From: a virus
Lineage: Duplodnaviria; Caudoviricetes
IMG/VR virus record: IMGVR_UViG_3300028595_000016
Span: 1 to 55,790 of that record
DNA length: 55,790 nt
Reading direction: 5' to 3' (one strand)
In this document: positions 1 to 55,790 of the stretch, one piece after another
Numbering within the stretch: the stretch's first letter is position 1
Layout of the letters: every line of letters starts with the position of its first letter
Program-made: the position numbers and the translations under genes
The notes under the pieces: generated by a model
Databases searched by the model: none
What the model saw: the letters and a program-made list of their open reading frames with translations, nothing else
Told to the model about the DNA's origin: nothing

Positions 1-129
1 CTACCATCCGCGGCGTTCGAGTGCCTCGGCACCCCAATGCAGGTAGGTGCCAGTGATCTCCTCCGCACGACCATGGTAGCTGCGAGCTGTCCGCCAGATT
101 CCTACGGCGGACGCCCGTGGGACGCCCGG
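1..129. repeat. Terminal direct repeat (left copy); circular assembly overlap
   Basis: Identical to 55662-55790 except at position 3 (a versus c). Confidence 0.95.
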
Positions 130-351
130 AACGAGCGAGTGGACGCAGTCAGCGTATGCCTGTCCGACACATGACGGGAGCGAGCCCTGGTCCAGCGTGT
201 AGTACCGTGGCCAGATCGCAGCCGGCGGTGGCTCGTATCCTGGCTCATACGCTCCGATCGGCTGGTAGCATCGCGTCGAAGCTCGCTGCAGATCTGCCTC
301 GACGAGAAACGACGGCTCGGGCCCCAGAATGCCCGATGGTCTCAGCGACAT
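1..351 (-). CDS. Papain-like C1 cysteine peptidase, N-terminal part (continues across the junction into 55664-55215)
   Basis: DQGSLPSCVG catalytic Gln/Cys motif. The TAG at 1-3 is GAG in the right repeat copy, in frame with 55215-55523. Confidence 0.8.
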   Translation of the reverse strand: MSLRPSGILGPEPSFLVEADLQRASTRCYQPIGAYEPGYEPPPAAIWPRYYTLDQGSLPSCVGQAYADCVHSLVPGVPRASAVGIWRTARSYHGRAEEITGTYLHWGAEALERRGW

Positions 352-635
352 GACTCTACCTCATCGCAGCTGTCGATAGTTGCCAGGCATGTGGGACTCC
401 AGTCGCGCCCGTCGCTCAGAGCGTACCGACACGCATCGGCGAAGGGGACTCCGTCAGGGGTCTCCCACAGCGGACGGCCGCGCTCGCCTCGACACTGGAG
501 CTCGCGCAGCCGCTCGTCGGCAGCGTCGCAGTCCGTTCCCGTCGGCTCGGGCGGCTCCGGGTGGCCAGGATTGTGAACGGCGCATGCCAGCGCGACGCAG
601 ACGACCCCGATTCCCGTGATGCTCATGTGCCTCAC
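342..635 (-). CDS. Small Cys-rich putative lipoprotein
   Basis: GTG start overlaps the upstream stop; hydrophobic N-terminus VVCVALAC; several Cys residues. Confidence 0.55.
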   Translation of the reverse strand: MRHMSITGIGVVCVALACAVHNPGHPEPPEPTGTDCDAADERLRELQCRGERGRPLWETPDGVPFADACRYALSDGRDWSPTCLATIDSCDEVESCR

Positions 636-964
636 CGAGAACACTCCCGAGCCCATGCCTCTCCGGCGCGGTCGCTGATTGCCACCGCTGCGGCTGCCAG
701 GGCACCCGTTGCGAGCGCTCCAGCCGCCAGCCCGGCACGAGCCCCGTCGTCGTCGACCGGCAGCGTAGCGATCCCTTGGGAGCCAGCCAGCACACCGCTC
801 GCTGCGGCGACGGCGGACCAGTCTCGGCGGACGCGGTCCAGCCGGCGGCAGCGCTCGGAGTCCCGCACCTCCGCGCCGAGCGGACGCTCGATGCGAGCCT
901 GCTCTAGCGAGTCGGAGCAGCCTGCAACGAGGAGTGCCACGGAGAGCACAGCCGCGCGGGTCAC
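632..964 (-). CDS. Putative lipoprotein with hydrophobic hairpin (spanin-like candidate)
   Basis: Lipobox LLVAGC and two Ala/Gly-rich helices; translationally coupled to neighbours. Confidence 0.55.
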   Translation of the reverse strand: MTRAAVLSVALLVAGCSDSLEQARIERPLGAEVRDSERCRRLDRVRRDWSAVAAASGVLAGSQGIATLPVDDDGARAGLAAGALATGALAAAAVAISDRAGEAWARECSR

Positions 965-1434
965 TGTAGACCTCCGTCCTCGGGCGACCCCTCGACGATG
1001 GCCTCATCATCGATCTCGACATCTGGCACGATCTCGATGCCAGCGTCGGATTCCCGTGCTGCCCAGAGGTCGCGGAGGTGCGCTTCGATCCATGCGGCGG
1101 GGTCACAGCCGAGCGTGCGCTGGAGTCGGATCAGGGTCTCGTCGGACAGCGTAGCTAGCGCATGGCTGAGTGCGTCGCGCATAGCGTCTCGTCTCTCGGA
1201 TGCCGTTACAGCGCCGTCACCAGCTGCCTCGGAGAGCCGCTGGCGAAGTCGCTCGAAGCCGACGGTCGTGCTGGCCCAGACGACATGCCCGACCTGCTCG
1301 AGCAGAGCGGCGTGGTCATCCCGGGTGAGATGGCGCCGAATCCACGCCGCGGCGTAGCCTCCTGCGACAGCGAGCACCGTCAAAGCGACGGCGGTAAGGG
1401 CACTGATCAGTGTCTGTAGCTGGTCTGGTGTCAT
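961..1434 (-). CDS. Holin-like membrane protein
   Basis: Single N-terminal transmembrane segment (LISALTAVALTVLAVAGGYAAAW) followed by a helical region; ATGA overlap; follows the tail genes. Confidence 0.5.
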   Translation of the reverse strand: MTPDQLQTLISALTAVALTVLAVAGGYAAAWIRRHLTRDDHAALLEQVGHVVWASTTVGFERLRQRLSEAAGDGAVTASERRDAMRDALSHALATLSDETLIRLQRTLGCDPAAWIEAHLRDLWAARESDAGIEIVPDVEIDDEAIVEGSPEDGGLQ

Positions 1435-1781
1435 GGGATTCTCCTCGGCCTCTCGGCAATCTCTCCTGCTGCGAGTTCTGACGGCTGCCGCGGGACGGGC
1501 TTCCCGGCCACTACTTGGCACTTGGCGATCAGCTGCACGGCCTCAGCCCTGCTAGCCAGCGGCACCCTGGACACGTCGGCGTCCAGGTCGAGTGCGTAGC
1601 CGTTCTCAATTGGCACCGGGTCCGTCTCACGGAGAGTCCAGCCGACGGGGTCCTCTGACGGGTCGTCAGCGATTGGGTAGTGGCGCCCCGGAGTGACAGG
1701 GCGTGCTTTGCGGGGGCCGCCTTTCGACAGCATGTCCAGCTCAGCGAGACGGCGAAGGTCGGCTCGTGTTCCGGTGATCAT
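1431..1781 (-). CDS. Hypothetical protein
   Basis: Coupled ORF in the late operon. Confidence 0.55.
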   Translation of the reverse strand: MITGTRADLRRLAELDMLSKGGPRKARPVTPGRHYPIADDPSEDPVGWTLRETDPVPIENGYALDLDADVSRVPLASRAEAVQLIAKCQVVAGKPVPRQPSELAAGEIAERPRRIP

Positions 1782-2509
1782 AGATTATCCATCCAGGATT
1801 CTAGCAGTGCCGACTCTGCCTCTGAGAGCGCTCGGTTGAACAGGACGACGTGGTCAATGGGTCCGTTCCAATAGGAAACAACCGAACCGTTATACAGGAG
1901 CGACCCGACTGTGAACGTGGTCGCAGGGACAGGCTGGACCGGCGCCGAATACGAGTCGCTTGAACCGTTCACAAGTAGCCTGGCAGACGTGCCATCGATC
2001 GCGTAGACAGACTCGGCAGCGAATGCATCAACGTCAGAGTCGAATACCGTAGCGGACGCCCCGGTCCCACGGACTGCCACTCGCCACAATTGGTCCAAGG
2101 GCGAGGACAAATATGACGATAGCCCTGCGTAGTGGTAGATGAGCGTAGTCCCACCGAACCCCCATGCCGTTCTGGTCTCGTCCGCGCCGAAAGCGCCGGA
2201 TGTGCTGCCCTTGCAGGCTATGGTAAACTCCCTGGAAGTCTCGGCGGCCAGGACCGTATTGGAAGTCGTTGCCAAGTAATCATCCGTGCCATCGAACACG
2301 ATCTGTCCAGCGGTGTACCCTGGCTGAGATCCAGCAGTGCCCTGAGATAGTGCAATGCCAGAGATCCTGTCGGTCCACGCACTGACACCGGTGTCGATGG
2401 CCACGCCTTCGCGGTGGTCCCACCACGCGACCGCGCCAAGCTTCTCCGGCACATTTCCGCCTTTCCGTCGCACCATCCCAAGCCCCATTACCATTCCCAT
2501 CATCGTCAT
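1778..2509 (-). CDS. LamG/concanavalin-like virion protein
   Basis: AWWD...VSAWTD, FDGTDDYL and GPIDHVVLFNRALSEAE signatures. Confidence 0.7.
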   Translation of the reverse strand: MTMMGMVMGLGMVRRKGGNVPEKLGAVAWWDHREGVAIDTGVSAWTDRISGIALSQGTAGSQPGYTAGQIVFDGTDDYLATTSNTVLAAETSREFTIACKGSTSGAFGADETRTAWGFGGTTLIYHYAGLSSYLSSPLDQLWRVAVRGTGASATVFDSDVDAFAAESVYAIDGTSARLLVNGSSDSYSAPVQPVPATTFTVGSLLYNGSVVSYWNGPIDHVVLFNRALSEAESALLESWMDNL

Positions 2510-3030
2510 GGCAGCCTCCGGTATCGCGCGCGGGCGATGTAGCTGACGCCGACGGCGGTCGGCGGAGTGATCTGCACGGCCACAGCGTTGGACGAGACGA
2601 TCTCGGAAAATGCTAGCCCTGAGACCGATGCGCCCTCCACATCTGGACTCCAGGTGTAGTCAGTGTCGGTCGGCGTGACGATCTGCGTGCTCCCGGCGCT
2701 GGCCCGGTAGCACCAGCGAATGACGGACCTGGCGCCGTAGGCCGCCATCTGCCCGCCGGTGCTGTCCCACGCAATGACCTCGGCCTCAAATGGGTAGCCG
2801 CCCCCTTCCTCCACCGTGTCCAGCGTGAGCACGGTCGTGGCGCCCGCGCTGGCCGCCAACGTTCCGGTCTCCTCGGTGAAAGCAAGCTCCACCTTGGTCC
2901 AGTTGCTGGACGGAGAATCAGTCAGGCGGAACTGCGTCGTGGGGAACATCATGCCCCGTCGATTGGCCAGCTGGGTCAACCCAGAGTAGATGTCCCGGAC
3001 GCCCCAGATCAGATCGTCTAGATAGCTCAA
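2506..3030 (-). CDS. Hypothetical virion protein
   Basis: Beta-rich coupled ORF with a TTG start. Confidence 0.55.
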   Translation of the reverse strand: MSYLDDLIWGVRDIYSGLTQLANRRGMMFPTTQFRLTDSPSSNWTKVELAFTEETGTLAASAGATTVLTLDTVEEGGGYPFEAEVIAWDSTGGQMAAYGARSVIRWCYRASAGSTQIVTPTDTDYTWSPDVEGASVSGLAFSEIVSSNAVAVQITPPTAVGVSYIARARYRRLP

Positions 3031-3031
3031 C

Positions 3032-4015
3032 TCAGTACCCTCTCGATTCTCCAGATGTCACGGTCTTGCGCGTGCGATACGAGCCTAGTGACACTGTACC
3101 CTTTGCCACCTTCTCGAGCCATTTGATTGCGTCGTCGAATCGCATCCGGACTGCCTTGTCCGAAGGATTGCTAGGGTCGAACCCTCGCGTGCTTAGAAGC
3201 ACCCATGCTGCGATGCCGCACACGTGCAGCGTGAGTCCCGCTGGCCACGTCGACAGTGGCAGATCGTAGCCAGATCGAACGATGTAGGCATTGGCGAGCC
3301 CCGACGCTGCCTCGAGCGCGGCGTCCTGCGTCACCGTCGAGACTCCCGCCAGTGCCGCGGCTGGCAGCCCGACCCGATGCAGGTCGGTCCGGGTGGCGTA
3401 GGCGACGCCTTCGCCGCTCAGATGCGAGGTTGCATCGCCGCCGGTGCTCCCGTCCAGAAGCCCTTCGATTGTGTCCAGCTGGGTGGACTGGTCGTCCGTG
3501 AGCCCTGCGCCAGCGAGAGAGCTAACCGCCTGGTCCACGTAGGCGCCGGGGAACGCGGTGCCGTCGGACAGGATGGCATCTCGCACTGCGGCTGCGATGG
3601 CCGTCACGTCGGACGGCAGCACGCCGGAGCCGACGGCAATGGTGTCGACGAGGTTGGTGCTCTGGAGCTTGACCGCGACCTGGTAGTCTCCGATCGTCGG
3701 CACCCACACCTCCTCGGACGGAAGGTCCGGGTCGGACGCCACGTTGCCCACGAGCGTCACCGTGTGATCGTACTCAGCCGGGCGGAATCTCCAGCGGTTG
3801 ATGACAAAGAAGGTCGAGCCGAGGTAGCGCTCGCCGCCGAGCGGCTCACCGCCGAGTACGGCAAACGCCGGAGGGTAGCCGGCGCGCGATGAGTCACCGC
3901 GAAGCCACGATTTCCACTCGGCGTAAACCTCGGCCCACGTCCACGACGTGTCCCCGTCTACGACGGTGGCATCCTCGATGATGCGCAGGTTGGACGGATC
4001 GAAGGTGACAGCCAC
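3032..4015 (-). CDS. Virion protein with C-terminal Mu gp36/DUF1320-like adaptor domain
   Basis: The last ~125 aa align with 22734-23117 (QDAALEAASGLA, LHVC, RGFDPSxPSDK, WLEK, terminal RGY). Confidence 0.7.
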   Translation of the reverse strand: MAVTFDPSNLRIIEDATVVDGDTSWTWAEVYAEWKSWLRGDSSRAGYPPAFAVLGGEPLGGERYLGSTFFVINRWRFRPAEYDHTVTLVGNVASDPDLPSEEVWVPTIGDYQVAVKLQSTNLVDTIAVGSGVLPSDVTAIAAAVRDAILSDGTAFPGAYVDQAVSSLAGAGLTDDQSTQLDTIEGLLDGSTGGDATSHLSGEGVAYATRTDLHRVGLPAAALAGVSTVTQDAALEAASGLANAYIVRSGYDLPLSTWPAGLTLHVCGIAAWVLLSTRGFDPSNPSDKAVRMRFDDAIKWLEKVAKGTVSLGSYRTRKTVTSGESRGY

Positions 4016-4198
4016 TCACTCTCCCTCGCGCAACTCGGTCTGCAGCTGCTCGCACGTGTCCCGCAGTGATGCCCGACACGACTCGACGTGATCCACTGCA
4101 GCGGCGGACAGCTCGTCGCCAGCTGCCTCGAGTAGCTCTCCGAGCGTCGAGTGGACGGTTCGTAGCTCGGTCAATGCCAGGATGAGAGCGCCGCGCAT
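4016..4198 (-). CDS. Small helical hypothetical protein
   Basis: Fills the gap in the operon. Confidence 0.45.
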   Translation of the reverse strand: MRGALILALTELRTVHSTLGELLEAAGDELSAAAVDHVESCRASLRDTCEQLQTELREGE

Positions 4199-4205
4199 GG
4201 CATCA

Positions 4206-6419
4206 TCACCCAGAGACGTTACGCTCTTGCGCGGCTGCGAGCGGGATCACGAGCGGCACGCCGGACTGGATCTGCTGCACAGAACTCTGGGTGAACTGCG
4301 CCGTGGAGTAGCCGATGGCGCGTCCGACGACATAGGCATCGGTACCTCCCGTGCGCCCGCCTTGGATGTTGTTCGAGTAGTCGAAAGCGAACGTCGGGTC
4401 GGCTGACACTCCTTCGCCAGTCACGTCGGTGCCCGTGTTGTCGTCGACGATGATCGCGTCTGGCGTGTCGATGCAATTCTCATCGAGATACAGCTCAGCG
4501 CTACTCGTCGTGACGATGGTCGCGCCATCGTACCGTCGGACATCCCACTCGCTCGTGCTGGTGAGCGTGGTGACCTGGTAAACGCCGTTCATAGCGACGT
4601 CGTCTCCGGTTAGACCAGAGACCCGGACGAAGGCTCCGGCGCCGCGATTCAACGACGCTGGCAGGTTGCCGCCAGCACTCGCGAACGTTCCCACCGCGGC
4701 GGTCCCAGCGTTGATGACGAGGTCCGAAACCGTGTTGCGAATCGTCCTGTCGAAAAACACCCAATACTCGTTCTCGTCGTCCGCCAGGAGCGTAGCATTC
4801 ATGTCGATGGTGCACGCGACGGACACAGGGAACCCTCGCAGGGTCCCCGTGTTGTCGAACATGACCGTATCGTTCTGGCTCGTGGCGGACAGATTCTCGA
4901 CGTAGACGCCGGAGCCTCCGCCGAGTGGATTCGTCGGGAACGACACCCCGCCGTCTACAGATCCGAGCTGCAACGTCGGTCCGAGGAACCGACAGAATCC
5001 ACGGAGCATGCGACCGATTACGGTCCCGCCGCCAGCGTCAACGTCCGACGTTTTGCGCAGCTGTCGCTGCAACCATGCGTACAACTCCGTGTTCGTGCCG
5101 CCGTTGGCGTCGAGCACCACGCCGAAGTTGTATGGGCCACCCACGAGGACGCCCGACCCGCCAAGCGACTGGGCACTCGCATAAAAAGTCAGCGACATCC
5201 CGGTATAGGGCGCCGACCCGTCGATGGTAGCATCGGTGACAGCGATCGAAGCGTCCGACCCGTTCGACAACGCGAACGCGAACTTGCGTCCGCCGAGCTG
5301 GGTTTCGCCGATCTTGCTGAGATACGACTCGTCGAACGTCTTGCCGAGCGCGTCGCCGTCTCGCACCCGCAGGTACAGCGAGAACGAGGCTCGGTTGTCA
5401 ACCGCGAGAACTGCGCTCGTGTCGGTCGCGTCCGCCGTCAAGCTGCCAGTCGCCACCTCGAGCGTCGTGGCGCTCATCGCCAGGATCTCGTAGGTGCCGT
5501 CGTTGGCGCTCGTGTTCGCGGAGCTGACGACCACGCTGCCACCGACGCGGAACCCGTCGGAGTAGAAGCTCCCGCTCGGTCGAGTGATCGAATCGTTGGA
5601 CCCGCCGCCGTCCACGAACGTGTAGCTGGCAGCCTGCGTGACAGTCGCGTCGTAGCAGAGCACCGGCTCGTTGACGGGACCCGAAAACGTGAAGTCGACC
5701 GACAGATTCGACGCCGTGTCGGCGCCGAAAACGTAGTAGGCCACGTCATTGGCTGGGTCCTCGAACGTTCCCTGAGTGCCGATGCCAGCGTAGATCTGTC
5801 GGACGTTGCCGTCGGCGTCGTAGCTCGTCCAGCCGGCGTTTCGCAGCAACTTTCGCGACCGAATCGACGCGGCGGACACGTCGATGAAGTCCCATCCGCT
5901 GAAGTTGCCCGAAGCGTCCTGACCGATGAGATACTCTCCAGCATTGGCTGAGATCGCGAACATCGGAAACGGCGCGGCTGCGATGAGAAAATCATCGTCC
6001 TTCCAGCGCTTCATGGCGAACGAATAGACCGCCTGACCTGTAACGCCGTCTGAATCCAGGTTGCCCTGCTCGAGTAGGTAGATGTGCCTGGCAGCCGTGT
6101 CGAACATGACAGATTTCGGGTCGGCGGTCGTTCCCAGAGTGGTCACTGCCTCGGATGACGCGGCGGACGGATTCGAGCCCGAGACCTTCTCGCAGGCGAT
6201 CGAGCTCGTCGTCGGACTGCCAGTGGTGACGTACAGCCCGTTGTTCTCCGATGCACTATGGTCCCGCACCTCGAAGTACTCTCCACTGCCGATGGCCGGC
6301 AGCTCAGCGCCAGAGCTAGTGATGGTGACGGCGGCGCCTGTCGGGGTGCCCCACACGGCGTCAGAAACGCTGGTGCTGCCGCCTTGGGAGAGATCGTCTG
6401 GATCCGTGATCAGTGCCAT
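4206..6419 (-). CDS. Large beta-rich virion structural/appendage protein
   Basis: 737 aa, Gly/Ser/Thr-rich, with repeated NDGxY ubiquitin-E1 FCCH-like fibre modules. Confidence 0.65.
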   Translation of the reverse strand: MALITDPDDLSQGGSTSVSDAVWGTPTGAAVTITSSGAELPAIGSGEYFEVRDHSASENNGLYVTTGSPTTSSIACEKVSGSNPSAASSEAVTTLGTTADPKSVMFDTAARHIYLLEQGNLDSDGVTGQAVYSFAMKRWKDDDFLIAAAPFPMFAISANAGEYLIGQDASGNFSGWDFIDVSAASIRSRKLLRNAGWTSYDADGNVRQIYAGIGTQGTFEDPANDVAYYVFGADTASNLSVDFTFSGPVNEPVLCYDATVTQAASYTFVDGGGSNDSITRPSGSFYSDGFRVGGSVVVSSANTSANDGTYEILAMSATTLEVATGSLTADATDTSAVLAVDNRASFSLYLRVRDGDALGKTFDESYLSKIGETQLGGRKFAFALSNGSDASIAVTDATIDGSAPYTGMSLTFYASAQSLGGSGVLVGGPYNFGVVLDANGGTNTELYAWLQRQLRKTSDVDAGGGTVIGRMLRGFCRFLGPTLQLGSVDGGVSFPTNPLGGGSGVYVENLSATSQNDTVMFDNTGTLRGFPVSVACTIDMNATLLADDENEYWVFFDRTIRNTVSDLVINAGTAAVGTFASAGGNLPASLNRGAGAFVRVSGLTGDDVAMNGVYQVTTLTSTSEWDVRRYDGATIVTTSSAELYLDENCIDTPDAIIVDDNTGTDVTGEGVSADPTFAFDYSNNIQGGRTGGTDAYVVGRAIGYSTAQFTQSSVQQIQSGVPLVIPLAAAQERNVSG

Positions 6420-6431
6420 GTGTGTTGTACC

Positions 6432-8135
6432 TCAGTCGGTGAATGCTCGATCGGTGCGCTGCTGAACTGGTACCACTGCGCCCGATACGGATAGCGGGTA
6501 GCTCTCGATTCGGATGGGCTCGCTGCCCAGCCGCAGAACCACGATGGTGGCGAGCCTCGGTCGCACGACGGTGTACTCCGCGGAGTAGCTGGTGCCGGTC
6601 GATGTCTCGATGCCATCAATCTCGTCCGACGACGAACCGCCGGCCTGGACAATCGTCGTGGCTCCGGCCCAGTCCCCCACGGTTGGCTCGGTGGCGGTCC
6701 CGTTCTCGATGTTCGCGACGGTAAAGGCTGTTCCGTCATCTGAACAGCTCGCATAGGTGAGTGCGTCCAGCGCGGTGGCGGTGGCCTCGGCCATGTCCTC
6801 AGCACTGTCGCCGGTGACGATGTCCACTCGGGTGCCGGTGCCCCCCGGAGTCGGGTCGGTGCCCGACCCGTCGAGCCTCCACCACAGATAGCGCGTCGTC
6901 GGCGCGCCAGATTCGAGCGTCTCGAACGTGACGTAGGCGTCCGCCAGATCGTCCGGAGCGAATCCGTCGAGATCGCAACTCCAGATCGTGGGGTGAGGCT
7001 GCTCGTAGACCCGCACCTCGGAGCCCGCCAGCAACGGCGAGAACACGAGGTAGGCCGTGATGGCGGCAGCCGTGATGCTGCCAACGTCCCAAAAGTCTCC
7101 CGGGTTGAGCACGCACTCGTAGAACGCGCGCATCCAATACTGGTTCAACTCGCAGTCGAACAGAGCCAGGAACGACAGCGTTAGATCGCCGGAGCCGTAG
7201 TACAAAAACAGATCCGTCGCTGTCCAGTCCGACGTAGCCCAGTCGGCGTCAGTGCTGCTAGTGTATGAATCGTCGACATACAGACCGGCGCTGGTGCCGC
7301 TGCGAGTGAATGCCCAAACGTGTTGAGCCGCCGTCTGGGCCGCGGCGTTGACGGAGGCAGCCGTGGTCTCTGCTGCGTAGGTGTAGCTGGTCGGGTACCA
7401 TGACAGGCTGTCGGACCCGGATCCAAAGTTCCAAAACGACCACTGGTCAGTGTTGTCCGACCCGGCGACGACGATCATTGACATGGCTCCCGTCCCAGGG
7501 TCCCACGTCTCGCCGCTGATTCTGATGCCGTCGGAGCGTCCTGAGCGCTGCTCGAGCACGACGGCGCGACCGGGAGCTGACTCGGTGCGAGATCCAGGAG
7601 GAGGGTCGTCGGTGTTGTAGTAGCTCCACAGCTCCGCGTCTCTGCCGCCGCCGGTCAAGTCGGTGAACTGCGGCGAAGGTCCGCTCGGATCCTCGTCGAA
7701 TCCAAACACCGCCCACGCGGCCGGCGGCGAGCCATCCCCCGTGGCGTCGCCGAACACGTCGTTGCGGCCGTAGTTGGCTCCCACCGCGGGAGCGGTCTCG
7801 GTCGTGCTGCCCCACCAGAGCCAAAGATGCGTATTGACGCTGTCAGACACGTCCTGTCGACGGATCCATATCTCTACCCGGGAGTTGGCCGGCGTGGCGT
7901 CCAGCTCGGCACGCTGAACCCAGCATGGGATCTGCGTCGTGCCCTCCTCATCGAGCGAAGCGGCCACGTCGACGCCGCCCTCCTGCATTGCCTCGTCGTG
8001 CCCCGCGGTGATGGCATTCTGCGGCAGCTGCGCGTGAGTGATGCACACCCATAGATCGTCTACCGGGTCGCCGTAGATGGATGACGACTCGATGCTGCAT
8101 CGAAGCTTCCACTGTCTGTCGCCGGGGAATGCCAT
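6432..8135 (-). CDS. DUF2341-like plus LamG-like virion protein
   Basis: DEEGTTQIPCWVQ, EIWIR and LWLWWG patterns followed by a LamG-like region. Confidence 0.6.
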   Translation of the reverse strand: MAFPGDRQWKLRCSIESSSIYGDPVDDLWVCITHAQLPQNAITAGHDEAMQEGGVDVAASLDEEGTTQIPCWVQRAELDATPANSRVEIWIRRQDVSDSVNTHLWLWWGSTTETAPAVGANYGRNDVFGDATGDGSPPAAWAVFGFDEDPSGPSPQFTDLTGGGRDAELWSYYNTDDPPPGSRTESAPGRAVVLEQRSGRSDGIRISGETWDPGTGAMSMIVVAGSDNTDQWSFWNFGSGSDSLSWYPTSYTYAAETTAASVNAAAQTAAQHVWAFTRSGTSAGLYVDDSYTSSTDADWATSDWTATDLFLYYGSGDLTLSFLALFDCELNQYWMRAFYECVLNPGDFWDVGSITAAAITAYLVFSPLLAGSEVRVYEQPHPTIWSCDLDGFAPDDLADAYVTFETLESGAPTTRYLWWRLDGSGTDPTPGGTGTRVDIVTGDSAEDMAEATATALDALTYASCSDDGTAFTVANIENGTATEPTVGDWAGATTIVQAGGSSSDEIDGIETSTGTSYSAEYTVVRPRLATIVVLRLGSEPIRIESYPLSVSGAVVPVQQRTDRAFTD

Positions 8136-8141
8136 CGTGCC

Positions 8142-8714
8142 TCAAAACAGAGCGTAGGCGGAAAGGGAATACTGGACGTTGTCCAGGTCATCTAGTATCG
8201 GGTCGCTCTTGCCCCACAGCTCCACATACTCGCCAGCTGCCAGCGACACCAGCCCGGACATCGACAGCGATGCATGCGTGTCACTGCCGGACTGCGAATG
8301 CTCGATGTTGCGCCACACAGTGACGTTGGTAGCGTCGTTTGCCTTGACCACGAATTCCACGTCCTCCGTACTGATAGGGTCGCTGTTGACCCAAATGTTT
8401 GCTTCGACGTAGTATACGTGGGCGTCGGTCGACACAAGCCGGTTGCTCACCGACCCGTCGGTCATTCCAACGAGGTTGACCGTTGTCGTTGTCCCGCCGA
8501 GCTTCGTCCCAACGCTGGCTCCAGACAGATTAAGGCTGGTGGCCGTCGCGAGTCTGACCATCCCGCAAGCCTGCGAGTACGGTGACGGCCACACGTACCG
8601 GCTGCGGTTGGCGATTGCCTGCATCGCATCAGCGATTGCCCCGGACCCTGCGCTGTCGCCGGACTCTGGGACATGCACGGTGGTCAGCTCGGATGAGCGA
8701 AAGAGGTATTTCAT
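8142..8714 (-). CDS. Tail fibre-related protein (C1q/TNF-like C-terminus)
   Basis: Start MKYLF couples to the upstream stop; SGLVSLAAGEYVELW motif; paralogous to upstream fibre genes. Confidence 0.6.
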   Translation of the reverse strand: MKYLFRSSELTTVHVPESGDSAGSGAIADAMQAIANRSRYVWPSPYSQACGMVRLATATSLNLSGASVGTKLGGTTTTVNLVGMTDGSVSNRLVSTDAHVYYVEANIWVNSDPISTEDVEFVVKANDATNVTVWRNIEHSQSGSDTHASLSMSGLVSLAAGEYVELWGKSDPILDDLDNVQYSLSAYALF

Positions 8715-9565
8715 GCGTTTGCCACAGCGACGGCGGTCAGCTGCCAGTCGATTCCTACGTCGGACATAGTGACTTCGGCATATGAGCCAGTGTCGAGTGA
8801 AGGGCCGGTCGTCGCGTCTATGGTGTATCGAGTGTTTGCGGCGTAGGATCCCACTGCGAATGCCACGGAAACACCTGTCGCCCCTAGCGCGGTCGGCCCT
8901 TCCGTCGCTGTGACACCGTTGGTCCAGGTGGAACCGCCGTCGGACGACCATCGGTAAACCGCATCATCCGTCGATCCCACGGTCCCGGTCGTCGTGATGT
9001 CGACCACGAACTCCAGAGAATCACTGGACGGGGTGCCCGAGAAAGTCAGCGTAGGAACATCTCCTAGGCTCACCAGCAGCTCGATGGTCTCGTCGTCCGC
9101 CATCTCCACGATGCCAGCGAGCGCGAAGGAGTTGTGGTCGGTCCAGCCGCCTAGCCCCGGCTTGTTGACGTAGACCGGGCCTGCGTTGCTTGTGTCGTGG
9201 CTTCCGCCTACTCGCACGACCATCGGAGTGTCAGCCCATGACGTTCGTTCCCCGTGAACGTGGACGAAGTACTTCAGCGAGCTGCCCGAGGTGTTTCGCG
9301 CGGTGCCGGTGCTCGGCTGATCCATTAGGGATTCCTGATCGATGACTCCTCCGGGACACTTGACATAGCCGTCGCTCGACAGCGCGACGCTGGAACCCGA
9401 CGATGACACCGTGCACCTGGATTCCGGGCAGGTCCGCTGGCGGACCCATTCGGTGCGGTCTAGCAACGCCTGAAAAGTAGCTTCGACCCCGCTGGCGTCG
9501 CCGTCGTCCCCGTCTTCTGGGACGCTGACGATGGTCAGTGCGTTTGCAGCGGTTATGATCTTCAT
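8711..9565 (-). CDS. Tail fibre-related protein
   Basis: VSVPEDGD...FQALLDRT N-terminus; one YRWSSDGGSTW module. Confidence 0.65.
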   Translation of the reverse strand: MKIITAANALTIVSVPEDGDDGDASGVEATFQALLDRTEWVRQRTCPESRCTVSSSGSSVALSSDGYVKCPGGVIDQESLMDQPSTGTARNTSGSSLKYFVHVHGERTSWADTPMVVRVGGSHDTSNAGPVYVNKPGLGGWTDHNSFALAGIVEMADDETIELLVSLGDVPTLTFSGTPSSDSLEFVVDITTTGTVGSTDDAVYRWSSDGGSTWTNGVTATEGPTALGATGVSVAFAVGSYAANTRYTIDATTGPSLDTGSYAEVTMSDVGIDWQLTAVAVANA

Positions 9566-11910
9566 GTCACTGCCCTTGCGAATGCTGCTACCAGCACAGA
9601 GTAGAACTCGTTTCCGCTTGGCTCGTTGACAGCAATGTCAATATAGCTCCCGTCATCAACCTCTACCAATCCACTCACCAACGAAGTTGCTCTTCCGGTC
9701 GGGTGATAGATGCCAGACTGGTACCCTGCGATAGCGTTCGTCCCGTCGACTCGGATTGCCAGCTGGAACTCTGTCGATGCCACGACCACGACGCTCACGT
9801 GATATACCACGGTCTGCCCAGTGTCGTTGACCAGTCGCCCGGTGGTGCTCCCGTTGGTCATCCCGACGAGCTGAGACGCCGTGAGGCTGGAACCAGGGTC
9901 TAGCGCCGTCCACCCGGAGCCAGATACCGTGTCGGACCCGTGGTAGCTGAGCATCCCGCAGGAAGGGGAGCCCACGTTGTCGATGCCGTCCTGGATGACA
10001 TCGGCGAGCCGCTGGACGCAATCGGCGAAGATTCCGGCCGTGAGTGGCGTGCCTCCGCTCGGAGCGATGAGCGTCACCGGTCCGCTGCCACCTTCCTCGG
10101 CTGGCTGGTACGGATTCGCTGAAGGCGTGATAGGAGACGATGCCGGAGTGCCAGTCAGCAAACCATCGGGGTCGTCATTCATGAAGACGAGTCGGTCGGA
10201 CGCTGTCTGCGACGTTGACTCGAACGATGGATCTGGAACTGTCACTTCATACGTTGACCCGTCGCTGTAGTGAGTCGCTGGGAACGCCACGGAGATTCCT
10301 GTGGATCCGAGTGCCGTGGCTGTTAGCGATGCCAGGACACCCGTATCTTCCCACGTCGAGCCGCTATCCTTGCTCCAGCGGTACTCGACATCATCCGCTG
10401 CGACCTCCCCGCCGGCGGTGATCTCCACCACGATGTCGAGGCCAGTCTCTGCTGGAGAACCGGAGAATGTCACCGGCACGTCATCGGCAGTCGGGACCGT
10501 GTACGATTGCTGAGTCCAGCCACCGTCGTATGTCGCGGTGTACGTAGTTCCTACGAGATACAGGTTGGCGTCGAACTGAAAGATCGGAGCCGACCGCGCA
10601 GTTGATCCAGCATCGGTCCTTACCCATGTGTCCCCAGCGTAGTAGCTACCGACACCAAACGCAATGGTCACTCCGGTCGAACCCAGCGTCCTCGCTACCG
10701 TGGACGCCAAAACCTCTGTGGCGTCCCATGCTGCGCCTCCGGTGCTGGACCATCTGAACCGAGCAGTGGACTCGTCTCCTGCCGATGTCACCTCGATGAG
10801 CACGTCGGCTGACGGTGTCCCGGTCATCGTGACCACGCCAGGCCCGGCAAGCGTCACGCTTGCATCGGACGTGTCCGAATGCCATGTTGATCCTCCGTCG
10901 TTCGTCCAACGAAAAGCCGACGTGGATTGCTCTCCGCTGGCGGTCACCTCCACGCTCACGGTGACAGGTCTGGCGTGGTACTGTGCTCCTCCCCACGCAT
11001 GATCTGAGGATGAGCCGCGAGCCACCGAGCCAGTGTACCCAGACAATGACCCAGAGGGCACCACCGCGATGAACGTCGCCCCGGACTCGTAGTAGTACCC
11101 TTCTGAGAACGCCACGTAGACGCCCGTTGACCCGAGCTGAGTGGAGGACGTGGACGAGACGACCCCAGTCTCCTCCCACGTCGATCCGCCGTCCTCGCTC
11201 CAGCGATAGACCGCTGCCCCAGGGAGCCCGCCGGTGGTGATCTCGACGACCATCTCGAGGTCGTAGTCGTAGGGGGTGCCTGTCCACGCTAGACCGGCTC
11301 GCGGCTCGTCGAGCACGGTCCACGACCTCGCCGTCTCGCCCCACGTCCAGCCGCTGTCCCACGTCCGGGCCGGATAGTCCCACAGCTGTCCGTCACGCCA
11401 GACCGAGCATCGATGCAGCACGTGAGCCGGCCGGAATGTGTCGTTGAGTTCCAGCCACTGATCCACGAACTCGTCGGTCACGTGGGACACGAGGCTCCAC
11501 GCCGACGGGGCGTCGGACACAAGCCAGTAGTAGTTGGCGGTCGAGTCTCCGAACGACGGGGCCACCTCCCACTGGTCCCAGCGTCGGACCGTGGCGCTGT
11601 CGCTGATGAGCTGGAGCTGGGCTTCTAGTCCTGCTGCGGTGCCAGCCGACCGCCACGTCTCCCACCGGCGCGCGATTCGCTGGCGCCACTGCACGAGCGT
11701 CTCGCCGAGCAGTCTCGGGAGCGCAGCGTCGGCACCGGCGTAGGGAAGAGCGTCGTCGTGGCAGTACTGCACCCACCGGGCGAGCAACGCCTCCGTCACG
11801 GCGTCTATGCTGGCGTCCAGGCAGATGCCGATCCAGCCAGCCACGTGCAGCCCGTACCCGCGCTGGAGTCGCGTGGGCATCAGCAGCTCGAGCCATGAGC
11901 GATGGTTCAT
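9562..11910 (-). CDS. Baseplate wedge (gpI-like) fused to repeated fibre modules
   Basis: Follows baseplate J; ALPRLLGETLVQWRQR...GTAAGL N-terminus; four RWSxDGGSTW modules. Confidence 0.7.
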   Translation of the reverse strand: MNHRSWLELLMPTRLQRGYGLHVAGWIGICLDASIDAVTEALLARWVQYCHDDALPYAGADAALPRLLGETLVQWRQRIARRWETWRSAGTAAGLEAQLQLISDSATVRRWDQWEVAPSFGDSTANYYWLVSDAPSAWSLVSHVTDEFVDQWLELNDTFRPAHVLHRCSVWRDGQLWDYPARTWDSGWTWGETARSWTVLDEPRAGLAWTGTPYDYDLEMVVEITTGGLPGAAVYRWSEDGGSTWEETGVVSSTSSTQLGSTGVYVAFSEGYYYESGATFIAVVPSGSLSGYTGSVARGSSSDHAWGGAQYHARPVTVSVEVTASGEQSTSAFRWTNDGGSTWHSDTSDASVTLAGPGVVTMTGTPSADVLIEVTSAGDESTARFRWSSTGGAAWDATEVLASTVARTLGSTGVTIAFGVGSYYAGDTWVRTDAGSTARSAPIFQFDANLYLVGTTYTATYDGGWTQQSYTVPTADDVPVTFSGSPAETGLDIVVEITAGGEVAADDVEYRWSKDSGSTWEDTGVLASLTATALGSTGISVAFPATHYSDGSTYEVTVPDPSFESTSQTASDRLVFMNDDPDGLLTGTPASSPITPSANPYQPAEEGGSGPVTLIAPSGGTPLTAGIFADCVQRLADVIQDGIDNVGSPSCGMLSYHGSDTVSGSGWTALDPGSSLTASQLVGMTNGSTTGRLVNDTGQTVVYHVSVVVVASTEFQLAIRVDGTNAIAGYQSGIYHPTGRATSLVSGLVEVDDGSYIDIAVNEPSGNEFYSVLVAAFARAVT

Positions 11911-13025
11911 GATACCACCGTGTAGGTGAGCCCGGAGGTGGAGCCGAGCACGGCTACCGAGTTGGGCGAGGCTGCCATGTCTTCTTCGCCTGCCGTGAGC
12001 ACAACGCGAACTACCCCGGTCACCGACCGAATGGTGTCAATGAGCATATCCTCGGATACCCCTGAGAACGCTCCGATCGTGTCTCCTCCAATCGCGAGCA
12101 CGTTGATGGCGTCCGACAGTGCGGAGTCCACGGCAGCCTGCGTCTCGCCAGAATCGACCCCTCGGACGTAGACGGTTCCCGCGGGCTCGACGGAGACGGT
12201 GCCGGCCGCTTGCACGGTGATGGCTGCGCCGAGCACCCCAAGATTGTCGAGCGTGCTTTGCACTGCGCTCACAACCGAGTTGGTTACCGTTCCAGTGGGG
12301 CCGGCGACGGTCACAGTGACGGAGCCCGCCGAAGGCGTCTCGACCAGCACCCGGCTTACGTCGTCGTTGGCGAGAGCGTAGTACCGGTAGCCTGCCGCCG
12401 GAAGCCCGTCGGGGATGGCCAGTGCCCCCCACTTGTCTCGGCATCGCTGCCGCAGCGTGGCGTCCGACTCTTCGTCGGTGGCGAGCGTGTCTTGCGTCAC
12501 CACGGCCACCGTGGCGCCTGGGATCGATGTCACGAGCTGGCTAATCTCTGCGGCGTTGAAGTCGGTGCCAGCTGACTCGGCCACGACTTCAACGTCGACC
12601 GTGCCCCCGTTGCCCGGGAGCGTGACGGTGCCCGTGTTGGTCGAGTTGAATCGGAGTCCTCCGTCGGTCGCCACCCACAGCGAATAGGCCAGGATGTTTG
12701 TTGGAGCAGCACCCGTGCCGCTCGTGAGCCTCACGGTGTAGTAGGCATGAGTGGCCGGAACCCGGTCCTCGTCGTAGGCTGACTTCGCATGCAGCGTCAG
12801 CCAATCGCCTTCTGCGAGGTCGAGATAGGCCCCCTTGGCGAGCGAGTAGGCTGCTCCGCTGTGTCGCGCGAGCCCTTCCGCGAGGGCTTGTGCAAGGGTC
12901 ATCCCAATGCCTCCCGCTCGCCACGACGTGACGCTCAGCCCCACGGTCTGCGCCACCGACAACACGAACGACAGCGCGCTCGAGGTCGTGAGCGGGGAGA
13001 GCAGAGATTGCAGTGACAGGGCCAT
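11907..13025 (-). CDS. Baseplate J/gp47-like protein
   Basis: AEGDWL, VAESAGTDFN and DEESDATLRQR motifs. Confidence 0.85.
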   Translation of the reverse strand: MALSLQSLLSPLTTSSALSFVLSVAQTVGLSVTSWRAGGIGMTLAQALAEGLARHSGAAYSLAKGAYLDLAEGDWLTLHAKSAYDEDRVPATHAYYTVRLTSGTGAAPTNILAYSLWVATDGGLRFNSTNTGTVTLPGNGGTVDVEVVAESAGTDFNAAEISQLVTSIPGATVAVVTQDTLATDEESDATLRQRCRDKWGALAIPDGLPAAGYRYYALANDDVSRVLVETPSAGSVTVTVAGPTGTVTNSVVSAVQSTLDNLGVLGAAITVQAAGTVSVEPAGTVYVRGVDSGETQAAVDSALSDAINVLAIGGDTIGAFSGVSEDMLIDTIRSVTGVVRVVLTAGEEDMAASPNSVAVLGSTSGLTYTVVS

Positions 13026-13420
13026 CAGGTACTCATCTCCAGAATGTCGACGGTCAGATCAGACACAGATAGCGTCAGCGCGAACGATTCGGCGGTGGAC
13101 GCGACGGCTCGGACCGTCACCTGCATGCCATCGGTGCCAGTCCACTCCGCTGTGACCGAACACTCGTCGATGCGGTCGTCGGCCAGCACCTCGGATTGCG
13201 CCTCGGCCTGGACCTCCCAAAGCACACCATCCACTCGGGGACGCCCGATGTGACGCCGCAGGTCGCGGCCGTAGTTGGGGGCGTACCAGATGCTGCCTCG
13301 CGGAGTCTCCAGCCGCGCGGCGATGTCCTGGCCGAGGAGCGTGAGCCCGGACGCCATGGCGATGGCCGCTGTGACCGGCGTGGCTCCGTCGTAGCCTAGG
13401 GGAGATGTGGGGTCGGGCAT
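13025..13420 (-). CDS. Baseplate wedge gp25/gp46-like protein
   Basis: RLETPRGSIWYAPNYG and DDRI motifs; upstream of J. Confidence 0.75.
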   Translation of the reverse strand: MPDPTSPLGYDGATPVTAAIAMASGLTLLGQDIAARLETPRGSIWYAPNYGRDLRRHIGRPRVDGVLWEVQAEAQSEVLADDRIDECSVTAEWTGTDGMQVTVRAVASTAESFALTLSVSDLTVDILEMST

Positions 13421-13524
13421 CAGATCCAAAGCTTCCCGGCGTAGAAGGGCCCGCTGATTCCCGACCGCGGAAAGAGAGGAACACGGTCAGCCGCTCAGCG
13501 GGCGAGGCGGGCGGGCGGGTTGTG

Positions 13525-14670
13525 CTACCCGGTGAGCAGCACCGTCGACATGGCAGCCCAACTCGAGGGGATGTCGGTGGCAAGCACTGCGGCATGGATC
13601 ACGTCGCTCGGTCCACCTCCCGGGAGTCCCGTGTCGGTGGCGTCGGCGATTGCCTGCCCCAGCGACCGCTGCGCTCCGGCGTAGGCCCACAGGTCAATTC
13701 CCGTGGTGCTCACCAGTGCGTTGACCTCTGCAGCGAAGCCGCTGATCTCGGCCGAGAGCGAAGCGATGACCCCGATCTGGGCCATGATTCCGCCGATGTC
13801 CGCCACGAGGCTCACGATACCGTCAGCCTGTAGCAGCGGAAGCTGGCCCTGGATCGTCGCAGCCGAAGCTACTGCGGCTTGCAGCGACGCGGCAATCTCT
13901 GCTACCGGTGGCAGGAGGGTGATGTCGAGGCAGGTTGCGAGTGCGGTCTGGTAGCCCGCCACGACCCCGTTTGCTCGGCCGAGAATGGCCTGCAGACGCG
14001 AGAGGTGCTGAAGCAGTACCGCGAGCGCAGCGGACGCCGTGATGCTCACCTGGCCGACCGTGAGCGCTCCCAGGTAGGTGGTTGATGAGCCAGCAGCCTG
14101 CTCCGTGGTGAGCTGCGGGCTCTCGCGATTCACGCTGACGCTCGCCGAGAGCGGGGTCCACGTGGAGATGTCGTCGGCTGCGATGACGAGCGCGTCGCAT
14201 GCGTCAAACGGGTCGCCACCGGGGAGACCGGACCGTGTTACAGCTCGGATGGCAGCCCCGAAGCTACTGGCCGGGCCGCTGTACGAGTAGACATGGATCC
14301 CAGGGGCTCGAAGCGCTGCCTCGAGCTCCGCGATGGCCGCCAGCACGGCATCGACAGCAAGCTGCAAGGTGGCCTGCCATCCGATGGCCGCGATGAGTTC
14401 GATTCCGATCTCTGCCTGCAGCGAGAAAGAGACCGCCGGAAGCGTGAGCAGTGCCTGCGCCGCACCCACCACGGCAGCCACGAGGGACGCTGCAAAGCTC
14501 ACGCTGGGCATCACCAGCCCCAGGGTCAGACCGCTTTGGAGCTTGAGCATGAGCTGCCCGAGAATCGAGGCCTCGATGCCGATGCCCGCCGCGAGCTGCG
14601 TGATTGCCGGCAGCGTGATGCCCGCGGAGATGTTCAGCGCGAGCAGATCGACCGAGCCAATGTACCTCAC
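13525..14670 (-). CDS. Hydrophobic helical protein with two ~190-aa internal repeats
   Basis: GIHVYSYSG/GIDLWAYAG and GLPGGDP/GLPGGGP pairs; Ala/Leu/Ile-rich. Confidence 0.65.
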   Translation of the reverse strand: MRYIGSVDLLALNISAGITLPAITQLAAGIGIEASILGQLMLKLQSGLTLGLVMPSVSFAASLVAAVVGAAQALLTLPAVSFSLQAEIGIELIAAIGWQATLQLAVDAVLAAIAELEAALRAPGIHVYSYSGPASSFGAAIRAVTRSGLPGGDPFDACDALVIAADDISTWTPLSASVSVNRESPQLTTEQAAGSSTTYLGALTVGQVSITASAALAVLLQHLSRLQAILGRANGVVAGYQTALATCLDITLLPPVAEIAASLQAAVASAATIQGQLPLLQADGIVSLVADIGGIMAQIGVIASLSAEISGFAAEVNALVSTTGIDLWAYAGAQRSLGQAIADATDTGLPGGGPSDVIHAAVLATDIPSSWAAMSTVLLTG

Positions 14671-14673
14671 GAT

Positions 14674-15903
14674 TCACGCTCTCACGCCGGTCGGCCCACC
14701 GACGACGATTCCAACGGCGGTGATGGGGGTCGCCGGAGTTGCGCCTGCTCCGGTGGCAGCGTCCGTTACTGGAAGCGCGCCCGGTGGGGGCCCGGCCACG
14801 AGCACTGGCAGCGTCACCTGAACCACGCTTCCCACGGTGGCGATGGGGTTTGCCGCCGAGTTTCCCAGCTCCACGTCCCCTTTGATCTTGGTCGTGGCGC
14901 CGCTCTCGATCTCGATGGTGTCGACGCCGTCCACGGAATCGTTCGCCGCCATGGCGAATGGGCAGCGCGGGTCGCCGCCCTCGAATCCGACACGGACACG
15001 TGCGCCGCGCTTGAATGTGACGCGAATGCCAGGCGTGCCGCGAAATGGGACTCCGACCATGGGCGGTACTCGGGAGTCGTCAGGGTACACCTGCAACGTT
15101 CCGTCTGACGACTGCGACTGCACCCTGGCAGCATGGATCTGGTGATAGATGGGGTCGGGCATCCGTTGCTCGACCACTCGCGTGATGAGCCCCGGTAGGC
15201 TGCCGGAGATGCTCGTGCCGTCCGGCGCAGTCCAAACACGACTCCTGGCCCTCTCGGCGCCCCACCGATGGGTGACAGCCACTACCCTTCGAGACCGGGT
15301 CTCGCCGCCGATGGTGTAGCTGAGCACGTGCCCTGGGCGCAGCCGCAGCGCGTCGTCGGCCACCTCAATCTGACTGTGGAACAGCTCCTCGAGCACATCT
15401 AGCTCGTCATCCGTGACCGACGTGGACCAGTCGTCCACACCGAGCCAGATGGTGCCGTCATCGATCGTCCGCCACGTCGCCCCGTGTGGAGCGCAGAGAT
15501 CGTCGAGAATCTGCCCGAGCGTCTGGGACGCCGCGGCGTAGCTCTCCACGGGCTGGTCTGCCACGTCGCTGTCGAGCATCGACGCGGGGGCCAGCGCCTC
15601 GCCGACGAGCGCAGCGAGAGACCCTGCGATGAGCCGCACGGGGGCACCGACGAATTGCTGAGCCGGCACAGCGGCGCCGAGCCCGCCGCCACCACCCACT
15701 ATCGAAGCGGTGACCCTGCCCGCGAATGCCGTGGACTCGGTGACCGTTCCGGTGTACGTCACGTCGCCGATGGTGATCGATGTGGAGCCAGACAGCTCTT
15801 CGTCGCCGTCGACCACGACCTCGGCCGTCCACGGTCCCCGCTGGTGATGGGTGACCGTCATCGATACGACGGGGCCGACTGATGTCGTCGCTGCTGCCGT
15901 CAT
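14674..15903 (-). CDS. Baseplate hub fused to spike (gpD/gpV-like)
   Basis: WRTIDDGTIWLG hub region; OB-fold-like GARVRVGFEGGDP; position after the tape measure. Confidence 0.65.
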   Translation of the reverse strand: MTAAATTSVGPVVSMTVTHHQRGPWTAEVVVDGDEELSGSTSITIGDVTYTGTVTESTAFAGRVTASIVGGGGGLGAAVPAQQFVGAPVRLIAGSLAALVGEALAPASMLDSDVADQPVESYAAASQTLGQILDDLCAPHGATWRTIDDGTIWLGVDDWSTSVTDDELDVLEELFHSQIEVADDALRLRPGHVLSYTIGGETRSRRVVAVTHRWGAERARSRVWTAPDGTSISGSLPGLITRVVEQRMPDPIYHQIHAARVQSQSSDGTLQVYPDDSRVPPMVGVPFRGTPGIRVTFKRGARVRVGFEGGDPRCPFAMAANDSVDGVDTIEIESGATTKIKGDVELGNSAANPIATVGSVVQVTLPVLVAGPPPGALPVTDAATGAGATPATPITAVGIVVGGPTGVRA

Positions 15904-16481
15904 ACCTCACCTAGCCCAGGGTTGGATCGGTTCTCGTGGGGAAATGCGCCATTCGCAATTGAATCGGCTCCGTCTGGGAGGTCCTCGGGCGCCACGTAGT
16001 CGTAGGGAGACAAGTCGGTGATGTCCCTGTCCCGCTTCTCGAGCGGCGCCGAAGCTGACCTCTTCGTGCGCTCTTTTCGCTCTTTGGGAGGCTCGGTCTC
16101 GAGCATGTCGACGCGCACCTCCCAGAAGCCGCCGGCCTCGTAGGTGGGAGCGAAGCGCTTCCCGAGCCGGACAAAAAACACCCCGAGGAACGCCGCGGCC
16201 GGGTGAACGATCGGGATGGTCCGAGCCACCCGTCCGCCCTCGGGCTGGTCGAGCGAATTGAGCGTGACCATGAGAGACTCGAGCTGCTCACGCTCCCAGC
16301 ATCTCACGACCAAAGTCAGCTGGGCCACGTCGAGACCGTTGTCGACTGGCACTTGCTTATCGCGACCCTTGACTTGCTTCTTGTCCCATCGACGGGCACG
16401 CTGACCCACGATAGTGGCCATGCCCGGCAGCGAGTGCCCGTCGAGGATGACTGTGTCCCATGAACGAAAAGGGACCGTCAC
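15900..16481 (-). CDS. Tail tube initiator/hub-like protein
   Basis: Position after the tape measure; LDGHSLPG, WDKKQVKG and IVHP motifs. Confidence 0.5.
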   Translation of the reverse strand: MTVPFRSWDTVILDGHSLPGMATIVGQRARRWDKKQVKGRDKQVPVDNGLDVAQLTLVVRCWEREQLESLMVTLNSLDQPEGGRVARTIPIVHPAAAFLGVFFVRLGKRFAPTYEAGGFWEVRVDMLETEPPKERKERTKRSASAPLEKRDRDITDLSPYDYVAPEDLPDGADSIANGAFPHENRSNPGLGEV

Positions 16482-18862
16482 AGCGCATGCCCCCGCAACA
16501 CGTTCGTCAGCCGCATCTCGAGCTCGTCGAGCGCACCGTCGGACACGTTGCCGTTGATGGTGATGTTGATCTCCGGCCGCTGTCTGACAGGAGCCTCTAG
16601 CGCGCGATCTCGTGCGTCGCGGTCTCTCTCACGTCCTCCACGAGATGACCAGTCAGGGACCCGCGGCGAGGGCACGGCAGTCGCCCGCCGTCGGTGCTGC
16701 TTCCGCCCGACATCCTCGACCGTTTTGGGCTCGTAGCGCCGGGTTCGTTGAGGCAGTCCCACGCTCCACTGGTGCTTGCCTGGGATCTCCGATGCCGCGA
16801 AGGTGGCGGACGTAGCCAGCCCCTTGGCTGCCTTCTCGACGGTGCGATGGGTGCCTCTGATGCCAATGGCTAGCCCTTCGCCGAGGTTCCAGCCGATGCC
16901 ACGGAAGACTCGCGACGGCGACTTAACCTGAGTGACCGACCTCACGACGTTGACCAGCGACCCGGCGACACCGCCCATGGCGGCAAGCGCCGCGGGAAGC
17001 GCTGCCATGATGCCGTCGATGAGCCCCTGGATCCAGTGGCCGCCAATCACTCGGAGCTGATCCGAGAAGCTGTCCAGCAGCGGCCCGAGTCCGAAGAATT
17101 GGTCAACGGTAGACCGCACCTGTCCGTAGGCAGCGATGAAGTTGCCGGACAGCGCTTGCACTGCAGCCGACACCATGTCCACGGCGAAGTCGACGAGATC
17201 CATGGCAACAGCCAGCCCTCGAAGCGGGTTGAGAAACGTCATGACGGTGTTTCCCAGCACGACGATTGCGCCGTCGAACAATGCCGACTGCTCCCGCAGT
17301 GACAGCATGGCCCCGTTGGCCCATCCGAGCGCATCGGCGATGTCCAGCAGTCTGTCACCCAGCGGACCGAACGTGTCCGCCGTCGTCGAGGCTTCCAGCG
17401 CAGCCAAATGCCCGAGCACCATGCCGATCTGTGCTGAAAGCGGCATCATCTTGGTTGCCAGCTCGAGAGCCTTGCCTGCAAGGTTGCCGAGGTTTTGGCC
17501 AATCTCCTTGGCTGACTTGATGAACGCAGGGCTGGATAGTGTCTTCCCCAGCTCTTCGAGTGACTCTCCAGCTGGCCCGAGCGACGGCATGAAGCCCTCG
17601 ACTACCCCGCCCAAAAACGCCTTCAGCGCAGGCCATGCGGCTGCCGCCACTTCGCCGACGCGCGACATAAACCCACCAAGCTGGTCCAGCCCACGCTTGA
17701 ACGAGCTGGAGAGCAGGATCTTCCGCATGTCTTGGAGCACCGGCTTGATGCCGGTCATGATGCCCTTAGATGCAGCTTGCCCAAGGTCGTCGAAAATGAC
17801 AGTTGGGAGATTCTTAATGGCGCGCATGGCGCCGCCTAGCGTCTCGTTGACTGCCTCTCGACCAGCCTCGCCCGCAGCCTTGCCGCCGGTGCGACCCTTG
17901 ATTGCGTCGAGGATGCCCTGAATCGCAGTCCCGGAGTCCAGCTTGCCAGACTCCTGCATCTTCATGACCTCGGCGGTCGTCTTGCCGAGCTTCTTGGCGA
18001 TGGCGTCATACACGAGCGCCCGTCCGATACCCGCCTCGGCCAGCTGATTCAGCTCGTCGCCTTGCAACCGTCCGGCTGCCTTGATCTGCGAGATGGCGAC
18101 GATGGCGCGCTTGCTCGCTTCCTCGGTGGTCCCGACGATGGCCTGCATGTCCGACAGACGGCCGAAGATCTCGGTCGCCATGTCCTCGCCGAATCCAGCT
18201 CCCGCAAGCGACCGCATCGAGCTTGCGAGGTCGGTGACCGACATGCCAGCGCCGATGGCTCGGTCTCGAATGCGCTCGAATACGGCAGATCCATCGGTGT
18301 CCCAAAGCACGGAGAAGCCGCGCACGGCCTGCTCGCGAAACACTGCAGCCTCGACAGTGCCGCGACCGATCTCGGCAGTCAGTCGGGCAACGCCAGCGGC
18401 GGCAGACATCGCAGCTCGACCGATGCCATGCATCGCGCTCTGGGCTAGCCCAGCGGCGAGCGACCCACCAAAGACACTACCTGTGAACCCTCCCCCTGCG
18501 CCTCCGATGCCTGTTCCTGCCGCAGCCTTGGGATTCGCCAAGAATCGACCATCGGACCCACGCCGCGGGAGTCGCTTCAGCCTCTTCGCCAGATCGCCAA
18601 CGCTGTCCTCCGCTCTGTCAGCTCCCTCGCGAATCCTTCGGAAGGGGTCTGACGCATCCTTGATCTTGTCAGCGGCTTCGTCGACCTTTTCTAGACTGTT
18701 CTTCGTCTGCAGAATCGGCGGGACAGCTTCGCGGGCGGACCGCGCCATGGCGCTAGACGCACGAACAGCGGCCGATCTGGCCCCCTGCATGGCCTCGCGA
18801 ACGCCCTTCATCGGACGGCTCACGTGGTCCAGCAGCTTCACGACCATCTCGACCGCTGACAT
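16478..18862 (-). CDS. Tape measure protein
   Basis: 794 aa helical; SQIKAAGRLQGDELNQLAEAGI tape-measure motif; SPSRVF near the C-terminus. Confidence 0.9.
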   Translation of the reverse strand: MSAVEMVVKLLDHVSRPMKGVREAMQGARSAAVRASSAMARSAREAVPPILQTKNSLEKVDEAADKIKDASDPFRRIREGADRAEDSVGDLAKRLKRLPRRGSDGRFLANPKAAAGTGIGGAGGGFTGSVFGGSLAAGLAQSAMHGIGRAAMSAAAGVARLTAEIGRGTVEAAVFREQAVRGFSVLWDTDGSAVFERIRDRAIGAGMSVTDLASSMRSLAGAGFGEDMATEIFGRLSDMQAIVGTTEEASKRAIVAISQIKAAGRLQGDELNQLAEAGIGRALVYDAIAKKLGKTTAEVMKMQESGKLDSGTAIQGILDAIKGRTGGKAAGEAGREAVNETLGGAMRAIKNLPTVIFDDLGQAASKGIMTGIKPVLQDMRKILLSSSFKRGLDQLGGFMSRVGEVAAAAWPALKAFLGGVVEGFMPSLGPAGESLEELGKTLSSPAFIKSAKEIGQNLGNLAGKALELATKMMPLSAQIGMVLGHLAALEASTTADTFGPLGDRLLDIADALGWANGAMLSLREQSALFDGAIVVLGNTVMTFLNPLRGLAVAMDLVDFAVDMVSAAVQALSGNFIAAYGQVRSTVDQFFGLGPLLDSFSDQLRVIGGHWIQGLIDGIMAALPAALAAMGGVAGSLVNVVRSVTQVKSPSRVFRGIGWNLGEGLAIGIRGTHRTVEKAAKGLATSATFAASEIPGKHQWSVGLPQRTRRYEPKTVEDVGRKQHRRRATAVPSPRVPDWSSRGGRERDRDARDRALEAPVRQRPEINITINGNVSDGALDELEMRLTNVLRGHAL

Positions 18863-18867
18863 GTTAT

Positions 18868-19035
18868 CTACTTCTCCGAGGACAGGCCCTTGACGAGTGC
18901 CACGACGTGGGACTGATAGTCGGCCGTCATCATGGCTCCAACGAAAGCGTCATCGGTCTGCTCGCCACGCTGGAAGGCGAGCAGACATCGGGCCCCGGTG
19001 GTGAGGCTGGCCCGTGCCTCCTTCAGTCGTTTCCC
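18868..19035 (-). CDS. Tail assembly chaperone C-terminal extension reached by -1 frameshift (gpGT-like)
   Basis: G GGA AAC slippery heptamer at 19035-19029; the -1 frame is open to 18868. Confidence 0.7.
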   Translation of the reverse strand, partial: GKRLKEARASLTTGARCLLAFQRGEQTDDAFVGAMMTADYQSHVVALVKGLSSEK

Positions 19036-19418
19036 AGCTCCTCCACCTTCCCGCCTGCGAGCTCCAGCGAGCGCGTGACGACGGTCGTGGTGAGCGCAGG
19101 GTAGCGCTTGAGCAGCGCCTTCCGCGCGTCGCGCTCGGCCGGACGCACGATGGCCGACAGCGCAAGCTCGCGCATGGCAGTCGATCGGCTCTCGGTGTCC
19201 GACGACATCTTGTCGAGCCATCGGTCATGATTGCCCTGCTCGGCTCCACGAATGGCGATGAGCTGGCCATCGGGGGCCATGAGCACGACGACGTTCCCGG
19301 CGCCGTGCTCTGACTCTAGCTCGAATCTCAGCTCCCTGGCCTGGCGCTGCATCTCCCGCTTGCGCTGCACCTCGGGGCTCTCGTCGAGGACATCGTCCTC
19401 GTAGACTCGTTCGGTCAT
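19023..19418 (-). CDS. Tail assembly chaperone
   Basis: Lies between tube and tape measure; ends ...LGN D at the slippery site. Confidence 0.7.
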   Translation of the reverse strand: MTERVYEDDVLDESPEVQRKREMQRQARELRFELESEHGAGNVVVLMAPDGQLIAIRGAEQGNHDRWLDKMSSDTESRSTAMRELALSAIVRPAERDARKALLKRYPALTTTVVTRSLELAGGKVEELGND

Positions 19419-19451
19419 GTGTCTTCTCCCTTTCTGCTGGCGCCGTCAGCG

Positions 19452-19907
19452 TCAGCCGTAGATGTCCGAGTAGGCGATTGGCTCGTAGCCGTTCCACCGG
19501 ATATATCGGACGTAGAGCGGAGTGGCCTCGTTCAGTGCGTCGGCTCCGCTCGAGTGGCTGTTTTCGTTGCCCTTGATGCGGCAATTCAAAAGCCGGTCGC
19601 TGACCGTGTCCTCGCCAGGCACCGAGTATGTGACGGTGATGTCGAAGGACTTGGTCATGAATCCGTTGCCCAGCAACCCGATGAGCTGAGCCTTGGCCTC
19701 CTTGGCGAAGGTGATGCTCGCCTCCGCCTCGTACTCGCCAATGGTCTCGCCCTCGGCAACTGGTGACGTGCCTCGAGCGACGCCGGGCTCCAGCGTGTCG
19801 CTGTAGCTGATCTCGCTGATGCTCGTGATGATGGTACCGTCCACCTCCAGCTCGATGCGAGCGAAGCTGAACCGCTTGTCCGACACTCTGATGGTCTTCG
19901 CAGGCAT
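19452..19907 (-). CDS. Tail tube protein
   Basis: 151 aa after the sheath; ISEISY, GEYEAEASIT and FDITVTY motifs. Confidence 0.8.
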   Translation of the reverse strand: MPAKTIRVSDKRFSFARIELEVDGTIITSISEISYSDTLEPGVARGTSPVAEGETIGEYEAEASITFAKEAKAQLIGLLGNGFMTKSFDITVTYSVPGEDTVSDRLLNCRIKGNENSHSSGADALNEATPLYVRYIRWNGYEPIAYSDIYG

Positions 19908-19911
19908 GGCG

Positions 19912-21417
19912 TCACGCCTCCTCGGCGCTCACTGCGCCACTGGTGAGTCCGACGGTGGTGGTGATAGTCTCGGCGTACCCGAGCGGACGAATGGCGAGCG
20001 TGCCCTGAGGCCCGTTGCCCTCTCCCACGATAGTGTTCGTCCGGTCGACCGTATAGGCCAAGGCAGAGACATGGCCCTTGAAGCCCTCATCGTTGTACGG
20101 CTCGAGCAGAGCCACCTGCAGCGCCTTGTTGACCGCTGCCTCGATTCGACTGGCGTCCCGAGGGTCGATGGTGCCGCCTGCAAGAGCGCGAATGCCAGCG
20201 TTCTGGAAGGCGCGGAGCACCGTGGTCACCGTGTTGCAGGCCGTGTCGACGACGCGCCCGTACTGCCACTGGGTGAAATCGCTCGTGGCAGCTCCGAGCA
20301 GTCTGCCACGGGTGATGTAGTACCCGCTCGAGCCGACGTAGGTGCGCAGCGTAGTGACCCGCAGCTGGTCGATGGTCTCGTTGGTTCGCTCATCATGGCT
20401 GATGAGCGACACTCCGCGAAGCGCACCGGAAGCCACTCGGCCCGGATGCGTCGACAGTGCGATCTCGGCGTACCGAGCCGCCACAGGGACGATCGCTGGC
20501 AGCAGAGGCGTTCCCCATCCCGTGATGGGCTTGGCGGTCGTGACGCGATTGTTCGGGCCGTAGCAGAGCGACAGCCGAGTGTCGGCGGACACTGCTGCCA
20601 GGTTCGTGGCTGCCGTCGCCGAGTCCGTGTTGCCGCCATCGAGAACGCCGCGGTGGTATCGGAAGGCACTGGCCAGCGAGGTCATGTGCGTCCCGATTGC
20701 TGCGGCCATGGTGGCGGGGTCCGCTGCCTGGCGTCCGCAAAACACCGGAAACGCGAACTGAGTGCTCGATGCCAAGACGGCCGTCATGGCCGTCGACAAG
20801 TCGCCAGTGGTGTAGGCCGGCTCGGTGCAGTCGAAGGTGTGCATGTCGCCATCCTCGAAGTAGACAGCGCCGCCACCCGGCACGAAGGTCAGCGTCAGCC
20901 CGGTGTTCGCGATCACGTAGGTCCCACCAGCCGGGATTGTGATGTCCGCCGACCAGCTCGGGGTGAAGCCAGCGGGGTCCTCCCGCAGCTGTCCCGTGGA
21001 CGCCTCCCCGCTGGTCACGGCTCGCTCGAGCGTGTAGCGGAAGGTGCCGGATCCCAGCGTGCCAGTGGACCGAATCTCGACCGCCCCGCGATAGGCGTCG
21101 GCAGGCTCGCCCGAGACCGTGATGGTGCCGGTGGAGCTGTCGACCGCCGTCTTGTCGACGGAGCCCGCGACGCCAGCGGTGGTGTCCGCAGTCTTGCAAA
21201 CGTAGACCGGTCCGCCACCCTGCAGCTTGTACGCCGCTGCCTCGACGAGCGGCCCCTGCCCGAGCGCAGCCACGAGTGACGAGATGCTCGAGTAGGCCTG
21301 CACGACGTTGGCCGTGCCGCTGGACGACACGCCGATGAAGAGCGGACTCGTGACGGTCGGCGCAGTCGCGGCGACGCCGGGGTCCAGGATCGTGAGAGTC
21401 TGACCGGGGATGCTCAC
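19912..21417 (-). CDS. Contractile tail sheath (DUF2586-like)
   Basis: 501 aa; LGQGPLVE, HPGRVASG, TLRTYVGSSGYY and SDFT...RVVD motifs. Confidence 0.8.
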   Translation of the reverse strand: MSIPGQTLTILDPGVAATAPTVTSPLFIGVSSSGTANVVQAYSSISSLVAALGQGPLVEAAAYKLQGGGPVYVCKTADTTAGVAGSVDKTAVDSSTGTITVSGEPADAYRGAVEIRSTGTLGSGTFRYTLERAVTSGEASTGQLREDPAGFTPSWSADITIPAGGTYVIANTGLTLTFVPGGGAVYFEDGDMHTFDCTEPAYTTGDLSTAMTAVLASSTQFAFPVFCGRQAADPATMAAAIGTHMTSLASAFRYHRGVLDGGNTDSATAATNLAAVSADTRLSLCYGPNNRVTTAKPITGWGTPLLPAIVPVAARYAEIALSTHPGRVASGALRGVSLISHDERTNETIDQLRVTTLRTYVGSSGYYITRGRLLGAATSDFTQWQYGRVVDTACNTVTTVLRAFQNAGIRALAGGTIDPRDASRIEAAVNKALQVALLEPYNDEGFKGHVSALAYTVDRTNTIVGEGNGPQGTLAIRPLGYAETITTTVGLTSGAVSAEEA

Positions 21418-21707
21418 AGGTCACCGTCCTTCGCCGCGGCAAGTTCGCGGAGCGCGTTGGGCACCGGGGGGGCAGGGATTCGGCGCCGCTTGTGCGGCGA
21501 CATGGCGGGCTCGTGAGGGATGTAGTCCCCTCGTGAGTCGGAGGTGGTGGCAGCCTCGAGGGCTCCCTCATAGGCGGCCCGAGTCAGCTCGATCTCACCG
21601 CCGGCGTGATGCACGTGCAGGGACCAGCCATGCAGCGCGTCAGCCGCCGCGTGCTGCCACGCCTCCGGCTGACACACCGCACGCCAGCGCGTGGGTGTCT
21701 TGTTCAT
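21414..21707 (-). CDS. Hypothetical protein
   Basis: Coupled to the sheath start; AGAGGC/GAGG upstream. Confidence 0.55.
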   Translation of the reverse strand: MNKTPTRWRAVCQPEAWQHAAADALHGWSLHVHHAGGEIELTRAAYEGALEAATTSDSRGDYIPHEPAMSPHKRRRIPAPPVPNALRELAAAKDGDL

Positions 21708-21734
21708 GTGGGGGCCCTCTTGGGTACTACTAGG

Positions 21735-22253
21735 TCACTCGTGGGGCGGGCACGTGTGAACCCACGTGTCCTCGCCCTCGTAGAGAGTTGTTTCCGTCGA
21801 AAAGACGAAGTCCTCGACGATCGTCGCTGGCTCATCGTCAATCTTCGCGCGAATCACGCACTCGACGACGATGACGGCTCCGCGATTGGTGTGCTGGTGA
21901 TGCTCCGGCGTCAGGCTTACCCCACGACGAAAACGCGCCGTATCAGGGCTGACCGACCGCTCAGAAGCCAGATACAGGTTGCTCAGCATGGCCAGGCAAT
22001 TGGCCAGCGTGGAGTGCCAGATGGTGCAATGCCATGTGCTCTCGAGCACCGCGATGACCACCGGGTTTCCGCCTGCTTCGGCGGTGGGAGTGATCTCGAA
22101 GTCGACCATCTCCCAGATGACCCTGGGGAGGTCGGAGTGCGTCAGCTTCGCCGCTCGCCCGATGTCGTAGGGCGTTGCAGTAGGCGTCATCAGTGCATCG
22201 AGCTCCGTGTGGATGCTGCCGATGACATCGGTCGCGGTGTCGGACGAAGCCAT
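21735..22253 (-). CDS. Tail terminator-like protein
   Basis: Position before the sheath and size; PRVIW motif. Confidence 0.5.
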   Translation of the reverse strand: MASSDTATDVIGSIHTELDALMTPTATPYDIGRAAKLTHSDLPRVIWEMVDFEITPTAEAGGNPVVIAVLESTWHCTIWHSTLANCLAMLSNLYLASERSVSPDTARFRRGVSLTPEHHQHTNRGAVIVVECVIRAKIDDEPATIVEDFVFSTETTLYEGEDTWVHTCPPHE

Positions 22254-22257
22254 CGTG

Positions 22258-22734
22258 TCAGCCTCCCAGCAGAGTCTTCAGTGCGCGCTCGCCCGTGCGG
22301 CGAAGTCGGTCAGCCCAGTCCGTCGGGAGTCCACGGTCAGCCGTTGGCACCTGCAACCTTTGAGGAACGCCCGGGTGCATGATGCTCACCCCAGGCCGAC
22401 CGAAAAAGTTGTCGATTCGGTATGGCCGCTTTTCGGGACCGTGGACGCCGGTGCCGAAATGGTGCCATGGCGCCTTCTCGTCGGTGCTGTGGACCTGAAA
22501 GCCGTCTGACCCGAAGTGCCCTCGGGCATAGGCTTTGATGCCTCCGGTGATCTGCAGCTTGTTTGGAGCGTTCCACGGCTTGCCGTAGGGGTCCTCGCCG
22601 CGACGGAATCCACGGGAGATGAGGTTGAGCACCGACTCCTGCTGAGACTCAGCCACCTTCGTCAGCAACTCATCGGCGTCCGCCTTCTCGAGCCTCTTGA
22701 CGGCGGTCGGAATCTTCAGCTCGACAGCGAACAT
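22258..22734 (-). CDS. Virion morphogenesis/tail completion protein (Mu gpG-like)
   Basis: GFRRGEDPYGKPW and APWHHFGT motifs. Confidence 0.7.
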   Translation of the reverse strand: MFAVELKIPTAVKRLEKADADELLTKVAESQQESVLNLISRGFRRGEDPYGKPWNAPNKLQITGGIKAYARGHFGSDGFQVHSTDEKAPWHHFGTGVHGPEKRPYRIDNFFGRPGVSIMHPGVPQRLQVPTADRGLPTDWADRLRRTGERALKTLLGG

Positions 22735-23117
22735 CAGTACCCTCGACCGGTGGATGCGTCGGACGACACCGTGAGCACGGGGTCATACGGCTGCAACGAC
22801 ACCTTGCCCATCGCAGCCTTTTCCAGCCATGCGACCGCGTCCTCGTAGCCAGCACGGACAGACTTGTCGGACGGGTCCGACGGATCGAAGCCGCGGGCGC
22901 TCAGCACGATCCACCCAGCGAGCTTGCAGACGTGAAGCACAAGTGCCCCGGGATACGGTGACGACATGGGCACAGTGATCCCAGCTCGCTGCAGGTAGCT
23001 GTCAGCCAGCCCGGACGCCGCTTCGAGGGCCGCATCCTGGTCGTCGTCGGACACGGACGCCAATGCCGCTGCGGCAAGCCCGAGCTGGGCTAGCTGGGTG
23101 CGTGATGCGTATGCCAT
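22734..23117 (-). CDS. Head-tail adaptor (Mu gp36/DUF1320-like)
   Basis: MAYAS...ALEAASGLADSYL...YEDAVAWLEK pattern. Confidence 0.8.
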   Translation of the reverse strand: MAYASRTQLAQLGLAAAALASVSDDDQDAALEAASGLADSYLQRAGITVPMSSPYPGALVLHVCKLAGWIVLSARGFDPSDPSDKSVRAGYEDAVAWLEKAAMGKVSLQPYDPVLTVSSDASTGRGY

Positions 23118-23345
23118 TCATCGTCGCTTGCGGGGTTTGGGCTCGATGTCGTTGTCTCCGCTGTCAGGGCCTTCGTCAGCCGCTCCCAGCGGGGTGATTA
23201 CGTCGACGACGAGCCACTCGTCGGCCATGAGCTTGGCCAACTCGGACTCGCTCACGTCCGCATACGTCCACTCGACGCTCCAGACGCGCCCGGCTCGGAT
23301 GCGGCCAATATCGACGAGGCTACGGACTCGGACGTGAGCTGTCAT
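23118..23345 (-). CDS. Small head-associated protein (HI1506-like)
   Basis: RIRAGRVWS...LMADEWLVV; follows the capsid gene. Confidence 0.5.
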   Translation of the reverse strand: MTAHVRVRSLVDIGRIRAGRVWSVEWTYADVSESELAKLMADEWLVVDVITPLGAADEGPDSGDNDIEPKPRKRR

Positions 23346-23353
23346 GACTGACC

Positions 23354-24280
23354 TCAAGCGACGGCGCGCAGCGCCAGGAATGGCAGGGTGTACCCTGCGT
23401 TGTATCGGGCGGTGGCGAGCCAGTGGTACTCATTCTGATACACCACGTTGTCGTCGCGATCCTGCGTCTTGCTCACGAACTTGACCGGCTCGCGCGTCTG
23501 GAAGACGAAAGGCTTGATGCGGCGACTCGTGTCGAGCAGGTACCATGCCGTGGAACTCGTGAGACGAGGCAGCACCACCACGCGGCAGACGCCCTGAGTG
23601 ACGTTGGCCGGGCTCGAGGCATCGGTATCGGTGCCAGCGACGGCCGTCAGAATCGTGGGCATCGCGACGATCTTCCGCGCAGTGAACTCCAGGTCCGGCG
23701 GGACGGCGAGGACGTTCGGGCGGACACCCAGCAGACGACCAGCGTCATCCTTGTATTTCCGCATCGTGGTGTATGCGGTCATGAAGTTGTCCTGCGTCAG
23801 CGCCGTCGACGTGAGGTTGTTGCTGTATGTCCCCAGTGCGCTGTGGTGCTTCGAGACGGGGTGATCCGTGTCGTAGAAGTACTGGCCATCGAAGCACAGC
23901 GAGCTCGTTCCTGCCTCGATGAGGTCGGTCACCAATTCGTCGGGATGCTGCCGGGCAGCCTCGCCGTGAGCCGCAGCGATCTCGCTGTAGATGCCGAGAT
24001 TGTCATCGAGGATGTCATCTCGATTGACAGCGAATGACAGCTCCCATCGCTTGTTTTTGAGCGTGTATGAGTGCACTCCCAGATTGTGGAGCACTCGTTC
24101 GCCGAGCCACTCGCGCATCTTGGGCAGCTGGGTCATCCAGCCGTAGTCGTTCTGGCTCGTGCTCGACGAGACCATCGTGCAAACGTCCTGGTAGAACGTC
24201 TCGGCGTTGTCGTATCCCTGTCGGAACTGGCTGTTGAAGGTCGTCCGAAGGGCTCTCAGATTGGCAGGGGTGAGATCCAT
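23354..24280 (-). CDS. Major capsid protein (Mu gpT family)
   Basis: PKMREWLGER, DDNLGIY, CFDGQYFYDTDHP and WYLLDTSRRIKPFVFQ motifs. Confidence 0.93.
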   Translation of the reverse strand: MDLTPANLRALRTTFNSQFRQGYDNAETFYQDVCTMVSSSTSQNDYGWMTQLPKMREWLGERVLHNLGVHSYTLKNKRWELSFAVNRDDILDDNLGIYSEIAAAHGEAARQHPDELVTDLIEAGTSSLCFDGQYFYDTDHPVSKHHSALGTYSNNLTSTALTQDNFMTAYTTMRKYKDDAGRLLGVRPNVLAVPPDLEFTARKIVAMPTILTAVAGTDTDASSPANVTQGVCRVVVLPRLTSSTAWYLLDTSRRIKPFVFQTREPVKFVSKTQDRDDNVVYQNEYHWLATARYNAGYTLPFLALRAVA

Positions 24281-24388
24281 GGTGGTTTTCCTCAGCGCGC
24301 ACGTCCGCCGTCACGTGGCGGACGCCGCGCGTGTCATTGGGTCAGAGGTGTCGGACGCCTTCCCTCTAGGACAGCGTCAAGGTGATGG

Positions 24389-25222
24389 TCAGGAAGTGGC
24401 GAGAATCGCGTACCAGATGTGGACGGTGGCGTCGCCAGCGCTGGCGGTATTGAGGTTGACCGAGCCGGTCACGGTGAGGGTCGGAGTGACGCCAGAAGCA
24501 GGCTGCCAGACGGCAGATCCAGCCACGGTGCCAGCGGTGGCGTCGATGTCCAGCGCACTGGCGTACTGGTCTGCGGTCGTCCCGTCGCCCAGGGTTGCGG
24601 TGAACGTCCCGGTGGACCCATCCGAGAATGCCTCGGTGACCACCAGCGTGATGCCCTGGATCAGAGCGTTGGTGGGGAGAGCCGAAGCGAAGTCGAACGC
24701 CTGCGAGGTGTCAGTGTCGGTCAGGTCGGCGTCGGTGATATTGAGAGACAGGCGGTGAAGCGCCTTGTTCTCGACATCGGTGATGTTGAGCACGACCTCG
24801 CTTCCAATGAGCACCCACACGCCATCGCTCGCAACATCGATGACGATGCCGGCTCGGCTGCGAGTGCCGCTGCCGTCCGTCTTGGCCACCGTCTGGTCAT
24901 CGACGATGTAGCAAGTCGAGAATCGGTCAGCGATCGTGATCTCGTCGGAACTCGAGGAGTTTCCGTACTTGAAGCAGCCGCGTCGAACGGTGACGTTCTT
25001 GTCGCCTGCGCTTCCTGGGTTATTGTCGACCTCTTCCTCGGCGCGGCCAACGGCGAGCAGCGCGGTCGACACTGCGCCAGGGGTGGCGTAGCCCGAGCCG
25101 TTGTCGCAGACCAGCGAGCCGGAGTAGATGTGAGTGGTGGCGGCCACCGGCATGCTGATGAGGGCGGGGTCAACGTCAACCGAGTGCCTGGGAGTGTCTC
25201 GGTTTGCATTCAGTGCGGTCAT
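24389..25222 (-). CDS. Head decoration/cement protein with C-terminal extension
   Basis: MTALNANRDTP, CYIVDDQTV and DGVWV pattern of Mu-like cement proteins, plus an extra beta domain. Confidence 0.7.
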   Translation of the reverse strand: MTALNANRDTPRHSVDVDPALISMPVAATTHIYSGSLVCDNGSGYATPGAVSTALLAVGRAEEEVDNNPGSAGDKNVTVRRGCFKYGNSSSSDEITIADRFSTCYIVDDQTVAKTDGSGTRSRAGIVIDVASDGVWVLIGSEVVLNITDVENKALHRLSLNITDADLTDTDTSQAFDFASALPTNALIQGITLVVTEAFSDGSTGTFTATLGDGTTADQYASALDIDATAGTVAGSAVWQPASGVTPTLTVTGSVNLNTASAGDATVHIWYAILATS

Positions 25223-25353
25223 GATTCTGAGTCCTTCTCGGGCGCGCACATCTCTGCCATCACGCTGAGATGTCGCGCGCGTCGTTGTCGGTCGTTGGGA
25301 GAACGCCTTCCCTCAAGGGCAGCGTTCTGGGTTGTGTCGTGTAGCGGTCGGAC

Positions 25354-26490
25354 TCAGCCGACCTGGTCGCCCTTGGCGAGGTAGAGTCGCTTGGCGTCGA
25401 GGAACCACTCCTCGGAGAGTCCGACCCGGCGACAGTACTCGCGATCGTCGTCAGACAGCTTGATGTCGCTGCCGTTGCCGTCGGGCGCCGTCGCGTCGGG
25501 CTTCGGAGCCGGAACCGGCTCGGTGCTGATGAGCTTGGGCAGGCTCTCCAGATAGATGCCCAGCCCCTTGATGCCGGTCTCGGCGTACATGGTCTCGGCG
25601 CGGTCGCGAGCGGCCGGTGCCAGACGGCCCTCGGTGATGGCTGCCTCGATGAGACCAGCCGCCTGTTCGCGCTCCCGGTCCTTCTCGACGGCGGACAGCC
25701 GAGCCTTCACGTCGGCCAGCTCGGTGCGAGCCTGGTCGCCAGCGTCAGCACGGTCGCGCAACGCTGCAATGGCTGCCTTGACGGTGTTTTCGTCGCCCTC
25801 GGCGAGTCCGAGCGCGGCGAGGATCATTGCCTTCATGGTGGATTGCTCCTGTTGTGTCTCGCGCTCGGCGCGAGGGGAATCGATGACAGCGAGCCCAACT
25901 GGGGCCCGCTGGAAAAGCGCCGCCATCAACGGCGGGATGGTGACCGACGCGGCCACCTGTGACTTGTCGCAGGTGTCTGCCAGTCCGAGCGCCACAGCCT
26001 CGGAACCTGTCATCCAGGTTTCCTCCCGCATCAGGTCGCGGGCCGGCGACGACTCAGGCTTGAGTCGCGCGGCATAGACATCGGCGATCTCCCCGGCCAC
26101 CTTATCCAGCAGATCCGTCGTCCGACGATGCTCCGCGGCATTGCCGATGGTGAAGCTCAGCGGGTCGTGGACCATCAGCATGGCGCCGGGTCCCATGTGG
26201 ATGCTGTCTCCGGCCATGGCGATTACCGACGCTGCGGACGCTGCCAGCCCGTCGACGATGACGTTGACGACTCGGTCACGACCGCATGCGCGCAGCTGGT
26301 TGTAGATGGCCACGCCGTCGAAGGCCGACCCGCCCGGGCTGTTGAGCCGCACGGTGAGAGGTCCGCTTTCGAGCTTTTTCAATTCCGAAGCGACGGTTGC
26401 AGCGGTGAACCCTTCCCAGCTTTCTCCGACGGGACCGTACAGCGTCAACTCGTTGCCGTTCTTGGCTGACTGCAAACTGATCTTATACAT
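25354..26490 (-). CDS. ClpP-like head maturation protease fused to scaffold
   Basis: LNSPGG, AASAAS (Ser), MVHDP (His) and ETWM motifs; helical C-terminus. Confidence 0.9.
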   Translation of the reverse strand: MYKISLQSAKNGNELTLYGPVGESWEGFTAATVASELKKLESGPLTVRLNSPGGSAFDGVAIYNQLRACGRDRVVNVIVDGLAASAASVIAMAGDSIHMGPGAMLMVHDPLSFTIGNAAEHRRTTDLLDKVAGEIADVYAARLKPESSPARDLMREETWMTGSEAVALGLADTCDKSQVAASVTIPPLMAALFQRAPVGLAVIDSPRAERETQQEQSTMKAMILAALGLAEGDENTVKAAIAALRDRADAGDQARTELADVKARLSAVEKDREREQAAGLIEAAITEGRLAPAARDRAETMYAETGIKGLGIYLESLPKLISTEPVPAPKPDATAPDGNGSDIKLSDDDREYCRRVGLSEEWFLDAKRLYLAKGDQVG

Positions 26491-26492
26491 GC

Positions 26493-26753
26493 TCACCACC
26501 CCACCAGCAGACGAGACACCGTCGTCGTCGTCTCGATCTTCGTGATCTGACCGATGAGCTCCCAGCCCGTCGTCGTCGTGAACGTGCGGGTGACGCCGCC
26601 GCTGGAGCCCATCTCGACGGCCACCAGCTTGGTGCCGGTGCCAGCGTCGTCGACGCGGATGTACCGCGCAGGGTTGGCCGTGAGATCGATCTCAGTGGAG
26701 AAATCGGTGTACTGCCGCGCGTCAACGAGCGGCCCGATGCTGTCAGGTGTCAT
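26493..26753 (-). CDS. Small beta-rich hypothetical protein
   Basis: Coupled ORF before the protease. Confidence 0.55.
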   Translation of the reverse strand: MTPDSIGPLVDARQYTDFSTEIDLTANPARYIRVDDAGTGTKLVAVEMGSSGGVTRTFTTTTGWELIGQITKIETTTTVSRLLVGW

Positions 26754-26844
26754 GAAAACCCCCAAATCAGCACGAGGCCGGGTCTACTGACCTAGCCTCG
26801 TGGCGGGTAGTTGTATGTGGCCAGCCTGAAAGGCAGGCAGCTTA

Positions 26845-27135
26845 TCAATAGATGATGTCGAGCCCGGGGTCGCCCGGGTCCTCGGCGGGCTCACCCACTC
26901 CCGGGCCGGCAACGATGCGTAGGTTCATCCGGTAGGCCACGGAGGCGAGCCAGCACGAGCACTCGAGTTCGTCGCTGAGGTCCGGCCGCTTCCAGATGCC
27001 GTCTGGCGCCGTGCCGACGTAGACCGCGCCCGGCGCCTGCGCATCGTCGCGCAGAGCGTCAGCAGCTGCGCTTTTGCCCTCGACTCGCCCGCCGATGTGG
27101 ATGATGGTGCCGTCTTCCAGCGTCCAGTGGCTCAT
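26845..27135 (-). CDS. Small protein downstream of MuF (possible immunity protein)
   Basis: ATGA overlap with the MuF stop. Confidence 0.55.
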   Translation of the reverse strand: MSHWTLEDGTIIHIGGRVEGKSAAADALRDDAQAPGAVYVGTAPDGIWKRPDLSDELECSCWLASVAYRMNLRIVAGPGVGEPAEDPGDPGLDIIY

Positions 27136-28889
27136 GGCTCGTCGTCCGATTGTAGCATCCCGAAGGTCAGAAGCGCGTGTTCTTGGTCATTTCCCAGGAA
27201 ATCGCCAGGGTCGAGAGCCCGTTCGAGACCCATCGAGAAAACTTCCGTTGCCACCCCGCCGTAGTCCTTGGCGACGTAAGGGTGAATGAAGCCGGTGTCC
27301 GCGTGTGCGACCTCGTGGTCTCCGTAGTTCACTCCAGGAATCATGTCACGGAGCTTACGGAGCGGCTTGCCGGCAGTCCTGACCGACCATATTCCGTTGG
27401 ATGCCGCAAGGTGCGCTGGACTGTCACACTCTACAGCGTGCCCTGACTCGTGCATGACGACCCCCATGAATCTAATCATCTCGTCCAGGTCGTTAGGCGC
27501 TTTGCGCAAACGGATTCTGCGACTAACGCAATCGCAGTATGACCGGTCATTAAGCCCAGCGAAGTCGTCATGGGTAACTGACCATCCGCTGCCGGACTCC
27601 AGCGGCGATGGCACGCTCCGGTCTGCGATGGCGCGCCATGTCCTGGCGGCCATCTCCGCTCTCGATCGAAGTGGCTCAGTGACATTGGTTAGTTCGAGCG
27701 GACCGGTCCTGGAGTTGATGCGCCTGGCGTGCGCGCCCAGCAAAGCCCACCCATCAGGCTCCGTAGGGGATAGCGGTAAGAATCCCTTTACTCTCCGCTC
27801 GCTCCGCAACGTCTGCTTGCCAGCATCGCGCAGGGACTGGAGTAGTTTTCTAGCATACTGTCCTCTGTGCCCGCGATTCGACAGCATTCCGCATGCTTGC
27901 CACACTCGCTCGAGGTCGGCTGCCAGTGACTCGCACGGCGTGTCGAGCCCAGCCTCGAAGGTGGCGCGCCCTCGCGCCATTGCTCTCGCCGTAGCCTCCG
28001 GGAACTTGGCTCTGTATGTGTCATACCAGTGGGCAGCCGTGTGCTCCGGCGCCACCTTCGAGGCTGTCTTGCCTCCGGGGTATGTGGCCTCGGACTCGGC
28101 CATGCGCTCTTCGTGGATGCGTCGCGCCTCGGCCGGCTTCTGGCGTAGATTCTTTGCCGGCTTGGTCGGCTTTGCGGGCTTCTTAGCCTTGGTCGGCTTC
28201 GGCTTTGCCGGCTTCGTTTTCGACTTTGCCGGTTCGACCGGCTTCGGAGCCCACGGCTCCGGCAACCCATCGATCTCTGGCTCCACGCCGAATCCATCGG
28301 CTGGCTCCGGGGCGTTGTCTGGGGCCCGACGCTTGTCGCCCGGCACGTCGTCCTCATACTCGTCAGGGTCGAGAGCGCGGACCTGAGACCGGCACCTGTG
28401 ATGCAGCGGAGGATGGTTGGTCCGCCACCACGGGTCGTCAGCCCGGAGCGTCACCTGGTCACGAGCATTGCATTCGTCGGACGTGCGCCGGTCATCAATG
28501 GCATCGAATTGCCAATAGGGCCGGAGCGCCAGCGTCATCGGGTCCGACAGCTGTCGCCATCGGCCAGCAGCGTGGGCATGCTGGAGATTCGTCCGGGCGA
28601 TGGTCTCGCACCGGTGCCCGCTGAATCCGTAGGGCTCCAGTAGCTCGTGGATGCGTTCGCTGAGCCGCTGGCGGCTCATGCCGCTGGTCAGCGCCGCATC
28701 GATCTCCGCGTACACCGTGGAGACCATGTCGAGGTGGGCAAGGTCCGCCACCCAAAACGCACGATTGGCCGCGTACTTGTCGAGTGCCTTGCGCTCGCTG
28801 TCGGACACCACTCGACGGCTGCGAAACCAGTCGATGGCCTCCTCGAAGCGTCGAACCTCGGCTGTGGCGCCGACCTTAAGCTTCGCCAT
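27132..28889 (-). CDS. MuF/gp30 minor head protein with C-terminal zincin-like extension
   Basis: ETIARTN, DAIDDRRT and HPPLHHRCRS (MuF); Pro/Lys linker; HESGH and EVFSMG in the C-terminus. Confidence 0.85.
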   Translation of the reverse strand: MAKLKVGATAEVRRFEEAIDWFRSRRVVSDSERKALDKYAANRAFWVADLAHLDMVSTVYAEIDAALTSGMSRQRLSERIHELLEPYGFSGHRCETIARTNLQHAHAAGRWRQLSDPMTLALRPYWQFDAIDDRRTSDECNARDQVTLRADDPWWRTNHPPLHHRCRSQVRALDPDEYEDDVPGDKRRAPDNAPEPADGFGVEPEIDGLPEPWAPKPVEPAKSKTKPAKPKPTKAKKPAKPTKPAKNLRQKPAEARRIHEERMAESEATYPGGKTASKVAPEHTAAHWYDTYRAKFPEATARAMARGRATFEAGLDTPCESLAADLERVWQACGMLSNRGHRGQYARKLLQSLRDAGKQTLRSERRVKGFLPLSPTEPDGWALLGAHARRINSRTGPLELTNVTEPLRSRAEMAARTWRAIADRSVPSPLESGSGWSVTHDDFAGLNDRSYCDCVSRRIRLRKAPNDLDEMIRFMGVVMHESGHAVECDSPAHLAASNGIWSVRTAGKPLRKLRDMIPGVNYGDHEVAHADTGFIHPYVAKDYGGVATEVFSMGLERALDPGDFLGNDQEHALLTFGMLQSDDEP

Positions 28890-30681
28890 CGTGGGCCGAA
28901 TCGACGCCAGTCACGCCGGCCAGCACAATGGCACCGTGGACCACGTGAGCCAGCTCGGTTGGGTCCGCTTGTTCGTACACTTCGACCACACGCTCTTTGA
29001 GCGACTCGTAGTCGTCGGGCCCGTCATCGACGATGGCCAGGATTCGATCGATGTGAGGTTGAAGCGCCAGAGCCACTTCGCGCCCCAGATCGTCGACGAG
29101 CTTGTCGATGTAGACCTGATGAGGGTCTTCGGGACGGGAGCGGTCGACTGCATGGCGGATGTCATGGGCATGACCGACTAGCACGTGTCGGACGAAGTCC
29201 GCTACCGCCCGCGATGCGAGCTCGGTATTGGCCGACGCCTGGGTCCCGCTGGAACGGTCGTCTTCTTCCTCGTCACCTTCGTCGGTGGCGTCGCCATCGG
29301 CTCCGGGTTCGGAGCCTCCTCCTCCGGATCCGTCGTCTCCGGCTCCCTGCGCTTGCGATTGCCTCGCTTGCTCACGCTCTTGCTCAGCCTCCCCGAGTAG
29401 CCGTTCGGCATCCTCGACCAACGGGATCTCGAAAGCCTCGGCGAACCGGATGACATCCACGGGCACGCGAGCGCCTTGCAGATTCGTCAGGGCGCTGGAC
29501 GCATCGAGGAACGTCTTCGCCTTCGCCTGTCTGTCCTCCGGGATGCCCGTCTGCCACTGTGGCCATGGCGCGTCGTCATCATCCCATCCCTCGAAGTTGA
29601 GGCGCCCCCACGGCTTGATGATCTGCTCGCGGAGCAGCGTCGAGAGCGTCTCTGCGTCTCCGTCGAGGAAGTCCTGGCGGACGCGCATGTGAGCCTGCGC
29701 CGCGGCGTAGCTGCCGCCCTGTACCTCGGTGGTGAGGTTCTGCCCTAGCAGACAGATGTCCACCGCCAGATCGAGACGCTTCAGGAAGGCCTCGAACGAC
29801 TGCCAGCTCGTGTCTTTCGGCTCGTGGATGGCCATCTCAAAGCCATCGTCGGGGCTCCGCTGTGGGAGCTGAATGACGCCCGTCGAGCCCATCTTGCGGA
29901 TGTTCTCATAGAACGAGACGAGCTCGTCGTCGTTGGCCCCCGTGGGCTCTTTGATCGCGATGATGGGGAGTCCGTGCCGTTCGCAAAACCGCGCCCAGTC
30001 GCGCCACGTGAATTGACGCATGCGCCAGCCGAGACCTAGGGCACGGACGACACCGCCCATCCACGAACGCTCGCCACTGGGCTCGTATATCAGCCACTCG
30101 TGGCCCTGGATGACGTGTTGTGCGCCATTGTCATCGCTGGCGATGTACCGCCGCTCCGACCAATCAAAGTAGGTCGTGTGCGTTGGCCACACCGTCAGGC
30201 TCGGCAGCCACATCCGTGAGCCTCGCTTGCCCACTGGGCGCCAGTTAGGCCGACCGAAGGCGAAGCCAGTCAGAATGGCAGACCGCAGCAGTCCCTTCAT
30301 CGCCACTTCGGGAGCCATCTCCCACCAGTGACGGCGCAGCATCTCCACGTACCGCTCGGAGCGTGACTGATTGCCGTACTCGTTGGGAACGAGGTCGAAC
30401 CCGATCCCGCACTTGCCGAGCAACGCCGAGACCCTGGAGCTGATGTCGCCAGAGATTCGGTCATCGCGACCCATCGCGTCGATGAGCTGGCTCGAGACGG
30501 AGAAGTCGCCTTCCTCGTGCTGGTCAAGCGTGTCTCGCACCTGCTGGACGCTCCAACCCGAGTACGTCTCCACCTGCGGCGTCATGATGACATTGCGACC
30601 ACGCCGTGGCGCGGCTGGTGCGCTCGGTGTGGCAGCCGCACGGAACGGGCGCGTCAGGGTGGAGATGATGGTTTCGAGCAT
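28876..30681 (-). CDS. Portal protein (Mu gp29/DUF935)
   Basis: WARFCERHGLP and LLGQNLTTEVQGGSYAAAQAH motifs; directly after the terminase. Confidence 0.9.
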   Translation of the reverse strand: MLETIISTLTRPFRAAATPSAPAAPRRGRNVIMTPQVETYSGWSVQQVRDTLDQHEEGDFSVSSQLIDAMGRDDRISGDISSRVSALLGKCGIGFDLVPNEYGNQSRSERYVEMLRRHWWEMAPEVAMKGLLRSAILTGFAFGRPNWRPVGKRGSRMWLPSLTVWPTHTTYFDWSERRYIASDDNGAQHVIQGHEWLIYEPSGERSWMGGVVRALGLGWRMRQFTWRDWARFCERHGLPIIAIKEPTGANDDELVSFYENIRKMGSTGVIQLPQRSPDDGFEMAIHEPKDTSWQSFEAFLKRLDLAVDICLLGQNLTTEVQGGSYAAAQAHMRVRQDFLDGDAETLSTLLREQIIKPWGRLNFEGWDDDDAPWPQWQTGIPEDRQAKAKTFLDASSALTNLQGARVPVDVIRFAEAFEIPLVEDAERLLGEAEQEREQARQSQAQGAGDDGSGGGGSEPGADGDATDEGDEEEDDRSSGTQASANTELASRAVADFVRHVLVGHAHDIRHAVDRSRPEDPHQVYIDKLVDDLGREVALALQPHIDRILAIVDDGPDDYESLKERVVEVYEQADPTELAHVVHGAIVLAGVTGVDSAHDGEA

Positions 30682-30688
30682 TCGAGCG

Positions 30689-32170
30689 TCAAGAGTCGAA
30701 GATGTTGCTGAGGTCTTGCTTGGATGCCTTGGCACTGCCCGTCATGAGCGCATCATGCAGGGCGGCGAGTGCGTCCACGTCGTCGTCGTGAGGATCGGAA
30801 ACGCCAGTGAATCCGCACACGCAACGCACCATGTCGTCAACCCATGGTCCCCAGTTGGGCGATTGTCGACTGGGGAGAAGCACGCGACCATTGTTCCAGG
30901 TGCCACTCACCGGGAGCGCCCGGACGAACTTGTCAGCCACAGCTGGCTTCGCTGTGATGCCAGGAATCTGCAGCTGCATCGTCTGGGCTAGGCCCTTCTC
31001 GGTGCCGCTGAGGTACCACCAGACTGGGCACCGTTGCGGGCCGACGACGAGCGAGTTGACGGCTGCGGTGAACACTGTGGCCTCGCACTGCCGTCGGACG
31101 CCGTGGGTGATGTAGAGACGGTCCTTGTATCGGCGTCCCTTCAGCGCCACGGAGAAGTCCGCTCGGCTGCTGGCCGTGTAGGCCATGTCGAGTCCCACTG
31201 CCTCGCGATACCCTGGCAGGTCTGGCAGCTCGTCGTACCACGTTGGCTCGCCGAAGACAGCTCCGCCTCGGGGCCTAGGGCGCCCCATGTAGAGGCTTGC
31301 CCAGCTGTAGGCGTTGCCCCGAAACTGCTCTAGAAAGTCGAGTGGTCGATGCGCTGGCCAGAGCGCGTTTCCGAGCTGACGACCAACTGGGTCGGGCAGG
31401 GTCTCGCAGATGGCCTCGAGATTGATGTACCGCCAGCCGTCTGCGATGCACCTGCCGCTGAGATCGTCCTCGTGCCAGCGAGTGGCCATCACGATGATGC
31501 TCACGCCGGGATGGCAGCGAGTCTTGCCCACATCCGTGAGCCAGTTCCAAGCTCGTTCGCGGTACCTCGGCGACTCTGCCTCGGGTCTATCCTTGTGCGG
31601 ATCATCGACGATCAGGCAGCCATCGATCGGGTAGCCAGTGAGTGAGCCGCCGACAGACGTAAACCGAACCTGTGACCGGTTGCGCGTCCACCACTTGCGG
31701 ACGCTGCCGCCCGGTGAAAGCCACCCAGCGTTTTCTGCGAGGTCCTTTGCGCTGCGAGCGACCTCGTCTGACCTGTCCTGGTTGTAGGTGGCGTAGGCGT
31801 ATGATCTCCGTCCGCCGAGCATCATCATGCGAAGCAGACCGGCTTTGGTCAGCTCCGTCTTGCCATGCTGCGGCGGCGCCGCGACCACGACACGCTGTCC
31901 GGTGCCGATCGCCGTGTCGAGAACGTCCGCGTATGGCTGCAGGTGATACGGCGGCTCAAGATGACTGCTGAGGGCCGCTACCAGCTCCACCGACGGCAGG
32001 GACGGGTCGCAGGCGTGGGCCAGCGTCATTGCCTGCTCCCGTCGCCTCCTCACGTCCTCGGCCAGCTTGCGCATGGCCATGGCTTGTCGGAGTGTCGTCA
32101 GGGGCGAAGCCGGCACTGATTGCCTTCTCTGAAACGGCGACGCTGCGATGATTGTTGAGCAGCTCGCCAA
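30689..32170 (-). CDS. terL: Terminase large subunit (true start probably near 32080 or 32028)
   Basis: PPQHGKT Walker A, IVDDPHK Walker B, ATRWHEDDL, GLDMA and HDDDVDA nuclease motifs. Confidence 0.92.
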   Translation of the reverse strand: MASCSTIIAASPFQRRQSVPASPLTTLRQAMAMRKLAEDVRRRREQAMTLAHACDPSLPSVELVAALSSHLEPPYHLQPYADVLDTAIGTGQRVVVAAPPQHGKTELTKAGLLRMMMLGGRRSYAYATYNQDRSDEVARSAKDLAENAGWLSPGGSVRKWWTRNRSQVRFTSVGGSLTGYPIDGCLIVDDPHKDRPEAESPRYRERAWNWLTDVGKTRCHPGVSIIVMATRWHEDDLSGRCIADGWRYINLEAICETLPDPVGRQLGNALWPAHRPLDFLEQFRGNAYSWASLYMGRPRPRGGAVFGEPTWYDELPDLPGYREAVGLDMAYTASSRADFSVALKGRRYKDRLYITHGVRRQCEATVFTAAVNSLVVGPQRCPVWWYLSGTEKGLAQTMQLQIPGITAKPAVADKFVRALPVSGTWNNGRVLLPSRQSPNWGPWVDDMVRCVCGFTGVSDPHDDDVDALAALHDALMTGSAKASKQDLSNIFDS

Positions 32171-32519
32171 TGATCTTGATGGCCCCTGCAGCTTGGTGAA
32201 GCTGCTCTGGTCCGGCCTGCATCACTAGGCCCTTCAGGTGCGCCACGGAGCTCCGCAGGAAGTCGATCGCAACGTCCACCCACTCAGCCGCGAGCACCGT
32301 TTTTTTCGATTCGACAAGTGCGGCGAACTCCTCGTCTTCCGCCACCCTCTCGCGGTACCTGAAGAGCGTTCGTGCGCTGATCCCGAAGCGTTTTGTGATG
32401 TTTTCGTCGGTGTCATAGCATGACATCGCGACGGCCTGAGCTTGCTGCTCGAGCGACAATCGGGAGCCCATCACGCTCCCCGCCGGGTGTGCCTTTCGGC
32501 GATTCTTGGCAGCAGCCAT
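31956..32519 (-). CDS. Terminase small subunit-like HTH protein
   Basis: HTH ITKRFGISARTLFRYR; directly upstream of and overlapping TerL. Confidence 0.6.
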   Translation of the reverse strand: MAAAKNRRKAHPAGSVMGSRLSLEQQAQAVAMSCYDTDENITKRFGISARTLFRYRERVAEDEEFAALVESKKTVLAAEWVDVAIDFLRSSVAHLKGLVMQAGPEQLHQAAGAIKIIGELLNNHRSVAVSEKAISAGFAPDDTPTSHGHAQAGRGREEATGAGNDAGPRLRPVPAVGGAGSGPQQSS

Positions 32520-32521
32520 CT

Positions 32522-32779
32522 CTAGTCTAGAAACTCCAGCCTCAGCTGGACCCGCCTGTCGCCGCATCGGGGGCATGGCGATGTCGAGTGATACGTCCAG
32601 CGCTTCGGGTCTCCAGGAGCGCGCCCCATGTCGTCGGTGAGATACGGCTCGACGTTGCGCGTCAGCTTCGGCTCGCGGCGAGTGCCGCATGCCGGGCAGA
32701 TGACGAGTACTCGAGCGGTCACCGGGCGAGAGCGTAGCAGCAGAGAGAGCGACGCGCCCCCGGAGCAACGATGGCGCAC
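32522..32779 (-). CDS. Small zinc-ribbon protein
   Basis: CPAC and CPRC pairs; start uncertain. Confidence 0.5.
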   Translation of the reverse strand: MRHRCSGGASLSLLLRSRPVTARVLVICPACGTRREPKLTRNVEPYLTDDMGRAPGDPKRWTYHSTSPCPRCGDRRVQLRLEFLD

Positions 32780-32872
32780 ATTGACGCCGGGGGCGCTCGC
32801 GAAGCTGCCGAGGCCTACCCCTGGGCCCCTACCCTTTAGGACAGGTGGTGTCCAGAATGGTCCAAAGTGGCA

Positions 32873-33289
32873 CTAGCCAGAGCCGCACCGAGACAGCTTT
32901 GCATGGCCCGAGCACGCATCAAAACGGCTGCGCTGCTGTTTTTTTGCAGTCACCCGTCGATTTGTGCTCAACCGACGCGAAGCGAACGACCGAAGCATCT
33001 CCAGCCGTCGCTCGAGCGCTTCGACTCGGCACGCGAGGTCGGCCGCGGTCTCGTCGAGAGAGACCACGTCCACCTCGGTCACACGCGCCAGCGCGTCGAT
33101 GTTGACCTCGAAGTTCCGTTTCCTGCGGCGGAGAATGCCACCGCCGATCTGCTGGTCCAGTATCACGAGCCGGCGCCGCATCCTTCTGACGTTGGTGCCG
33201 GACTTCTCGGCAGCCTCGCCCATCGACACCCATCGATCGAGCAGACCTTCCTCGCGCCTTCTGCCCAGCCGCTTGCGGTCGTCATCCAC
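32873..33289 (-). CDS. HTH DNA-binding protein
   Basis: WVSMGEAAEKSGTNVRRMRRRL MerR/excisionase-like HTH. Confidence 0.55.
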   Translation of the reverse strand: MDDDRKRLGRRREEGLLDRWVSMGEAAEKSGTNVRRMRRRLVILDQQIGGGILRRRKRNFEVNIDALARVTEVDVVSLDETAADLACRVEALERRLEMLRSFASRRLSTNRRVTAKKQQRSRFDACSGHAKLSRCGSG

Positions 33290-33974
33290 AGGCCACCTCC
33301 GACCAGTCCGGGTCCAGCGACTCGTGGCTGAGCCAGTAGCTCTCGTGAGCCTGCCAGGCGAGCGACATGGCTCGTTTCTCTAGCCGCTCGACCTCCGGGG
33401 CCTTCCCGCGAGCGCACGCTTGAATGGCCGACTGAAGGCCGCCATCCTGTGCTGCCAGTAGCAGGGCGACTCCAGCTAGCTCCCCTAGCCTGCCCTCGAC
33501 CCCCGGTGGCCATCGGGACCATGTTCCTTCGCTGGCTGGAGCCGCTTGCGTTTTTGGGTCTCGGCCTTCGCGGGCGTCCGCGTCGAATACCTCGAGCACC
33601 TCACCGGGTGACGGGGCCCACTCCAGCAAAGTGAGCCTGCTCTCCACCTTGGGCGGATGGGCGCGAGACGGGCGCCACTGTGGACGAGCGGCAGCGTAGT
33701 GAGCAAATAGCACGAGCCGAGCCCACCGCGGGGTCCCTGACCAAGCACGAGAGATGCGCCGCTCCCTGGCGGCGCAGTGCACCATCCGATCATCGTAGGG
33801 GTCGCTTGGGTAGCCTCGCGTCGGGAGGCACCCGAGTTCCAAAACACTCAGCTGCGGGCCGAGCGATGATCGAATGCCGAGGCTCGCCTCCCTGGCTGTT
33901 AGCCACCATTGCAGGTCGGACGAATGTGGAGGACGGTTTTTGTTGCGTGCTGCTCTTGCTCTTTTCTGCGCCAC
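33282..33974 (-). CDS. Hypothetical protein (possible late-gene regulator)
   Basis: Sits at the end of the replication operon, before the packaging genes. Confidence 0.45.
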   Translation of the reverse strand: MAQKRARAARNKNRPPHSSDLQWWLTAREASLGIRSSLGPQLSVLELGCLPTRGYPSDPYDDRMVHCAARERRISRAWSGTPRWARLVLFAHYAAARPQWRPSRAHPPKVESRLTLLEWAPSPGEVLEVFDADAREGRDPKTQAAPASEGTWSRWPPGVEGRLGELAGVALLLAAQDGGLQSAIQACARGKAPEVERLEKRAMSLAWQAHESYWLSHESLDPDWSEVACG

Positions 33975-34059
33975 GTTGCATGCTCCTCACCTCATCGTTC
34001 TTCGTCGTTCCGTCCCTCGATAGAGCCCGTCGCCCTTGCCAGCGACGGGCTCTTCGTTT

Positions 34060-34401
34060 TCATGCGCGGCGCTCGAGCGCCTGAATCTGCTCCGTGAGCC
34101 ACCGGGTGAAGGCACCTACGGTGCCGAGGTAGACCCACTGGGCGCGAGCCTGATGCAGCGCATGCAGCATGGCTCTCGTCTCAATCTGCGAGACACTAGG
34201 CTCCGGCTTTGCGTCAGGCTTGCTAGCGGCCTTTCGAGCTGCCTTTTGTGCCTTGCGTGACTCGTGAGATCGGGCCATACCAGCTTTTCTCTTGCGCATG
34301 GCTTCGGCGCACCGCTCGCACGGCTTAGTTTCGCCGTGGGCCGAGCACAAGCCTGCTGCCCTTCGTTCGCGCTGCAAGGCTAGCAAGTCACTACGGCTCA
34401 C
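34060..34401 (-). CDS. Hypothetical protein with Cys/His zinc motif
   Basis: GLCSAHG...CERC; coupled start. Confidence 0.5.
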   Translation of the reverse strand: MSRSDLLALQRERRAAGLCSAHGETKPCERCAEAMRKRKAGMARSHESRKAQKAARKAASKPDAKPEPSVSQIETRAMLHALHQARAQWVYLGTVGAFTRWLTEQIQALERRA

Positions 34402-35330
34402 AGTGTCTTGCCTCCGTGTCGATGCGGCCGAGTGCGATTGTAGGCCATCTTCCGATTGATGGCGCCTTCAAGGTCGAGTTCAAGTGCGCCACACAAGTCG
34501 GCGATGCGGATGACAGCGTCCGCCATCTCGACGACCATCCCTTCCGGCTTTCCGTTGACGGTTTCCTCGTCAAGTTCGTTGACCCTGACGCATTCGAGAG
34601 CTTCCGACACCTCCGAGTGAATCAGCGCAATCTTCGCTCCGAGCGAGTCTGGCCCGGTGTCGAGTGTCTCACCCCACCAGCCTTTCTCACACGAGACCTC
34701 GTGAGCAAGGCGCACCAGGTCGGAGATAGTGGCGCACTGCTCTGGCTCCACGGTCTTTGCGCTGCGCAACGCTTCCAGGTTGTGCGTCACGTTGATGTCG
34801 ACAGGGATCTTGCCGCTTGCGTAACCACTGGAGCCAGTCACGTCGCACTGCCAGATTGCGCACGGCAAAGATGGCTCTTCCACACCCCACTGTGCCAGCC
34901 ATAGGTGAGATGCGTATGGCCGCTTTCTCCACACGCCGAGCCTCTCGAGATCGATCATGTTGCTGTAGACGAGACAGCTTGGCCACTCGTCTAGCCACCG
35001 ACCCACGAGATCACTGATTCGCTCCCAGTCCGGCGAGCCGTCGTATCGCATGTTGCTTTCCACGTCGAGCGCCGGACGGAGGTCAGGCTTCAGCGCGTCC
35101 GACACCCTGCGAAATGCTTCGATCTGAGCCTCGATGTCCTGGCCCTGCCGCAAGAAGTGATACAGCCCGAATGGCACGCTGGCGCCGCGAAACGCCTTCG
35201 CAAATCCCTCGGATTCTGCGTCTGGACGCACGCCATAGGTGGCGCGAACGTAGGCGAAGTCGTAGAGAGCGGCGTTCAGCTGACTGACATCCTGATGGTG
35301 CGATACATCGATTCCAGTATACTTTCTCAT
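34398..35330 (-). CDS. GH25 muramidase fused to MazG-like NTP pyrophosphohydrolase
   Basis: GIDVSHHQ, GLYHF, ALDVE, LWLAQW and VDIN (GH25); ALIHSEVSEALE, EMADAVIRI and KMAYNRTR (MazG); AGGAG RBS. Confidence 0.8.
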   Translation of the reverse strand: MRKYTGIDVSHHQDVSQLNAALYDFAYVRATYGVRPDAESEGFAKAFRGASVPFGLYHFLRQGQDIEAQIEAFRRVSDALKPDLRPALDVESNMRYDGSPDWERISDLVGRWLDEWPSCLVYSNMIDLERLGVWRKRPYASHLWLAQWGVEEPSLPCAIWQCDVTGSSGYASGKIPVDINVTHNLEALRSAKTVEPEQCATISDLVRLAHEVSCEKGWWGETLDTGPDSLGAKIALIHSEVSEALECVRVNELDEETVNGKPEGMVVEMADAVIRIADLCGALELDLEGAINRKMAYNRTRPHRHGGKTL

Positions 35331-35376
35331 GGTTTCTCTCCTAATCGCCGCCAAAGAGCACCGGCAGCTGTAATGG

Positions 35377-35766
35377 TCAGGTATCATGCTCTTCAAACTT
35401 CTCTGTAAGGCTGGCAGTCGTTTGCTCGATCATGTGGTCAATGCGCTGTCTTTCCACGTTCAGCAGGTCAGCGATGCGCTGAGTCGTGTTCTCTCCGTCG
35501 CCCGCCACGTCGAGAGCGCATGTCTCCTGCATCTCGTCAAGCGAGAGATCAGGGAAATTGAACTTGATGCCGCCCGCGCGTGTCACATCGATTGCAAGGT
35601 GATACCGGCACGACACGAACGGGCACGGCCGCTCTGTCGGGCACTCCGACCTCTTTGTCGGGCGGTCGTATGGCTCGATCTCGGCGTTCTGCACCCGCAG
35701 CTCCCGCAGTACTCTGGGCACGCTGTGAGCTTTCGGGTACCGAATGACTTTCCACCTGCTCACCAC
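35377..35766 (-). CDS. Cys-rich sigma70 region 4-like HTH protein
   Basis: RPCPFVSCRYHL...ETCALDVA...IADLLNVERQRI. Confidence 0.65.
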   Translation of the reverse strand: MVSRWKVIRYPKAHSVPRVLRELRVQNAEIEPYDRPTKRSECPTERPCPFVSCRYHLAIDVTRAGGIKFNFPDLSLDEMQETCALDVAGDGENTTQRIADLLNVERQRIDHMIEQTTASLTEKFEEHDT

Positions 35767-37163
35767 CTGCCTCCGTCTTCTCCGATGTCCTGGATTCCAG
35801 TCGGAATCTCCCGCTCGTCCAGTGACATGAATCGCGTAGACGGGCCGTCAAACAGCATCGGCACCATGCCAAGCTGGCCGTACTGACGGACCTTGCGAAT
35901 CAGCAACTCCGCTTCCCCTGTGTGCTTGTCGGAATCGCGATACATGTCCTCGCGGTAAAGCATCAGAACGCCAAAGCTGTCTTGCTCGATGCTGCCGCTG
36001 TCACGAAGGTGCTTTAGTGTCGGACGCTTGTCGGGCTCGGACTCGACTGACCGGTTGAGCTGAGCCAGCTCGAGCACCACGCAATCAAGCTCCTTTGCGA
36101 GTTCACGGTCGCCGTTCGACAGGCTTCTAATCTCTCCCTCACGATTGGTGTCTCGCGGGCCAGTCATGATGTGGATGTGGTCCACGACGACCATCGCCAG
36201 CTCGATTCTTGGGTCTCGACGGCGAAGCCGTGACAGCGCTCGGCGGACAGCCCGTCGGACGCTTGCCGTTGTTTGCTGACCAGCCTCGTCTATGGCGAGC
36301 GGTAGCCCGCGGAGCAGCCCCATGGCGCGGTCCACGTCGTGGCGCTGGCGCGGGTCCAGCTTCCCCGACTCGAGCAACCGGCAATCGACTCCTGCCCGCT
36401 GCGCCACGGCTCGTGCGATGAAGTCCGCTCTCGGCTGCTCCAGCGAGACGAATACGACCCCCTGCGGCGTCCCGCGGTAGCTGGACTCGGCAACGTTGAG
36501 ACCGCAGCTGATGGCCCAACCCGTCTTGCCTACGCCGGGGCGAGCGGCGAGAGTGTATTTTTGCCCGCGACGCAGTCCTCCGCCGAGCTTTCGGTCCAGC
36601 TCCGGGAAGCGGGTTGGGACAACGTGGTCAGAAACTTCCTCCGGGTGGTCCAGTCTGGTCTGCACCTCGTCGAGCATCTCGTCGAGCGTCCAGATGGTCT
36701 CGCTCTGCTCCGCTCCCGAGGTCGCTTCCCAGATTCGTGCCTCGGCGCATGAGCGCCACTCAGAGACGTTTTCGGGTGCCGCTAGGGCCTCGGCCCGGAC
36801 TCGGCCGCAAACGTCCGCTATGCGGCGGAGAGACGCCTTCTCGGCCACCCTGCGGGCATGCTCGGCGAGATGGCCGACCGTCGGCGTCTGGTCGACCAAA
36901 TCGACGATCCCAGCGATTCCACCCACGGCGGACAGGTGACCGTGGTCCCGCAGGTAGCCGGCAACGGATGTCACATCGAGCGCGTGACACCCTGCGTCGA
37001 GGGTCACGAGAGCGTCCCAGATGCGACGATGCGAGTCCGAGTAGAAGTCCCTGGATCCGACGATGGTCGCCACTTCGCCGAGTGTTTCCTGGCCATCGAG
37101 GAGCGCCGCAGCGACGAGGATCTGCTCGGCGTCGAGGTCGTGGGGCGGGAGCTGGGCGCTCAC
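35760..37163 (-). CDS. dnaB: Replicative DNA helicase
   Basis: PPHDLDAEQ, AARPGVGKT, VVVDHI, AQLNR, LRDSGSIEQD and RKVRQYG motifs. Confidence 0.95.
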   Translation of the reverse strand: MSAQLPPHDLDAEQILVAAALLDGQETLGEVATIVGSRDFYSDSHRRIWDALVTLDAGCHALDVTSVAGYLRDHGHLSAVGGIAGIVDLVDQTPTVGHLAEHARRVAEKASLRRIADVCGRVRAEALAAPENVSEWRSCAEARIWEATSGAEQSETIWTLDEMLDEVQTRLDHPEEVSDHVVPTRFPELDRKLGGGLRRGQKYTLAARPGVGKTGWAISCGLNVAESSYRGTPQGVVFVSLEQPRADFIARAVAQRAGVDCRLLESGKLDPRQRHDVDRAMGLLRGLPLAIDEAGQQTTASVRRAVRRALSRLRRRDPRIELAMVVVDHIHIMTGPRDTNREGEIRSLSNGDRELAKELDCVVLELAQLNRSVESEPDKRPTLKHLRDSGSIEQDSFGVLMLYREDMYRDSDKHTGEAELLIRKVRQYGQLGMVPMLFDGPSTRFMSLDEREIPTGIQDIGEDGGRW

Positions 37164-38221
37164 CGGGCACCTCCGCCAGCTGCAGCGAACGCCTCGAGTT
37201 CCTGGCGCCTGCGGTCGGTGTCAGCGGCGATGAGCGCACGGTTGCGCGCTTGGCGCCGTTTCAGGGCTTCGGCGGTTTCTGCTTCATCCGGGTGTGGCTT
37301 CGTCGGACGCCTCGATGGGTGCTGCCAGTCGCCGCAGATGGCCGACGAGAGCGCCTTGCGCCAATTCACGAGGCTTCGCGTGTCGGACTGGTCGGCCTGA
37401 TGCTTGGCCACGAATTTCGTCGTCAGTGCGTCGACAGCCCATTGCTCGAGCCCCGGGAGGCTCGTCTGGAGCGTAGCAGCCTGGTCGCTGGTGAGCCGGA
37501 GGTCGGCAGGGCACGGGACCTTGGTCGTGGACGGCGCGACAGGCTCGGAATGTGGTGTGACCTGTTGCTCGCCCTTGCCGCTGCTGCTGCCGACGGCGTC
37601 GCTCGCGCGCGCGACTGCTGCGGCAGCAGCAGTATTTCTCTTCTCTTCTCTTCTTTTCTTTTCTAGCGGACTTTCCGCGGAATGGCCGCGGACTGTCCGC
37701 GGACTGTCCGCGGACGTGTCCAGGTCAACTTGCTCGGTGCCGGCGGCAGCACGAGCCTTTTCAGATGCGCGCCGTTTAGCCTTTCTTTCCGCGTCTTTCG
37801 TGCGAGATCGCTGCGCTTCGACGAAGTTGGTGATCCAGATTCTTCCAGTCTCAGTGTCAAGCGAGAGGTAGCCGTCGGCCAGAAGGAACTGGATTCCGAC
37901 CCTGGTCATCTCGCGCTCGAAGTCGGCCGGCGCGAGCACGTCCACGAGTGCGTCCACGACTCGTCCGGACGTTGTCCGGACGTTGTCCGCTCCTGTCCGG
38001 GACGTGTCCGGGTTTGTCCGCGGACGTGTCCGCGGACTGTCCGCGGACGTGTCCAGGGACGAAACCATCTCATGTCCAGAGTGGACCCGCAGCAGCGTCC
38101 CGTCGTCTTCGGCCAGAACGAGCAGGTAGTACCGCAGCCCTCGGACGTGGACGGGAGCGCTCTTGTTCGTGAGAGACTCTTTCTTGTAGGCCTTGACCCA
38201 TCCCTCTCGCTGGAAATTCAT
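37160..38221 (-). CDS. Replication initiator (lambda O-like layout)
   Basis: Upstream of dnaB; contains internal iterons and an EKKRREEKR purine tract. Confidence 0.65.
   Translation of the reverse strand: MNFQREGWVKAYKKESLTNKSAPVHVRGLRYYLLVLAEDDGTLLRVHSGHEMVSSLDTSADSPRTRPRTNPDTSRTGADNVRTTSGRVVDALVDVLAPADFEREMTRVGIQFLLADGYLSLDTETGRIWITNFVEAQRSRTKDAERKAKRRASEKARAAAGTEQVDLDTSADSPRTVRGHSAESPLEKKRREEKRNTAAAAAVARASDAVGSSSGKGEQQVTPHSEPVAPSTTKVPCPADLRLTSDQAATLQTSLPGLEQWAVDALTTKFVAKHQADQSDTRSLVNWRKALSSAICGDWQHPSRRPTKPHPDEAETAEALKRRQARNRALIAADTDRRRQELEAFAAAGGGAR
37631..38054. repeat. Putative replication origin: GTCCGCGGAC iteron clusters plus pyrimidine/AT-rich tract
   Basis: Palindrome at 37695, 37706, 38016, 38028 and 38039, with variants at 11-12 bp spacing; TTCTC tract at 37635-37664. 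Confidence 0.7.
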
Positions 38222-38400
38222 GGGTTCCCTTCCAGCGGCTCGTTCACTGCGTCTTGCCGAGGCTCGAAGTCCGCGCAGAAGAACGTCGCGTCAGTCACGC
38301 GGTGGTCTAGCCTTGCGCACTCGCCCAGTTGCTGGTCGATTGGAAGCCGCGCGCTTGACTTCGTCGCCGTCCAGTGTTGGCAGTGGTAGCACCTCATCAT
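38218..38400 (-). CDS. Small Cys-rich protein
   Basis: CYHCQHW...GEC...FCADF; overlaps both neighbours. Confidence 0.55.
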   Translation of the reverse strand: MMRCYHCQHWTATKSSARLPIDQQLGECARLDHRVTDATFFCADFEPRQDAVNEPLEGNP

Positions 38401-39281
38401 GTCCCCCAAAGCTGCAGCTGCTTCCCTGCCTTCTGAAGGTTGGCCACCATTTGCCGGTAGTAGGACCCCTTCAGTTCCACACCGACGAATCGTCTGCCCA
38501 TCTCGAGCGCCACATGACCCTCGGAGCCGATGCCTGCAAACGGGGAAAGCACGGTGTCTCTCTCGTTCGTCCAGAGTCGGAGGCACCGGCGTATGACCTC
38601 GAGCTGGAGAGGGCAGATGTGCCTCTCATCCTCGTGCTCCCTGGCGCTCTGATACTGGAGCGTGTCGTTCGGGTCGATGTCCGTCCAGATTGGCGACGCC
38701 ACCTGCTGCCACTCGCTGACTGGATAGCTCTCGTCGGTGTGGGATACCCTCTCTGGATTCTCTCCAGGCTTGCGGAACGTCACGACGTAGTCAGGGATTC
38801 CCTGTCGGCTCATCGCAGAGTCTTTCTTAAGCTGCTTGTGCAGCAGCCCGAGCGCCTTGGTGCGATGCATCGCTGTGACCGGGTCCTTCCAAATCACTAC
38901 CTCGGAGTGATGGATCCATCCCTCGGCTGCCATCGCTCGGATGATATCGCCGCGGAAGTCGGCCAGCCCGATGTAGCCGTCGCGCGCCTTCGAGGTGGGC
39001 AGCAGCATGCAATGCTGGGAGCAGAGACGGCCTGGCTTCGTGACACGGAACAGCTCGCGATACAGGTGCCGCACGTGCTCAAAGAATTGCTCGCTGTTTG
39101 AGCAGTTGCCCATGTCGCGCTCAGATGCGCTGTAGGTGTACAGAGACGCGAACGGTGGCGAGAAGACCGAGTAGTGGATGCTATCGTCCGAGAGTCCGCC
39201 CACCACATCCACGCAGTCACCGTGGTACGCCACCCAGTCGTTTCCTTCGTTCTGCCCGAGCACCTTCGTCGTCGTTGCCAT
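38397..39281 (-). CDS. DNA methyltransferase, N4-C/N6-A beta class
   Basis: HGDC, FSPPF (motif IV), HICP and VLSPFAGIGS (motif I); start overlaps the helicase stop. Confidence 0.88.
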   Translation of the reverse strand: MATTTKVLGQNEGNDWVAYHGDCVDVVGGLSDDSIHYSVFSPPFASLYTYSASERDMGNCSNSEQFFEHVRHLYRELFRVTKPGRLCSQHCMLLPTSKARDGYIGLADFRGDIIRAMAAEGWIHHSEVVIWKDPVTAMHRTKALGLLHKQLKKDSAMSRQGIPDYVVTFRKPGENPERVSHTDESYPVSEWQQVASPIWTDIDPNDTLQYQSAREHEDERHICPLQLEVIRRCLRLWTNERDTVLSPFAGIGSEGHVALEMGRRFVGVELKGSYYRQMVANLQKAGKQLQLWGT

Positions 39282-40696
39282 CACGCTACCTCTCTTTCTT
39301 CGTCGTCCTGTCCGACCCATGTCGGGATTGTCATGTCGACCTTGGGCTCGTAGGGGTCCGCCGTGCGGACAGCTCCGCGGAGCTCCGAGGCCATCGTCTC
39401 TCGCATCTCTTCCACGAGCCCATCGACCAGCTTTGCGGCGTCTGCCTGCTTCCGTTTCAGGGTCTCCACAACGGATCCTTCGCGGTCCGATGTCACGATG
39501 TGACACTCGACCGGTCGCGTCTGACCGAACCGCCACGTGCGTCGCACTGCCTGATAGTACTGCTCGAAGCTGTGCGACAAGCCAACGAAGACAACGCGGG
39601 AGCAGTGCTGCCAGTTGAGCCCCCAGCCTGCGATGCTGGGCTTGCTCACGAGCACCCTGATTGCCCCGTCTGAGAAGCCGGCAAGCGCCGTCTCCTTGTG
39701 CTCCACGGAGTCTGACCCCTTCACCTCGACTGCTCCCGGAATGGCCTTCGTCAGCGCGGCGCTCTCGTCGTTGAGGTCGCACCAGACAAGCCATGTCTCA
39801 TCGGGCTCAGCGGCAACGATCTCGGCCGCGCGAGCGACGCGCATCGCGAGGCTCGACTTCCTCGCCTGGCGGTGCTCCAGCAACCCGGAGGCCTGCGTCT
39901 GAATCAGGCTGAGCTGCCCAGTGCCTGCGTGCTTGGGTGTCTCGACCACGATGTGGTGAGTGTTGAGTGGCGGAATCTCGTAGCTCGACCCGTCATAGCC
40001 AAGGTCGGCGGGCGACCGAAGCGCAACGGCCCACGACGCCAGCCACCGAAAGAAATCGCCTTGCGCGTGACCCTTGAGTCTCCAATCCTGCGTCGAGCCA
40101 CCGTCGTGGACGAAGAAGGTGCTGAGCATCTCCGTTCGTGACATGACACCGAGAAACTCGGCATGGTTGCCGAGCTCAACGAAGTCGTTCGGGGACGGCG
40201 TGGCGGTGCACGCGAGCCGGTAGGGTGTCTCGGCGAAGGACCGAATCAGCTGGTTTCGTGTCTTCGCTGTGTAGTCCTTCAGCACCGAGCTTTCATCTAG
40301 CACTACCCCAGCGAATTGGCCGGCATCGAACCGGTGAAGCCTTTCGTAGTTGGCCACCACGATGCCGTCGGTCACGTCGTCGTCGGACCGGGCGATGGTC
40401 ACGTCCACGCCGAATTTCCTGCCTTCTCTGACGAACTGCCCGGCAACTGCGAGTGGTGCGAGAATCAGCACTCGGCCGCCGGTTGCGTCGCGGACGGCTC
40501 GTGACCACTCGAGCGCGACGGGGGTCTTGCCTAGCCCGCACTCGAGCCAAACGGCAGCGCGCCCCTTGCGCAGCGCCCACCGGGTGATGTCCCGCTGGTG
40601 CGGATAGAGCATCGGGTTCTCGGGCTCCACGTCGAGCCCGCAGGACGGGGCCAGCCGTCGTTTCGATTCCAGTAGCCGCTGATATTCGTTCGTCAT
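39281..40696 (-). CDS. SF2/SNF2-like helicase
   Basis: GLGKT, LDESS, TATP, GLNWQ and QAVRRTWRFGQ motifs. Confidence 0.88.
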   Translation of the reverse strand: MTNEYQRLLESKRRLAPSCGLDVEPENPMLYPHQRDITRWALRKGRAAVWLECGLGKTPVALEWSRAVRDATGGRVLILAPLAVAGQFVREGRKFGVDVTIARSDDDVTDGIVVANYERLHRFDAGQFAGVVLDESSVLKDYTAKTRNQLIRSFAETPYRLACTATPSPNDFVELGNHAEFLGVMSRTEMLSTFFVHDGGSTQDWRLKGHAQGDFFRWLASWAVALRSPADLGYDGSSYEIPPLNTHHIVVETPKHAGTGQLSLIQTQASGLLEHRQARKSSLAMRVARAAEIVAAEPDETWLVWCDLNDESAALTKAIPGAVEVKGSDSVEHKETALAGFSDGAIRVLVSKPSIAGWGLNWQHCSRVVFVGLSHSFEQYYQAVRRTWRFGQTRPVECHIVTSDREGSVVETLKRKQADAAKLVDGLVEEMRETMASELRGAVRTADPYEPKVDMTIPTWVGQDDEEREVA

Positions 40697-40713
40697 CGTC
40701 TCCTCTTTTGAGT

Positions 40714-40758
40714 TGGCCCCACCCCGGGACTCGAACCCGGGAGTATGCCGTTGTGGGG
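40714..40758 (-). ncRNA. Armless tRNA-like minihelix (acceptor stem, T-arm, CCA)
   Basis: CCCCAC-N11-CCCGGG-TTCGAGT-CCCGGG-GTGGGG-CCA on the minus strand. Confidence 0.55.
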
Positions 40759-40772
40759 TGGATCGTACTTGC

Positions 40773-41447
40773 TGTCATTCGGTCGTCGAGGTTGGCTCGC
40801 TCCGAGCCGTTGTCATTCGTTCAGCATTTTTGGCTCGCTCATGATCGTTGTCATTCGTTCAGCATCGATGGCTCGCTCGGTCTCGATGTCATTCGTTCAG
40901 CTACCATGGCTCGCTCATGGCCATTGTCATTCGTTCTCGGTTTTTGGCTCGCTCATGGCCGTTGTCATTCGTTCCGGACTTTTGGCTCGCTCATGGCCGT
41001 TGTCATTCGTTCCGGACTTTTGGCTCGCTTGGCGCGCTTGTCATTCGGTTGTGGAGGTTGGCTCGCTCGCAATACGTGTCATTCGTTCGCCGCTTTTGGC
41101 TCGCTCTCACGCGATGTCATTCGTTCAAAGCACCTGGCTCGCTTCCCACTTATGTCATTCGTTCCGGAATCGTGGCTCGCTTCGCTAGGATGTCATTCGT
41201 TTCTGCCCGATGGCTCGCTCTCGGGCGTTGCCATTCGTTCGTAGGGCATGGCTCGCTCTCCGATCATGTCATTCGTTCCGCGAGTATGGCGCGCTTCCGC
41301 GCAATGTCATTCGTTCGCAGTATTTGGCTAGCTTCTCGCCCGTGTCATTCGTTCGAGGGAACTGGCTCGCTCATCCTTCATGTCATTCGTTCGAGCTGAA
41401 TGGCTCGCTCTCGGCTAATGTCATTCGTTCGGGTGCCCTGGCTCACT
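40773..41447 (-). repeat. TIGR-like dual-repeat guide array, 18 x 38 bp, downstream of the Tas gene
   Basis: Plus-strand TGTCATTCGTT-N9-TGGCTCGCT-N9 with exact 38-bp period from 40773 to 41419 and variable 9-nt spacers. Confidence 0.9.
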
Positions 41448-42477
41448 CCGCCGCTTCAGCGACGCTGATCTTTCCTGGGTCACCGACAAGCTCGAGAGCT
41501 TCCTCGACTGTCAGCATCCTCGGCTCGTCAACCTGGATCCGCCGCCCGCCGTGGGCATACCCCAGCTTCGCCGCGTGGTAGTCGGGCCACACCGGGAGGC
41601 CTTCAAGTGCGCGCCAGACAACGTACACGTCCTCGAGCAGCAGACGCATGGCCTTGTGCCATCCTGCGTTGTCCGCGAAGCCTTGGGCCGATACCGCCTT
41701 CCCTGCGGGCTCTCCGTCATGCAAGGGGACGATCTTCCCCTTCTCCACGCGGTCGCTCGAGAGGATGCGGTGCTTGTGATCCTCCCATGCTTGCAGGTAT
41801 TTCGATGTGCACGTTCGATCGATGTGGGGCATCTTGGGCTTGACACCTTCTTCCTTGGCAGCTTCTCGGATCCGCTTCCGCTCGGCTCTCATCTCCGGTG
41901 TGAGTGATGCCGAAGATGCATTCTTCCGCATGGCGGAAGCAGCCTGATGGAGCCTCGTGCGGAGGTCGGAGTTGTAGGCAGAGACTCGGCCCGACTCGCG
42001 TCTCTCGAGTCGGCCATTGATGACGGCCAGCCCGCAGTAGCGGTGGAGCTTGCTCGGCTTGTCCGCCTTGCGGATGTCCACGGTGGACACTAGGTAGGCA
42101 CTCACCACAGGGCCTAAACCAAAGACGTGCCGCAGGAACACGTCATAGATTGGGATCGGTCTCAGTGCCCGATCAATTCGCCGCTCCAGCGCGCCGATCT
42201 GAAGGTCGGCCGCCTTGTTCCCGTTCAAAAACGTGTGGCGGACATCGTCTGGCAACGGGCAAGGGATCTTGTCGCCCTTCTTGAGCCCTCGCGCTGGGAT
42301 GTCCTGGCGGGCCTCCTTGTCCTTGCACATGTTCTCGATGGCGACGCGGGCCCTCGTCGCAGCGCGATGCTGATTGACGAGGAGTCTCAACTCGAGGATG
42401 GGGTCGTCGGTGCACGGCAGCTCATCTCGTGCCTTGCGTGTCCGCTTCATGGTTCGCTCTAGTTTTTTCAGTGTCAT
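41443..42477 (-). CDS. Nop-domain RNA-binding protein, IS110-related, TasA-like (no RuvC/HNH domain seen)
   Basis: Coiled coil followed by VFGLGPVVSAYLV...KPSKLHRYCGL...YNSDLRTRL and C-terminal WRALEGLP; no N-terminal DEDD domain; flanked by arrays. Confidence 0.8.
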   Translation of the reverse strand: MTLKKLERTMKRTRKARDELPCTDDPILELRLLVNQHRAATRARVAIENMCKDKEARQDIPARGLKKGDKIPCPLPDDVRHTFLNGNKAADLQIGALERRIDRALRPIPIYDVFLRHVFGLGPVVSAYLVSTVDIRKADKPSKLHRYCGLAVINGRLERRESGRVSAYNSDLRTRLHQAASAMRKNASSASLTPEMRAERKRIREAAKEEGVKPKMPHIDRTCTSKYLQAWEDHKHRILSSDRVEKGKIVPLHDGEPAGKAVSAQGFADNAGWHKAMRLLLEDVYVVWRALEGLPVWPDYHAAKLGYAHGGRRIQVDEPRMLTVEEALELVGDPGKISVAEAAE

Positions 42478-42500
42478 CGTTCTGTTCCGTTTCGTTGGGT

Positions 42501-42931
42501 TGGATCGCTCTCGCGTCATGTCATTCGTTCGGGGCGACTGGCTCGCTCGATCACTGTGTCATTCGTTCGCCACGGTTGGCTCGCTCATTCTCGTTGTCAT
42601 TCGTTCCGAAGCGATGGCTCGCTCCTCAACGTTGTCATTCGTTCTCAGTCGATGGCTCGCTTTACCCTTCTGTCATTCGTTCGAGCAGCATGGCTCGCTT
42701 GGACAATGTGTCATTCGCTCTGCCATTGTGGCCCGCTTTTCGCGTGTGTCATTCGTTCAGGGATGGTGGCTAGCTCGAGGCCGATGTCATTCGTTCCGGC
42801 GTTCTGGCTCGCTCGACGGACATGTCATTCGTTCCGAATGCATGGCTCGCTCACTGGTATTGTCATTCGTTCGTTCGTGATGCTTGGCTCGCTCTGAACC
42901 ATTGTCATTCGTTCGGTGGGCATAGCTCGCT
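42501..42931 (-). repeat. TIGR-like dual-repeat guide array, 11 units, upstream of the Tas gene
   Basis: Same repeats at 42519 + 38n up to 42861, then 42903 (one 4-nt CGTT duplication). Confidence 0.9.
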
Positions 42932-43246
42932 CGGGATGGGCTCATCCTTGCGTCCAGACGACTTTCTGAGTTCTCTTTCCAGAACGGCGCGCTGGGAGGC
43001 GCACAAGCGTTCAATGTGGTCCACCTGTCGGGCGATGTTCGCTCGGAATGCGCGCTCCGGGTTGTCGCGCCATTCCTTGTTAAGGACCGCGCTCTTGACG
43101 CCGGCGGGAATCCCAGTGACGAGCCACTTGGCCCCTTCTGGGGTCTTCTTGCGCTCGAGCAGGTAATCCCTGCAGGTCCACTCCTGCCGTCCACCGTACC
43201 GGGTGAACTGGAACTCTCCGACCAGGATTGTGTCAGGAAGCTTCAC
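42905..43246 (-). CDS. Hypothetical protein
   Basis: Coupled ORF; its stop codon lies inside the first array repeat. Confidence 0.55.
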   Translation of the reverse strand: MKLPDTILVGEFQFTRYGGRQEWTCRDYLLERKKTPEGAKWLVTGIPAGVKSAVLNKEWRDNPERAFRANIARQVDHIERLCASQRAVLERELRKSSGRKDEPIPSELCPPNE

Positions 43247-43881
43247 AGCAGCCCCCCTGGGTTTGCATCCAGAGCGCGACCCGGAACATCCTTGTGCGAG
43301 CGATGCTGTTGCCTGCCGCCACGCAACGCTGCGATCTCTCGGTCCTTCTCGGCGATCTCTCGGTCCTTCTCCAGCACGATGGCCTCGAGCTCCTGGATTC
43401 GCCGGTCCTTCGCTGATGGCTGTCGTGGATTCTTGCCCACGACGCGAGCGATGATCGGGTCAGCCTGGTTAGGCGTCAGCGGTGCCCCGGTGGCTTGGTA
43501 CCCACAGATCAGCTCACGCTTGATCTCATCTAGATGCACTGGGTCAAGCCTCATCCCGCCGATCCGGCACACCACGTCGTGGTGGATATTCTTGCGGACC
43601 GCCGAGTTGGCCTTCGGGGAATACCCAAGCGCCACCAGCCCCTGGTATCTCCGCTTGAACCATGACTCGTTTCGGCCGGCAGCGAACCCAACCCTCTTCA
43701 ACCACCCGGACACTGACAGTCCGTCAGACTCCTCGCGGAAGGAGTCCCAATTGGATGCCAGTGCCATCACCTCGCACGCTGCGAAGTTTGGCCCAACGTC
43801 GGAATCAGCCATCAGCTTGGACAGCCTCGCGCCGATCTGCTCTAGGTTCTCTGTCGTCATCTCACCGTTCCTTATGTCCAA
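43243..43881 (-). CDS. Hypothetical protein with C-terminal coiled coil
   Basis: Coupled ORF; EKDREIA duplicated. Confidence 0.55.
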   Translation of the reverse strand: MDIRNGEMTTENLEQIGARLSKLMADSDVGPNFAACEVMALASNWDSFREESDGLSVSGWLKRVGFAAGRNESWFKRRYQGLVALGYSPKANSAVRKNIHHDVVCRIGGMRLDPVHLDEIKRELICGYQATGAPLTPNQADPIIARVVGKNPRQPSAKDRRIQELEAIVLEKDREIAEKDREIAALRGGRQQHRSHKDVPGRALDANPGGLL

Positions 43882-44288
43882 ACTTCAATCACAACTCGCC
43901 CGTCCCCGGGAGGTGCATACACCCACTCCTGTACGACCTCCGCGTGCTTCGGAGAGTCGTCCACGAGATAGCCTAGTCGATGCGTGCGAGCCCTTCCGCG
44001 GGGGCAGCACAGCATGTCGACCGGGCGCTTTGCCCAGTCGCTCCACCTGTCTGGCTGCACGCTCGAGTGCCGAACGCAGTGGACGATGGGGCGACCGACC
44101 AGCGCCGCCCGACGCGGGAGCACCTGGGATGCCATCGCCTTCCAGAGTGCCTCTTTCTCCGCGGCGTGCTGCCACCTCTGGGTGTGGCGCGTCCTGTTGC
44201 TCGGCGGGCAGAGGTCAAGCGGTAGGACGACGCGGCAGTGGCGCTCTGTCCCGACCCGCTGGCCATCGATCCACAGCTCGAGGCTCAC
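43872..44288 (-). CDS. RusA-like Holliday junction resolvase
   Basis: PPSN, PD...K..VD.L and GYLVDDS motifs; terminal RVVIEV. Confidence 0.6.
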   Translation of the reverse strand: MSLELWIDGQRVGTERHCRVVLPLDLCPPSNRTRHTQRWQHAAEKEALWKAMASQVLPRRAALVGRPIVHCVRHSSVQPDRWSDWAKRPVDMLCCPRGRARTHRLGYLVDDSPKHAEVVQEWVYAPPGDGRVVIEVWT

Positions 44289-44521
44289 TCGACCTCGGAG
44301 GGTTCATCGCGTACTAGCTCGCGATCCCAGTCGGAGACGAGCTCGTCGAGAGAGCTTCCGAGAGCTCTCGCGATCTTGCTCGCCGTGTCCAGAGTCGGGC
44401 TTCGTTTGCCCGACTCGACCATAGAAACAACAGAAGGGCTCAGCCCGGAGCGCCTAGCCAGCTCCAGCTGGGTCCACCCGAGCGACTCGCGTGCTTCACG
44501 CGACCGATCACCGAACGCCAT
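44285..44521 (-). CDS. Xre/Cro-family HTH regulator
   Basis: REARESLGWTQLELARRSGLSPSVVSMVESGKRSP. Confidence 0.88.
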   Translation of the reverse strand: MAFGDRSREARESLGWTQLELARRSGLSPSVVSMVESGKRSPTLDTASKIARALGSSLDELVSDWDRELVRDEPSEVE

Positions 44522-44529
44522 GATTGACG

Positions 44530-44558
44530 ATCGTAAAGGGCTCGCGTCGCAAGCGCAA
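44530..44558 (-). promoter_or_regulatory. Putative sigma70 promoter for a near-leaderless Xre/replication operon transcript
   Basis: TTGCGC-17-TACGAT, 8 nt before the ATG. Confidence 0.45.
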
Positions 44559-44704
44559 GCGCAATCGTCGCGGTCACGGCCGTTTGCTCGCAAGCCGTCC
44601 GGCCAGCCGTTTTTTTCACCCGTAACTTTTGCCTCTAGCAATCCGGCTCGCCGTCTTTTACGCTTGTCCCTGTCGGCGCGGTGCCGCGAAAGAGGAGTAC
44701 GACG

Positions 44705-44905
44705 ATGATCTCGTGTAACGACAGGGGAAGGCTGCTAGCCATCTCTGGCAGCAGCAGCCACAACGTAGCTGTCAACTGCAGGCGAGCGCTAGACGCTGTC
44801 AACGACAGCGACGCCAAGCTGTTTCTAAACAGGGCGATCGAACACTGCATCCACGAGGACGTGGCGCAAGCCGCTGTCCTCGTGCAGATCAGGGGGGCGT
44901 TGTGA
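44705..44905 (+). CDS. Hypothetical protein
   Basis: GAGGAG RBS; first gene of the rightward arm. Confidence 0.55.
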   Translation: MISCNDRGRLLAISGSSSHNVAVNCRRALDAVNDSDAKLFLNRAIEHCIHEDVAQAAVLVQIRGAL

Positions 44906-45096
44906 CCTCTGGAGAGGCCATGGCGCGCAAGGCAGCGCGCCATCTGGACTCCGCGGTGGCAGCACAGGACTGGGTTGCTGTAGAGACCGCTCGACACACG
45001 CTGGAGATGGCGCTCCAGCTGTTCGACGCGCAGCGTGCCGATCTGTCCCGAGCCATCCGAAACCGTGAGTCGTCCAGAAAGGAGCTGTCGCGATGA
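44902..45096 (+). CDS. Hypothetical protein
   Basis: Coupled ORF. Confidence 0.5.
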   Translation: MTSGEAMARKAARHLDSAVAAQDWVAVETARHTLEMALQLFDAQRADLSRAIRNRESSRKELSR

Positions 45097-45506
45097 GCAT
45101 GTGCCCGCGCCACCCGAAGAGGGCCGATCTGTTTGAATATTTGCACACCGCAATCGGCGACGAGCGCGCTCAGCGCTACATCGATTGGGAGCGCATTCGC
45201 AGCCGAATCCGCGATGCGCTGGACGAGGCCGAGAAGCCATCGTCCGGCACTGTACGAGTCATCACCCGCGACATGCGGGTGGAGTTCGACTGCGACGGGA
45301 ACACCACTGAGCTCGAGCACTACAGATGCTCGCCGTTGAAACACGAGCTAGTCAGCGCATCCGTCGAGCTCGAGGACGAGTTGCACCCCTGGCTCCAGCA
45401 GACGCTGGATCGGGTGGAGCGCCGGCTCCGTGACGCTGACTACGACCAGCCTCCGACCTTGCGCGCCATCGACCCTCTCGAGCACGAGAGCGAGGTGCGA
45501 CCGTGA
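45093..45506 (+). CDS. Hypothetical protein
   Basis: AAGGAG RBS; ATGA overlap. Confidence 0.6.
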   Translation: MSMCPRHPKRADLFEYLHTAIGDERAQRYIDWERIRSRIRDALDEAEKPSSGTVRVITRDMRVEFDCDGNTTELEHYRCSPLKHELVSASVELEDELHPWLQQTLDRVERRLRDADYDQPPTLRAIDPLEHESEVRP

Positions 45507-45775
45507 TTGCCAGACTGGAGAGGGATGGCAGCATGGCCATCTCCGATGGTCGGCTGACGCTGGTAATCTCCGATGACGGACACGGAGTGTCACTGGCCTC
45601 GGAGGAGTGGAGCGATTCCGAGCTCGAGCTTGCGCTCGAGGACATCGACCCGATGCACATCGGGAGGATGCGCATCGGGCACCTGCAGATGCTGCTCCGC
45701 GCCGTGTGGGCGAAGTGGGAGCTCGGCATGTACGACCAGCCGACACGGAAGCCCGGGCTGGTGCGGGTCAAGTGA
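45503..45775 (+). CDS. Hypothetical protein
   Basis: GAGG RBS; GTGA overlap. Confidence 0.55.
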   Translation: MIARLERDGSMAISDGRLTLVISDDGHGVSLASEEWSDSELELALEDIDPMHIGRMRIGHLQMLLRAVWAKWELGMYDQPTRKPGLVRVK

Positions 45776-46060
45776 TGGTAGACCCGCTTCAAAGCGCGGT
45801 CGTTATCGTGCTTTTGATGCTCACGCCATGCATGCTGGTCATGGCGTGGGCGCTGGCAACGAAGGACTGACGCACTGACACGGCTCGCGCGCTGGAGCTG
45901 GCGACAGACGTGGGACCATTCCCCCTTTTCTCCTGCGTCTGTCGTCCGCTCGAGCGTGTGAGTCATACACGCATCGCCAGAGCGCGATGCCACACACGCT
46001 CGCGAACCAATGAGAACGACGATGATTCGAGTTGCAAGAGACGCTTGATATGGTGCAATT

Positions 46061-46618
46061 ATGTACGAGAAGCTGACACTGCGTCCCATCACAGTCCGTC
46101 GCGGTTCAGCACTTGGGTTCGTGTCTGAGGTCCACCGGCGTCTCCCACGAGTACAGGGGGCAATGTGGGGGGTTTCCGTGGTCGACGATGCCGGCGAGGT
46201 GGTAGGCGTTATCCTGGTGGGTCATCCCAGCAGGGTGCAGACCTCCCCAACGAACGAGCACCTGCGGGTGCTCCGGTGCGCCGTGGCCGAGGGGCACCGG
46301 AACGCCTGCTCAATGCTGTACGGGGCGGCGTGGCGCGCGGCCAGGGCTATGGGAGCAGAGCGCATGGATACCCACACCCACGGAGACGAGTCCGGCGTGA
46401 GCCTGATCGCCGCTGGGTGGATTGACGGGGGAATGACCAGCGGGGGGTCCCATTCTCGTACTTCCAGGCCGAGGGGAGAACCAGTAGACCCGGAGCCGAA
46501 ACGGAGGTGGTGGGCTCCAGGGTCACGGATGAAGGACGGGACGGTGTTATCAAGGGGTCCGTGCCATTGCCGGGGAGAGACAGGAAGCCATCGCGGAGAT
46601 GTACCCGAATCTTCGTAG
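46061..46618 (+). CDS. XF1762-like GNAT-fold protein (possible DNA modification enzyme)
   Basis: GVILVGHPSR, RNACSMLYGAAWRAARAMG and ESGVSLIAAGW motifs. Confidence 0.65.
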   Translation: MYEKLTLRPITVRRGSALGFVSEVHRRLPRVQGAMWGVSVVDDAGEVVGVILVGHPSRVQTSPTNEHLRVLRCAVAEGHRNACSMLYGAAWRAARAMGAERMDTHTHGDESGVSLIAAGWIDGGMTSGGSHSRTSRPRGEPVDPEPKRRWWAPGSRMKDGTVLSRGPCHCRGETGSHRGDVPESS

Positions 46619-46780
46619 CGACGCTCTTGAGAACTGCAGTCAGCTGACCAAAGCGATCGATGTACTTGAAGCGATCGGGTCGCTTGAGCAGAGGGGCGCA
46701 GCGCCAGTACTGCGCGCACAGCCGTTTCGCCATACCTATGGCATCATGCCATTGCCAGGACTGGAAGGGATGATACTAGA

Positions 46781-47707
46781 ATGACACCACCCTACGAGCG
46801 AGTGGCCGACAGCCACTCCGACCAACGAGCATGGCTCAACGCCAGGTGCTACGGCATCGGCGCCAGTGAGATTGCCAGTGTGCTCGGCATCTCGCCGTTC
46901 AAGTCGGCGCTGGAACTCTGGCACGAGAAGGTGTCTGGCGAGCGCGAGGATCTCAGCGACCGCGAGCCTATCCAGTGGGGACACCTGCTGGAGCCCGTTA
47001 TCATCCAGGAGTTCGCGCGTCGCACCGGGCGCAGTGTCTTGCACGGTGGAGAGCTGCTTCGCTCCACGGAGCACACGTGGGCCATCGCGACGCTGGACGC
47101 CTGGACATGGGACCCGCAGGGCGATGAAAAGCAGCCGTGGCCGCTCGAGGTCAAGGCGGTTGGCGCGCGACAGGAGCAGGCATGGGAAGACGGTGCTCCC
47201 GAGTACTACGTCGCACAGGTGCAGCAACAGATGCTGGTCACCGGCTGTCATCGTGCTACAATTGCTGCGCTGATTGGCGGACAGCGCATGGTGTGGGAAG
47301 ACATCGAGAGAGACCCAGAATGGGTCAATCGCATCGTCTACAACGGCGAGCGATTCTGGCAGCGAGTGCTGGGCCAGGACCCGCCGCCGCCGGACGGGTC
47401 ATTCTCTGCGCGCCGCGCGCTGCTGGCGATGTACCAATCCGACGATGGCAGCGATGTGATGCTGTCTGCCCAGATGGCAGACCACACAGACGCCATCGAG
47501 GAAGCGAAGAGGCAGAAGGACATGGCAGAGAGAGTCATCGCGGCGCTGGAGAACGAGCTACGCGCTGCGCTCGGGCCAGCGACTCGCGGCATCCTGTCGG
47601 ACGGCAGGGTGTGGACATACAAGGAGCAACAGCGCCGTGGCTACACGGTGCAGCCGAGCACGACTAGAGTGCTGCGCCTGGCGCAGCCGAAAGGAGAACG
47701 ACGATGA
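46781..47707 (+). CDS. YqaJ/lambda-exonuclease family recombination nuclease
   Basis: GIGASE, WGHLLEP, ATLD, LEVK and YVAQVQQQM motifs. Confidence 0.92.
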   Translation: MTPPYERVADSHSDQRAWLNARCYGIGASEIASVLGISPFKSALELWHEKVSGEREDLSDREPIQWGHLLEPVIIQEFARRTGRSVLHGGELLRSTEHTWAIATLDAWTWDPQGDEKQPWPLEVKAVGARQEQAWEDGAPEYYVAQVQQQMLVTGCHRATIAALIGGQRMVWEDIERDPEWVNRIVYNGERFWQRVLGQDPPPPDGSFSARRALLAMYQSDDGSDVMLSAQMADHTDAIEEAKRQKDMAERVIAALENELRAALGPATRGILSDGRVWTYKEQQRRGYTVQPSTTRVLRLAQPKGERR

Positions 47708-48615
47708 GCGTGAGAACCGACAAGACGGGCCAGATCGTGAAGCAGAAGTCAGCCGGCAACAGCGCGGGGCGCAACGACCTCGCGACGCTGCTCGAGCGCA
47801 TGGGCCCGCAGATGAGGGATGCCCTACCCAAGCACTGTAGCGTGGACCGAATGACCAGGATCGCCATGACCGCGCTTAGGTCGACTCCGAAGCTCGCGCA
47901 GTGCGACCGCTACTCGTTTCTTGGAAGCGTCTTGCAAGCCAGCCAGCTAGGACTCGAAGTCAACACTCCGATGCAACACGCGCACCTCATTCCGTTCGAG
48001 GACCGGAAGCGGGGCATCACGCAGTGCCAGCTCATCATCGGCTACCAGGGCATGATCGATCTGGCGCTGCGCTCCGGGCGAGTGACGGCGGTGTATGCCC
48101 ACTCGGTTCGCGAAGGGGATGCCTTCGAGTACGAGCTAGGGCTGGAGAAGCGGCTGCGCCACGTGCCGAGCACGGCGCACGACCGCGAAGCGCGCCCCAT
48201 CACCCACGTCTACGCGGTGGCTAAGATCAGGGACGCGGAGCCGGCGTTTGAGGTACTGACGGCGGCCCGTGTCGAGTCGATTCGGGCCATGTCACGAAGC
48301 AGCAGCAAGCCGGGGTCTCCGTGGCTAACCAGCTGGGAAGCCATGGCGCTGAAGACAGCCGTTCGCCAGCTTTTCAAGTGGATTCCGAAGTCAGCGGAGA
48401 TGGCACACGCTGCCGTCGTCGACGAGTCGTCAGAGCGCGGCGTGACCATCGTGGATGCCGATGTCCAGGGTGCACTGGAGTCCGTCGGTATCACCCCGCA
48501 GCTGGACGAGCACCAGAGCGAGCCGCGCAACGATGTTCCTCCGCACGACCCAGAGACCGGCGAGGTTTCGGAGCCAGAAGCGGAGGAACAGCGCGAGCCC
48601 GGAGAGGACGGCTGA
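47704..48615 (+). CDS. recT: RecT single-strand annealing recombinase
   Basis: QLGLEVN, QLIIGYQGMIDL and PW...WEAMALKT motifs. Confidence 0.93.
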   Translation: MSVRTDKTGQIVKQKSAGNSAGRNDLATLLERMGPQMRDALPKHCSVDRMTRIAMTALRSTPKLAQCDRYSFLGSVLQASQLGLEVNTPMQHAHLIPFEDRKRGITQCQLIIGYQGMIDLALRSGRVTAVYAHSVREGDAFEYELGLEKRLRHVPSTAHDREARPITHVYAVAKIRDAEPAFEVLTAARVESIRAMSRSSSKPGSPWLTSWEAMALKTAVRQLFKWIPKSAEMAHAAVVDESSERGVTIVDADVQGALESVGITPQLDEHQSEPRNDVPPHDPETGEVSEPEAEEQREPGEDG

Positions 48616-48616
48616 C

Positions 48617-49039
48617 GTGTTCAACCGAGTGATCCTGATAGGAAATCTTGGCGCGGACTGCGAGTTGCGCCACACCCAGAGCGGGACGAGCGTGTGCTCG
48701 TTCAGAATGGCAACCACGGAGAAATTCAAGGACCGCGACGGCAACGCAAAGGAGACCACCGAGTGGCACTCATGCGTGCTGTGGGGCAAGCGCGCTGAGG
48801 CACTGTCTCGGTACCTCAGCAAAGGCACGAGGCTAGCTGTCGAGGGTAGCCTCACTACGAGAAGCTGGGAGGACAACGGGCAGAAGCGATACCGCACCGA
48901 GATCAAGGTGTCCGACGTGAAGCTCCTCGGCGGCGGTGGAGGCGGCTCTAGCGGCAGGGGAGGCGTCAGTGGCGGTGGCGCTCAGCAGGATGATGGCGAC
49001 TACGGAGAGGAGTTTGACGATGACGCAATCACGTTCTGA
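48617..49039 (+). CDS. ssb: Single-stranded DNA-binding protein
   Basis: NRVILIGNLG, TEWH, VEGSL and acidic tail DDDAITF; GTG start. Confidence 0.95.
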   Translation: MFNRVILIGNLGADCELRHTQSGTSVCSFRMATTEKFKDRDGNAKETTEWHSCVLWGKRAEALSRYLSKGTRLAVEGSLTTRSWEDNGQKRYRTEIKVSDVKLLGGGGGGSSGRGGVSGGGAQQDDGDYGEEFDDDAITF

Positions 49040-49457
49040 GTGGTTCGCGATCGTTGCCGAAGGTAGAGAGATCGAGCCGTTTCTCTGGAGCTGTGATGAG
49101 TTGTTCGAGTCGCTTGACGATGCGCTGAGATGCATCGTCGAGTCGACCAACCCTCCGTGGCCACGGCGACCAAGGGTGGCGGTGTACGTACCAGGCACGG
49201 AGGAGTTTCTCGACGGAATAGCGAGGCAGGTTGCCGGTGACGCCATGTTCGCTCTCCGAATCGTCAGGGAATTCTCTCCACATCAGATCCGAGCAGCACG
49301 TGTGCTTCTCGACACGATGCTCGACGGTCACGAGTTGATCAAGATCCACGGTGTCATCGAATGCGACCTCGTGGAGTGGCTACGCTCCGATGGCCAAGAA
49401 TACCTCGAATGCCCGGAGGTGTCCGAGTGGATGGCGGAGCAAGGTGACCATCTATGA
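49020..49457 (+). CDS. Hypothetical protein
   Basis: GAGGAG RBS; overlaps the ssb end. Confidence 0.55.
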   Translation: MTQSRSEWFAIVAEGREIEPFLWSCDELFESLDDALRCIVESTNPPWPRRPRVAVYVPGTEEFLDGIARQVAGDAMFALRIVREFSPHQIRAARVLLDTMLDGHELIKIHGVIECDLVEWLRSDGQEYLECPEVSEWMAEQGDHL

Positions 49458-49660
49458 CCTTCGACTTGGACGACGAAGTGACACTCTGGCACGTCGACGC
49501 TGACCTTCGCAGTCGGCTGGAGTCAGAACGAACCGCGGCGTGGGACGTGGAGGAGTCCACTGTACGCCGAGTGCACGACGTGGACGGGCTCGCCGTCCTG
49601 CGTCGCATGGCGATACCCGATCCTTGGTGGGTGAGACTGTGGAGGTGGCTGTGGCGTTGA
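49454..49660 (+). CDS. Hypothetical protein
   Basis: Coupled ORF. Confidence 0.5.
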   Translation: MTFDLDDEVTLWHVDADLRSRLESERTAAWDVEESTVRRVHDVDGLAVLRRMAIPDPWWVRLWRWLWR

Positions 49661-49911
49661 AACACTGGCATGTGTGGCTGACAGAGCATCAGGACGAGGA
49701 TGACGGCCTCAGCGTGGAGTCCGAGTCACCAGCTCGAGCTGCGCGCATGCTGGCCGAGCGAAGGTGCGCTGCAGATCCAGAATGCTACGATCACTTCACT
49801 AACGGTGGAGAGCTTGTCACGGTGCGCCTGTTTGGCAGCGACGCGACCGAGGTCTATCACGTGACAGGCGAAATGATCGTCTTGTTCTCGGCAGAGCCGG
49901 AGGAACAATGA
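49657..49911 (+). CDS. Hypothetical protein
   Basis: TTG start overlapping the upstream stop; GGAGG upstream. Confidence 0.5.
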   Translation: MKHWHVWLTEHQDEDDGLSVESESPARAARMLAERRCAADPECYDHFTNGGELVTVRLFGSDATEVYHVTGEMIVLFSAEPEEQ

Positions 49912-50216
49912 GGGTATTCATAGCGAGCCCGCTGGCGGGCCACATGACGGATAACATCCTGTATGCGCGCCTCTGTCTCACCAACAGCCTCATACGTGGC
50001 GAGGCACCGTTCGCGCCACACCTGCTCTATCCTCAGGTGCTCGACGACTGCGACGAGCACGAGCGTAAGCTCGGCATCAACGCTGGACTAGAGTGGCTAC
50101 GCCGGTGCGAACTGCTGGCGGTCTACGTGGACCGGGGAGTGAGCGCAGGCATGCGGACCGAGATCGCGGAGGCCGAGAGACTTAGAATTCCGACCGAGAG
50201 GAGACAGATACTGTGA
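49908..50216 (+). CDS. Nucleoside deoxyribosyltransferase-like small protein (DUF4406-type)
   Basis: VFIASP, APFAPHLLY and GVSAGMRTEI motifs. Confidence 0.7.
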   Translation: MRVFIASPLAGHMTDNILYARLCLTNSLIRGEAPFAPHLLYPQVLDDCDEHERKLGINAGLEWLRRCELLAVYVDRGVSAGMRTEIAEAERLRIPTERRQIL

Positions 50217-50652
50217 AGGCAACCATCACACGCCAAGCCCTTCTCCCACTGCTGGCCAGGTGCCAGTCGGTTGCGGAGAAGCGATCTCCCACCCCTGCGC
50301 TCGGGTGCACTCTGCTCCGAGCCCACGACGGCCAGCTGAGCGCGTCGGCCACTGATCTTCGCATGGCAGTCATCGGCGCCGCGCCATCTCGTGTGGCGAC
50401 CTCCGGTGCTGTCGCCGTCGAGGCCCGTGCACTGATCTGTCGGCCGAGTCGCCAGCTGGCACGTCGACTGACCGAGTCAGCATCGAGTATGACGGCCCGT
50501 CGGTCACTACGCGAGCGAGCGCGAGGTACCTACTCGATGCGCTCGGAGCCATGTCGGCCGACACGGTCTCGGTCTGGTTCAACGGAGAGCTCGATCCGAT
50601 CGTGCTGCGAAGCGACGGACTCGACGCCGTCGTGATGCCAATGAGGGTATGA
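50213..50652 (+). pseudogene. dnaN: Beta sliding clamp with out-of-frame internal deletion
   Basis: N-terminal ~74 aa (ATDL, GAVAVEAR) in one frame; C-terminal ARYLLDAL...VVMPMRV in another frame from about 50431. Confidence 0.75.
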
Positions 50653-51548
50653 GCATGGCGACAGCAGAGCAAATAAGGTGTCTTGTTTCGAGCCATGTTC
50701 GGCGCGATGACAGGATGTTTCGCGCCGTCGTGATGCAGATAATTGCGCGCCAGAAGTCGAGTAAAATGGCCGAGGACCTTCGGGCGCTGCTAGGCAAAGC
50801 ATCCGCAGAAATACCGGAGCAAGCCAAGGGGTTGCTGTCAGTTTCTCGCCCTAGCTCTGTGCTGTATGATCTCATCGCGCCCCGAGAAATCAAGGATGCA
50901 TTGCGGTCGTTCATTGACGAGCTGAAGGCGCGCGACCGTTTGCGCGACCACGGGCTGCAACCGGCAACGAAGATGCTGCTCACGGGCCCTCCGGGGACCG
51001 GCAAGACGATGACCGCTGCGATCTTGGCAGGCGAGCTGGGGCTCCCTCTGATGCGAGTTGAGCTACACGCTGTCATATGCAGTCACCTCGGCGAGACAGC
51101 GTCGAAGCTGCGGCATGTCTTCGACACAACGCGATCGGTGCGGGGTGTGTACCTGCTCGATGAGATTGACGCATTGGGCGCATCTAGGCACAACACGGAG
51201 GACGTGGGAGAGATGCGCCGAGCCGTCAACTCGTTGCTGCAGTTTCTCGAGGAGGACCACGGTAGCGTCATCGTCGGCACCACCAACCTAGCGTCGTTGC
51301 TCGATCATGCGTTGCATCGTCGTTTTGACAAGATACTAGAGTACCAGCTGCCAGATCGAGACAGCATCGAGAAGCTGATGCGCGATCGACTGGCATCGTA
51401 CCCAACGGTCAACTCGTCACATGTCGAAGTGTCGGCAGCAGCAGCGGCGTCGGTAGGGATGAGCCATGCCGAGGTGGTTCGGGTCGTCGACACAGCCGTG
51501 AAACGCGCTGTGTTGCGTGGTGATAAGGTCAGACTGGGTGTACAATGA
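50649..51548 (+). CDS. AAA+ ATPase, IetA-like
   Basis: GPPGTGKT, LLDEID, TTN and LDHALHRRFD motifs; N-terminus MATAEQIRCLVSSH...DD..F. Confidence 0.85.
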   Translation: MSMATAEQIRCLVSSHVRRDDRMFRAVVMQIIARQKSSKMAEDLRALLGKASAEIPEQAKGLLSVSRPSSVLYDLIAPREIKDALRSFIDELKARDRLRDHGLQPATKMLLTGPPGTGKTMTAAILAGELGLPLMRVELHAVICSHLGETASKLRHVFDTTRSVRGVYLLDEIDALGASRHNTEDVGEMRRAVNSLLQFLEEDHGSVIVGTTNLASLLDHALHRRFDKILEYQLPDRDSIEKLMRDRLASYPTVNSSHVEVSAAAAASVGMSHAEVVRVVDTAVKRAVLRGDKVRLGVQ

Positions 51549-52407
51549 AGTCGACCCCTACTGCTGCGATTGGCTCGAGAACCTCATCGCCGCGGGACAC
51601 GTGCGCCCCGGGAGAGTCGAGCGGAGGAGCATCACGGAACTCGGCGCCGCCGACTGCAGAGACGTGCAGTGCCATTTTTTCGCCGGACTCGGGCTGTGGA
51701 GCTACGCCGCGCGACTCGCAGGGTGGCCAGACGAAGCAGAGTTGTGGACCGGCTCGTGTCCCTGTCAGCCGTTCTCCACGGCTGGCCGCCGACTGGGAGC
51801 AGCTGACCCTCGACATCTCTGGCCGGAATTTGCGCGACTCATCCGCGAGTGTCGCCCTCCAATCGTCGTTGGAGAGCAGGTTGCGAGCCCGGCTGGACGG
51901 GCATGGCTCGACGCTGTATACGCTGACCTGGAGGCAGCAGGTTACACCGTCGGGGCGGCCGATCTGCCAGCTGCGGGCGTCGGTGCCCCGCACCTCCGAC
52001 AGCGGCTCTATTGGGTGGCCTACACCCAGGGCGAACGACTCGAGAGGGTCCGCATACACCTACGCGGGAGGCGACCACGAGAAGGTATGCCTAACTCTGA
52101 CCGGGGTAGCGAGGCTGTCGGGATGGGGGACGCCGACGGCGAGCCAATTCGCAGGATCAGCGGAGGCAGCGCTCGAGCGCAAGCGCCGGAGCCCAGGTCG
52201 CCCTGGGGTATCGGTGACGTGTCTGGCCCATCAGGTTGGGTCGAGTGCGTCGACGGGAAGCTCCGGCCAGTTGGCGCCGGAGTTCGTGTGCTGGTTGATG
52301 GGTATCCCGACGGGCGCGTGGCTCAGCTGCGCGCCCTCGGCAACGCGATCGTCCCGCAAGTCGCGGCGGCGTTCCTCGAGTGTGTGATTGGAGATCTGAT
52401 GACATGA
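51517..52407 (+). CDS. C5 cytosine DNA methyltransferase (main frame)
   Basis: FFAGLG, GSCPCQPFS, GEQV, RQRLYW and LGNAIVPQV motifs. Confidence 0.9.
   Translation: MVIRSDWVYNEVDPYCCDWLENLIAAGHVRPGRVERRSITELGAADCRDVQCHFFAGLGLWSYAARLAGWPDEAELWTGSCPCQPFSTAGRRLGAADPRHLWPEFARLIRECRPPIVVGEQVASPAGRAWLDAVYADLEAAGYTVGAADLPAAGVGAPHLRQRLYWVAYTQGERLERVRIHLRGRRPREGMPNSDRGSEAVGMGDADGEPIRRISGGSARAQAPEPRSPWGIGDVSGPSGWVECVDGKLRPVGAGVRVLVDGYPDGRVAQLRALGNAIVPQVAAAFLECVIGDLMT
51545..52387 (+). CDS. Overlapping +1-frame methyltransferase partner polypeptide (TRD/motif IX-like)
   Basis: WPTP and WGTP repeats plus GQLAPEFVCWLMGIP; ATG overlaps the ATPase stop. Confidence 0.55.
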   Translation: MKSTPTAAIGSRTSSPRDTCAPGESSGGASRNSAPPTAETCSAIFSPDSGCGATPRDSQGGQTKQSCGPARVPVSRSPRLAADWEQLTLDISGRNLRDSSASVALQSSLESRLRARLDGHGSTLYTLTWRQQVTPSGRPICQLRASVPRTSDSGSIGWPTPRANDSRGSAYTYAGGDHEKVCLTLTGVARLSGWGTPTASQFAGSAEAALERKRRSPGRPGVSVTCLAHQVGSSASTGSSGQLAPEFVCWLMGIPTGAWLSCAPSATRSSRKSRRRSSSV

Positions 52408-52438
52408 CAGACGGCGTCAGCGGACGGCGCAATAACAC

Positions 52439-52467
52439 TTGACAGTCTCGGCAAGCGAGACTACGCT
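52439..52467 (+). promoter_or_regulatory. Sigma70 promoter with palindromic operator; leaderless
   Basis: TTGACA-17-TACGCT; AGTCTCG-N5-CGAGACT; ATG 6 nt after the -10. Confidence 0.75.
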
Positions 52468-52473
52468 AGTCTC

Positions 52474-52713
52474 ATGACCGCGACGGACCTGGCAGCCCTA
52501 CCGACCATGGCGCGCGGGCGGTGCGTTTGGCTGGTCGTCGACGCCAACGGCGACGACGGCGAGGAGAAGGCAGCGACCGCCGAGCAGGCTGCTCGGCAGT
52601 ACGTGGAAGAGGGGGTCTTCGACGGACAAACGACGGTCCGGGTGTGCCGTCGCTACTACGTCCGCGACGCATGCGTGGACGACCGACGATCGGTCGTCAA
52701 GGTGACGGTCTGA
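52474..52713 (+). CDS. Hypothetical early protein
   Basis: Between promoter and terminator. Confidence 0.55.
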   Translation: MTATDLAALPTMARGRCVWLVVDANGDDGEEKAATAEQAARQYVEEGVFDGQTTVRVCRRYYVRDACVDDRRSVVKVTV

Positions 52714-52720
52714 CGCAACG

Positions 52721-52748
52721 AAAGCCCCGGCTTCGGCCGGGGCACTTT
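52721..52748. terminator. Hairpin terminator
   Basis: GCCCCGGC-TTCG-GCCGGGGC followed by ACTTT and preceded by AAA. Confidence 0.65.
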
Positions 52749-52751
52749 CCT

Positions 52752-52825
52752 GTTGACAGTCTCGCTTGCCGAGACTATACTCTTAATCATGACGGCACGG
52801 GAGCCGTCGAGAAAGGGAAGAACGA
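52752..52825 (+). promoter_or_regulatory. 74-bp promoter/operator/leader cassette, copy 1
   Basis: TTGACA-17-TATACT, operator palindrome, GACGGC/GCCGTC hairpin and purine-rich RBS. Confidence 0.85.
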
Positions 52826-52995
52826 TGAAGATCAAGATCGAACTCGACATCGACGACGAGAAAGAACTTTCGCTTCTAATGCTCCGTGCCCGCAACCTGG
52901 CCGTTCTCCAGGCCCGAGACGGAGAGTCTCGGGAGGACCCAATTATCCGCAACGGCACACGAGTGGGCACCGTGACGGTATTGCCCGATGAATGA
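52825..52995 (+). CDS. Hypothetical early protein
   Basis: MKIKIELD start directly after the cassette. Confidence 0.6.
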   Translation: MKIKIELDIDDEKELSLLMLRARNLAVLQARDGESREDPIIRNGTRVGTVTVLPDE

Positions 52996-53221
52996 ACACA
53001 GTTTGGTCAGCCTGCTCTGCCGCGTGGCGGAGCAGGCTTGCTCCTCGGCGCTCGTGTGCCGCGCAGAGGCCGAGTCGATGCTCGCGGCTGCGGCCGCATC
53101 GGGCACCGCCGACGACGCTGCGGCCGCGCTCGGGGTGAGCCGACCGCGGCTATTCGCCCTGCTCGCTCGCTACCAATGGGCGAGAGCGGCATTCGACCGG
53201 GGCCGGTCGAACATGGGTTGA
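52988..53221 (+). CDS. Small Fis-like HTH protein
   Basis: GTADDAAAALGVSRPRLFALL. Confidence 0.5.
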   Translation: MNEHSLVSLLCRVAEQACSSALVCRAEAESMLAAAAASGTADDAAAALGVSRPRLFALLARYQWARAAFDRGRSNMG

Positions 53222-53290
53222 CAGTCTCGCTTGCCGAGACTATACTCTTAATCATGACGGCACGGGAGCCGTCGAGAAAGGGAAGAACGA
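53217..53290 (+). promoter_or_regulatory. 74-bp promoter/operator/leader cassette, copy 2
   Basis: Identical to 52752-52825. Confidence 0.85.
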
Positions 53291-53291
53291 C

Positions 53292-53870
53292 ATGCAACAG
53301 ATTGCTCAACTGAAGGACGCGGCCCAAGCCGCCCAGCACAAGAGAGTGGAAGCAAGCGGAGCCATCGCCGCGGCACGACAGGCGCAAGCTGACGTGCTCG
53401 AGGCCATCCTCGAGACGTTTCGGCCCGCGCGAGGAGCGCTGTCTTGCCAGATTCAGCTTAGCTCCGACGGCGAGGTCGAGGCCGAATGGCACGGCATCCC
53501 GCTGTCATGCGAGCCTGACGATGTGGGCCCGGCGCAGGAGTGGACGAACCAGAACGAGGGCAAGTACGAGGGTAGCGACCTCTTCTACGCCTCGGCTGGC
53601 GAGGGGCTGACACTCATCGAGGTCACCTACTCGGGCCACTGGAGCCGCTGGCAAGGCGCCTCGTGCGACTGGACGGCCACCGTGCGGACGCTGTCAGCCT
53701 ATGAAGCCGTGTGTGAGTGGCCCTTCCTTCGACGGCCGGACGAGCTCGTGGAGCGACTCATCGGAGAGTGCCAGGAGGCCGTAGCGCGCGACCAAGATGT
53801 CGCGGACACCGCCCGCGGCGAGGCTGAGAAGGCCAAGGCTTGCCTTGCTGCCATCAAGGGGGCGCTGTGA
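53292..53870 (+). CDS. Hypothetical early protein
   Basis: ATG directly after the cassette RBS. Confidence 0.65.
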   Translation: MQQIAQLKDAAQAAQHKRVEASGAIAAARQAQADVLEAILETFRPARGALSCQIQLSSDGEVEAEWHGIPLSCEPDDVGPAQEWTNQNEGKYEGSDLFYASAGEGLTLIEVTYSGHWSRWQGASCDWTATVRTLSAYEAVCEWPFLRRPDELVERLIGECQEAVARDQDVADTARGEAEKAKACLAAIKGAL

Positions 53871-54064
53871 CCGACCCCCGCACCAAGCGAGTCGCATGTG
53901 TGAGTGACCGATACACTCGCACGCGCGAGGAGTTTGACTCCGTTGACGCCTTCGTCGCCATGACTTCGGCCGTTCAAGGCGAGGTGCCCGCACTGATTCA
54001 TCGCGGTGATCACTGGGTGGACGAGAGCGGCGAGCGGGTGCTCGAGGAGGCGCCCGAGAACTGA
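53867..54064 (+). CDS. Hypothetical protein
   Basis: GTGA overlap; converges on the late operon end. Confidence 0.5.
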   Translation: MTDPRTKRVACVSDRYTRTREEFDSVDAFVAMTSAVQGEVPALIHRGDHWVDESGERVLEEAPEN

Positions 54065-54068
54065 CCGC

Positions 54069-54572
54069 TCACCGCGCGAGCACGTCGGCCAGCAACGGCA
54101 CGACGTGCTCCGCGACCCACCAGGCTAGGGAGATGGCGCTCCCTAGCCCCACGGTGGCTCCCGCTCCGACGCCGATCGGGCGAGCGTTGGCTCGCGCCCA
54201 CTGCGCCGCCGTGAGCTGCTGCACCCGCTGACTGGTGCGATCCAGTCGCGCGTCGTGGAGCGTGTCCCTCGAGTCCAGAGCCTCGAGGTGCTCCAGTACG
54301 CGGAGCCACCGAGCAGAGGACTCGACGCCGTGGTCATGCACCGCCACAGCGAGGCGCGACAGCTCCTGACGCATGCGCATCAGCTCGTCGGAGACGTGCT
54401 CGACGAGAGACCGCGTGTGCGCCGATTCCTCGGCGCCCTGCTCGGCGAGACGCTGGACGCTCTCGATGCGCGCGGGCAGCTGGGCCACGAGGTCAGCGCA
54501 GGCCTCGTGGCTCAGCGCGCAGTGGCTGTGGCGCCCGTTCCCGTTTCCGTTGTCAGTGGTGGCGATAGGCAT
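54069..54572 (-). CDS. Coiled-coil protein with C-terminal transmembrane segment (lysis-associated candidate)
   Basis: Heptad-rich body; IGVGAGATVGLGSAISLAWWV tail. Confidence 0.55.
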   Translation of the reverse strand: MPIATTDNGNGNGRHSHCALSHEACADLVAQLPARIESVQRLAEQGAEESAHTRSLVEHVSDELMRMRQELSRLAVAVHDHGVESSARWLRVLEHLEALDSRDTLHDARLDRTSQRVQQLTAAQWARANARPIGVGAGATVGLGSAISLAWWVAEHVVPLLADVLAR

Positions 54573-55218
54573 CGGCGACTTCTCTCGGCAGGTAAGGCGG
54601 CTCGATCTGGCCGGCGGCAGCTGCAGTCTGGTGGAGCTCCCAGAGGTCGAGCCGACGGACGATGCGACGAGCACCGCGGCGCTCGCGGTACTGTCCTCGC
54701 TCGACGGTGAGCGGTCGCTCGCGGAGCTGACCTCGGTGCGGAGCAGCCTGCCCGTAGTCCCACGAGTGGAGCACTAGCGGACGGTCCTGGAGACCGCGCA
54801 CGACGGCCACATGCCATGGGTTGGACATCACTACGATGTCGCCGTGCAGCAGCTCATCTCCGGCCTCGACCTGCTCACCGCGCGCCCACAGCCGCGAGAG
54901 TGGCTGGCTCGGCTCGTCGGTGGGCCCGTGGACGTAGACCCATGGGAGCGCGATGCCGCACGCTTGCAGCGTCGCGTGGCACAGAAACGCGCACGAAGAA
55001 AACATCCACCCCTCGATGCGAGCCCGCTCCTGGAGATTCCTGACTACCCATCGATACCGAGCCTCGGATTCATGCGCCGGGCATGCCCACGAGGCAAACA
55101 GCCCAGCGATCTGACGCACCTGCATCTCGTCGGTGGGAATCGGCAGGTCCACCAGATCGATTTCCCATGCTGCAGCACGGTCGATGCGCTCGGCGCGGGT
55201 TTCCAGGACGAGTGTCAT
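54553..55218 (-). CDS. NlpC/P60/CHAP-like peptidase (endolysin candidate)
   Basis: SSCAFLC and GDIVVMSNPWHVAVV Cys/His pattern. Confidence 0.5.
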   Translation of the reverse strand: MTLVLETRAERIDRAAAWEIDLVDLPIPTDEMQVRQIAGLFASWACPAHESEARYRWVVRNLQERARIEGWMFSSCAFLCHATLQACGIALPWVYVHGPTDEPSQPLSRLWARGEQVEAGDELLHGDIVVMSNPWHVAVVRGLQDRPLVLHSWDYGQAAPHRGQLRERPLTVERGQYRERRGARRIVRRLDLWELHQTAAAAGQIEPPYLPREVADAYRHH

Positions 55219-55664
55219 GACACGAACCTAATCGCGTGGGCGGTCCACCGCGCCCGAATCGCCGAGTCATCGGCAACCCAGCAACCGGGGTAGAATCCCC
55301 ACGGAGTATTGGCGCCTCCCCACTCATGACCCCAGGAGTTGCCGACGAGCCAGCGACGCTCACCGTCAGCGAGCGACCAGTAGCCAACTATGCGCATCGC
55401 GTGGCCACGGTCGCGCTCTGAGACCATCATTTCGCCCACCGGGGAGCGCGCGCTCGATGTCGTGATCGCATCGAACCACGGCGAGATACCCCACGCGCCG
55501 ACGACTCCGAGCCCTTGGGCCACGGCCTCCTGGATCGCAGCGACCCCTGGCTCGACGATGCGTCGACGCTCAGCGCGGACCTGCCGCCGATCGTGGGCTT
55601 GGAGCTCGTCCTCGAGGCTTGGCCGAGACGTAGCGAGCGACTCCTCGCCGTGGCGGTAATCCTC
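55215..55664 (-). CDS. Papain-like C1 cysteine peptidase, C-terminal part
   Basis: GHAMRIVGY (His) and NSWGHEWG (Asn); in frame with the ORF from 351. Confidence 0.8.
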   Translation of the reverse strand, partial: EDYRHGEESLATSRPSLEDELQAHDRRQVRAERRRIVEPGVAAIQEAVAQGLGVVGAWGISPWFDAITTSSARSPVGEMMVSERDRGHAMRIVGYWSLADGERRWLVGNSWGHEWGGANTPWGFYPGCWVADDSAIRARWTAHAIRFVS

Positions 55665-55790
55665 CCATCCGCGGCGTTCGAGTGCCTCGGCACCCCAATG
55701 CAGGTAGGTGCCAGTGATCTCCTCCGCACGACCATGGTAGCTGCGAGCTGTCCGCCAGATTCCTACGGCGGACGCCCGTGGGACGCCCGG
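55662..55790. repeat. Terminal direct repeat (right copy)
   Basis: Matches 1-129. Confidence 0.95.

Follow-up and report, generated by a model that had tools for sequence, protein, structure and literature searches.

A probable dual-repeat TIGR-TasA locus with 38-nt units and a conserved partner gene in a tailed phage contig

Results and discussion

Organisation of the locus

The window analysed here is the whole 55,790-nt stretch of IMG/VR record IMGVR_UViG_3300028595_000016, a soil-type tailed phage contig with an estimated completeness of 80%. Positions 40773-42931 carry what is very probably a TIGR-TasA system, namely a gene for a solo Nop-domain Tas protein (tasA) between two arrays of short tandem units, with a 113-aa ORF and a second gene, hereafter the partner gene, further upstream (Table 1). 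All genes around tasA lie on the minus strand, and the locus belongs to an early/replication operon, beside an XRE-type regulator. The phage host is probably a member of the Myxococcota. A search of IMG/VR with the portal protein found no close relative, and the helicase search returned relatives at about 50% identity only. Moreover, neither tblastn searches of 50,697 phage records with TasA and the partner as queries nor megablast of 25 kb of the window against the phage database, both possibly with the window's own record excluded, gave a match, and no Rfam family reached its threshold in the window.

Table 1. Features of the TIGR-TasA locus and its flanks (positions in the window).
Feature	Position	Strand	Remarks
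GC-rich hairpin	40712..40758	-	at the terminator position of related arrays
Final spacer B (8 nt), then GATCCA	40759..40772	-	read by analogy with Faure et al. (2025)
Downstream TIGR array	40773..41448	-	18 units, each 38 nt
tasA	41443..42477	-	344 aa; solo Nop-domain Tas protein (coiled coil and Nop domain)
Upstream TIGR array	42501..42932	-	11 units and closing edge repeat AGCGATCCA at 42509-42501
113-aa ORF	42905..43246	-	between partner gene and array
Partner gene	43243..43881	-	212 aa, family core about 165 aa; upstream of tasA

Anatomy of the arrays

Read in the minus-strand sense, the upstream array (42932 to 42501) holds 12 edge-type and 11 loop-type repeats, and the downstream array (41448 to 40773) holds 18 of each. 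The original prediction had assumed a strict 38-bp period over 29 units, which is true of the start-to-start spacing in 28 of them, but not of upstream unit 2, which is 42 nt long owing to a duplicated GAAC where its loop repeat begins. It had also assumed two alternating repeats separated by N9 spacers; the alternation is there, but the spacers are shorter. Column statistics on 27 units (omitting the 42-nt unit and also the final one, as no edge repeat follows it) revealed a conserved purine as the last base of each N9, with G in 25/27 cases before the loop repeat and G in 19 and A in 8 before the edge repeat. The repeats thus measure 10 nt (edge, RAGCGAGCCA) and 12 nt (loop, GAACGAATGACA), each followed by 8 variable bases, and every variable spacer column carries at most 0.34 bit in these 27 units.

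Shuffle controls exclude a chance origin of the arrays. The pattern loop-N8-edge with up to 2 mismatches occurred 28 times, exclusively on the minus strand, and never in 100 dinucleotide-preserving shuffles, while edge-N8-loop with up to 3 mismatches gave 30 rows, two of which overlap on unit 2, against 0 in the shuffles. The 12-mer GAACGAATGACA with at most one mismatch was matched 28 times, with 0.2 expected, and zero times outside both arrays; in line with this, neither the pattern nor the 12-mer searches found scattered guide units elsewhere in the contig. Tandem Repeats Finder reported periods of 38/76/114 at 40792-41431 and 42498-42872. A CRISPR array was considered and rejected, as such an array alternates one repeat of ~25-36 nt with spacers of about equal length, whereas here two distinct repeats (10 and 12 nt) are combined with 8-nt spacers.

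The predicted pseudo-symmetry of the two repeats was confirmed. The edge repeat GAG-CGAG-CCA and the loop repeat GAA-CGAATG-ACA share a GA start and a CA end; position 3 is G in the former and A in the latter, and the third-last position is C and A, respectively. The pseudo-symmetry is retained in clade relatives, e.g., GAGTGAACGA and GAGCGAATGCGA. Faure et al. (Science 2025, PMC12045711) describe pairing between box C and box D positions, which as a rule also covary from one repeat to the other. If box D is placed at the start and box C at the end of the repeats, by analogy with TaTasR, then the two differing positions are ones expected to covary, and under this placement of our own the mismatch counts against our best explanation of the locus.

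Units 12 and 13 of the downstream array are identical. Comparison of units, for which the last 8 of the 12 bases (a wrong register) served as spacer A of the 42-nt unit, gave four pairs with at most 5 mismatches of 16, plus one exact duplicate, against 0.16 in shuffles. Tandem duplication as a general route of array growth was nevertheless rejected: adjacent units are almost all unrelated in 8 related arrays, suggesting that the duplication is local to the present array. Contigs with identical repeats have zero spacers in common with it (best 6 mismatches of 16).

The arrays are tightly joined to the reading frames. The first edge repeat of the downstream array contains the TGA stop of tasA (41445-41443), and the 113-aa ORF, for which related loci offered no counterpart, starts in overlap with the partner gene stop (GTGA) and ends at the TGA of the first loop repeat of the upstream array. 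At the distal end, the GATCCA after the last spacer B is read as a shortened closing edge repeat. The hairpin behind it has no T-run and resembles in sequence the T-arm and acceptor 3' strand of a tRNA. An attachment site was considered here and rejected, as ARAGORN found no tRNA, the fold is no better than that of shuffles (z 0.83), the T-loop motif is absent after the arrays of related loci, and the contig yielded no integrase or serine recombinase. Related loci have ordinary terminators at this place instead, and some of their arrays end in classical ones; that the downstream array lacks a T-run terminator is a further point against our best explanation.

Unit length and clade relatives

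Examination of 61 loci with tas homologues revealed dual-repeat arrays with periods of 36-38 and the same orientation as tas. Units of 37 or 38 nt occur in clade relatives and units of 36 nt in more distant ones. The 38-nt variant of the original prediction therefore has a real basis in the unit itself, but it is a trait of the whole clade and not peculiar to this locus. Arrays on both sides of the gene, taken there as a second variant feature, had already been described by Faure et al. (2025) and Xu et al. (2026; preprint, 10.64898/2026.09.09.750476).

The 38-nt unit arises because the loop repeat is 12 nt long, with the edge repeat staying at 10 nt. This departs from the "uniform" or "fixed" 36 nt that Xu et al. 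give for dual-repeat guides, and to that extent speaks against our best explanation. However, the TIGR repeat range of 8-12 nt in Faure et al. permits other lengths, so that 36 nt is a typical rather than a defining length of dual-repeat guides. The terms "38-nt" and "38 nt" are absent from the main text of both papers.

TasA is a Tas-type Nop protein with a Tyr/His loop

As predicted, the gene between the arrays encodes a protein with IS110/Nop motifs. Its start codon is supported by the N-terminal motif M-x-x-L-K-K-L-E, common to the homologues. Pfam assigned PF02371 only (E 1.4e-5), and comparison with PDB sequences gave TasR 9mty (E 1.1e-13) and TasH 21kl (E 9.7e-5). We compared an AlphaFold2 model (mean pLDDT 92.3, pTM 0.87) with Nop, IS110 and Tas structures, as the original prediction had proposed. 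The model showed a Nop fold, and solved Tas structures were its best matches: the first 10 Foldseek matches (E 3e-9 to 5e-8) consisted entirely of TasH and TasR chains, with IS621 next, and in VIA-align TasH 9vzx_A reached Z 19.8 (rmsd 3.9, 235 aligned, model 24-335 vs chain 65-306) and TasR 9mty_B Z 18.0 (rmsd 2.4, 197 aligned, model 28-335 vs chain 112-321). Other proteins scored Z 13.2-13.5 (IS110-family recombinases, the match to IS621 being restricted to chain residues 124-321) and Z 6.4-6.8 (Nop5). Identity of TasA to the solved Tas proteins is only 17-26%.

The absence of a DEDD, RuvC or HNH domain, also part of the original prediction, was borne out. The alignments start at residue 64-66 of TasH or 112 of TasR, bypassing the HNH and RuvC portions of these structures, and only ~22-27 N-terminal residues of the model are unmatched; as the Tas match begins at residue 23-28, there is no space for either domain. 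In addition, DEDD_Tnp_IS110 (PF01548) was found neither in TasA by Pfam nor anywhere in the contig at E <= 1. Sequence and model thus support the assignment of TasA as a nuclease-less Nop protein of the Tas type.

In SpTasH, catalysis depends on residues Y289 and H296 (PMC13421893). A HMMER alignment places TasA Y300 (344-aa numbering) opposite Y289, in the conserved block VWPSY-x-AAKLGY-x-HGG, where H309 is present in 82/82 sequences and Y300 in at least 90%. These values refer to an alignment (A1) of 82 of 89 proteins, from which P0063, P0068, P0078 and P0086-P0089 were omitted as partial or weak, and which also contains family-wide invariant residues that TasA shares with its homologues. 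We infer that H309 corresponds to H296, although it lies two residues farther from KLG than the histidine of SpTasH (KLGY-x-H vs KLGH), an offset that weighs against our best explanation. Taken together, the conserved Tyr300/His309 loop appears to match the tigRNA-processing dyad of SpTasH.

The partner gene and its possible role

The family profile of the partner found the gene on the tas strand and upstream of tas in 31 examined loci as well as in the window. Where 900 nt or more lay upstream of tas, the gene accompanies 22 of the 23 loci with 37/38-nt arrays, 0 of the 17 with 36-nt arrays and 7 of the 8 with no or unclear arrays (two loci with only two 36-nt units being classed as "other"), counts that include near-duplicate contigs and come from one clade, so that they are not independent. 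The family comprises 309 cluster representatives (E <= 0.001) among 1.84 billion proteins, and among the 150 listed, nearly all are stand-alone proteins of about 150-230 aa. Two alignments were built, one (A2) from the window protein and 17 of 21 loci, with the near-duplicates L024, L005, L034 and L049 omitted, and one (A3) from the window protein and 71 of the 150 listed representatives.

This distribution and the stand-alone nature of the family would fit a two-protein subtype, in which the ~170-aa partner is the working part, brought to a DNA site by TasA and its guides, and might bridge or spread on DNA like ParB/KorB, with silencing or partition as the outcome. We hold this reading only tentatively and consider it rather unlikely; it would refine our best explanation rather than replace it. 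Besides the locus counts, it is favoured by the ParB-like "tasParB" genes that Faure et al. (2025) report in tasA operons, where arrays sometimes lie between both genes, and by the fold of the partner. In a search of 48,161 chains with the partner model (mean pLDDT 86.9), ParB-type DNA-binding domains occupied 4 of the top 6 rows (Spo0J 1vz0, Z 6.4; ParB-parS 6s6h, Z 6.1; KorB 1r71, Z 5.8; KorB 8qa8, Z 5.3), with SopB at Z 4.4-4.5. These values nonetheless fall short of the level at which, by the notes of the fold tool, a match goes beyond a widespread helical arrangement, and Raf1, a Rubisco factor, scores equally well (Z 6.2-6.3), while Foldseek returned no match at E <= 0.001. Nor did a sequence link to ParB emerge: the partner matched nothing in Pfam or PHROGs, its profiles (18 and 72 members) found no ParB or KorB among PDB sequences, and the ParB_N, HTH_ParB and DUF3102 models hit nothing anywhere in the contig. 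The partner is also without an N-terminal CTPase-type ParB domain. Its fold resembles the ParB/KorB DNA-binding domain only weakly. The gene may be the published TasParB. A predicted complex of TasA and partner, modelled without controls, scored 0.00, which speaks neither for nor against binding.

A further step would be to regard this TasA branch as a distinct subtype, defined by 37-38-nt guides and an obligatory ~170-aa partner outside any named family, which would be a ParB/KorB-like DNA-binding subunit, and acting as more than a roadblock. We think this unlikely. If it were true, bridging, spreading or partition would be possible outcomes beyond the roadblock, and the longer guides would have their loop repeat closed by one more base pair: the addition of 2 nt to the loop repeat, with the edge repeat still at 10 nt, would explain how the branch departs from the "fixed 36 nt" thought to be needed for the Tyr/His cut.

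A ParB-like neighbour might also suggest a partition site, with the repeats as DNA sites for protein binding (a centromere or iterons for the partner), and as both Pfam and PHROGs label the central protein only as an IS110-family transposase C-terminal domain, the gene might likewise be a decayed IS110 transposase, the repeats being remnants. Both ideas seem extremely improbable. The same alternating repeats are carried by tas homologues that have no partner (the 17 loci with 36-nt arrays), and in the closest solved structures a Tas protein binds an RNA derived from such an array. Moreover, the contig contains no DEDD domain, and the family-wide invariant residues together with the nearly perfect repeats argue against decay.

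Guide targets

All 29 guides were searched in two half-site geometries (revcomp A + B; A + revcomp B) against permuted-partner controls. The phage contig itself (55.8 kb, arrays masked) gave 0 matches when up to 2 mismatches were allowed, whether 8 or 9 nt of each spacer were used; the controls at 8 nt per spacer averaged 3.2 at 2 mismatches and 0.2 at 1. The 61 tas loci (437,188 bases) gave 1 match at 1 mismatch against a control mean of 1.6, and 82 further phage loci (1,028,131 bases) likewise 1 at 1 mismatch against 3.25. Spacer A of the 42-nt unit stood in the right register in the contig and tas-locus searches, but in the wrong one (last 8 of 12 bases) in the search of the 82 loci. The phage part of the spacer-pair search proposed in the original prediction therefore yielded no target beyond the controls for any guide, either in the own contig or in ~1.47 Mb of related and other phage loci, and this, too, counts against our best explanation.

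These results bear on a possible self-regulatory role, in which the guides would act on genes of the phage itself and repress its lytic programme in an RNA-guided manner. The position of the locus in the early/replication operon, next to the XRE-type regulator, would suit such a role, and Xu et al. (2026) mention control of the viral life cycle among the possible roles. Yet, with none of the 29 guides matching the masked contig, where the controls gave 3.2, self-regulation appears highly improbable. The targets thus do not seem to lie in the phage itself, as far as the 80% complete contig represents it, and host DNA or competing mobile elements are the most likely places. The natural targets and roles of TIGR-Tas systems are still described as unknown in the preprint of Xu et al.

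Proposed mechanism and significance

Both arrays would be transcribed jointly with tasA from the minus strand, since the stops of tasA and of the 113-aa ORF lie in the first repeats of the arrays and all neighbours share the strand. A look-up of sequencing runs, RNA included, for 40700-43900 listed none. A TasA dimer would bind the precursor RNA at edge and loop repeats, and its Tyr/His loop would cut inside every edge repeat. The cuts would release 29 guide RNAs of about 38 nt, each in the order half edge, 8-nt spacer A, 12-nt loop repeat, 8-nt spacer B, half edge. Spacers A and B would pair with opposite DNA strands at an adjacent site of 16-18 bp. As TasA has no nuclease domain, the complex is expected to bind without cutting and could block transcription or replication of the target. 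The analysis of the locus itself covers the anatomy of the arrays, the fold of TasA and its lack of a nuclease domain, the conserved processing loop and the clade context; processing, dual-strand pairing and repression are carried over from published work on other Tas proteins. In particular, Xu et al. (2026) report guide-dependent repression of transcription by TasA and by catalytically dead TasR, and the result for another TasA supports, by analogy, a role of the present system in programmable DNA binding and repression.

We put the probability of this explanation as a whole, i.e., a dual-repeat TIGR-TasA system in the early/replication operon of a tailed phage with guides that block their targets without cutting, at roughly 0.8.

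TIGR-Tas systems are compact, PAM-free, RNA-guided DNA binders and as such of interest as tools. The present locus leaves the picture of how TIGR-TasA works unchanged. It adds a clean and large example, with 29 guides in one nearly complete phage contig, provides evidence against dual-repeat guides always being 36 nt, and supports the view that one large TasA branch is always paired with a second, uncharacterised protein. The gene of this protein (43243-43881) is the part most worth an experiment.

Comparison with known systems

Dual repeats, dual spacers and a nuclease-less Tas-type Nop protein together give the architecture of TIGR arrays with TasA, as the original prediction had recognised. 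The closest description is that of the dual-repeat TIGR-TasA systems of Faure et al. (2025), such as FpTIGR of Flavonifractor plautii, which likewise comprise a phage-borne solo Nop-domain Tas, arrays flanking tas in which edge and loop repeats alternate and each unit has two short spacers, and a shortened closing edge repeat with a hairpin behind it. In contrast to these, the present unit is 38 nt rather than 36, with a 12-nt loop repeat (GAA-C-GAAT-G-ACA); its two spacers vary over 8+8 nt and are each followed by a fixed purine; and its loop and edge repeats differ at the G...C positions of the edge repeat. The tasParB-tasA operons of the same study share with our locus a small conserved gene on the same strand upstream of tasA, an array between the genes and another after tasA, whereas our partner is without a ParB sequence signal and its fold likeness is weak (Z 5.3-6.4). 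In the literature, tigRNA, TasA and ParB were found together only in Faure et al. (2025).

The nuclease-free, guide-dependent DNA binding of MbTasA, CsTasR and PateTasR (Xu et al., 2026) would also be expected here. PateTasR and CsTasR, solved in that study, bind stem-loops, whereas the present TasA has plain dual-repeat arrays and retains the Tyr/His processing loop that, in the account of Xu et al., is absent from all stem-loop clades. SpTasH (Salicola phage CGphi29) and TaTasR (9vzx, 9w03, 21kl, 9mty) have the same coiled-coil and Nop fold (Z 18-19.8) and, like the present TasA, a C-terminal loop with Tyr and His, but they carry HNH or RuvC domains and cut DNA, while our protein has neither domain. 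The IS110-family recombinases IS621 and ISCro4 have the RNA-binding domain PF02371 in common with TasA; however, they combine it with a DEDD catalytic domain and a bridge RNA, both missing from the present locus, which has tandem arrays instead. The kind of system is therefore one already published (Faure et al., 2025), and the locus, with its slightly longer guides and conserved partner gene, is a good new example rather than a new type of system.

Array architecture and transcription

The tasA gene is flanked on both sides by minus-strand arrays, and the original prediction of two dual-repeat arrays around a Nop protein was borne out. Compared with 100 dinucleotide-preserving shuffles, the array patterns gave counts of 28 versus 0, 30 versus 0 and 28 versus an expected 0.2, and all copies are on the minus strand inside the two arrays, with none elsewhere in the contig, leaving no room for a chance pattern. 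GATCCA after the downstream array is read as a shortened closing repeat. [quoted passage not shown]

Features of the tas locus and other stretches of the contig discussed in the text
Feature	Coordinates	Strand	Description
Upstream array	42932->42501	minus	11 units, then a closing edge-type repeat
tasA	41443-42477	minus	344 aa
Downstream array	41448->40773	minus	18 units, then 8 nt and GATCCA
Partner gene	43243-43881	minus	212 aa, homologues upstream of tas
Upstream unit 2	42852-42893	minus	sole irregular unit
Downstream units 12 and 13	in 40916-41029	minus	identical
Edge-like decamer	42450-42459	minus	GAGCGAACCA, one mismatch
Promoter matches	40826-42752	minus	four, sigma-70-like
Hairpin	40712-40758	minus	3' of downstream array
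Tandem duplication	43331-43371		21 bp, perfect, in partner gene
11-nt direct repeats	37636-38061		several arrays

Column statistics of 27 units revealed a purine before each repeat (G in 25/27 before the loop repeat; G in 19 and A in 8 before the edge repeat), and the unit is therefore parsed as RAGCGAGCCA (10 nt), 8 variable bases, GAACGAATGACA (12 nt) and 8 variable bases. The two alternating repeats described previously thus stand, while the N9 spacers become 8 variable bases plus a fixed purine. In other contigs, independent arrays built from the same repeats have identical repeat boundaries; IMG/VR holds this exact pair of repeats in only two further contigs.

Downstream unit 14 differs from the identical units 12 and 13 at 5 of 16 variable bases. 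Unit pairs with at most five mismatches number 4, versus 0.16 in shuffles, and adjacent units are almost all unrelated in 8 related arrays; the identical pair is judged to be a local, recent duplication. The edge-like decamer lies out of phase in the first tasA codons and runs into the third ATG, possibly left over from an earlier array end.

The tasA stop codon AGTGAGCCA lies within the first downstream edge repeat, a 113-aa upstream ORF terminates at the TGA contained in the first loop repeat, and the neighbouring genes all share the orientation of tasA, which points to co-transcription of the arrays with tasA. The arrays of relatives lie on the tas strand and some are followed by classical terminators, supporting the sense orientation. 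The four promoter matches compare with 0.9 +/- 0.9 in shuffles, and the -35 hexamer of all four is ATGACA of the loop repeat; transcription starts internal to the array are possible. In the hairpin, a stretch resembles a tRNA T-arm and an acceptor 3' strand with a terminal CCA. ARAGORN called no tRNA here, the fold is no better than in shuffles, and related loci have ordinary terminators instead. In one related locus (L033:730-735), the ORF of the partner gene upstream of tas ends at 735, 6 nt past the upstream array start at 730, and many partner ORFs of related loci have a terminal glutamate, which, where the edge repeat reads GAGTGA..., is consistent with fused gene ends and array starts. 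The tasA stop of the window is the same device.

The Tas protein

Pfam recognizes only an IS110-family C-terminal domain in the protein, and the best sequence matches among solved structures are TasR 9mty (E 1.1e-13) and TasH 21kl (E 9.7e-5). The fold was compared, as had been proposed, using a confident AlphaFold2 model (pLDDT 92.3) built from 82 homologues. TasH or TasR chains fill the ten best Foldseek matches, followed by IS621, and VIA-align ranks TasH (Z 19.8; model 24-335, chain 65-306) and TasR (Z 18.0; model 28-335, chain 112-321) above IS110-family recombinases (Z 13.2-13.5) and archaeal Nop5 (Z 6.4-6.8). The alignments begin past the HNH/RuvC of the solved proteins, at residue 23-28, so that no nuclease domain can fit; nor was a DEDD domain found anywhere in the 55,790-bp contig. 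The model thus identifies the product as a nuclease-free TasA, in agreement with the nuclease-less Nop protein postulated before. According to PMC13421893, Tyr289 and His296 of SpTasH are catalytic and process the guide precursor. Their counterparts lie in the conserved block VWPSY-x-AAKLGY-x-HGG, where Tyr300 aligns directly with Y289, and His309 is invariant in 82/82 sequences, yet two residues further along than H296.

The partner gene

In 31 fetched loci, a partner homologue lies immediately 5' of tas and shares its strand. When loci with 900 nt or more of sequence before tas are considered, the partner is present in 22/23 with 37/38-nt arrays, 0/17 with 36-nt arrays and 7/8 whose array is absent or unclear; since these loci belong to a single clade and some of them are near-duplicate contigs, the counts describe a lineage rather than independent events. 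The family comprises 309 representatives in 1.84 billion proteins, and almost all of the 150 listed members stand alone, at ~150-230 aa. Neither sequence nor profile searches of Pfam, PHROG and PDB sequences gave a match, and Foldseek on the model (pLDDT 86.9) returned nothing significant. The DNA-binding domains of Spo0J, ParB, KorB and SopB reach Z 4.4-6.4, with the unrelated Raf1 scoring equally. A language-model look-up pointed weakly to plasmid-partition and DUF3102 clusters, whose Pfam models match nothing in the contig. The partner may be the 'TasParB' of Faure et al. (2025). The 21-bp duplication doubles the heptad EKDREIA in the C-terminal coiled coil; most relatives carry a CxxC motif and then a short helix at this site.

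Phage, host and targets

The contig (55,790 bp, 63.7% G+C, a whole virus record classed as linear and ~80% complete) is a tailed phage, with terminase, portal, head protease, tail sheath and tape measure genes on one side, and DnaB, an SNF2-type helicase, a DNA methyltransferase, RecE/RecT-like proteins and an XRE-type regulator on the other. The closest match of the portal is its counterpart in Myxococcus phage Mx4 (36.5% identity, with 61% of the protein aligned), and the single TasA relative in 185,579 species genomes occurs in a Polyangiaceae genome bin, which makes a Myxococcota host plausible. The 11-nt repeats (GCGGACTGTCC ~5x, GTCCGGGACGT ~9x) fall within a 353-aa ORF, to which no family could be assigned, directly upstream of the DnaB-like helicase gene, and look like an iteron-type replication origin within an initiator gene.

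Searches of the phage itself, tas loci and other phage loci yielded no guide targets above permuted-partner controls. Self-regulation of the phage via near-perfect sites is therefore unlikely, although the contig may lack roughly one fifth of the genome. Xu et al. (2026) state that natural targets are unknown for nearly all TIGR systems.

Comparison with known TIGR-Tas systems

In published Tas work (Faure et al., 2025; Xu et al., 2026; PMC13421893; Guan et al., 2026), a Tas dimer binds both repeats of one unit and cuts the precursor inside the edge repeats, spacers A and B pair with opposite strands of an adjacent site, and TasA, which has no nuclease, acts as a reversible, guide-dependent repressor of transcription. 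By analogy, we infer the same mechanism here: a TasA dimer would bind both repeats of a unit and cut within the edge repeats to release 38-nt guides, spacers A and B would pair with opposite DNA strands of an adjacent site, and target transcription would be repressed reversibly and in dependence on the guide, with no nuclease.

The 38-nt unit differs from the dual-repeat guides that Xu et al. (2026) call 'uniform' and 'fixed' at 36 nt, a length they tie to how far the Tyr/His loop can reach. Among the fetched loci, the period is 37 or 38 nt in relatives with ~31-68% protein identity, and those at 30% or less mostly have 36-nt arrays (e.g., GAGCGAGCCA / GAGAAAACCA); the 38-nt unit is a clade trait. 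Its two extra bases are located in the loop repeat, which reads as the edge repeat (GAGCGA-GCCA) with an AT insertion; a relative has GAGCGAGCGA versus GAGCGAATGCGA. The edge repeat, the site of the cut, stays 10 nt, and the geometric argument of Xu et al. is therefore not violated. In this repeat type, the G...C positions of the edge repeat are A...A in the loop repeat, departing from the usual edge/loop covariation described by Faure et al. (2025); the 12 nt of the loop repeat fall inside the 8-12 nt given there for TIGR repeats. The variant unit first proposed is thus real in length but shared by a clade, with repeats of described size. The TIGR-Tas interpretation as a whole is supported, and the locus belongs to an already published kind, TIGR-TasA; what goes beyond the ordinary, the predicted 38-nt guide and the conserved partner gene, belongs to the clade and not to this locus alone.
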